From Candidatus Harpocratesius repetitus (lineage in GTDB: Archaea; Asgardarchaeota; Lokiarchaeia; Sigyniarchaeales; Promethearchaeaceae), in NCBI GenBank assembly GCA_021498095.1, contig JAIZWK010000001.1, positions 1,350,001-1,382,000 on the forward strand: a stretch of 32,000 nt of DNA. The letters run 5' to 3'. The notes below the pieces were generated by a model, which made no database searches, was not told the origin of the DNA, and saw only the letters and a list, made by a program, of their open reading frames with translations. The position numbers were made by a program, and so were the translations under genes. Below are positions 1-32,000 of the stretch, piece by piece. Within the stretch, counting starts at the first letter, position 1. Each line of letters begins with the position of its first letter.

Positions 1-1
1 T

Positions 2-1783
2 CTTGAACGTTTAGAATATAGGGGTTATGATTCTGCAGGCATTGCTATGGTCAATAAAGGTCACATAGAAGTGCGTAAAAAAGCAGGTCGAATAGCAGAT
101 ATCAATAAAGATGGATGGCTTGATTCTACTCCAGGAACATTTGGAGTTGCTCACACAAGATGGGCTACTCATGGAAAACCTGTATATAATAATGCACACC
201 CTCATGTGGATTGTACAGGCAAAATCGCTTTGGTACATAATGGAATCATTGAAAATTATCAAGATTTACGCAAAGAATTAGCGATGCGTGGGCATGCCTT
301 TCAATCTGATACTGATACTGAAGTATTTCCTCACTTAATTGAAGAATTCATGGGAAAAGGATTTGACTTAAAAGATTCAGTAATGGAAGCTGTAAAACGT
401 TGCAAAGGTGCTTATGGGATTGTTGTGATTCATGCTGATAATCCAGATTATATGGTTGTGGCGCGAAAAGAATCTCCTTTGGTTATAGGAATTATTCCCG
501 GAAAAACAACTTTCTGTGCTTCAGATATTCCTGCATTTTTACCTTTAACTCGAGAAGCAATTGTTTTGGATGATAATGAAATTGCCGTTTTACGACCTGG
601 TGAAGTGGAAATCTATCGGGTTAAATCGGGTGAAAGAATTCAAAATAATCATTTCCAAGTTAATTATAGCATAGATGCTGCTCAAAAAGTGCTCGATGGA
701 AAAGCCTACAAATGGTTTATGCATAAAGAATTGCATGAAGTTCCCAGAAAAATTCGTGATCAAATGAGTATGACTCAAGATCGCTTAGATTCTTTTGCCC
801 AAGCCATTTTAGATGCAGACCATGTGTTTATAACTGCTGCAGGTACCGCTTTTTATGCTGCTTTAGCTGGAAAATTTCAAATGACCCGGTTTGGGGGACC
901 TTATATACAAGCAATTTTGTGTTCTGAATTTATAGATGCTGTTCCAGAAATGAAACCAAATTCTTTAGTAATTGCGGTATCTCAATCGGGTGAAACTGCA
1001 GATACCATCGAGGCGGTTCGTTATGCGCGCGAAAAATTCGGTGCGAAAATTTGCTCTATTGTGAATGTGGTAGGATCATCGTTAACACGCTATTCAGATG
1101 AAGTTATTATTACTACTGCTGGACCTGAAATCGCTGTTGCTTCCCAAAAAGCTTATTGCACACAAATCACAGCGATGAGTTTGGTTGCATTGCGCATTGC
1201 AGAGTTAAGTCACAAATATGATCCGGCTCAAATTGAAGCGTTTCGTAAAGCTTTACTTGATACTGCGGATGTAATTGATCATTTAATTATTGAAGAAGGA
1301 AAAATCCGAGAAATTGGGCTTAAAATTGCACATGCCGATAACATTTATTTTCTTGCACGTGGATTGGGGCAGGCAGCATCCTTGGAAGGAGCGCTTAAAT
1401 TAAAAGAGATTGCTTATATTCATACTGAAGCGTATGCTGCAGGTGAATCAAAACACGGTCCAATTGCACTGATTGAAGAGGGTTTTCCGATTGTTTTTGT
1501 AGCAATTCCTGATCAAACTTATGATCGTCTTATCGGAAATATTATGGAAATGAAGAGTAGGGGTGGAATGATAATATCAGTAGTTGCTGATTATGATTCA
1601 AAAGTTACTGAAATTTCGGATTACACTATTAGAATTCCCATAGCGAATTCACCAGAAGCTATAGCTATGGCGGCTGTTCCTTTTGCATTTGTTTTACAAA
1701 CTATGGCTTATTTCATCGCTGATTCTAAAGGTCTTGATCCAGATAAACCCCGTAATTTGGCGAAAAGTGTTACAGTAAAATAA
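2..1783 (+). CDS. glmS: Glutamine--fructose-6-phosphate aminotransferase (isomerizing), 5' end outside the window
   Basis: The frame is open from nt 2 and reads [15 protein letters not shown] before the track's Met at 47, so the true start (with the catalytic Cys1) lies upstream. Motifs: [48 protein letters not shown]-terminal PRNLAKSVT. Confidence 0.97.
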
Positions 1784-1817
1784 AAAATTTTTTGTATTTT
1801 CTCATTTTATCTCGATT

Positions 1818-4634
1818 ATGCAACCAGTATATGAACCGCAAAAAATTGAAGTCAAATGGCAAAAACGGTGGACCGACTCCAAAGTCTTTGAAGTAGAAAA
1901 AGACCCATCCAAGCCAAAATTCTATGTATTAGAGATGTATCCCTATCCATCAGGAAAACTACATTTAGGGCATCTAAGGAATTATACTATTGGAGATACA
2001 TTTGCTCGATATAAACGGATGAAAGGATTCAATGTTCTATATCCAATGGGTTATGATTCTTTTGGGCTTCCTGCTGAAATTGCTGCTATCAAGAAAGGAA
2101 CACCTCCAGAGGTTACGACACGCGCTAATATCGCTAGTATTAAAGCTGACCAAAAAAGAATTGGATTTAGTTATGATTGGCGTCGTGAAGTTTCATCCAT
2201 TGAAGAGAAATATTATAAGTGGAATCAATGGATGTTTCTCAAGATGTACGAGCGCGGTTTAGCATATCGTAAAGAATCTTTGGTAAATTGGTGTCCTGGC
2301 TGTAATTCGGTTTTAGCTAATGAGCAGGTAATTAATGGAAAATGTTGGCGCTGTAAAACTGATGTTGAACCTAAATTTCTGTCTCAATGGTTTTTCAAGA
2401 TTAGAGAATACGCTGATGAACTCCTATCTGGATTAGATAGCTTGAACTGGCCGGAAAAGGTAAAAATTATGCAGCGTAATTGGATTGGGCGCAGCGAAGG
2501 AACCACCGTTGATTTTCAAGTGGAAGGAACTGATCAAACTTTAAGTATATTTACCACTCGAGTTGATACAATTTTCGGAGTTACTTTTATGACGATGGCT
2601 GCAGAGCATCCGTGGTGTAAAGATTGGGTGAAGGGTACGGAATATGAAGAAGAATACAATGAATTTTACCAAGAGGTTTTGAAACAAGATCGATACGAGC
2701 GAATGTCCGAAGAAACTGAGAAAAAGGGTGTGTTTTTAGGGAAATATGCGATAAATCCGTTAAATGGTGATAAAATTCCAATTTATGCCGGGAATTTTGT
2801 AATCTATGATTATGGTGCTGGTGCGGTAATGGCTGTGCCTGCTCATGATCAACGAGACTTTGAATTTGCGAAAAAATATAACATTCCAATAAAAGTCGTA
2901 ATTCAACCATTTGATGGATTTAAGTTGAATGGAGAAAAAATGTCCCGTGCTTTTGTTGAAGATGGAATCTTAGATAATTCGGGTGAATTCTCTGGAATGG
3001 AAAATCGCTCTGCAATTAAGGCAATTGCAGCAAAACTACAGGAGATTAAGAAAGGTGGTCCTACAGTTAATTATAAAATTCGTGATTGGTTAATTTCCCG
3101 CCAGCGATATTGGGGAACTCCTATACCAATAATTTATTGTGAGAAATGTGGGATTGTTCCTGTCCCATACACCGAGCTGCCTGTAAAATTACCTAATGAT
3201 GCTGTTTTTGGAAAATCTGGTAATCCTTTAGAACACAGTCCCACTTTTATGAATGTATCATGTCCCAAATGTGGAGGTAAAGCACGGAGAGAGACTGATA
3301 CAATGGATACCTTTGTTGATTCTTCATGGTATTTCTTCCGATATACAAGCCCTTTTTCAGAAGATGTACCTTATGAAAAGGATGATGTGGAATATTGGGC
3401 ACCGGTAGATCAATATATTGGGGGAATAGAGCATGCAATCCTTCATTTATTATATGCGCGCTTTTTTACAAAAGTAAGTCGTGATTTAGGATTACATTCG
3501 ATTGATGAGCCATTTAAAGCCCTCCTTACTCAAGGAATGATAAATAAGGCTCATCCATATTGTGAGTATTGTGACAAATTTCTTCCTGCTGCATTTGATA
3601 AAGATGGAAAATGGGAAGGTGATTACGATCCAGAGACTCAAACATGTAATACATGCGGCAAAAAATATATCTTGAAATCTGCAAAAATGTCTAAAAGTTT
3701 GGGAAATACCGTATCTCCCAAAGGAATAATTGAAGAGTTTGGAGCAGATACTGCTCGTTTCTTTATGATGCATGGTGCTAATCCAGAAAAAGAATTGGAA
3801 TGGTCTGATGCAAATTGCAGTTCAGATCATAAAATTCTGACGAGAATATGGCAATTACTCACTCAAAGTGTTAATGAATTTCGTGAAATCCCAGATGTCT
3901 ATGATGAATTTATAAGATTTCGTTTAAATCGGATGGTAAAAATTGTAACTGAAAATTATGAACAAATGCTAATCCGGGATGCTTTAAATGAAATCATCAG
4001 CTTTGCTGAGATTTTGCGAAGCTATGCAGCTATTCACCCATTGAAATCTTTATATGAAGAGGCAAAAGAAAAATTAATTCTAATGCTTGCACCAATTGTT
4101 CCTCATATGTGCGAAGAACTTTGGCAAATTCACGGGCATTCAGAAATGATTGCTTTAGCTTCATGGCCAAAATATGATAGCGAATTAATTTCCCCTGAAA
4201 TAGAAAAACACTGGCTTTGTTATGATAATGTTGTGGAAGATATTAAGAATATCCAAAAAATATTGAAGAACACCGCTAAAGAAGTCAAAATTATTATTGC
4301 AGCGGATTGGAAGAATGAATTTATGCAGAAAATGTTGAAAGAAGTACTTGATGGTAAAAACTTTGGTGTACTAATGAAAATCGCGATGAGTAATGCTGAT
4401 TGGAAACCCTATGGAAAAATGGTAAAAGGATTTATTCAAAAACTATCCCGAAATCCTGGTAAATATTCTGTTCCTTTTAAGTCTCAGATAGATGAGTATA
4501 ATTTCTTAAAAGAAAATTCTATATTGCTTGAACGAGAATTAGGAATGAAGATTCAAGTATTTCAAGAAGAAAAAGCAGAAGATAAGAAAAAATCACAAGC
4601 TTTACCTGGAAAACCTGCGATTATCCTTCAGTAA
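1818..4634 (+). CDS. leuS: Leucyl-tRNA synthetase, bacterial-type catalytic core with archaeal-type C-terminal domain
   Basis: [13 protein letters not shown] (HIGH-like), [21 protein letters not shown]1 editing motifs FTTRVDT and [53 protein letters not shown]; ends [12 protein letters not shown]. Confidence 0.97.
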
Positions 4635-4655
4635 ATCGTTAAATCGTTAAATAAA

Positions 4656-4675
4656 TTTTTTTTTTACGTTTTTTT
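4656..4675 (+). terminator. Oligo-T tracts, likely archaeal intrinsic terminator for glmS-leuS
   Basis: T10 (4656-4665) and T7 (4669-4675) shortly after the leuS stop, in the gap to a convergent gene. Confidence 0.55.
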
Positions 4676-4684
4676 CATCCTTTT

Positions 4685-5278
4685 TCATCCAGTAATTTCA
4701 ACCACTTCGCTTCCGCGTGTGTGGAATTTGGCATCCAAATAGATTAGTAATCCATGACCTCCATGTTGGAATACTATAGAAACAGGAAAACTGGTTGCAT
4801 TTTCAATTAAAGTTTTTCTCACACAAACATAATAATTTTCTTGACATATTGGACATTTACTTTGAATCCATTTTATTCGATTTTTTTGAGCATTTTCAAT
4901 ATTTGATTTCATTGTGCTTTTAAAGCCTTCGAAAATATTTGTCATTCCCGAAAAAAAATTTTGGTAAATAGCCCCATAAGAATTGAAAAATTGTTCTATA
5001 CATTCTTCCAATATCGCTTCCATCATTTGATATTGAATTTCAACATCTGCCATGATAAAGAAGATAATTCCTCGATCTTTAATGAAAACCATTCGTCTGT
5101 TTGGTTTTTCAATATGTAAAAAGAATTTTTCTTTAGCCATTTTTCTTGCTGCTTCAATATCCATTGGAAATACGTTTGTAGTTGGGCTGGTCCATCTGAC
5201 AAAATTAGTATTTGTGTCTAATCCAATATCTATGCATAATATTGAATTTTGAAGGTGTTCATAACTAGCTAGTGGCAA
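4685..5278 (-). CDS. Hypothetical protein; possible longin/roadblock-like N-domain plus C-terminal CxxC...HxxH domain
   Basis: 197-aa ORF with TTG start and protein-like composition. The N-part alternates beta strands and amphipathic helices; the C-part is CPICQENYYVCV...FQHGGHGLLIYLDAKFHTRGSE. Fold is judged by eye only. Confidence 0.7.
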   Translation of the reverse strand: MPLASYEHLQNSILCIDIGLDTNTNFVRWTSPTTNVFPMDIEAARKMAKEKFFLHIEKPNRRMVFIKDRGIIFFIMADVEIQYQMMEAILEECIEQFFNSYGAIYQNFFSGMTNIFEGFKSTMKSNIENAQKNRIKWIQSKCPICQENYYVCVRKTLIENATSFPVSIVFQHGGHGLLIYLDAKFHTRGSEVVEITG

Positions 5279-5359
5279 TATTTATCCCTTTTTGTTTTTT
5301 GATAAATTAATTTATAATTATAGTTATTTAAGCATAAAAAAAAATGTAGCTGTTTTTAA

Positions 5360-5938
5360 TTAGGAGTCAAGAGTCTCTTCGATTTCAATTACTCTTTTTA
5401 GTTTCAAGTATATTTTCTGTTCTTTTAAGTAATCTTCATCTGAAATTTTTCCATCTGCATAATCTCTATCAATTGCATCCATTTTTTTTCGTAAAGCGGT
5501 TAATTTTTTTCTTTTTGCAGCTGTTTGTTTTCGTCGTTGGGCTTTGTGATAATTCGTAATTGCATCTTTAACTAGCTTTGCAACTTTTTTATTAGGATCA
5601 TTAACTGCTTTTTCTAAATGTGGAAGTGCAATTTTTAATTGATCTGGATTAGATTTACTTAATTCGAGTAAATTTTCTGCTACTTTTAATCGTTCTTCTA
5701 ATAAAGGGCTTGAAAGAGATTCTATTAATTTTGGAATTGCAACATTTTCTAAAATATCATCTAAATATGCTTCTACTTCAGAAACTAGTTTTTTAGGAAA
5801 TTCTTTTTTATACATTGGGATACGTTTATCTTTCATAACACCTATAAAAAGTAAGGGCATTTCTGCATCCCAATCCTTCATTTTTTCCTTTTCTACTAAT
5901 TGTAGAATTCTTCCATCATCTGTTCTAAAGATTTTCAT
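5360..5938 (-). CDS. HEAT-repeat / coiled-coil protein with SHOCT-like C-terminus
   Basis: Two HEAT-like units (AIPKLIESLSSPLLEERLKVAENL; ALPHLEKAVNDPNKKVAKLVKDAI), a basic coiled coil, then IDRDYADGKISDEDYLKEQK. Its start overlaps the top6A stop (ATGA at 5938-5935). Confidence 0.75.
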   Translation of the reverse strand: MKIFRTDDGRILQLVEKEKMKDWDAEMPLLFIGVMKDKRIPMYKKEFPKKLVSEVEAYLDDILENVAIPKLIESLSSPLLEERLKVAENLLELSKSNPDQLKIALPHLEKAVNDPNKKVAKLVKDAITNYHKAQRRKQTAAKRKKLTALRKKMDAIDRDYADGKISDEDYLKEQKIYLKLKRVIEIEETLDS

Positions 5939-7200
5939 ATCCAGTCTCCAGAATAAAGTTTATTTGGTAAATATGTATCAGTTAGGTATTCAATTCCATG
6001 AGAAGATAGCGCTTGTATTTCTGCTTTCATTTTTGTTTTCTTCATTAGTTCTAAATCTTCTTTCCATTTTTTATTTGATTGTACATACGGTTCAGCTATT
6101 ATATCATCTAATCTTTTCATGTCTACTTTGTTCATAGGAATACGGCAGCTATAATCTACACCATATTCATCTAAATCTCTAGAAAGTACACCTAAAAGGT
6201 GCATATCAGGAGTTGCTAAGAAAGGCGATTCATAGGACAGTCGTTTTGAACCACGAATATAAACTGAATAAATATAATGTCCATATGGATCTGCATCAAC
6301 AACACAGTAAGTAGGAAGGCGAAGATCTCTATTAATTTTCTTTAAAAACATACGCGTTGCTACATTTCCTACTCCTTCAGCTGTTAATGCAATACATGGA
6401 TATTTTCGCCACCATTTTTCTTCAATAATTCGCATCATTGCAGCATCTTTTTCTAAAACTAAGATAAATTCTGCATCTGATTCAATCACTTCTACTTGAT
6501 CAATCATTGGAGTAATTGACCAAGATCCTGAACCTTGGGCATCTAAATCGATAATTTCATTACCATCTTTAAGTCGCAACCGTCCAACAGCAGAACCTCG
6601 TGCTTTTGCTACGATTCCAGTAGAATTTCGTGTTGTTTTTAATAATGTTGATGCATCTTCAATACTTGCATCACTAAATTTTTGATCTTGAAAAAGATTA
6701 ACATCACCATAGTAAACTTCACGTTTTGTCATATGTTTCCTTTTTCGTAGCAATTCATGAATAATTTCCAGAACTTTCATTAAGCGAGCAGTTTCTTGAG
6801 CTGATGTTAAGGTTAGTAATGATTTATTTGTCGTTTTATGCCCTAGTAATAAAAGATCTTGTTTTTCATCATAAATAATATTAGATGCAGTTCGGCTGGG
6901 AATTTTAAAAGTAGGATATCCTGTTATTTTAATCTGATTGACTAGATCTAAAGCAACTTCGTTTATTCTATTTAATGCTTCATTCATGGATAATTCATCA
7001 ATTTTAACTGATTTCGGCGGTATTTCATATGTAGTTGCACCACCTTCTTTTAGCCTTTCTTCTAAAAGTCTTCGAACAGGAAGTAAATCTTTCATTTCTA
7101 AGTTTTCTTTTAATTCACGGAGTGGAGTAACTACTTTAGATTTTGCTTTCGCTTTTGTCTTTCGTGGTGTTTTTCTCCGTTTTGAGTTCTTTTTTGCCAT
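5935..7200 (-). CDS. top6A: DNA topoisomerase VI subunit A (Spo11 homolog)
   Basis: TKREVYY (catalytic Tyr region), TOPRIM motifs LVLEKDAA and VDADPYG, C-terminal KAEIQAL...YLPNKL. Confidence 0.96.
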   Translation of the reverse strand: MAKKNSKRRKTPRKTKAKAKSKVVTPLRELKENLEMKDLLPVRRLLEERLKEGGATTYEIPPKSVKIDELSMNEALNRINEVALDLVNQIKITGYPTFKIPSRTASNIIYDEKQDLLLLGHKTTNKSLLTLTSAQETARLMKVLEIIHELLRKRKHMTKREVYYGDVNLFQDQKFSDASIEDASTLLKTTRNSTGIVAKARGSAVGRLRLKDGNEIIDLDAQGSGSWSITPMIDQVEVIESDAEFILVLEKDAAMMRIIEEKWWRKYPCIALTAEGVGNVATRMFLKKINRDLRLPTYCVVDADPYGHYIYSVYIRGSKRLSYESPFLATPDMHLLGVLSRDLDEYGVDYSCRIPMNKVDMKRLDDIIAEPYVQSNKKWKEDLELMKKTKMKAEIQALSSHGIEYLTDTYLPNKLYSGDWI

Positions 7201-7215
7201 TTGACTGCTATTCTC

Positions 7216-10200
7216 CTAATTTGGGTTAAGTTTCCAAAAAGTTCGTCCACCTTGAATTGTTAATAATAGTTTTTTTTCTCGAGTTAGTTGTTTTAGTTTT
7301 AATTGAAGATAGCGCGCATCTTTTACATCTTTGATATCTAAAAGTTTAATTAAATCTTTGATATTCAACCATTTGTGGTTCTTCATTGTTTGCAAGATTA
7401 AATCAGTTGTAATTACTCTAATTTTAGATTTTGGTTTTATTAGTTTTTTAGGTAATGATGCTTCGTTAACTTTCATTGATTGTGGGAGCATTCTCTGTTT
7501 TTTTTCTGAAATCTTTGATTTCGAAGTTATCTTCTGCGTTTTTTTTATTGATATTTTTTTCTTTGTCGTTCTTATTTCAGATTCTGATTGAGAGATCTGA
7601 TCTTTCAATTTTATTACTTTTTTACTTGATTTTTTCTTGTTTGATTTAGATTTCCACTGTTCAATGATTTCATCTACTTTTTGAACTGATTTTGGTGCAC
7701 TTGTTAATGAACTTTTATGATTTACTGCCTTTTTATTTGAAACAATATCAGCTTCTGTTGATTTTAGATGAGATTCGTTTACTTTAATTTTATTAATACC
7801 TTTTTCTTCTTGAAATTCGTTATTTGATTGTAATTCTATCGGTTTTTGCTGTTTTCGATGTTTTATCAATTCTGCTTTAATTTCTTCTGCAGATGGGCCA
7901 ATAAATTCTTCTTTTTTTTCTTCCAATTGTTCTGGAACTTCAAGTTTTCCTTCTAATCTTCTTTGAATTTGCACTTCTAATTCTTCACGTGTAGGCGCAT
8001 TTTCTGAATCTATGTTTTGTACAATATTTACTAAAGATGTCACAAAAATGGGAATATATTTCTCAATCACTTTTGAACGCTTTCTACGGTTTTCTCTTTT
8101 TTGTTTTCTGTTTTGATAATTTCTGATTTTTCTTCCAATGGTTTCTAAACAATACTTAATTTCTTTTAAGAGAACTTCGTCTTCAGCTAATGCATTTTTT
8201 GATTGAGATTTGAACATTAAATGAACATAAGGTCCTGAAACATTTACTAAGATACGGATTGAACCTTTTGGGATTCCATTATCAAATGTATCAAGTTTAT
8301 AGTTTTTCCAATTGACCATTTGACATCCTTTCCAAATAGCACAATCTGAATTATCTCTCATTTTTGGAGTTCTATTTACATATCGCATTAAAACTTGCTG
8401 GGCTGTTTTTGCTTGAGGTATTTTTGGACTAATTGCGATTCCAGCTTCGACCACAAATGCTAGACCTTTTCCACTGGTCGGAGGTCGAGTATGTCCATAT
8501 ATAAAATCTTCTTCAATATTATGTAAGACATCAAATTTTTGAAATAAATTACGATATTCTTCAATTTCTGCATTTATATCTTCAAGTAGTAAATCTTTAT
8601 ATGAAATTTCGTTCGAAAAGTACAGAGGTTGAAGAAATTTATATAATATTCTGTAAGAAAAATTCTGAGCTTCATTTTCACTTAGTGAAATAATTGTTTT
8701 TTCCAAATCATGAAATAAATCGGTTCGAAATGCAGGGTTTAAGTTAAACTCTTTAATTAATGTCGTTTCTAATACACTTGCTCCAATAGGAACTGCAGGA
8801 TCTGAAGGAGGGCTCATATATTTTTGGGCTTTAAATGATTTAAACAAAGCTTCTGTTTGTTTTTGAGTTAAAGAATTAGGTCGAGCATTTGAGATTAATA
8901 GTTCCTTAACACCTTCTTCTATTTTATCTGTAATACTTACATCAGTAACTTCATTAGATTCTCCTAAAACGAAATTTTTAACAACATTTGATAATGTTTT
9001 TTTCATTTTTCCTAATTGTTTCAAATCAGAAGTAATCTCTTTTTCTAAAGTGGATATTTTTTTCTTTTGGGCTGAAATTTCCTTTTTAATTGAGAGTGTA
9101 CTAATTTTTTTTGCGATTTTCTTTATTTGGCGATTTCTTTGTTTAATACTGTCTTTTATTTTATTATAAGATTTAACTATTTCCCAATATTGAGTAAGAT
9201 TGTCTTGATTATCGATATGATAAATTACCCATTTCTCTCTTGGTTTTTTCGCTCTTCCAAAAATTCGTTTTTCCTTTCGCGCAAAATAAATTTTTTCTAA
9301 TTCATTATGTGCCCATGTAATAATTCCATGTGATAAATTTAATAGATTTAATTCGCGCTCCAGTTCAATTTCTGCATTAAATAAAATATCCTTTGCCAGT
9401 CCTGAACTTAATCTAACAAAATTATCTTGCAAAAAAGCACTGAGTGTAAGTTTATTTGAAGTTCGTAATAAATCTTGAAAATCCCCTATGTTTACTGAAG
9501 AAGGATGAGGTAGAGCATAAGTTGGTTCGCGTGGAAATCTAGAAACTCTCCTTGGATAAATTTCTTCATTCCCATAAGGATCTAAAAATATAATTGTAAT
9601 ATGGGGGTTCGTCAGAGCAGTCATTTGAATATAAGAATCAATGAATCCTTTTCGATATTTGACATTAATATAATGTAATCTGATATAAGTTCCGTGTTCA
9701 AATGGACATTCGATTTCGGTAGGGGGGACTACATATTCTTTATTGTTTTTTGAAGTTGTGTAAAATTGCGAGCAAATTCCATATATGTGGTTGATATCTT
9801 TACTCACTACTGTTATCGGTTTACCTGTTGTATTTTGCGCATCGCTGAAAGCACTGGGTGATCCAAATCCTTGAGATCCACGAGTTTGTCTTAATTTTTG
9901 TGATTTACTTGAAGCAAGATATTTTCCAAATTTTTCTAAATCAATTGGTGCCATTCCTGTACCATTATCAAAAATTTCGAAATCATATTCAAAGACTTCT
10001 TTCTTTGTTTTTGATGAATCAGCAAAAACTTCTTGCGCTTCTTTTTCAGTAAGCTGAATAATGACAAATGGTTCACGTTCTACAAGTACTTGTATTGGAA
10101 AAATAAAGTTTTTAATCCCTTCCATAATATTTTGGACTTCTTGAGCCCTTTCTTCGTCTTTTTTCTGCAGAAATCTTAATTTTTTAGCTTCTTCATCATC

Positions 10201-10680
10201 TTCAGGTATTTCTTCTTCTTTCTTTTTTATTTCATCATCAATTATTATTTCTTCGTCTTGTTCACGATCTTCTTGGATTAGTGCAATGGAACCATCTTCT
10301 AATAAAGAGTATCCTTCATCATCAACCATTTCTGAATTTAATTTTTCTTCTAATTTCTGTAAATCTTCTTCACTTACTCCACCTCTTAAAAATGATAAAT
10401 TTTGAAGTAACAAATCATCTTTAAGTTTAAAGGTATATTCTGGATGGCGTTTTGATTCTTTCCAATAAAAGGATTCTACTGCATCTAGACTGTTGTCTAA
10501 AAATTCAATGCAATATTGAGTATGTTTATTAAGTCCAAAATCAAAACCAACTAATTGAGTCCTTTTTCTGAAGAATTCAGCCACAGATCCCTGGCGAATT
10601 GTCTCAATAGGTGCTTCTTTAGTTGATGTTTTTTTATGAGAAGTGTCAGATTTTTTTGAGGTTGAAGATTTTCGTGCCAT
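7216..10680 (-). CDS. top6B: DNA topoisomerase VI subunit B, greatly expanded (1154 aa)
   Basis: SVAEFF...LVGF N-arm, GHKL motifs EFLDNSLDA, DNGTG, QTRGSQGFG, HGT; PHP plus H2TH; transducer motifs TRPP...FVVEAG, RYVNRTP, FKSQSK. Lies 15 nt upstream of top6A. Confidence 0.95.
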   Translation of the reverse strand: MARKSSTSKKSDTSHKKTSTKEAPIETIRQGSVAEFFRKRTQLVGFDFGLNKHTQYCIEFLDNSLDAVESFYWKESKRHPEYTFKLKDDLLLQNLSFLRGGVSEEDLQKLEEKLNSEMVDDEGYSLLEDGSIALIQEDREQDEEIIIDDEIKKKEEEIPEDDEEAKKLRFLQKKDEERAQEVQNIMEGIKNFIFPIQVLVEREPFVIIQLTEKEAQEVFADSSKTKKEVFEYDFEIFDNGTGMAPIDLEKFGKYLASSKSQKLRQTRGSQGFGSPSAFSDAQNTTGKPITVVSKDINHIYGICSQFYTTSKNNKEYVVPPTEIECPFEHGTYIRLHYINVKYRKGFIDSYIQMTALTNPHITIIFLDPYGNEEIYPRRVSRFPREPTYALPHPSSVNIGDFQDLLRTSNKLTLSAFLQDNFVRLSSGLAKDILFNAEIELERELNLLNLSHGIITWAHNELEKIYFARKEKRIFGRAKKPREKWVIYHIDNQDNLTQYWEIVKSYNKIKDSIKQRNRQIKKIAKKISTLSIKKEISAQKKKISTLEKEITSDLKQLGKMKKTLSNVVKNFVLGESNEVTDVSITDKIEEGVKELLISNARPNSLTQKQTEALFKSFKAQKYMSPPSDPAVPIGASVLETTLIKEFNLNPAFRTDLFHDLEKTIISLSENEAQNFSYRILYKFLQPLYFSNEISYKDLLLEDINAEIEEYRNLFQKFDVLHNIEEDFIYGHTRPPTSGKGLAFVVEAGIAISPKIPQAKTAQQVLMRYVNRTPKMRDNSDCAIWKGCQMVNWKNYKLDTFDNGIPKGSIRILVNVSGPYVHLMFKSQSKNALAEDEVLLKEIKYCLETIGRKIRNYQNRKQKRENRRKRSKVIEKYIPIFVTSLVNIVQNIDSENAPTREELEVQIQRRLEGKLEVPEQLEEKKEEFIGPSAEEIKAELIKHRKQQKPIELQSNNEFQEEKGINKIKVNESHLKSTEADIVSNKKAVNHKSSLTSAPKSVQKVDEIIEQWKSKSNKKKSSKKVIKLKDQISQSESEIRTTKKKISIKKTQKITSKSKISEKKQRMLPQSMKVNEASLPKKLIKPKSKIRVITTDLILQTMKNHKWLNIKDLIKLLDIKDVKDARYLQLKLKQLTREKKLLLTIQGGRTFWKLNPN

Positions 10681-10932
10681 TCTGATTCAAAATTCCTTTA
10701 TTGAGAATAATTCTTCCATTTAATCATCCTATCCATACTCGACAAAATTGAAAGAATTTCTAACTAATTTTTCAAATCCGATCTATCTAACGATCTTAAT
10801 AAGGATTTGCATTTAAGCCCAATAAAAAAAATTTCTGATTTTTTCATCTTTTTTAGGAATAATTATGCACCTTAGTATTATATGATGGTATATTCTAAAC
10901 TTTTAATTACTTGCTTATATGTTTTCTTTATT

Positions 10933-12231
10933 ATGAATAATAACTGGCAATCTCAAACTCATCCTACAAAAGATATTCAAGGAATTACGAGTTCAAAACT
11001 ATATGGAAAGAAATTCTGCATTTGCTTAACTGGAAGTGTAGCTGTCATCAATGCACCAACACTAGCTAGGGAATTAATGCGACATGGTGCAGAAGTATTC
11101 ACAGTAATGACTAAAGAAGCTACTGATTTACTTCAAGCAGAATTAATGGAATGGGCAACTGGCAATCCAGTGATATTGGACATAACAGGGCAAATAGAAC
11201 ATATTTCAATGGCAGGAGAAAGGGAAAACAGTAAAGGTTTTGCCGATATGATCATTATTTATCCTGCAACAGCAAATACAATTGGAAAAATGGCTAATGG
11301 CATTTCAGATACTGCAGTTACAGCTATAACTACCGTAGCTTTGGGAAGTAAAACACCCATGATTGTTGTTCCTGCAATGCATGATTCTATGTATAAAAAT
11401 CCAATTGTTAAGGAAAATATTGAAAAATTGCGTTCCTTAGGAGTACGGATTGTAAATCCTAGAATGGAGGAAAATAAAGCAAAAATTGCTACTGCTGAAG
11501 ATGTATTGTTGTCTGTATTTGACTTTATTGATTTAAAAACAATTGAACAGGATTTTCAGAATAGAAAAGTATTGGTAACAGCTGGAACAACTCGAGAATG
11601 GATTGATCAAGTTCGATTTTTATCTAATCCTGCATCTGGTCGGATGGGAATTGCTATTGCTGAAGCGTTAATTGATAGAGGTGCCAATGTTGTTCTATTT
11701 TTAGGACCTTCTTCACTTAAACCATCTCCACATCCAAAACTTATTGTAAAACATCCTATATCAACACAAGATTTTGTTGATTTTGCTTCTGAAGAGTTGA
11801 AGAATGGGGATTATGATATTTTAATTTCTGCAGCTGCATTAGCAGATTTCACCCCTAAACAGATTTATAATGGAAAAATCACATCCGATTTAGAAGAACT
11901 GCAGATTAATTTAGTATCAACTCCTAAACTTATTAAGGTTGCACGTAATATTGCTCCTAAATTGTTTATTGTTGGATTTAAAGCAGAATCTCTGCTGCAG
12001 CAAGAAAAAATAATCGAAAACGCTTATAAACGATTAAAAAGTTCAAATCTTAATCTTATTGTTGCTAATTCTGTTCATCCTGAAGCAACTGATCGGGGTT
12101 TTAATGCAATAAGTAATGAAGTTTTCGTTATAAATTCTAAAAAAGAAATAAAACACTTTAAATTAGCATCAAAATTGGAAATTGCTCATCATATTCTGGA
12201 TTGTGTAAATGGCGAAATAAGTAATTCTTAA
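10933..12231 (+). CDS. coaBC: Bifunctional phosphopantothenoylcysteine decarboxylase / phosphopantothenate--cysteine ligase
   Basis: CLTGSVA, PATANTIGK, PAMHDSM, VLVTAGTTREWIDQVRFLSNPASGRMG, AAALADF, VGFKAE, IVAN. The ATG at 10933 is preferred over 10882 because the first 17 codons there are AT-rich and intergenic-like. Confidence 0.95.
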   Translation: MNNNWQSQTHPTKDIQGITSSKLYGKKFCICLTGSVAVINAPTLARELMRHGAEVFTVMTKEATDLLQAELMEWATGNPVILDITGQIEHISMAGERENSKGFADMIIIYPATANTIGKMANGISDTAVTAITTVALGSKTPMIVVPAMHDSMYKNPIVKENIEKLRSLGVRIVNPRMEENKAKIATAEDVLLSVFDFIDLKTIEQDFQNRKVLVTAGTTREWIDQVRFLSNPASGRMGIAIAEALIDRGANVVLFLGPSSLKPSPHPKLIVKHPISTQDFVDFASEELKNGDYDILISAAALADFTPKQIYNGKITSDLEELQINLVSTPKLIKVARNIAPKLFIVGFKAESLLQQEKIIENAYKRLKSSNLNLIVANSVHPEATDRGFNAISNEVFVINSKKEIKHFKLASKLEIAHHILDCVNGEISNS

Positions 12232-12354
12232 AATCTTAATCAAAATATTTATCTGTAAAATTCGATTTTTTCTTGAATTTTTTATTTTCATTAATTTTCC
12301 ACAAAAGTTATAAAAGTCAACGACAAAAGTATATATTGAAGGGGTGGGGTTTTT

Positions 12355-12825
12355 TTGTCTTTTTTAGAAATAACTTACAATGATTTTTATCTTAATCGAA
12401 ATAAAGAAATTCGTATTATTAGTTGTGAACAAATTTGTGGAAAACAAATTAGGATTAATTTTGGAGAAGATTCCGTCAAGAGTAAAATGGAAGATATTCA
12501 CAGTAAAGATCCTCACAGATATAAAATAAATAAAGGGAAAAATGTATTTAAAGTTCAAAGTTCAAATTTTACCGATATTACGACAACTTCAAATGGTACT
12601 TCACCATGGTTTTTAGTTCGTGCACATAAATCTAATCGCAAACAAATTAATTTTCTTTTTTTAAATCAAGTTCTTTGGGGTCTGGAAATTTCTAGTGGAC
12701 TACGGATGAAAAAAAGTTGTGAAACGTATGGACCTGATAAAATAGCGGAGTATCTTTTAAAAAAGGTGAATTCTATTTTTACAGAACCTGAAAAATGGCA
12801 CCAAATTGAATTTTATTGTCGTTAA
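12355..12825 (+). CDS. Hypothetical protein (156 aa)
   Basis: Long ORF filling a gap between same-strand genes; TTG start preceded by a G-rich run (GAAGGGGTGGGG). No recognisable motif; start uncertain. Confidence 0.55.
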   Translation: MSFLEITYNDFYLNRNKEIRIISCEQICGKQIRINFGEDSVKSKMEDIHSKDPHRYKINKGKNVFKVQSSNFTDITTTSNGTSPWFLVRAHKSNRKQINFLFLNQVLWGLEISSGLRMKKSCETYGPDKIAEYLLKKVNSIFTEPEKWHQIEFYCR

Positions 12826-12955
12826 TTTAATTTTTATTCCTTTTTGATAATTTTAATTCATCCTTATTTTTATTATTGAATTTTAACTTACAATAAATGT
12901 TGTCGATTAATAGAATTAATTAAAAATATTGCTGAGAATCTTTTCTTATCATTAA

Positions 12956-14500
12956 TTGGTGATATTTATTCCTCTCAAAGAATTGTTGACGGCAATTGAA
13001 AGACTTAAAGTCTTTTTTCTGGAAAAAATAGGGCAATCTCAAGAAAAGGATTTAATAACTAAAGATTTACAAACGAGTACGCAAGATTCTGTTCCAAATA
13101 ACGATGTATCTTCAAAGCAGAGTGGATATTCTCCTAAAATTTTTAAAAAAAGCATCCATATATATAGCCATTTAGATGCAGATGGGCTTTGTAGTGCAGC
13201 AATAATTGCAAGAATGTTGGAAAGGAAAGGAATTGGATTTCAAATTACCATATTGCGTCAACTAGAATTGCAATACATTCAAAATATCGCTGAAGAGCAA
13301 CAAAAATATAATCGATTTATTATTTTTTCAGATTTTGGTTCAGGACAAATAGAATTTATTGAAAAGTATTTTCAATCTGATGATTATATAATATTAGATC
13401 ATCATAAACCTGAATTTGAATCAAAAAAGCCTGAAATTAACCATGTTAATCCCTATTATTATGGAATTCGCGGAGATGATGAAATTTCAGGGGCAGGTGT
13501 GTGTTATCTGTTTGCAAAAGTAATGGATTCGAGAAACCAAGATTTAGCATATATCGGAATTATTGGAGCAATTGGAGATATGCAAAATAATGCTGAAAAA
13601 GGAGAATTTCACGGTGTTAATAAAGTAATATTAGAAGATGCATTGGCTACTAATCAAATAACAGTGGAATTTAATTTAGCAATTTCTCGAACAAAAACAT
13701 TGGCATATGCTATAGCTTATACACTTCCAATAGTTTTACCAAAATTAACAGATAGTTTATCGAATGTTGAATTATTTCTAAAAAAAAATCAAATTAGATC
13801 AACTGATGAATTAGGAAATCCCAGAACTTTTCTCGATCTTTCTAATTTAGAGCGTAAAACGCTGTTAAATGCATTGATCAAATTTGCTTTGGTTGAATGT
13901 GGTATGAATCCAAAAAAAAGCAAAGAATTACTTCAAAATATCTATATATTAAATGATTTTAATGAAAAATACAAAATCTCTGATGCAAGAGAAATGTCAA
14001 GTTTGCTAAATGCTTGTGGAAGAGGTGGTAACAGTTCGTTCGGAATAGCTGCTTTATTAGGAGATGAAGATTCTCTTAAAAAAGCTATTGAATTTAGTAA
14101 ATCATATAAACATGAAATTTTTCTAGGGGTTAACCGTGCGCGTGAAAATATTCGAGAATATGAATTTATTAGAACAGTATATGAACAATCAATAAACGAA
14201 AAAACAATTGGCACGATATGTTCTATATTACTGCATTCAGGTGATTTAATCGATAAACCACTTATTGCCTTTGCAGATTCTGATAATCACACTATGAAAG
14301 TTTCTGCCCGTGCAGATAAAAATTTAATTGAACAAGGGATTGATCTTGGAATAATAATGCGTAAAGCTTGCCAAAAAATAGGAATTGAAGATCCCGCTGG
14401 TGGGCACCCTCCTGCTGCTGGTGCTAAAATACCAACAAAAAAATTGGGTGATTTCATAGCAATAGTAAATGATCTCACAGGTACTCAAATGAAAAAATAA
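12956..14500 (+). CDS. DHH-family phosphoesterase, archaeal RecJ/Cdc45-like (GAN-type) with DHHA1 domain
   Basis: Motif I SHLDADG, motif II FSDFGSG, motif III LDHH, motif IV GAIGD, DHHA1 AGGHPPAAGA. The start position is uncertain. Confidence 0.88.
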   Translation: MVIFIPLKELLTAIERLKVFFLEKIGQSQEKDLITKDLQTSTQDSVPNNDVSSKQSGYSPKIFKKSIHIYSHLDADGLCSAAIIARMLERKGIGFQITILRQLELQYIQNIAEEQQKYNRFIIFSDFGSGQIEFIEKYFQSDDYIILDHHKPEFESKKPEINHVNPYYYGIRGDDEISGAGVCYLFAKVMDSRNQDLAYIGIIGAIGDMQNNAEKGEFHGVNKVILEDALATNQITVEFNLAISRTKTLAYAIAYTLPIVLPKLTDSLSNVELFLKKNQIRSTDELGNPRTFLDLSNLERKTLLNALIKFALVECGMNPKKSKELLQNIYILNDFNEKYKISDAREMSSLLNACGRGGNSSFGIAALLGDEDSLKKAIEFSKSYKHEIFLGVNRARENIREYEFIRTVYEQSINEKTIGTICSILLHSGDLIDKPLIAFADSDNHTMKVSARADKNLIEQGIDLGIIMRKACQKIGIEDPAGGHPPAAGAKIPTKKLGDFIAIVNDLTGTQMKK

Positions 14501-14532
14501 AAATATTCGATTGTTTTTCTTTAGTAATTTTC

Positions 14533-15639
14533 TTAAAGACGTATTAATTCTGCTTCAAATTGGAGAACATCTTCAATTTTTACCGATTTTTCAATCCTTA
14601 TTTCTTTTTTAAGCCCATAGTATGCGCATGCCAATCGTGCTGCAGCAATTATTTCGGCTTTTTGTAACGGTTCAGAATCAGGGGATGCCCCAGTAAGTTC
14701 ATATCTTTGATTTTTAACGCGATCTAACAGTTCAGCTATACGAATGACTATTTTGAAGTTTAATTGGTTAAGAATTGCCACTCGGGTTATATTATTGACA
14801 TCAAAAAAGCCAAGTGATTCAAATTTTGATGATAAGTATCCCTTCAAATTCATTGAGTTTTTCTCGCATTCTATTTCAAGCCAATCGTCAATACTTAAAT
14901 CCCGACGAATGAATACCATTTCCCAATCAATTCCAATAGCTTTTAAAAAGTTTAACAAATCATCATTAATTGATTCGGCTTTAATGATTGTATAGAGTTG
15001 AATGGCTGCATATTTCATATTCCTTTGCATAAACAAACCACGTTGTTGCAAATTGTTAATCAGTTTAAACTCAATCGACGAAATTCCAAGTGATGGCTCT
15101 CGAATTTTAGCTTCTAATAAAATGATGTTACCTCGTTCGTGATCAAATATTCTATCGCAAACACCTATTACACTATCATTTGCTGCTATAAAATCTAATA
15201 GTCCACCCATTGTAGGTTCAACATCCATAGAATATAGGTCGGATTCGTCAATTGTTACATAATCTCCTTCACCGGAACCAACAGCAATTCGGACTGATAG
15301 CAGAGAAATTTCGCGATTGTCTCCAAATGTGGTTTGAACAGCAAAATTTAATGGTTCAATTTCCTTCTCTATGATTTTTATATCTGCTAATAAAGATTCA
15401 AAAGGATCAGGGTTTTTTAAGTACTGATTTATTACAGGTGCTTCAGAAGCATTGACTGTTAGATCATATTCACTTAAGTCTTTTTTAATAATTAAATACA
15501 ATCCTCCTTCGCGTTTATAATAAGTTAAACTAGTGTTTTTGTCAATTGATGCATGGAATTTGGTAGAACCTTTCTTTCCCGTCCTTTTACTAATTGTTTT
15601 TTTCCATAGACGCGATTCATTTGAGGATCGTCTGCTCAT
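14533..15639 (-). CDS. Hypothetical protein (368 aa), basic N-terminal tail
   Basis: Long ORF with globular composition, divergent from SepSecS; no motif recognised. Confidence 0.7.
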   Translation of the reverse strand: MSRRSSNESRLWKKTISKRTGKKGSTKFHASIDKNTSLTYYKREGGLYLIIKKDLSEYDLTVNASEAPVINQYLKNPDPFESLLADIKIIEKEIEPLNFAVQTTFGDNREISLLSVRIAVGSGEGDYVTIDESDLYSMDVEPTMGGLLDFIAANDSVIGVCDRIFDHERGNIILLEAKIREPSLGISSIEFKLINNLQQRGLFMQRNMKYAAIQLYTIIKAESINDDLLNFLKAIGIDWEMVFIRRDLSIDDWLEIECEKNSMNLKGYLSSKFESLGFFDVNNITRVAILNQLNFKIVIRIAELLDRVKNQRYELTGASPDSEPLQKAEIIAAARLACAYYGLKKEIRIEKSVKIEDVLQFEAELIRL

Positions 15640-15768
15640 ATATATATAAAATTAAGGTTAGTTTAAATTAATATCCATAAAGAAATCAAAGAAGTATCGA
15701 AAAAAAATGAATAGAAGATAGAAATAAAATTAAAAAGTGATTAAGATGCTTGTGTATTGAAGAAAAAT

Positions 15769-17157
15769 ATGTGGGATAAAAAATTTTTGCAGCTTTTTTC
15801 TCATCTTGGTGTACCAGATCATATGCTAAAGCGCTCTTTTACTGGATTTTCTGCGCATTGGAATAAAATAAAAGAACTATTGAATCATCGTGTTTTACCA
15901 GAAAATGGTTGGGATGATGAATTGATCCGACATTTATTATTACTTTTGAACTACTTAGATTCTGATAAAGATCCATTTGCTATAAGAATTGGGGAAAGAG
16001 AAGGACGCGTGTCAACGCCCTTATTAAGAGAATTAAGTGGTGATTTTTGCCATGGGGTAGGTCGTAGTGGTAATCTCACAGCAGCACAACCAAAGGCTGC
16101 AGGTGCCTCTTTAATGCAAAATTTGACTAACAAATTAGTTCTTTCTCTTATCCAAGATGTAGGTATGTCAAATGCAAAATCTGCTTTAACCGTTCCTATG
16201 GGAACAGGTATGAGCATCGGTCTTGCTTTGAAAGGTTGTTTAGACTATTACAACATTAGTATTCATCAAAAACCATTTGTCTTGATGACACAAATTGATC
16301 ATAAATCACCAAAAAAGGGCATTGAATTCATTGGGGCAAAAGTACTTACCATTTCTGGAAAATTTGGAAAAAATCATTGGGCACATGAAGGTGTATATGT
16401 AGGTCAAGATGATATTGAACGACTTTTTTCTTCTCAACCAGATAAGATCGCCGCTATTGTTAGCAATTGTGCCTTTTTTGCCCCGAGAGTACCTGATAAT
16501 CTCAAAAGTATTGCAAAATTTGCTCAAAAACATAATTTAATTCATATTATTAATGATGCATATGGTATTCAATCTCCGCGTCTTGTTTCTTTAATTCGTA
16601 GTGCAATAGATGCTGGTAAAGTAGATGCAGTAATTCAAAGTACAGATAAATGTTTTTTAACTCCTGTAGGTGGTGCAGTTATTATATCACCAAATGCATC
16701 TATTATTCAATCAATTAGCAATTCCTATGCAGGTCGTGCGTCTGCTGCTCCAATTCTTCATCTTTTAGTATCTTTACTCAGCATGGGAAAGAATGGATAT
16801 AAAAAAAGGATTGCATCTCGACAAAAAGCACGTGAATTACTTGAATCTCAAATGCAAGAACTTGCTGGAAAATATAACGAACGAATTTTTCAATGTTCTA
16901 ATCCTGTTTCTTGTGCAATGACTTTAGAGAATCTTTCGATAGAAAAGATCTCTCAATTAGGCGGATATCTTTATAATCTGCGAGTTACTGGGCCTAGGGT
17001 CATCAATGTACATAAAAATGAATTTGGCTCATGTACTACTAAAGATCAACTTCCAATTTCATATTTGGTTATGAATGCAGCTATAGGTGTGGAAGAAATC
17101 CATATCAAAGAGGCAATTAACCGTCTCCAAAAAGCTTTCCATCAATTATGTAAATGA
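15769..17157 (+). CDS. spcS: O-phosphoseryl-tRNA(Sec) selenium transferase (SepSecS)
   Basis: LPENGWDD, IGEREGRV, HGVGRSGNLTAAQPKAAG, HIINDAYG, QSTDKCFLTPVGG (PLP Lys), YAGRAS. ATG at 15769, with an alternative TTG at 15757. Confidence 0.95.
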   Translation: MWDKKFLQLFSHLGVPDHMLKRSFTGFSAHWNKIKELLNHRVLPENGWDDELIRHLLLLLNYLDSDKDPFAIRIGEREGRVSTPLLRELSGDFCHGVGRSGNLTAAQPKAAGASLMQNLTNKLVLSLIQDVGMSNAKSALTVPMGTGMSIGLALKGCLDYYNISIHQKPFVLMTQIDHKSPKKGIEFIGAKVLTISGKFGKNHWAHEGVYVGQDDIERLFSSQPDKIAAIVSNCAFFAPRVPDNLKSIAKFAQKHNLIHIINDAYGIQSPRLVSLIRSAIDAGKVDAVIQSTDKCFLTPVGGAVIISPNASIIQSISNSYAGRASAAPILHLLVSLLSMGKNGYKKRIASRQKARELLESQMQELAGKYNERIFQCSNPVSCAMTLENLSIEKISQLGGYLYNLRVTGPRVINVHKNEFGSCTTKDQLPISYLVMNAAIGVEEIHIKEAINRLQKAFHQLCK

Positions 17158-17255
17158 AATTGATCAATATAATAAAAAAACAATGCCAAATCTAAAATTT
17201 TTTATTATTGATTAACAATAATTGAGTATAAGAAAGAGTTATTGGAGAGAATCAC

Positions 17256-17963
17256 ATGGGATTATTGCAAGAATTCATGAAAATAAACAAGATATGGCCT
17301 TCAAAATCACTAAAATTGCCCTATTCTAGTCTTTCGAAATTAGAGATGTTTGAGTTGGGTTATTTTGCTACAAGTGAAGTGCCCCATCGTTGTTTTTCAA
17401 TTAAACTTAATCCAGGAAATGATCATTTGAAAGATGTCGCCTTGTTGTATAATAGCGCTTCAAAGCAATTTGTCAGCCTCCTGAATCATGAAGAAGGATT
17501 AGTTATTACTCTTTTCGAAAGTTCTAAAGAAAATTTGGATGCTCATCTTTCTACCATCGAAGAAAAAATAAAACGCTATATCGCACAATTAATAGAAAAA
17601 CCTGATGATATACGGGATCAAATAATCAAGTGTATTCTTGTAGAACGAAAATTAGATGAGGCTATGCATTTATCTCTATCTAACGAAGTAAGTCGTCGAG
17701 TTTATTTTGCTATTGGTGAATGTCGTGAACGAGCTGCTCTTATTCCAATTTTCCAAAATTCAAAAGGTGCTGATTTAGTTCAGCTAGCTTTGCATAAATG
17801 GATGGATACCGCATTGAATTTGCCTCAAGATACTACTTTTCCTTCTGAAAAAACTAAAGGATTAGTTAAAAATTTCCTCCAAATTAAAAAATGGTTAATT
17901 GAATTAATTTCTAATCAACTTGCTGGAATATCGACACTAAAAGAAGAGAATACTATTGAATAA
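17256..17963 (+). CDS. Hypothetical protein (235 aa), mostly helical C-half
   Basis: ATG preceded by GGAGAG; protein-like composition; no motif recognised. Confidence 0.75.
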   Translation: MGLLQEFMKINKIWPSKSLKLPYSSLSKLEMFELGYFATSEVPHRCFSIKLNPGNDHLKDVALLYNSASKQFVSLLNHEEGLVITLFESSKENLDAHLSTIEEKIKRYIAQLIEKPDDIRDQIIKCILVERKLDEAMHLSLSNEVSRRVYFAIGECRERAALIPIFQNSKGADLVQLALHKWMDTALNLPQDTTFPSEKTKGLVKNFLQIKKWLIELISNQLAGISTLKEENTIE

Positions 17964-17993
17964 TTAAATAATTATATTCATTTTTGATTTTTT

Positions 17994-18254
17994 ATGAATA
18001 TTCGTGAAATATTACTTCGCTTTCTTTGGGATCCAAAATTTCAATCAGAAATTTCCTTCATCAGTGTATTATATGAGAGTAGAGGATTTAAAAACGAGCG
18101 TGAATTTGTTTTATTTAGTGAAATTTCGAAAATTGGGAAAAAGTTTATCTGGATAAAACATGTTGGGAAAATTGAAGAAAAATTAATTCCAATCCACCGA
18201 ATTCGGAAAATAATTAATATTTCAACCAATAAAGTATATTTTTCTCATGAATAA
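17994..18254 (+). CDS. DUF504 / MJ1316-like small protein (predicted RNA-end recognition domain)
   Basis: IREILLRFLWDP N-terminus, YESRG and IPIHRIRKI C-terminus match my recollection of the DUF504 pattern; 86 aa is typical. Confidence 0.72.
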   Translation: MNIREILLRFLWDPKFQSEISFISVLYESRGFKNEREFVLFSEISKIGKKFIWIKHVGKIEEKLIPIHRIRKIINISTNKVYFSHE

Positions 18255-18314
18255 TTCAATCGATTTTTTCAAAAACTCTTTTTAAAATGTTGAATTCTTC
18301 TATTTAAGAGTATA

Positions 18315-19352
18315 ATGAAAAGCCCCTTTGAGAAATTTTATCGAGTTTGGACTGCTCAGGAATTATTAGATTATGCGTTTTCAAAAGCATCGTCGAAAAC
18401 AGCGTCTCTCCCTAAAATGCTTCCAAATTTAGAGAAAGTTAAAAGAAAAGAAATTAAACGAATGGAAAATGCAGTTACTATTCTAATTGAAAAACTTTCT
18501 TTAATTATTAAATCTGTTCCAAATTTAGATGAACTTCCTGCCTTTTACCGGAAGTTGAGTCATCTTTTAGTAGATAATGATGAATTACGTAACGCTTTAG
18601 GAAGAATTAATGGTGTTATTCCTGTTTTAAAACGTTTATTTAAACAATATCGTCGTAAAATTGGTCAACAAATTAATCCAAAACAAGCTGGTCTTTCAAG
18701 AACGGAATTCTTTGGAAGATGTTCTTCAGTTGTAAGACAGATGGATTCTACTCTTCACTTTTTGGAAGAATGTAGGGTAAAATTGCATGATATTCCTCCT
18801 GTAGATTTGGAAATACCAAGTGTGGTGGTAGCAGGATATCCAAATGTTGGTAAATCAACTTTAGTTGGAAGGTTATCATCAGCAAAACCACAAGTTTCAG
18901 AATATCCATTCACAACAAAACAGATTTATTTAGGTTCTTATCGAGATGAATATGATTCAAAATTCTTTCAAGTTATTGATACTCCAGGAATCTTAGATCG
19001 ACCTATGAGTCAACGAAATACCATTGAAAAGCAGGCAATTTTAGCTTTAAATACTATAGCTTCTATAATACTATTCGTTTTTGATCCAACTCCCTCATCA
19101 GGCTATGAAGTTTCTAAACAGATAAATTTATATCACGAAATTCGGGAAAATTTTGCAGATGATTTTGAGATACCCTTAAAAATTGTAATTAATAAAATTG
19201 ATTTGGCTTCAGATAGTGAAATTCAAGATCTCCTCTCTCAATTACAATTATCTGAATCTGAAGTAACATTCATTAATGCAAAAGATGGAAAAAATGTCGA
19301 GGATCTAATTAACTACCTTCTTGAATTCATGAAAGAGCAATTACATCCATAA
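18315..19352 (+). CDS. Nog1-family (OBG class) GTPase, large ribosomal subunit biogenesis
   Basis: N-terminal helical domain, G1 GYPNVGKS, G2 YPFTT, G3 DTPGILDRP...RNTIEKQA, G4 NKID. Confidence 0.93.
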   Translation: MKSPFEKFYRVWTAQELLDYAFSKASSKTASLPKMLPNLEKVKRKEIKRMENAVTILIEKLSLIIKSVPNLDELPAFYRKLSHLLVDNDELRNALGRINGVIPVLKRLFKQYRRKIGQQINPKQAGLSRTEFFGRCSSVVRQMDSTLHFLEECRVKLHDIPPVDLEIPSVVVAGYPNVGKSTLVGRLSSAKPQVSEYPFTTKQIYLGSYRDEYDSKFFQVIDTPGILDRPMSQRNTIEKQAILALNTIASIILFVFDPTPSSGYEVSKQINLYHEIRENFADDFEIPLKIVINKIDLASDSEIQDLLSQLQLSESEVTFINAKDGKNVEDLINYLLEFMKEQLHP

Positions 19353-21263
19353 TTATTTTTTTATTTGATCAAATTTGAAAGAAAATTCGAATGTATCGCC
19401 ATAATTATGAAATTGGACTTTATATGGGAGAGTTTTGATAATATGAATCATTGGTTCATTATTTACAAGAATTTCCCCTATAAAACCTGCCACTCCTTTT
19501 TCTTGGGCAATGTCAATTAACTTCATAACCATAAAACGCGTTAATCCCTGTCTTCTCCACTTTTCATGTACTGTGAATGCTATTTCAGCTAAATTGGTAT
19601 TCCTATCTAAATAATAACTTCCTGCAGCGATCATTTGTGCATTTTCTTCATCACCAATTATTCCTACTAAAACAAATGTTGTTTCATAATCTACCACAAC
19701 TTTAGGTTGTGTTTCTTTATGGGGAAATACTTGTCTAGGTGCAAAGAATCGTAATATTCGATCGCTGTTGCTTAATTGATAATATAATTCTTGCAATAAA
19801 CGCTCATCTGTAGGTTTAATAGGTCGAAAGAAAACTTTCTTTTTGGATTTTGTAGTATACCAATATTCATACTTTTCAGGATAAATAATTACAACACCAT
19901 CTTGAGTTGTAGGTAGCATTTGATCTTCATATACATAGTGCATTTCTTTAGCTTTTTGCAAGAGTTCTTGCCTGAATTTTGGATGGGCGATACCAATCAT
20001 CTGAAGTACACGATCTCGAATTGATTTTCCATGTAAAAAGGCAACACCATATTCTGTTACCACATAATGAACATCACCACGAGGAATTACCACTCCCGCT
20101 CCAGGTTCTAAAGTCGCAACAATTCTTGATTTCTTACCATCTCGAGTTGTGCTTGGAAGGCAAATTATTGGTTTACCTCCTTTAGATAATGCAGCTCCTC
20201 TAGTAAAATCCGCTTGTCCTCCAATACCGCTGTAAAATTTGGGACCAACACTATCAGAATTTACTTGACCTGTCAATGAAACAGAAAGTGCTGCATTTAT
20301 AGAAACTTGTTTGGTATTTTGTGAAATATTAAAAAGATTATTAATAAATTCTGTTGAGTGAAATTCAATGAAAGGATTTTCATTAACAAAATCATATAAT
20401 TTGCGTGATCCCATAACAAAAGATGTCATTACATGTGGAAATTGGTTCTTACTACAGTTAACTACAGGAGATTCGATTAATGACATTGCTGAATCTGAAA
20501 GAACTTCGCTATAGATTGCCAGATCTTTTTTATTATCTAGGTATTTTAATACTGCATTGGGGATAGAACCGATTCCGAATTGCAATGTGGATCCATTTTC
20601 AATTATTCGAGCAACATACTTCCCGATTTTATCCGACCGCTCATCAATCGGGGGATATTCGAATTCGATTAAAGGGGAATTATAGAAAACAAAATGATGA
20701 AACTTTTTTATATGAACAAAAGAATCTCCCATAGTTCTCGGCATTTGTGGATTAATTTGAACAATCACGCATCTTGCTATTTCAATTATTGTACGATTTA
20801 TATCAACATTTATTCCCAATGAGCAAAAACCGAAGCGATCAGGTAGACTTACTTGCAAAAGTGCAATATCAACATGAATACGACGTTCTTTAAATTGTCG
20901 AGGAATATCACTTAAAGAAATGGGTACATAATCTACTTTACCTTGATTGACTGCTTCACGAATTTTGGGACCTATAAAAAGGGCTTGATGCCTAAATAAA
21001 CTGGGATTCTTTTCATCAAAAAATTTATTATCAGATAATGTTAAAAAGTGAATAATTTCACAATCAGTGAATCTCCATTTCTTTTTAACGAGTTGTGATG
21101 TTAGAATTTGAGGTTCAGAGCAACCCGATCCAATATATATGCGGGAACCTGGTTTAATGATTTTTGCTAAATCTTCTGGTACGATTTCGCGTTCTTTAAA
21201 TTTACTATACCACCGCCCTAGCAATTTCTCTTTTTCATTTTCTTTAAGTGATTCATTCATCAT
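19353..21263 (-). CDS. Acetyl-CoA hydrolase/CoA-transferase (4-hydroxybutyrate CoA-transferase-like) fused to a C-terminal GNAT domain
   Basis: GSGCSEP, LQFGIGSIPN, YSEV (catalytic Glu position), SGIGGQADFTRGA, VVTEYGVA; then RPIKPTD...LRFF...AEIAFTVHEKWRRQGL...NEPM (GNAT). Confidence 0.9.
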   Translation of the reverse strand: MMNESLKENEKEKLLGRWYSKFKEREIVPEDLAKIIKPGSRIYIGSGCSEPQILTSQLVKKKWRFTDCEIIHFLTLSDNKFFDEKNPSLFRHQALFIGPKIREAVNQGKVDYVPISLSDIPRQFKERRIHVDIALLQVSLPDRFGFCSLGINVDINRTIIEIARCVIVQINPQMPRTMGDSFVHIKKFHHFVFYNSPLIEFEYPPIDERSDKIGKYVARIIENGSTLQFGIGSIPNAVLKYLDNKKDLAIYSEVLSDSAMSLIESPVVNCSKNQFPHVMTSFVMGSRKLYDFVNENPFIEFHSTEFINNLFNISQNTKQVSINAALSVSLTGQVNSDSVGPKFYSGIGGQADFTRGAALSKGGKPIICLPSTTRDGKKSRIVATLEPGAGVVIPRGDVHYVVTEYGVAFLHGKSIRDRVLQMIGIAHPKFRQELLQKAKEMHYVYEDQMLPTTQDGVVIIYPEKYEYWYTTKSKKKVFFRPIKPTDERLLQELYYQLSNSDRILRFFAPRQVFPHKETQPKVVVDYETTFVLVGIIGDEENAQMIAAGSYYLDRNTNLAEIAFTVHEKWRRQGLTRFMVMKLIDIAQEKGVAGFIGEILVNNEPMIHIIKTLPYKVQFHNYGDTFEFSFKFDQIKK

Positions 21264-21382
21264 GTTACTTCACTTCATCTATTCATTTATCATTTACCTT
21301 TTATACTAAAATTGAAACCAAATGTTAAAAGGTGGATCGGAAATTATTTCAAAAAACAAACAATACTTAAAGGCGTGTTTTA

Positions 21383-21520
21383 ATGAATTCAAGTAGTGTG
21401 TCATCCAAACAAAACTATTTAATTTCTTTTATTATTTCAGTGATATTCTTAATGCTGATTGTTGGAACAACATTTTCATATAACATTATTCATTCTCGAA
21501 TTTCAAAGGATATATGTTAG
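21383..21520 (+). CDS. Putative small membrane peptide 1 (45 aa), below the ORF-track cutoff
   Basis: Translated by hand: MNSSSVSSKQNYLISFIISVIFLMLIVGTTFSYNIIHSRISKDIC*, one hydrophobic segment. Confidence 0.35.
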   Translation: MNSSSVSSKQNYLISFIISVIFLMLIVGTTFSYNIIHSRISKDIC

Positions 21521-21633
21521 TTGATGTTCAACCAACATCAATTGCTATTTTTATTTCTTCGTCTGCTTTTATTGCCATTTTTGGAGCTGCTATACTAATT
21601 CCAGTTAAAAAAATAAGAAAAAATAACAAATAA
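21514..21633 (+). CDS. Putative small membrane peptide 2 (39 aa), or frameshifted C-half of peptide 1
   Basis: Translated by hand: MLVDVQPTSIAIFISSSAFIAIFGAAILIPVKKIRKNNK*, a TM segment followed by a basic cytoplasmic anchor. Confidence 0.4.
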   Translation: MLVDVQPTSIAIFISSSAFIAIFGAAILIPVKKIRKNNK

Positions 21634-21829
21634 ACCATCTCAAAAATCTATCAACCTACCTGAAAAAATTGATATTCGTAGGAAAAGCAAATAATTTTCT
21701 TTTACATTGAATCCTCACATAAAATTTCTTCCCATTCTTTTCCCAAGCGCTGAGAAGAAAAGTGCAATCTTTTAATTTCTGCCGATGTTCTTCAACAATG
21801 ATCTAAGATATTTTGATCAAGTGATTCTT

Positions 21830-22936
21830 ATGCCGAATAAACATTTTAATCCTGATGGACTTGATTATAGACTTTTCACCCCTGGACCTGTTCAAGTTCC
21901 TGATTGGGTGCTAGAAGAAATGGGGAAACCCAATGATACTCACCGTTCTTTAGCTTATCGAGAAATGCATGCTGCAATTCGAGAAAACATGCAAAAAATC
22001 CTTCATACTCAAAATGATATATTATTATTTGCCAATTCAGGAACCGGTATTTTAGAAGCTTGTGTTCGAAATTTACTGGCAGATGATGAAACAGGCCTTT
22101 TCTTTTCTTGTGGAGCCTTTGGAGATCGTTGGATTCAAATTGCTGAATTGAATGGCAAGAAATTTGAAGCAGTTAAAGTTGAATGGGGAAAAGGAATTAC
22201 TCCTGAACTGGTTCAAGAAAAACTTGCTGAAAAAAAATATCCTGTAGTTTTTATTACATTCAATGAAACTTCAACTGGGGTATTAAACCCATTAGATAAA
22301 ATTGGACCAATCGTGCGTGATTCAGGTGCAATTTTATGTGTTGATTGTGTTTCAGGTATGGGCGGAACCTTATTGAAAGTAGATGAATGGGGAATTGATA
22401 TTGCCCTAGCTTCTGTTCAAAAATGTTTTGGAATTCCTCCTGGTTTGGCATTCTGTTCTATTTCAGAACGTGCTTTAGAAAAAGCAAAAACTGTGAAAAA
22501 TAGAGGTTTTTACCTTGATTTCTTAAAAATTCACAAGAAGGGCCTCCAAAATGAACACCCAATTACTCCATGTATCCCACAGATCCGTTCATTAAAGAAG
22601 GTTTCTGAAAAAATCGTAGAAATTACACCTGAAAAATTCGCTGAAGAACATTTTGAACGGACAGAATTGATTCGTAATTGGGCAAAAGAAAACGGCTTTG
22701 AAATCTTTAGTGAAGAAGGATATCATAGTCAAACTGTGGTTACTATTAAGAATAATCTTAATATTGATGTAGCAAAATTTGTTGATGAATTATTCGAACG
22801 AGGCTATAAAATAGTGAATGGCTATGGTTCAATGAAAGGTCAGAATTTTCGTATGGCTCCCATGGGTTGGATTACCTTAGATGAAACAAAAAAGATGTTA
22901 GAAGCAGCTTCTGAAGCTTTAAAGGTTGCTAAATAA
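21830..22936 (+). CDS. Class-V PLP aminotransferase (alanine-glyoxylate / archaeal phosphoserine aminotransferase-like)
   Basis: FTPGPV, HRS, SGTG..EA, NETSTGV, VDCVSG, ASVQKCFGIPPG (PLP Lys), FRMAPMG. ATG 21830 is preferred (GTGATT upstream); the track start at 21785 is possible. Confidence 0.9.
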   Translation: MPNKHFNPDGLDYRLFTPGPVQVPDWVLEEMGKPNDTHRSLAYREMHAAIRENMQKILHTQNDILLFANSGTGILEACVRNLLADDETGLFFSCGAFGDRWIQIAELNGKKFEAVKVEWGKGITPELVQEKLAEKKYPVVFITFNETSTGVLNPLDKIGPIVRDSGAILCVDCVSGMGGTLLKVDEWGIDIALASVQKCFGIPPGLAFCSISERALEKAKTVKNRGFYLDFLKIHKKGLQNEHPITPCIPQIRSLKKVSEKIVEITPEKFAEEHFERTELIRNWAKENGFEIFSEEGYHSQTVVTIKNNLNIDVAKFVDELFERGYKIVNGYGSMKGQNFRMAPMGWITLDETKKMLEAASEALKVAK

Positions 22937-22972
22937 AGAAGAAAAAAATCGTGAAAATTTAAGGTGAAGAAA

Positions 22973-23956
22973 ATGGAAACATACAAATGTTTAGTAGCTG
23001 ATAATTGTTCTGCAGAAGGTTTGAAAACTTTTGAGAAATATCCAAATATTGAAGTTGTAATAAACACAAAACATACTACAGAAGAATTAATTCAAATGAT
23101 CCCAGAATTTCATGCAATGATCGTCCGCAGTGCCACGAAAGTAACTCGTGAAGTAATAGAAGCGGCTAAAAATCTGAAAGTAATTTGTCGAGCTGGAGCA
23201 GGATATAATAATATAGATGTTGAAGCATGTAATGAAAAAGGGATTGCAGTTTTAATTACTCCAACTGGCAATACAAATGCTGTAGTAGAATTAACAATGG
23301 GTCTTATGTTGTCCTTTGCGCGACATATTCCAATTGCTAATGATTCTATGAAAGCAGGGCGTTGGGATAAAAAGAAGTTAAGTGGAACAGAAATCAAAGG
23401 CAAAACTTTAGGTGTTTTAGGAATTGGACGAATTGGTGCAGGTGTGGCAACTCGATGTAAAGTATTTGGTATGGATGTTATCGCGTTTGATAAGTATGTT
23501 ACCCAAGATCGCTTAAATGAAATGGGATTGGATTTTGTTACTCTATACGATGATCTAAATCAATTTTTAGCAAAAGTTGATTATCTTTCTTTGCATGTAC
23601 CAGTTACTTCTGAAACAAAAGGAATGCTTGCTGCAGCTCAATTCGAAATCATGAAAGACAGCGCAGTGATTATCAATTGTGCTCGAGGGGCTGTAATAAA
23701 CGAGAAAGATCTTTATGATGCGTTAGTTAATCATAAAATTGGAGGTGCTTGTATTGATGTTTATTCTAAAGAACCTGCCAAAAAAGAAGAGTTTCCTTTC
23801 ATCGAATTGGAAAATGTCATCTGCACTCCTCATTTAGGAGCCAGTACAAATGAAGCCCAAATAAATGTGGCATCTCTTGCAGCTGATCAAATTGGTCAAT
23901 TATTAAATGAAGGAAAATATATCGATTGTGTGAATTTAAAAGCTTTAAAAAAATAA
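22973..23956 (+). CDS. serA: D-3-phosphoglycerate dehydrogenase-like 2-hydroxyacid dehydrogenase, short form without ACT domain
   Basis: IVRSATKV, RAGAGYNNID, GKTLGVLGIGRIG, INCARG, DVY..EP, TPHLGAST.EAQ. AGGTGA lies upstream of the ATG at 22973. Confidence 0.85.
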   Translation: METYKCLVADNCSAEGLKTFEKYPNIEVVINTKHTTEELIQMIPEFHAMIVRSATKVTREVIEAAKNLKVICRAGAGYNNIDVEACNEKGIAVLITPTGNTNAVVELTMGLMLSFARHIPIANDSMKAGRWDKKKLSGTEIKGKTLGVLGIGRIGAGVATRCKVFGMDVIAFDKYVTQDRLNEMGLDFVTLYDDLNQFLAKVDYLSLHVPVTSETKGMLAAAQFEIMKDSAVIINCARGAVINEKDLYDALVNHKIGGACIDVYSKEPAKKEEFPFIELENVICTPHLGASTNEAQINVASLAADQIGQLLNEGKYIDCVNLKALKK

Positions 23957-23971
23957 ATTAACATAATTTTC

Positions 23972-24670
23972 TTATTTTTTATTCCCTTTTTTATTCAAAA
24001 GTATCCATAATTCAATTCCTTCTGCCAACATTGTGAAATTAATTGTATATACAACAATTTTTTGACTTACAACTTGAATTAATCGACCCGTTTCTGTTGA
24101 AGTCATTGGGCCGAAGAAAAGTAGGTAAATATAGCCTAAAATAATAATTGAGCATCCCATAAAATAGAATGCCATCTTTTTAGGTAATGCTGGATCATAA
24201 TAGAATCCAAAGATATACGTAATTGCGAGGGGAAATGAACTTGGAAATGCAATAAAAACAAAAATTAAATGAGCTTGAAGATATTGATCCCATGGAGTAA
24301 ATCCAATGCCAATGTAAGCTAAAGAGGCGATTATTCCAAAGAAACTACCTATCCAAAAATACAGCCGAGATCTTCGCGTTGAAGCCATTTCCATTGGAAT
24401 GTATATGAAAAAAGGAATTAACAAAATTCCAACTAAAATTACACTAAAACTGAATATAATGGATGAAATATAATTAGGTGTATTATGATAAGAAATCCAC
24501 ATCCCTAAATCGCTAAAGAAATTAAGTTGAAAATTATAACCATTTGCTTGAGGATTAACTCCATTTCCACCTGCATAAAAGAACATAGCAAATGTAGATA
24601 AAATCAAAAATATTACCGGTCCACCAATTGTTAGGCGTGCAACCCATTTTCCAACATTTTCTTCGTCCAT
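23972..24670 (-). CDS. Polytopic membrane protein, DUF998-like
   Basis: About six hydrophobic segments; GYNFQLNFFSDLG resembles the DUF998 (Y...SDLG) motif; His in HLIF. Confidence 0.7.
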   Translation of the reverse strand: MDEENVGKWVARLTIGGPVIFLILSTFAMFFYAGGNGVNPQANGYNFQLNFFSDLGMWISYHNTPNYISSIIFSFSVILVGILLIPFFIYIPMEMASTRRSRLYFWIGSFFGIIASLAYIGIGFTPWDQYLQAHLIFVFIAFPSSFPLAITYIFGFYYDPALPKKMAFYFMGCSIIILGYIYLLFFGPMTSTETGRLIQVVSQKIVVYTINFTMLAEGIELWILLNKKGNKK

Positions 24671-24755
24671 ATCTTAATCAATCTAAATTTCCAGAACATA
24701 ATTTTAAAAATTTATGATTTTCAAAATAATGGATGATAAAATGAGAATAATGTAA

Positions 24756-26606
24756 TTAATCTACTCCATATGCAGGAAGAAAAATGGTAAATTTAGTTCC
24801 ATGTAAAGGTTCAGATTTTACGGTGATTCTTCCTTGATGTTTACGTATTATTGATTGACAAATGGATAACCCTAAACCAGTTCCTTTTGTTTTTGTTGTA
24901 AAATAGGGATCAAATATTTTTCCTATAATATTTTGTTCTATTCCTTCCCCTTTATCTTGAACTGAAATCTGTACATACTTTGAATTTTTTAAAGAGTACG
25001 GATTATCTGGGGGGAGATAAATATTTTCTGCTCTTATTTGTATGGTTCCTCCCCATTTCATTGCTTGTATTGCATTTAATACTAAGTTTTGAATAACTTG
25101 ACTGATTTGTCCGGGATCTGCATAAATAGACCAAAGATCGGGTTGAAACTTAAATTTTAAAGCACATTTACTCCCATGTGAGACAAAATTTGCCGCATCT
25201 TTAATTATATGATTTAGATCAATTTCTTTTTTAGTCGGATTTGTTCCCTTAGAATACGTTAATAATTGCTGAGTTAAATTCGTCGCTTGGTTAATTGCTT
25301 TTTCTGCATCATTGATTAGATTCAAATAATATTTTACATCTTTTGAATTTGACTCTGTTTCTAATTTTAATAAAGAAAGGGCACCTAGTACTGCAGTAAG
25401 CATATTATTGAAATCATGAGCAATTCCACCAGCAAAAATACTTAGCGATTCTAATTTTTGGTTATGCATTCGTTCTTGCTCGAGGATTTTTAAGTATCTA
25501 AGATCACGAGCAACAGTTGAAATATATTCGATTTTTCCATTTGAATTTTTATGAGCCATAATTAATTGTGATACAGGTATTTCATTTCCCTTTCTGTCTA
25601 AAAATGCAGTCTCACCTTCCCAAACTCCATGTTTTAACGCTATCGGAATCCCTCTATTAAATATTAGATCATAAGCCCACTTCGGATGAAAATCGGTAGG
25701 ATTATACTTTTCTAATGATTCTGTTAAACCAATTCCTAATAATTTTCTTCCAGCAGGATTTACATAAATTATATTTTTCTTAGTGTTCGAAATTGAAATA
25801 AAATCTGGTGTTTGGGATATTATTCTCAGTAATCTATCACGTTCTGCTTTAATTTTTCGTTCTTTAGTAACATCACGAACCCAAGCATGCATTATTTCTT
25901 GTTCTTCATCTAAAACCAATCTACTTAAATAAACAATAGAATCAAATTCTTCACCTGTAATTCTTTTATGTCGCCATTCAAACAGATTTGAACCATTTTT
26001 AATCGCTTTTTGCATCATTCGCAATGCTTTCACTGATGATAAAGTTCCATCTGGTTGATATTCAGGTGATAAAGACCAAGGTGTCTGACCAACAAAATCA
26101 TCTCTGGTTTTAAAACCAAATAACTTAAGTGTGGCTTTATTACCTGATAAAAATCCAGATTTAGGATCTACAATCATAATTGCTTCATTAGAGTTGTTAA
26201 AAAGAGAAATATATGAATTTTCTGATGATTTTAATTTTTGCCTTAGTTTTAAATGAGAAGTTATTTCTCGTGCATTAAAAAGATAGAATATTTCTTGATT
26301 TTGCTCGAAAATTGATTTTAAAGTAGCTTCAAATATATGAGGGTTATTATCTTTTTCATATTCTAGTTGAAAATTATACTCTTTTCTTTCTTTTATTATC
26401 TTTTTATAATCTTGAAATTTTTCTTTAGAAAAATTACTTTTTTTAATAATAGGAGAATTCCATAAGGAATTACCGATTAATACATCTGAAGAAGTTTCTA
26501 GCCACTTTGCCCCAAATTTATTTATCTCATAAATATCTCCATTATTTTTTAAGAGAATTAGTATCTCATTAATACTTGAGAATATCTTATAAAATATATT
26601 TTTCAT
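24756..26606 (-). CDS. Soluble PAS-domain sensor histidine kinase (three PAS-like repeats, HisKA, HATPase), no receiver domain
   Basis: H-box AGGIAHDFNNML, N-box QVIQNLVLNAIQAM, G1 DKGEGI, F-box FDPYFTTK, G2 GTGLGL; PAS signatures YVNPAGRKLLG and GNKATLKLFG. SD-like GAAGGAG upstream. Confidence 0.93.
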   Translation of the reverse strand: MKNIFYKIFSSINEILILLKNNGDIYEINKFGAKWLETSSDVLIGNSLWNSPIIKKSNFSKEKFQDYKKIIKERKEYNFQLEYEKDNNPHIFEATLKSIFEQNQEIFYLFNAREITSHLKLRQKLKSSENSYISLFNNSNEAIMIVDPKSGFLSGNKATLKLFGFKTRDDFVGQTPWSLSPEYQPDGTLSSVKALRMMQKAIKNGSNLFEWRHKRITGEEFDSIVYLSRLVLDEEQEIMHAWVRDVTKERKIKAERDRLLRIISQTPDFISISNTKKNIIYVNPAGRKLLGIGLTESLEKYNPTDFHPKWAYDLIFNRGIPIALKHGVWEGETAFLDRKGNEIPVSQLIMAHKNSNGKIEYISTVARDLRYLKILEQERMHNQKLESLSIFAGGIAHDFNNMLTAVLGALSLLKLETESNSKDVKYYLNLINDAEKAINQATNLTQQLLTYSKGTNPTKKEIDLNHIIKDAANFVSHGSKCALKFKFQPDLWSIYADPGQISQVIQNLVLNAIQAMKWGGTIQIRAENIYLPPDNPYSLKNSKYVQISVQDKGEGIEQNIIGKIFDPYFTTKTKGTGLGLSICQSIIRKHQGRITVKSEPLHGTKFTIFLPAYGVD

Positions 26607-26674
26607 AATTATTCAACTCCTTCATTGTTTTTAATAAAATAATTATTCAACTCTTGCATTGTTTTTAATAAAAT
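26607..26674. repeat. Tandem duplication, 2 x 34 bp, 2 mismatches
   Basis: 26607-26640 AATTATTCAACTCCTTCATTGTTTTTAATAAAAT versus 26641-26674 AATTATTCAACTCTTGCATTGTTTTTAATAAAAT. Confidence 0.95.
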
Positions 26675-26675
26675 A

Positions 26676-28088
26676 ATGTCGATGAATTCCTTAAAAAAAT
26701 CTTCCCAAATTAAAAAAGAAATTCGTACTACAGAATTGGTAATTGATTCAAATGATGTCATGGTAAAAGAATATGTTGCAGGACAGTGGAATTCAGAAGA
26801 ACTATTTGTTGGCTTCTCTTATTCATTCGCAATAAAAATCGATAGTGTTAGGGGATTTCAAAATATACCTCCAAATGAATACAAAAATGGAGCAAAAAAT
26901 GGAAAAATACCGATCGAAAGTAAATTAAACGCTCTAAAAAATGAAATCCATGTAAGATTTTCCCGCCCTTATCAAAAAGGGGAAATTTATGCATATGAAC
27001 TCCACTTATTAATTAATCCTAACGGCTTTATTCAACAATTAGGTTCATTAAAAATTATAGATTGGCCAAAACAAGATCTTTCTCGCATTATATTTCTTCC
27101 AAATGCTGGGTCTATCTTTTTTAGTTCTGCACTTGCAAAAATTACAGCAGATATACGATCTAAAGCAAAAATTATTGAACCTGGTGCCTTTTCTCATTCA
27201 ATTATTTCACATTCAAGAAAATCTTCTGCAATTCGAATTGAATGGGGAAAAGTATCACCTATTTTATTACAATTTAATTATATTATTCGAAATATTGGAA
27301 GAAAAATCGCAAAAAACATTAAATTAACTTCCTATATTCCACCAAATACTAAATTTCAAAAATCATTCATTAAATTAAATAGAAATATCTATCAAAATAA
27401 AGATCTTGATGAAAATATTATGGTTGATTTTGAATTAGAAAGTTTAGATCCAAAAATGCAATATACTTTTTCATTTACTGTTCAAATTATAAAAACGGGC
27501 AATCGAAGTATCATTTTACCAAATTTTGGAACATGGAATGAATACAAATCTTTGACTTCACCTAATACAATTGGAGAATCAATGATTCAACCTTCAAGAT
27601 TTTGGCCACTTGAAAATCCAAAAATTATTGAATTAGTTAAAGTATTAAAGAAAAATTCCATAAATGCATCACAATATATCAAGTTAGCGTTTGAATTTGT
27701 AAATCAAAAGATTTCTTATGAGATTAATGGAATTAGAGAAGATGCTGCATCTGTATTAGCATCTCGAAAAGGTGATTGCTCTGAAATGTCTGATCTATTT
27801 GTAGCAATTCTTCGAGGTGGTGGAATCCCTGCAAAGATTGTCCATGGATGGATTATTGAGCTTGAATCTTTTAAATTAGAACCCCATGCTTGGTGCGAGT
27901 TTTTTTCACCTCGTGCTGGAGGTTGGCGTGAGTGTGATCCAACTTGGGGCTATCTGACAGGAGTTTCTTGCCAGCACATAACACGCCAAAGAGAAGGAAT
28001 AATCAAAGAACAGCATGCCTTCTCTTGGATATATCAAGGAGAAACTGACGTAACTATTGAAGAACAAATTTCGATCACCAAGATATAA
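26676..28088 (+). CDS. Transglutaminase-like (Cys-His-Asp) domain protein
   Basis: GDCSEMSDLFVAILRGGGIPA, PHAWCEF, WRECDPTWG; large beta-rich N-terminal part; no signal peptide or TM segment seen. Confidence 0.9.
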   Translation: MSMNSLKKSSQIKKEIRTTELVIDSNDVMVKEYVAGQWNSEELFVGFSYSFAIKIDSVRGFQNIPPNEYKNGAKNGKIPIESKLNALKNEIHVRFSRPYQKGEIYAYELHLLINPNGFIQQLGSLKIIDWPKQDLSRIIFLPNAGSIFFSSALAKITADIRSKAKIIEPGAFSHSIISHSRKSSAIRIEWGKVSPILLQFNYIIRNIGRKIAKNIKLTSYIPPNTKFQKSFIKLNRNIYQNKDLDENIMVDFELESLDPKMQYTFSFTVQIIKTGNRSIILPNFGTWNEYKSLTSPNTIGESMIQPSRFWPLENPKIIELVKVLKKNSINASQYIKLAFEFVNQKISYEINGIREDAASVLASRKGDCSEMSDLFVAILRGGGIPAKIVHGWIIELESFKLEPHAWCEFFSPRAGGWRECDPTWGYLTGVSCQHITRQREGIIKEQHAFSWIYQGETDVTIEEQISITKI

Positions 28089-28208
28089 AAATGCTTTCAA
28101 AATTCGTTATCTATGGTTGCAAAATTTGCAAAAGATTATCAGAATAAAAAATATTTTAATTCTTGAGAGCTTAAATTACATGTTATAGTATTTAGGATAA
28201 GGATAGAA

Positions 28209-30353
28209 ATGGTCTTACAGACAGTTCAATCAATTGAACCGATGTTCCATCCGAAATCTGTGGCGATAATCGGCGCGAGTAATAAAAATGGAAAGATTGG
28301 GAATACTCTTTTAGTAAATATACAGAAATCTGGATATGAAGGTAAAGTTTTTCCAATAAACACTAAGGAAACCGAAATTTTAGGATTTCCCGCGTTTAAA
28401 TCTATATTAGATGTCCCAGATGAAATTGACTTGGGTGTGATTTGCATCCCCAGTAAATTCTGTGTTCCTGTAGTAGATGAATGTGGAAAAAAGGGAGTAA
28501 AAACACTTGTAATTATTACCGCTGGTTTTAAAGAAATCGGTGGTGAAGGAGTTACTCGTGAAAATAAAATTAGAGAATTGGGAAAGCAATATGGTATGCG
28601 TATTTTGGGACCTAATTGTTTAGGTTTAATTACCGATGGTAATTTCTCATTTTCTTCGCTGACTCCTAAGAAAGGACATATTGGTATGCTTTCTCAATCT
28701 GGGGCCATGATGACAGGATTATTGGATTGGGCAGTTGATAATCAAATTGGTTTTTCAAGTTTTATTTCTTTAGGGAATAAATGTGATGCTGATGAAGTTG
28801 ATTTTATTGAATATTTGGCTCAAGACGAACAAACAAAGGTAATTGCTGCATATATTGAATCTGTCCAAGATGGAGAAAAATTCTTTAAAGTTGTATCTGA
28901 AGCTACCAAGAAAAAACCTGTTATTCTTTTAAAATCTGGGCGTAGTGCAGCAGGTGCAAAAGCAGCATCTTCTCATACAGGTGCTTTAGCTGGGAGCGAT
29001 ATTGCATTTGATCTTGCTTTTAAAAAAGCAGGTGTTATTAGAGCAGAAACAATTTCTGATTTATTTAATTATTGTATGACGTTTATCATCGCTCCAATTC
29101 CACAAGGAGACAAATTTGCAATCATTACGAACGCAGGTGGACCAGGAATTGTTTGTACAGATGCAATGGAATTATCTCAATTAGGAATCGCTCGTTTTTC
29201 TGAAGATACAATTCAAAAACTTAAAGAAGTGTTACCTGCTGAATCAAATTTCTACAATCCCGTTGATATTATTGGGGATGCACCTCCCGAACGATACGAG
29301 GCTGCAACAGATATTCTCCTTCAATGTCCTGATTCTGAAGTTGCTGGCGCAATTATTCTTCTTACTCCTCAAGCTCAAACAAAACCATTAGAAGTTGCGC
29401 AAAAAATTGCCTCCTTACATCAAAAATATCCCACAAAATCATTAGTTGCCAGTTTCATTGGAGGTGTGAGTGTAAATGAAGCCTCAAAACATTTAACACA
29501 AGGTGGCGTTCCTACATATGCTTTTCCCGAAGATGCAGTTAGAGTCCTTAAGGGTCTTGAAAGATATAAGGATATTAAACAAGCTCCTCCAATAACAAAG
29601 AAAAAAATACCTAAAATTAATGTTAATAAAGATCGAGTTCGAGAAATTATATCCAATGCAAGAACTGATGGTCGGGTTGTACTATTAAGTTATGAAACAT
29701 CTGAAATATTTGATCTATATGGAATAAAAAATCCCAAATCAAGACTCGCTCAAACTGCACGTGATGCTGCTAAAATTGCTGAAGAAATTGGATTTCCTGT
29801 AGTAATGAAAATTGTATCTCCTCAAATTATTCACAAATGGGACTGTGGTGGTGTAGTTTTAAATATACAATCTGCTCAAGATGCTAAAAATGCCTTTATC
29901 CAAATAATGTCTAATGCGAAATCCAAAGGACCTTCTGGCGCTGATCTCCGAGGTGTTGAAGTTCAAGAAATGATTATTAAGAAAGATAAAAAGAAAATTA
30001 ATGAATTAATATTTGGAGTAAATCGCGATCCTCAATGGGGTCCAATGATAATGGTTGGTAGTGGAGGCATCTACGCAAATTATGTCAAAGATGTTCAATT
30101 TGAGTTAACTTATCAATACGATCGCACAGATGCCTTAAATCAGTTGCAACAAACCAAGATATCGAAGATTCTTGAAGGAGTTAGGGGTGAACCCCGAAGT
30201 GATATCGATGGTGTTTTGGATATTTTAGTACGTCTATCGCAACTTGTTAATGATTTTACAGAAATTATTGAATTGGATATCAACCCTTGTTTGGTTTTTG
30301 AAGCTGAATCAGGTTACAGTGCTGTTGATATCAAAATAACAATAAAACATTAA
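28209..30353 (+). CDS. acdAB: Acetate--CoA ligase (ADP-forming), fused alpha-beta
   Basis: PKSVAIIGAS, GPNCLG, SQSGA, SLGNKCD, SHTGALAG (phospho-His), NAGGPG, NPVDIIGDA, then ATP-grasp FPVVMKIVSPQIIHKWDCGGV and ELDINP. Confidence 0.93.
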   Translation: MVLQTVQSIEPMFHPKSVAIIGASNKNGKIGNTLLVNIQKSGYEGKVFPINTKETEILGFPAFKSILDVPDEIDLGVICIPSKFCVPVVDECGKKGVKTLVIITAGFKEIGGEGVTRENKIRELGKQYGMRILGPNCLGLITDGNFSFSSLTPKKGHIGMLSQSGAMMTGLLDWAVDNQIGFSSFISLGNKCDADEVDFIEYLAQDEQTKVIAAYIESVQDGEKFFKVVSEATKKKPVILLKSGRSAAGAKAASSHTGALAGSDIAFDLAFKKAGVIRAETISDLFNYCMTFIIAPIPQGDKFAIITNAGGPGIVCTDAMELSQLGIARFSEDTIQKLKEVLPAESNFYNPVDIIGDAPPERYEAATDILLQCPDSEVAGAIILLTPQAQTKPLEVAQKIASLHQKYPTKSLVASFIGGVSVNEASKHLTQGGVPTYAFPEDAVRVLKGLERYKDIKQAPPITKKKIPKINVNKDRVREIISNARTDGRVVLLSYETSEIFDLYGIKNPKSRLAQTARDAAKIAEEIGFPVVMKIVSPQIIHKWDCGGVVLNIQSAQDAKNAFIQIMSNAKSKGPSGADLRGVEVQEMIIKKDKKKINELIFGVNRDPQWGPMIMVGSGGIYANYVKDVQFELTYQYDRTDALNQLQQTKISKILEGVRGEPRSDIDGVLDILVRLSQLVNDFTEIIELDINPCLVFEAESGYSAVDIKITIKH

Positions 30354-30406
30354 AAATAAAGTAATGATAAAATTTCTTTCTATTTTTTTTCACGGGTGAT
30401 TCGATA

Positions 30407-31480
30407 ATGGGAAAAAACATCATGTTAACTTCCACCAAATCTGGTGCAGGAAAAAGCGTTGTGGCTATAGGCTTATTTCTTAAAATGAAAGAAATGGGCA
30501 AAAGGATGGGTTATTTCAAACCAATAGGGGATGCAATGACACGACAAGAGAAAAGCAGGACAGATAAGGATGTATCTGTTATCTCTTCTGTTGTGGCGAG
30601 AAAATTCTCTAAAGAAGAAATTTGTCCTTATTTCTTAAATCCTGAGTCATATTTAGATGAAATTTTGCCTGAAGATTCAATAGAAATTCAACAGAAAATT
30701 AAAGACAGATTTTCCAGTATGGAGGCAAAATCAGATTATATTATCATAGAAGGTAATCATTCTTATAATCAATATTCTCCAGTTAATTTAGATGATCTCT
30801 ATTTTGCAAAAGCCTTTAATGCTGATATGGTAATATGTGCTCCAATCAGTGATGATAATGACTTGAATTCGGTTATTTTCTGTTACAAATATATTACATC
30901 ACGAAATTTGAATGTTTTAGGTGTTATTCTAAATGCTAGAACAAAGACAGCAGAAGTAAGAATTCAAAAATATCACAAAAAAATCTTAGCGGAACAAGGT
31001 ATTCGAGTAATTGGTTCTCTTCAAAATGTGAAAGATTTAGAGAAACCGACAATTGCTGAAATAATGGATGCTACGGGAGCAAAATTATATTCAGGTGATT
31101 TTTTAAAGGTTAAAAATCATTTAGTAGGATCATTTATTATAGGGGCAATGGGTGCTGATGCTGCTCTAAAAATATTACGAGCAAATATAGATAAATGTGT
31201 TATTACAGGTGGAGATCGGACTGATATTGCATTAGCTGCTTTAGATACAAGTACTAAAGTTATTATTTTTACTGGAAATATGGATCCTGTTCCTCGAGTT
31301 GTAAGTGTTGCACAAGAAAAGGAAGTGCCTTTATTAACAACAAATACAGATACATTTACTGTTGCAGAGCAAATTCGACGAATTAAGACCCATATTCAAC
31401 CAAATGAAATTCAAATATGTCGTGATCAAGTCGAAAATTTGAATATAGATGTTATTTTCTCAGAGAACAATAATAATTAA
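30407..31480 (+). CDS. Stand-alone phosphotransacetylase N-terminal-like protein (BioD-like P-loop plus DRTGG), paralog 1
   Basis: TSTKSGAGKS P-loop, GYFKPIG, IIIEG, VITGGDRTD (DRTGG domain); ends without a PTA catalytic domain. Confidence 0.9.
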   Translation: MGKNIMLTSTKSGAGKSVVAIGLFLKMKEMGKRMGYFKPIGDAMTRQEKSRTDKDVSVISSVVARKFSKEEICPYFLNPESYLDEILPEDSIEIQQKIKDRFSSMEAKSDYIIIEGNHSYNQYSPVNLDDLYFAKAFNADMVICAPISDDNDLNSVIFCYKYITSRNLNVLGVILNARTKTAEVRIQKYHKKILAEQGIRVIGSLQNVKDLEKPTIAEIMDATGAKLYSGDFLKVKNHLVGSFIIGAMGADAALKILRANIDKCVITGGDRTDIALAALDTSTKVIIFTGNMDPVPRVVSVAQEKEVPLLTTNTDTFTVAEQIRRIKTHIQPNEIQICRDQVENLNIDVIFSENNNN

Positions 31481-31496
31481 GGGAGTAAAGGAAAAA

Positions 31497-32000
31497 ATGG
31501 AATCGAAAACAATATTATTATCTTCTACTAAAAGAGGTTCAGGAAAATCTGTTGTTGCCATTGGTGCTTTTTTAAAATATAAAGAAAATGGCTTAAATCC
31601 TGGATATTTTAAACCAATTGGAGATTCATCAACAATTAAGCCTAAAAACTTAACAGATAAAGATGCATCAATTATTATTAGTATTCTTGCCCGAAAATTC
31701 AGCCAAGAACAGATATGTCCACAGTTATTAAATCCTCATTACTTTTTAGATGAAATTCTTCCTGATGAAACGCTTGAAATATTCGAAAAAATCACAGATG
31801 CATTTGAAAATATTGCATCAAAAACAGATGTGATAATCATTGAAGGAAATCATGATTATATGCAGTATTCAGCAATACAATTAGATGATGTTCATATTGC
31901 AAAAAAATTTAATGCTAAAGTTATTATCTGTGCACCTATAGCAAATGATAATGATATTGATGATCTTCTTTCTGCAATAGATTCATTTAAGCAATTTGAT
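31497..32000 (+). CDS. Second BioD-like/DRTGG paralog, 3' end outside the window (missing from the ORF track)
   Basis: Translated by hand: MESKTILLSSTKRGSGKSVVAIG...GYFKPIGD...TDKDASII...LARKFSQEQICP...FLDEILPDE...IIIEGNH...LDD..IAKKFNA..IICAPI..DND, collinear with paralog 1; open to the window end. Confidence 0.92.
   Translation, partial: MESKTILLSSTKRGSGKSVVAIGAFLKYKENGLNPGYFKPIGDSSTIKPKNLTDKDASIIISILARKFSQEQICPQLLNPHYFLDEILPDETLEIFEKITDAFENIASKTDVIIIEGNHDYMQYSAIQLDDVHIAKKFNAKVIICAPIANDNDIDDLLSAIDSFKQFD

Follow-up and report, generated by a model that had tools for sequence, protein, structure and literature searches.

The window, that is, the whole stretch of 32,000 nucleotides of DNA that was analysed, carries three consecutive genes on its reverse strand. 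The first, top6B (7216–10680), encodes a giant form of the Topo VI B subunit of 1154 aa and the second, top6A (5935–7200), an A subunit of 421 aa; both were identified from their open reading frames and from Pfam and NCBIfam matches, including Pfam Toprim for Top6A (E 4.5e-54) and NCBIfam NF003218 for Top6B (E 2e-94). The third gene, hereafter X (5360–5938), begins with an ATG, ends with a stop codon at 5360–5362 and, as read from its open reading frame and translation, encodes a 192-aa candidate Topo VI accessory protein, for which Pfam and NCBIfam scans returned no named family. The ORF coordinates confirmed the two features on which the preliminary description had based its proposal of a single operon: the start codon of X (5938–5936) and the TGA of top6A (5937–5935) overlap as ATGA, and top6B and top6A lie 15 nt apart.

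A run of nine T residues (T9; 5336–5344, reverse strand) lies 16 nt past the stop codon of X and is followed by an AT-rich stretch and the next ORF. Oligo-T is an established archaeal terminator and, because of this known role in archaeal termination, the T9 run likely closes the top6B-top6A-X transcription unit. The ORF downstream of X (4685–5278, reverse strand) would encode a 197-aa protein with a TTG start, a weak match to a Longin domain (E 0.0045) and a CxxC motif; in Lokiarchaeum ossiferum its homolog follows X at a gap of 8 nt, while here the T9 run and the AT-rich spacer intervene. This ORF was considered as a part of the same system and rejected, given that its homologs follow X in the closest genera only and that the T9 run lies between the two genes.

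Architecture and fold of the X protein

The AlphaFold2 (AF2) model of X, obtained with the family alignment, has a pLDDT of 90.6 and shows helices at residues 27–46, 49–75, 80–96, 98–111, 117–161 and 167–191. The N-terminal module (aa 1–56; 5771–5938, reverse strand) is formed by a beta-hairpin (residues 2–14), a short helix and helix 27–46, and is both the most conserved part of the protein and the predicted Top6A-docking element. It is followed by two helical repeats of armadillo/HEAT type (aa 57–131; 5546–5770, reverse strand), assigned from the family profile, from VIA-align and from HEAT_2 and HEAT matches in relatives, and then by a basic helix (aa 132–161) and a C-terminal helix with a sub-threshold SHOCT-like motif (aa 162–192), which together occupy 5363–5545 on the same strand and were delimited from the AF2 model and the charge.

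Judged by family profile and fold, the two HEAT-like units reported in the preliminary description are real and of the armadillo/HEAT type. The X family profile matched designed armadillo repeat proteins in the PDB over positions 57–131 (E 3e-11), and VIA-align superposed about 60–65 residues (X residues 71–138) on ARM/HEAT proteins with Z scores of 8–10 and rmsd values of 1.4–2.4 Å. According to both the AF2 model and VIA-align, these tandem helical hairpins form an alpha-solenoid, one of only about two repeats. Against the Pfam repeat profiles, the copy in the window reached 13.4 bits for HEAT_EZ (E 0.12) with respect to a cut-off of 27 bits; among 29 relatives, HEAT_2 was matched by six (best E 3.5e-5) and HEAT by four. 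Fold searches with the whole protein returned generic ARM/HEAT and helical-hairpin matches only (Foldseek best E 0.026; VIA-align best Z 9.9 over 62 residues). Residues 1–76 folded alone with a pLDDT of 95.8, and fold searches with the N-terminal module gave nothing specific (VIA-align best Z 6.5; Foldseek best E 1.7). Among the fold matches listed for X and for this module, none is related to a known partner of Top6A or Spo11, although such a relative could still exist.

The C-terminal part of X departs more from what had been described. Residues 132–161 have a net charge of +9, so the very basic character claimed for this region holds; the coiled coil claimed with it is undemonstrated, and in the AF2 model helix 117–161 folds back on helix 167–191 as an antiparallel helical hairpin. 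The SHOCT-like end amounts to a sub-threshold resemblance to the motif: in the window's copy there was no SHOCT match in Pfam at E≤1, nor at this locus in the genome scan at E≤10, and membership of this copy in SHOCT (PF09851) was rejected since the 27-bit cut-off of the 28-position profile was not reached. SHOCT was weakly matched by 6 of the 29 relatives (best E 1.4e-4).

X belongs to a conserved family confined to one order

A word-indexed search retrieved 41 homologs of X, every named one of which is from Promethearchaeota, including NEF87_001821 of Lokiarchaeum ossiferum. When 1.84 billion representatives were searched exhaustively with HMMER, 42 matches were obtained, which correspond to the X family down to about 26–40% identity plus a few generic HEAT-repeat proteins, and an ESM Atlas feature search likewise recovered the family's own Promethearchaeota clusters together with generic HEAT-repeat clusters. 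Among close relatives with unsaturated synonymous sites, the dN/dS of X was 0.05–0.23, similar to that of top6A, which indicates that X is under purifying selection. These values and the intact orthologs in about 138 genomes show that X is a real gene and not a chance ORF. A search for X fused within longer proteins found a 1202-aa generic repeat protein and nothing else, which argues weakly against the existence of a Top6A-X fusion.

The distribution of the family was surveyed by running its profile against 400 Asgard genomes, 154 from the window's order and 246 from outside it. Full-length X was confined to the window's order, which includes Lokiarchaeum ossiferum, and was present in 12 of 13 genomes of family f1, in the one genome of f2 (1/1), in 126 of 135 of f3 and in 3 of 4 of f4. 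G137 corresponds to Lokiarchaeum ossiferum, as its coordinates match those of the CP104013 locus, and the order thus contains the cultured Loki-type archaea. Outside the order, the 246 genomes yielded no full-length homolog; the profile matched them only weakly and in part, 27 times in all (E 1e-4 to 1e-8), on the repeat region and inside long ORFs.

Conservation along X peaks at residues 1–75, and Q13, W23 and E26 show little or no variation. Additionally, many species of genus g19, as well as G160 (g13) and G143 (family f1), carry short forms of 127–131 aa that keep the N-terminal module and the repeats and have no basic hairpin; all of these forms overlap top6A (examples at L050:2269-2661 in G188, L051:1937-2326 in G204 and L052:1703-2083 in G143). 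Judging from these sequences, at least two separate lineages have dropped the basic hairpin, which argues against a DNA-binding arm as the core function of X. A further variant of 304 aa (L053:2169-3083) shares only its N-terminal ~88 residues with the rest of the family, has an unrelated tail and overlaps top6A by 4 nt. From the short forms and this variant it follows that the N-terminal module, the predicted docking element, is the part that always travels with top6A.

X is linked to top6A

The genomic context of X was surveyed in the 154 genomes of the order by comparing, by eye, the coordinates of X matches with those of Top6A Toprim matches. X directly follows top6A, sharing its contig and strand, in 138 of 141 places, and it is present in 138 of the 140 genomes with a detectable top6A match; in the two top6A-bearing genomes without it (G262 and G155) top6A is cut by the end of the contig. 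Thus X is conserved in the top6 operon and co-occurs with top6A; this near-universal association in four families fits a top6B-top6A-X operon with X as its third gene, as had been proposed. One of the three non-adjacent cases is an assembly break (a contig-end fragment, G202:C55, that overlaps a piece on C149), while in G266 two ORFs, one of them with a GIY-YIG domain, separate top6A and X, and in G250 X is on another contig than top6A, behind a 403-aa ORF. The insert in G266 (C41, L046:1935-5161) is made up of a 203-aa ORF and an ORF for an 873-aa protein that matches a GIY-YIG nuclease domain at E 2e-7, and is possibly a mobile insertion.

At the junction itself, followed base by base in 34 loci, the X start was separated from the top6A stop by -10 to +19 nt in 32 and by 54–57 nt in the other two, and GGAGG-like motifs were present where a spacer exists. 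The genomes are related to one another, and the 138/141 count therefore overstates the independent support for linkage. Synteny extends over the whole neighbourhood in the closest genera (DHH, CoaBC, top6B, top6A, X, LeuRS, GlmS). Homologs of X with 31–40% identity are still found directly after top6A, followed by differing genes (YdjM-like, an Arf-type GTPase or a 255-aa ORF). The linkage therefore outlasts the surrounding synteny, and this is more telling than the count. As a separate observation, three genomes carry second, divergent Toprim Top6A-like frames of 508–716 aa (G160:C34, G156:C9 and G215:C31; E 1e-14 to 1e-25) with no adjacent X, probably the divergent extra Top6A copies of PMC12680538.

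Predicted complex of X with Top6A

A complex was predicted from a Top6A monomer and X with an alignment of 29 rows for each, paired by species. The prediction scored 0.74 (0.73–0.76 in three runs) with respect to 0.00 for the best of three controls; this mark is reached by 58 of 80 solved complexes and by 2 of 110 mismatched pairs, a calibration that is rough here because our own alignments were used. The contacts agreed by at least 97% between runs, with partner pLDDT values of at least 82. Such a confident interface supports, and does not show, binding of X to Top6A. No solved complex of this kind could have shaped the prediction, because the only sequence relatives of X in the PDB match residues 57–131, outside the interface.

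The predicted interface involves X residues 1–39 and Top6A residues 209–218, 237–244, 268, 292–294, 37, 43, 46 and 50. The predicted contact surface on Top6A (aa 209–244; 6469–6576, reverse strand), which includes interface residues 209–218 and 237–244, is an all-beta linker and strand just before the Toprim domain, and the Pfam all-beta domain match at residues 203–241 is weak. The residues at 37, 43, 46 and 50 belong to an N-terminal helix (aa 37–50; 7051–7092, reverse strand). The alignment to the Top6A of S. shibatae begins at residue 66, so this helix is outside the coverage of the solved archaeal Top6A. An additional N-terminal Top6A helix common to Asgard archaea and eukaryotes has been described as a possible partner interface (Brinkmeier et al., PMC9665070). 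On the side of X, the predicted interface residues were better conserved than the rest of the protein (0.70 vs 0.55, permutation p 0.002). On the side of Top6A, the strand 237–244 is equally conserved in f5 and f7, lineages without X, and because of this the docking site is not unique to X-bearing lineages.

Top6B size and the slot after top6A in sister orders

The sister-order lineages f5, f6 and f7 have no X, and their open frames with a Top6B transducer domain are of 1141–1353 aa, while those of four other Asgard classes sampled are of 505–694 aa. Giant Top6B is therefore class-wide and X order-specific. Relative to the Top6A of the window, identity is about 50% for f5 and f7 and 29% for f6, whose Top6A is divergent. 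In another Asgard class, a Top6B transducer lies in an open frame of 2293 aa (G307:C6:522196-522669), which may represent a fused or greatly extended Top6B, and a second Top6B of 564 aa is found 6 kb away.

Furthermore, in f5 and f7 a different gene, here called Y, is placed directly after top6A, overlapping its end on the same strand (L041:839-1486(-), L042:780-1466(-), L043:651-1478(-) and L044:1813-2652(+)). Y encodes proteins of 216–280 aa with a zinc finger of C2H2 type in the N-terminal part, an acidic central region and a C-terminal motif that is conserved. It was found in four of the five f5/f7 genomes and was absent from all 54 X-bearing-order genomes searched for it, and neither X nor Y was found in f6. 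Y thus occupies the same slot as X, in genomes with the same giant Top6B, but the proteins are unrelated: the zinc finger is a feature of Y, and alignment gave no homology between X and Y. Homology between Y and the 197-aa ORF downstream of X was rejected in the same way. In one of the Y loci (G123:C299; L044:2-1810) the top6A open frame is of 603 aa, with N-terminal tandem repeats rich in proline and lysine upstream of the usual start.

Discussion

All these data suggest that X is probably a lineage-specific accessory subunit of Topo VI that binds Top6A in one order of Lokiarchaeia. The linkage to top6A and its independence of synteny, the junction, the constant docking module, the predicted complex, the conservation of the interface and the purifying selection on X support this reading. 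The proposal of an undescribed accessory factor of Asgard Topo VI is in this way supported by operon linkage and predicted docking on Top6A; its second part, in which X would bind the insertions of Top6B and occur together with Top6B that has them, is not supported, given the giant Top6B of f5, f6 and f7, which lack X, and the predicted interface, which is on Top6A. The literature searched contains no mention of a third operon gene or subunit for Asgard Topo VI. Most likely, X represents a new protein family with a role of a kind known for eukaryotic type IIB enzymes.

According to this explanation, X would be co-transcribed with top6B and top6A and its translation coupled to the end of top6A, so that it would be made in step with the enzyme. 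The N-terminal 40 residues of X would dock on Top6A, with the beta-hairpin lying against strand 237–244 before the Toprim domain and the next helix packing on residues 209–218 and on the extra N-terminal helix 37–50. The two armadillo/HEAT repeats and, in most lineages, the strongly basic helical hairpin would then project from each Top6A protomer, giving an A2B2 enzyme with two extra arms, which most likely would add DNA contacts or recruit another protein. In this explanation we infer the physical binding in the cell, its stoichiometry and any effect on DNA binding or strand passage.

Several observations go against X being an accessory subunit. X is present in one order only, and the sister orders have an equally large Top6B and a Top6A about 50% identical to that of the window without having X; the 237–244 strand of Top6A is equally conserved where X is missing, so the site is not X-specific; and two genomes (G266 and G250) have X apart from top6A. 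Alternatively, X could be a passenger of the operon, a small helical-repeat protein co-transcribed with the enzyme for reasons of regulation or history and acting elsewhere without binding it, for example as a chromatin or nucleic-acid-binding protein. The sister orders manage without X, their slot after top6A holds a different gene or none, and the synteny of the whole neighbourhood in the closest genera means that part of the linkage reflects shared ancestry. However, the linkage persists where the flanks are rearranged and identity has dropped to 31–40%, and in 32 of the 34 loci the junction stays within -10 to +19 nt. In addition, the complex prediction (0.74 with respect to 0.00 for the best control, with rough calibration counts) and the conservation of X, which is highest at the predicted interface, argue for binding, and we therefore regard the passenger explanation as unlikely.

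A different role on the same surface has also to be considered, in which X binds Top6A as a regulator or assembly factor and not as a stable subunit. X could, for instance, keep Top6A in an inactive or monomeric state up to the engagement of Top6B and DNA, or its repeats could tether Topo VI to another machine. The junction, the complex prediction and the interface conservation fit this role as well as that of an accessory subunit, armadillo/HEAT repeats are a typical protein-protein adaptor fold, and the predicted contact is at the junction before the Toprim domain. The short forms, which keep the repeats and drop the basic hairpin, favour an adaptor over a DNA-binding role. On the other hand, coupled translation at a 1:1 position would suggest stoichiometric rather than catalytic amounts of X, and no candidate third party has been identified; we consider a role of this kind rather improbable. 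Finally, binding of X to the lineage-specific insertions or to the C-terminal extension of the giant Top6B, for which operon membership alone speaks, is very improbable, since giant Top6B is found without X in f5, f6 and f7 and the two features do not co-vary, X is coupled to top6A and not to top6B, and the model places its conserved module on Top6A.

The presence of Y in the slot that X occupies allows the accessory-subunit explanation to be extended. X and Y could be interchangeable third subunits, or the position after top6A could merely be a favoured insertion slot. We put forward, as a tentative proposal that is still doubtful, that lokiarchaeial Topo VI is a modular holoenzyme, in which lineage-specific third subunits (X in one order, Y in others) would dock on a Top6A surface that includes the N-terminal helix shared by Asgard archaea and eukaryotes. 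If true, the dependence of eukaryotic Topo VI and Spo11 on accessory factors would have a precedent in archaea.

Archaeal Topo VI is a textbook A2B2 enzyme and serves as a model for plant Topo VI and meiotic Spo11. To our knowledge, reports of accessory proteins of Topo VI are limited to eukaryotes. A conserved, operon-encoded partner of Top6A in Asgard archaea would show that extra subunits were gained on the archaeal side too. The Asgard Top6A and Top6B are the closest relatives of the eukaryotic proteins (PMC12680538, PMC9665070), and Asgard Top6A, as the nearest archaeal kin, carries the N-terminal helix proposed as a partner interface. The reach of this idea is limited by the confinement of X to one order, X not being found in the Heimdall-type lineages nearest to eukaryotes. 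It is directly testable, as two members of the order are in culture, Lokiarchaeum ossiferum and, by inference, Prometheoarchaeum.

With respect to known proteins, X resembles the armadillo/HEAT alpha-solenoids (designed ArmRPs, importin, beta-catenin) in residues 57–131, which match by profile and by fold. It differs from them in having two repeats only, flanked by an unrelated N-terminal beta-hairpin module and the basic hairpin, and in that the Trp/Asn ladder with which armadillo proteins bind basic peptides is not conserved, as judged by eye on a short motif. In plants and other eukaryotes, Topo VI requires, besides its A and B subunits, the non-catalytic proteins RHL1 and BIN4/MIDGET, both of which bind DNA in vitro and are described as absent from archaea and bacteria (PMC11302465). 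By analogy, X would add a basic, possibly DNA-binding arm to Topo VI, and it differs from them in being operon-encoded in one archaeal order and in having no family named by Pfam or NCBIfam, a comparison with RHL1 and BIN4 made by description only. In the Spo11 core complex, auxiliary factors likewise bind the homolog of Top6A, and some of their contacts are with its N-terminal helix (PMC9665070). X has no detectable sequence or fold relation to these partners (TOPOVIBL/Rec102-Rec104, Ski8), and it occurs with a full Top6B in an enzyme that looks like a true topoisomerase and not like a break-forming machine. Even so, in the predicted complex X would contact the corresponding extra N-terminal helix of Top6A, as the Spo11 partners do.

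Follow-up and report, generated by a model that had tools for sequence, protein, structure and literature searches.

The closest described relatives of the protein considered here are the canonical B subunits of DNA topoisomerase VI (Top6B) from Methanosarcina mazei (2q2e_B, 621 aa, with DNA complexes 9o0g/9o8p) and Saccharolobus shibatae (2zbk_B, 530 aa), in which strap, GHKL, H2TH and transducer domains follow one another in this order. In the M. mazei enzyme, residues R263, K268 and K308 of the H2TH domain contact the arms of the bent G-segment DNA, and the same domain is also part of the B-B interface (PMC13040014). C-terminal extensions of Top6B in gyrase-encoding Asgard archaea are described in the main text of Villain et al., 2022 (PMC9348778), and the main text of Brinkmeier et al., 2022 (PMC9665070) covers both an Asgard/eukaryote-type TopoVIB and the accessory factors of type IIB enzymes, namely the plant Topo VI partners RHL1 and BIN4/MID and the partners of Spo11. 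Neither of these two main texts mentions inserts in the GHKL domain, in the H2TH domain or at the start of the transducer, or a small co-operonic gene, and in the searchable literature we found no paper describing the inserts or the architecture of the long Top6B analyzed below.

The window (the whole 32,000-nucleotide stretch of DNA that was analyzed) carries a top6B gene (product P0001, Table 1) that forms a single reading frame with an ATG start, and its product is a genuine Topo VI ATPase (B) subunit of a Loki-type Asgard archaeon of the order Promethearchaeales (NCBI naming). With 1154 aa it is about twice the usual length, far above typical Top6B size as the preliminary description had remarked, and the doubling is due to conserved extra modules. 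The protein keeps the canonical domain order together with the ATP motifs, the switch lysine, the WKxY motif, the basic clusters of the stalk, equivalents of K268 and K308 and an adjacent top6A gene; it departs from the canonical forms in roughly 530-620 extra residues, in three inserts placed inside or between domains, and in a Lys-rich tail and winged helix where M. mazei has an Ig-like C-terminal domain. The AF2 model shows helices past the stalk and a C-terminal domain, which may correspond to those of the TopoVIB presented in the main text of PMC9665070. As with the Asgard proteins treated in the main text of PMC9348778, its genome also encodes gyrase (gyrB and gyrA), and its GHKL spacer is partly common to other Asgard Top6B.

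The assignment draws on family models, alignment and structure. The NCBIfam model NF003218 ('DNA topoisomerase VI subunit B') reaches 317 bits where 274 are required, and Pfam PF09239, for which 24 bits suffice, reaches 98.7 bits over aa 720-868. NF003218 is the only one of four family models whose cut-off is exceeded: NF011439 and NF011438 stay under theirs, as does TIGR01052 (279.4 bits, cut-off 380.7), the last because its match to the protein is split. M. mazei Top6B is matched by phmmer with E 2e-50. A Foldseek search of the PDB put Top6B structures in each of the first 16 ranks, with E between 5e-25 and 2e-18 and target-based TM scores of 0.47-0.67; the M. mazei and S. shibatae proteins head the list, and MutL, Hsp90 and GyrB follow at a distance. 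A single PF09239 match in the 4.36-Mb genome makes this Top6B unique there.

Alignment to the M. mazei and S. shibatae proteins places the N-box (E59/N63, LDA at 65-67), the G1 box (D238-N-G-T-G242) and the G2 box (R267-G-S-Q-G-F-G273), the WKxY motif reads W791-K-N-Y794, and the switch lysine K828 aligns with S. shibatae K427. Across 119 homologues N63, D238-G242, G268, G273, W791, Y794 and K828 are invariant, as are G45, F46, E59, D62, D66 and A67, and G271 and K792 are kept in at least 90%; the GHKL core (aa 201-345) has a majority-residue fraction of 0.80. The stalk helix (835-889) retains conserved basic clusters (R850/K851/R853/R858/R868). The two halves of the H2TH domain, split by insert 2, both align to M. 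mazei (query 346-439 and 600-644); R423, the counterpart of K268, is invariant and K620, the counterpart of K308, is present in at least 90% of homologues, and the equivalent of R263 is Q418, so that at one of these three positions a basic residue is lacking. The earlier claims that ATPase motifs and transducer lysine are retained and that the gene is unlikely to be a decayed one hold: this is an intact, elaborated B subunit. Because the GHKL motifs, strap, switch lysine, WKxY motif, stalk clusters, two of the three H2TH contacts and Top6A sites are conserved, catalysis is expected to be canonical, and the predicted activity of the Top6B/Top6A pair is ATP-dependent strand passage (relaxation, decatenation) as A2B2.

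Insert boundaries were set from the blocks of the phmmer alignment with M. mazei (29-70 with 14-55, 236-439 with 78-284, 600-644 with 288-332, and 724-888 with 335-495), the transducer aligning also to S. shibatae 332-492. The blocks break at the very places where three inserts had been located by eye, and this alignment with canonical Top6B, proposed earlier as a check, fixes them at aa 71-200, 441-599 and 646-723; to these is added a C-terminal extension of about 260 aa (896-1154).

Table 1. Features of the top6B locus, in positions counted from the first nucleotide of the window.
Feature	Coordinates	Strand	Basis
top6B, whole gene	7216..10680	-	NF003218, PF09239, 2q2e_B, Foldseek
Lys/Ser/Thr-rich N-terminal tail, aa 1-27, predicted disordered, variable	10600..10680	-	pLDDT 31-34; alignment occupancy 0.24 (aa 1-20)
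Strap and N-box helix of GHKL, aa 28-70	10471..10599	-	M. mazei 14-55 alignment
Insert 1, aa 71-200	10081..10470	-	phmmer gap, AF2
GHKL core with G1 (238-242) and G2 (267-273), aa 201-345	9646..10080	-	alignment, conservation
GHKL end and H2TH first half, aa 346-440, with R423	9361..9645	-	alignment; R423 invariant
Insert 2, aa 441-599	8884..9360	-	phmmer gap, structure prediction, profile
Basic beta-hairpin inside insert 2, aa 465-488	9217..9288	-	per-column statistics
H2TH second half, aa 600-645, with K620	8746..8883	-	M. mazei 288-332 alignment
Insert 3, aa 646-723	8512..8745	-	phmmer gap, AF2
Transducer, aa 724-895	7996..8511	-	PF09239, alignment, invariant residues
C-terminal linker, aa 896-1085	7426..7995	-	pLDDT 29-65
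Winged-helix-like C-terminal domain, aa 1086-1154	7219..7425	-	AF2, conserved residues
top6A (P0002), 421 aa	5935..7200	-	PF21180, PF04406, 2zbk_A
ARM/HEAT-like gene (P0003), 192 aa	5360..5938	-	co-occurrence, profile

Insert 2 is the clearest of the added modules. Its predicted structure consists of a four-stranded sheet, an antiparallel helical hairpin of 37+37 residues (492-528, 532-568) and a closing helix (581-594), with a pLDDT of about 90 in the full model and, when the insert is folded alone, a pLDDT of 88 and a pTM of 0.72. Overall identity among the homologues compared is only about 41-47%, yet the length of the insert is nearly constant (50-54 aa for the sheet part and 79-90 aa for the helical hairpin part in the 119 homologues), its alignment occupancy is about 1.0, and E470, G475 and E577 are invariant; here the reading of the inserts as conserved modules is well supported. 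The most consistently basic part is the beta-hairpin (R468, E470, K471, R472, G475, R476, S477, K479, R481, K483), in which seven basic positions are conserved at 81-99%, Lys or Arg occupies positions 472, 476, 479, 481 and 483 in 93-99% of the proteins, and E470 and G475 reach 100%. The helical hairpin (aa 492-570) carries a net charge of +14, in keeping with the strongly basic coiled coil that had been noticed in the H2TH domain, and K533 near its tip is Lys/Arg in 97% of homologues. Since the charge of this part spans 0 to +18 among homologues, basicity of the helical hairpin is not universal, and the insert as a whole has a median net charge of +10 and is mostly basic. A profile of insert 2 matched only Top6B among 1.84 billion representatives, and the two AFDB clusters that matched it are both Top6B; structural look-alikes of the hairpin are generic (prefoldin, the seryl-tRNA synthetase arm, SMC coiled coils). 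An intein reading was rejected: Pfam matches of the whole protein and of the inserts include no intein family, and insert 2 is predicted to be an integral folded module.

Insert 1 is layered, with helices (to aa 78, 86-93, 104-117, 175-196; flanking pLDDT 85-91) around an acidic disordered core at about aa 118-162 (pLDDT 34-40 in AF2). Its net charge is -18, and across the 119 homologues it is always negative (-3 to -39) at lengths of 78-329 aa. The distance from N-box to G1 is 170 residues here, 89-118 in other Asgard Top6B and 27-46 in canonical forms. The helical part is, by comparison of sequences, common to other Asgard Top6B, whose spacers carry little net charge (-10 to +7), and it is the acidic disordered stretch that is specific to the order. 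The preliminary description was therefore right to place an acidic segment inside the GHKL fold, and about half of that segment is not special to this Top6B; the 'strain-specific loops' that it had allowed for are found solely in the variable acidic center. Insert 3, like insert 1, matched no Pfam family; it is acidic and consists of two helices (668-683, 706-720; pLDDT 56-70) between the H2TH domain and the transducer sheet, and in homologues it measures 75-113 aa (median 111) with a median net charge of -14.

The C-terminal linker begins with two short helices (898-909, 931-943) and continues as a Lys-rich disordered stretch. Its net charge is +18, and its length ranges from 43 to 322 aa in homologues. 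Some of these have precomputed Pfam matches in the linker (PF07498/PF12949/PF02037), and the SAP/HeH-like motif of many homologues is degenerate in the window protein by alignment. The terminal domain is predicted by AF2 as helix-helix-helix-strand-strand (pLDDT 84-90), is winged-helix-like, has a net charge of +10 and conserves W1104, D1121, A1122, R1123, L1125, Q1126 and G1145. For the C-terminal region as a whole, homologues have a median net charge of +16 and are mostly basic.

Downstream of top6B, after 15 nt, lies top6A, present once in the genome (PF21180 183 bits, PF04406 67 bits). S. shibatae Top6A (2zbk_A) matches it with E 7e-64, its Y106 aligning with Y164 of the catalytic motif Y163-Y164, and the Toprim residues E250, D302 and D304 are invariant among homologues. 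The stop of top6A overlaps the start of P0003, whose family spans 172-211 aa. Coupling of top6B to this HEAT-like gene, noticed earlier in the window alone, extends through the order: the gene comes after top6A in all 26 loci whose Top6B carries insert 2, and families f1 and f2 have it in 72 of their 75 genomes (the Asgard sample of 301 genomes was sorted into families, given f numbers). It occurs in 0 of the 225 other Asgard genomes save one chance-level match in f16. Pfam matched nothing in the single P0003 sequence. The profile built for its family aligns with designed armadillo repeat proteins (E 7e-18 to 1e-15, profile positions 58-137) and, weakly, importin alpha (E ~1e-3), and P0003 holds only about two ARM/HEAT repeats. 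Gene order, from which the coupling is known, suggests that the co-operonic protein is probably an accessory factor working with the enzyme, and it may be a third Topo VI subunit. It resembles the eukaryotic type IIB accessory factors in idea, as a candidate for a small non-catalytic partner of a Topo VI core, and differs from them in being limited to one archaeal order; no sequence relationship is expected.

The long Top6B is not peculiar to this genome; it is the standard form of the order, with more than 500 database proteins, mostly about 1050-1400 aa among the matches listed; their source names are mostly Topo VI B, 'ATP-binding protein' or 'hypothetical'. In the 301-genome sample, full-length matches are confined to families f1 and f2. 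Other Asgard families have Top6B of 617-705 aa, in which neither insert 2, insert 3 nor the winged-helix tail was found. Insert 2, insert 3, the tail and the small ARM/HEAT gene have identical taxonomic distributions, and each genome examined has one Top6B. In sister orders within the class Top6B is long too, and the sequences added at the corresponding site are different and not homologous. Gyrase does not explain the architecture, because families with quite different Top6B (f7, f16, f24, f27) also have gyrase.

We consider it rather probable that the additions provide further nucleic-acid contacts on a canonical core, with the ARM/HEAT-like protein as accessory factor. In such an enzyme, the H2TH module (basic beta-hairpin plus helical hairpin) would lengthen a DNA-arm or DNA-crossing contact; insert 2 lies between M. 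mazei 284 and 288, i.e. between the K268 and K308 equivalents, and 37 residues per helix amount to about 5.5 nm (at 1.5 Å per residue). Clamping of DNA by this arm is suggested by its charge, its conservation and its position in the sequence. The flexible Lys-rich tail and basic winged helix could serve as a tethered DNA anchor, and the ARM/HEAT-like protein would act together with Topo VI. The acidic core of insert 1, in the ATPase domain, and insert 3 would most likely modulate the basic surfaces or bind basic chromatin proteins, which is the least supported step. Because these cells also contain gyrase, their elaborated Topo VI may have a specialized task, for example decatenation on chromatin, a speculation that builds on a published hypothesis.

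Other readings have to be weighed against this one. The insert 2 arm and insert 3 could be platforms for docking proteins (the ARM/HEAT protein, a chromatin- or SMC-type partner, or a second B subunit in B-B pairing), DNA being contacted by the canonical surfaces. Antiparallel helical hairpins often mediate protein contacts, the only structural look-alikes are the generic hairpins named above, the added modules share their distribution with the small gene, and the H2TH domain of M. mazei takes part in the B-B interface. However, the best-conserved element is the hairpin with seven basic positions, more typical of contact with a phosphate backbone, and the arm is flanked in the sequence by the equivalents of two conserved DNA-contact residues; we regard docking as unlikely. 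Equally doubtful to us is a role of the insert 1 core, with insert 3, as an intramolecular DNA mimic that keeps the basic arm and tail occupied until the right substrate comes, the autoinhibition suggested in the preliminary description, or as a binder of basic chromatin proteins such as Asgard histones. Its acidity in 119 of 119 homologues while length and sequence drift is typical of functional disordered regions, and the restriction of the strongly acidic stretch to this order speaks in the same direction. But low-complexity acidic expansions can be near-neutral, no structural prediction docks the loop (pLDDT <50) onto the basic modules, and across homologues acidic and basic charges are not inversely correlated (Spearman +0.19 to +0.41), which leaves a simple autoinhibition model unsupported.

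It is also conceivable, though in our estimate highly improbable, that drift fixed the inserts as decorations of this lineage and that they have little functional effect. Insert 3 and the center of insert 1 do differ in length between homologues and have low prediction confidence, and the unrelated additions of the sister orders at the same place suggest a permissive site. Drift sits poorly, however, with an insert 2 that keeps its length and invariant residues at this level of overall identity, with a conserved winged-helix domain, and with a Top6B that is the sole one in each genome examined.

Beyond topoisomerases, human MORC2 is a GHKL-family ATPase with an inserted antiparallel coiled coil whose basic residues are proposed to bind DNA. 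The comparison, drawn in the preliminary description, is apt as an analogy, both proteins being GHKL ATPases with an inserted basic antiparallel coiled coil, and fails as kinship: the Top6B hairpin sits in an H2TH domain, a domain absent from MORC proteins, and Top6B structures lead the fold matches. A MORC-type reading of the protein itself was rejected (HATPase_c_3 23.4 bits, under the cut-off of 25; no MORC among the best 50 structural matches listed).

Within the phylum, enlarged Topo VI forms of families f9, f24 and f18 share the core and the addition of DNA-binding-type modules. They differ in that the modules are HhH repeats, terminal rather than internal, and in that the f9 enlargement is on Top6A, where 4-8 HhH motifs are added at the N-terminus; in f24 and f18, giant Top6B of 2311 and 2289 aa have repeats of HhH type in a C-terminal extension. 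A search of f9, f24, f18, f7 and f16 gave no small ARM/HEAT gene, save for the chance-level match already mentioned. DNA-binding appendages on Topo VI are therefore, given these convergent enlargements, a recurrent theme in the phylum. Still larger Top6B frames, noted here for their size only, occur in f16 (3,365 aa) and f7 (at least 3,788 aa).

Archaea rely on topoisomerase VI (Topo VI) as their main type II topoisomerase; the meiotic Spo11 machinery descends from it, and the Topo VI of plants is related to it. The long protein P0001 is a real, intact B subunit of this enzyme (Top6B) with a canonical catalytic core, and it is encoded together with Top6A (P0002) and a small ARM/HEAT-like protein (P0003; gene positions in the table). 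The NCBIfam model NF003218 matches P0001 with 317 bits (cut-off 274) and Pfam PF09239 with 98.7 bits (cut-off 24), its best matches among PDB sequences are the Top6B of M. mazei (E 2e-50) and S. shibatae (E 5e-37), and a Foldseek search with its AlphaFold2 model returned Top6B in every one of the top 16 matches. That P0001 stays below the cut-off of three of the four curated NCBIfam Top6B models follows from the inserts, which split the profile matches. The partner P0002 is likewise a clear Top6A (PF21180, 183 bits; PF04406, 67 bits; 2zbk_A at E 7e-64), in which Y164 is aligned with the YY motif of S. shibatae and no variation is seen at the Toprim residues E250, D302 and D304. Because the genome, in which the window lies within a single 4.36-Mb contig, has exactly one PF09239 match, P0001 is the cell's sole Top6B; there is also a single Top6A Toprim match, and a search across the genome for a second copy of top6B or top6A found none. 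A gyrB-gyrA pair lies elsewhere in the same genome.

We aligned P0001 to the Top6B of M. mazei and S. shibatae. The HMMER match to the M. mazei protein is split into four blocks, which fixes the boundaries of three insertions, aa 71-200 (insert 1), 441-599 (insert 2, here also called the arm) and 646-723 (insert 3), and of a C-terminal extension that starts near aa 896 (the tail). The in-frame insertions therefore lie where the preliminary description had put them, and its picture of a giant Topo VI B subunit with intact catalytic motifs is borne out by profiles, alignment and conservation alike: the N-box (E59, N63), G1 (238-242) and G2 (267-273) are present and conserved in 119 homologues, where they are mostly invariant, and so are WKxY (791-794) and the switch lysine K828 (K427 in S. 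shibatae), conserved in the same set. The stalk helix of M. mazei contacts DNA through basic residues that include R457, K458, K460, K465 and K475 (PMC13040014). In the alignment their counterparts are R850, K851, R853, R858 and R868, and M. mazei H461 and K471 align to Asn. An intein-containing host protein was considered and rejected on Pfam searches of the whole protein and of the isolated inserts and tail, the latter giving nothing beyond sub-threshold coiled-coil noise.

Positions of the three genes in the window, and of alignment blocks and structural elements in P0001 (residues), with N-box to G1 spacings
Feature	Position or length	Strand	Remarks
P0001, top6B ORF	7216-10680	-	1154 aa; first of three tightly packed minus-strand genes
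P0002, top6A ORF	5935-7200	-	421 aa; 15 nt downstream of top6B
P0003 ORF	5360-5938	-	192 aa; start overlaps P0002 stop
HMMER match block 1 of four	29-70		M. mazei 14-55
HMMER match block 2	236-439		M. mazei 78-284
HMMER match block 3	600-644		M. mazei 288-332
HMMER match block 4	724-888		M. mazei 335-495
Insert 1, flanks	N-box helix prolonged to aa 78; helices 86-93, 104-117, 175-196		pLDDT 85-91
Insert 1, acidic disordered core	about 118-162		pLDDT 34-40
N-box to G1 spacing, canonical-type cores	27-46 residues		spacer charge about neutral
N-box to G1 spacing, other Asgard Top6B (families f4, f5, f9, f17, f21)	89-118		charge -10 to +7
N-box to G1 spacing, window's order	147-302 residues		spacer charge -17 to -46
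Insert 2, strands	446-449, 452-455, 465-472, 481-488		pLDDT about 90
Insert 2, antiparallel helical hairpin	492-528 and 532-568		pLDDT about 90
Insert 2, closing helix	581-594		pLDDT about 90

The long form is widespread within one order. A word-indexed search found more than 500 relatives, mostly of 1050-1400 aa among the matches listed, and the nearest named homologue among these is that of 'Candidatus Harpocratesius sp.' (92% identity). Long Top6B are present in the cultured Loki-type Asgard archaea Lokiarchaeum ossiferum (1138 aa, 59%) and Promethearchaeum syntrophicum (1123 aa, 58%). All relatives whose source is given with a phylum come from Promethearchaeota or one of its candidate phyla, and Harpocratesius itself belongs to Promethearchaeales in the NCBI taxonomy. 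In 301 Asgard genomes, whole-query matches came from this order (families f1 and f2), and 16 partial-match loci of other families encode Top6B of 617-705 aa that are devoid of inserts 2 and 3. The frame lengths of these 16 loci are from our own ORF calls, on which we relied because the open-frame field of the genome search exceeded them in family f9, where it over-read (for example, 1449 for roughly 686 + 746, the adjacent top6B and top6A). Mapped over the Asgard sample, the three inserts of the preliminary description, together with the tail domain that we read as a winged helix, prove to be standard for the window's order. Some long-form proteins from metagenome-assembled genomes (MAGs) carry the NCBI names 'Hodarchaeota' or 'Hermodarchaeota', and one such genome has the same operon; since the long form is confined to the window's order in the GTDB-based sample, we did not take these names to mean that it ranges more widely. 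Long Top6B also occur in two sister orders within the class, in families f3 (locus L048:2594-6637 (+), 1348 aa) and f4 (L011:2-3409 (-), 1136 aa), with about 660 and 460 residues, respectively, between the GHKL domain and the transducer. Our profiles for inserts 2 and 3 and for the winged helix do not match these f3 and f4 proteins, and we therefore regard them as a separate, different enlargement at the same site.

Insert 2 is a folded module that is found in Top6B only and carries a conserved basic hairpin. It hardly varies in length, the sheet part spanning 50-54 aa and the hairpin part 79-90 aa, and modelled by itself from a 70-sequence sub-alignment it reaches pLDDT 88 and pTM 0.72. The best-conserved residues sit in the hairpin 465-488, with E470 and G475 at 100% and positions 472, 476, 479, 481 and 483 Lys or Arg in 93-99% of homologues; K533, adjoining the tip of the helical hairpin, is Lys or Arg in 97%. 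A profile of the insert, searched against 1.84 billion representative proteins, gave 25 matches, of which 19 reach E 1e-10 or better. Seven of the 19 are long Top6B that were in our set before; of the other 12 we scanned the eight longest, and each of them has Top6B domains and carries the module where it is expected, the remaining four being proteins of 163-247 aa. The weak matches are multi-stretch coiled-coil noise. Foldseek against the PDB gave nothing at E 0.001 or better (best 0.16), a wide VIA-align search returned generic helical hairpins only (Z at most 8.2, in the noise range of helical models), and among the AFDB clusters the insert matched two other Top6B and nothing else. These fold searches used the insert as a whole, and we make no case for a novel fold. 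Across the 1.84 billion representatives, the AFDB clusters and the PDB, insert 2 was found in this Top6B lineage only and never as a separate domain.

What the arm might do is suggested by its position. In a cryo-EM study of the M. mazei enzyme bound to a DNA minicircle, the arms of the bent G-segment are gripped by the H2TH residues R263, K268 and K308 (PMC13040014). K268 corresponds in the alignment to the invariant R423 and K308 to K620 (at least 90% conserved), while R263 aligns to Q418. Insert 2 falls between M. mazei residues 284 and 288, and so is placed, as judged from the aligned sequences, between two retained DNA-contact residues of one small domain. It is mainly for this reason that we favour a role in DNA contact: the arm and the tail may add contacts to DNA, which for the arm we take to be about an even bet.

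The tail begins with a Lys-rich, disordered linker (net charge +18) and ends in a conserved basic helix-helix-helix-strand-strand domain (aa 1086-1154, pLDDT 84-90 in the AlphaFold2 model), which on the model we read as a winged helix. That model was run from the alignment of the 119 long homologues and has mean pLDDT 71 and pTM 0.59. In many f2-type homologues (e.g. P0036, P0039, P0040, P0066-P0068) the linker has a SAP/HeH/Rho_N-like motif, as called by precomputed Pfam matches (PF07498, PF12949, PF02037), of which P0001 and its close relatives keep the last helix only (window 7426-7995 (-)).

The remaining inserts are acidic. Insert 1 varies from 78 to 329 aa among homologues, and its net charge, -3 to -39, is negative without exception. 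The N-box to G1 spacing forms two layers (see table), so about half of this insert is an older Asgard feature. The preliminary description had counted the whole as an acidic insertion; on the spacing and charge of the sequences, the acidic stretch is the order-specific part, the other half being common to other Asgard Top6B. Insert 3 is modelled as two helices (pLDDT 56-70) and spans 75-113 aa across homologues with a median charge of -14, the window's genus having the short version. In a test of charge compensation, the Spearman correlations between the acidic inserts and the basic parts are weakly positive, not negative (+0.19 to +0.41, confounded by sequence relatedness), and give no support to stoichiometric autoinhibition. 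With low confidence, we suggest that the acidic parts modulate the contacts of arm and tail or bind basic proteins.

Enlargement of Topo VI is not peculiar to this order. Frames for giant Top6B in families f24, f18, f7 and f16 (loci L044-L047) run from 2289 to at least 3788 aa. The two that we scanned, in f24 and f18 (L045:1797-8729 (-) and L047:2938-9804 (-)), have a compact canonical core in their first roughly 540 residues and, after it, a C-terminal extension of roughly 1,750 residues with HhH-type repeats (RAD51D_N, HHH_5). In f7 and f16 the frames that include the transducer are larger still, at 3,365 aa and at least 3,788 aa. In family f9 it is Top6A that is long, at 658-844 aa beside a Top6B of 654-705 aa (L003:6476-8713 (+), L005:558-3089 (-), L002, L004, L013-L017), and in two scanned proteins the added residues form an array of 4-8 HhH motifs at the N-terminus (4-5 HHH_5 stretches and up to 8 HHH; PF14520 at E 3.5e-47 and 2.7e-56). 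Modules of DNA-binding type have thus been added to Topo VI more than once among Asgard lineages, which indirectly makes a DNA-related role of the Loki-type additions more plausible.

The long form also co-occurs with gyrase, consistent with a suggestion of Villain et al., 2022. GyrA is present in 5 of 6 genomes of f1 and 64 of 69 of f2, also in f3, f4, f7, f16, f24 and f27; families f9, f14, f5, f17, f21, f22 and f29 lack it almost entirely. Gyrase-positive families outside the window's class have a quite different Top6B. At the f24 locus L045 the giant top6B directly follows gyrB and gyrA and is itself followed by top6A. In several Asgard genomes (for example G165:C17, G183:C59, G186:C10, G026:C1) the match to GyrA breaks at profile position 92/93, the pattern expected of an intein near the catalytic tyrosine; the frames are reported as 939-1738 aa, by the same length field that over-read frames elsewhere.

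The coupling of top6B to a HEAT gene, noted in the preliminary description, extends through the order. Homologues of P0003 occur in 72 of the 75 genomes of f1 and f2, and the 225 other Asgard genomes gave none but one chance-level match (E 4e-5). In 22 extracted operons top6B is followed by top6A and then by the small gene, the frames of the last two mostly overlapping by a few bases (at one locus the small gene is 3.7 kb off), and the arrangement recurs with the three most diverged insert-2 Top6B of the profile search and in one 'Hodarchaeota' MAG (family-profile E 1e-57 to 1e-78), so that the small gene accompanies the insert-2 Top6B operon at 26 of 26 loci. The profile of the small family matches designed armadillo repeats (E 7e-18, about two repeats), flanked by a conserved N-terminal region of about 45 residues, a basic helix and a short conserved C-terminal helix. 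The genomic evidence, strong for a functional link with Topo VI but not bearing on binding, makes the small protein a candidate accessory factor; that it is a true subunit we think rather unlikely. A complex prediction with Top6A, Top6B 426-725, the winged helix and P0003 gave ipSAE of 0.19 and 0.20, lower than the mark of 0.32, which counts neither for binding nor against it.

P0001 is thus a variant of a known enzyme with an order-wide three-gene operon. The ARM/HEAT-like protein might be a stoichiometric subunit, docking on the arm, on insert 3 or the tail of Top6B, or on Top6A, and arm and tail might serve it in recognising DNA crossings, or DNA that is bent, on chromatin with bound histones. 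Such a three-component topoisomerase VI of Lokiarchaeales-type archaea, with a docked ARM/HEAT subunit, is a tentative reading that we rate as rather unlikely. If true, it would be an independently evolved archaeal counterpart of the dependence of plant Topo VI and Spo11 on accessory factors; and were arm and tail DNA sensors and the small protein a subunit, the system would show how a type IIB enzyme comes to select its substrates and to work with accessory factors, two matters that are unsettled for Spo11 as well as for the plant enzyme. To our knowledge, all structural and mechanistic work on Topo VI concerns two compact enzymes, those of S. shibatae and M. mazei. In Loki-type Asgard archaea the sole B subunit is of double size, has a folded basic arm beside the H2TH residues with which the M. 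mazei enzyme grips the DNA arms, and keeps a conserved co-operonic partner gene. A practical effect is on annotation: public database copies are often named 'DNA topoisomerase VI subunit B', and many merely 'ATP-binding protein' or 'hypothetical protein'.

Parts of this architecture have been touched on before. As far as their texts were available, Brinkmeier et al., 2022 describe an Asgard TopoVIB that has a C-terminal domain and one more helix in its transducer, and a TopoVIA with an additional helix at the N-terminus (PMC9665070), Villain et al., 2022 report globular C-terminal extensions in gyrase-encoding Asgard archaea (PMC9348778), and a 2025 replisome study presents an Asgard Top6A/Top6B phylogeny and a motif insertion in Top6A. 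The available main texts of these studies and of reviews make no mention of the GHKL, H2TH and transducer-start inserts or of the small gene, and as far as the searchable literature goes the long Top6B architecture is undescribed.

Beyond the small gene lies P0004 (window 4685-5278 (-)), a 197-aa frame with a TTG start, a CxxC pair and a Longin match of 17.3 bits (below cut-off), the fourth gene of the string. L. ossiferum (52% identity) and G089, a genome from the same genus, keep it at this place, and in P. syntrophicum the place is taken by a gene of 291 aa that is unrelated to it. Upstream, a divergent gene of 449 aa occupies window 10882-12231 (+); P. syntrophicum, L. ossiferum and two more relatives have a Flavoprotein/DFP (CoaBC-type) gene at this position. 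At its opposite end the block is bordered by the gene for leucyl-tRNA synthetase in P. syntrophicum, L. ossiferum and a third relative, and from these shared block-end genes we conclude that the wider neighbourhood is conserved.
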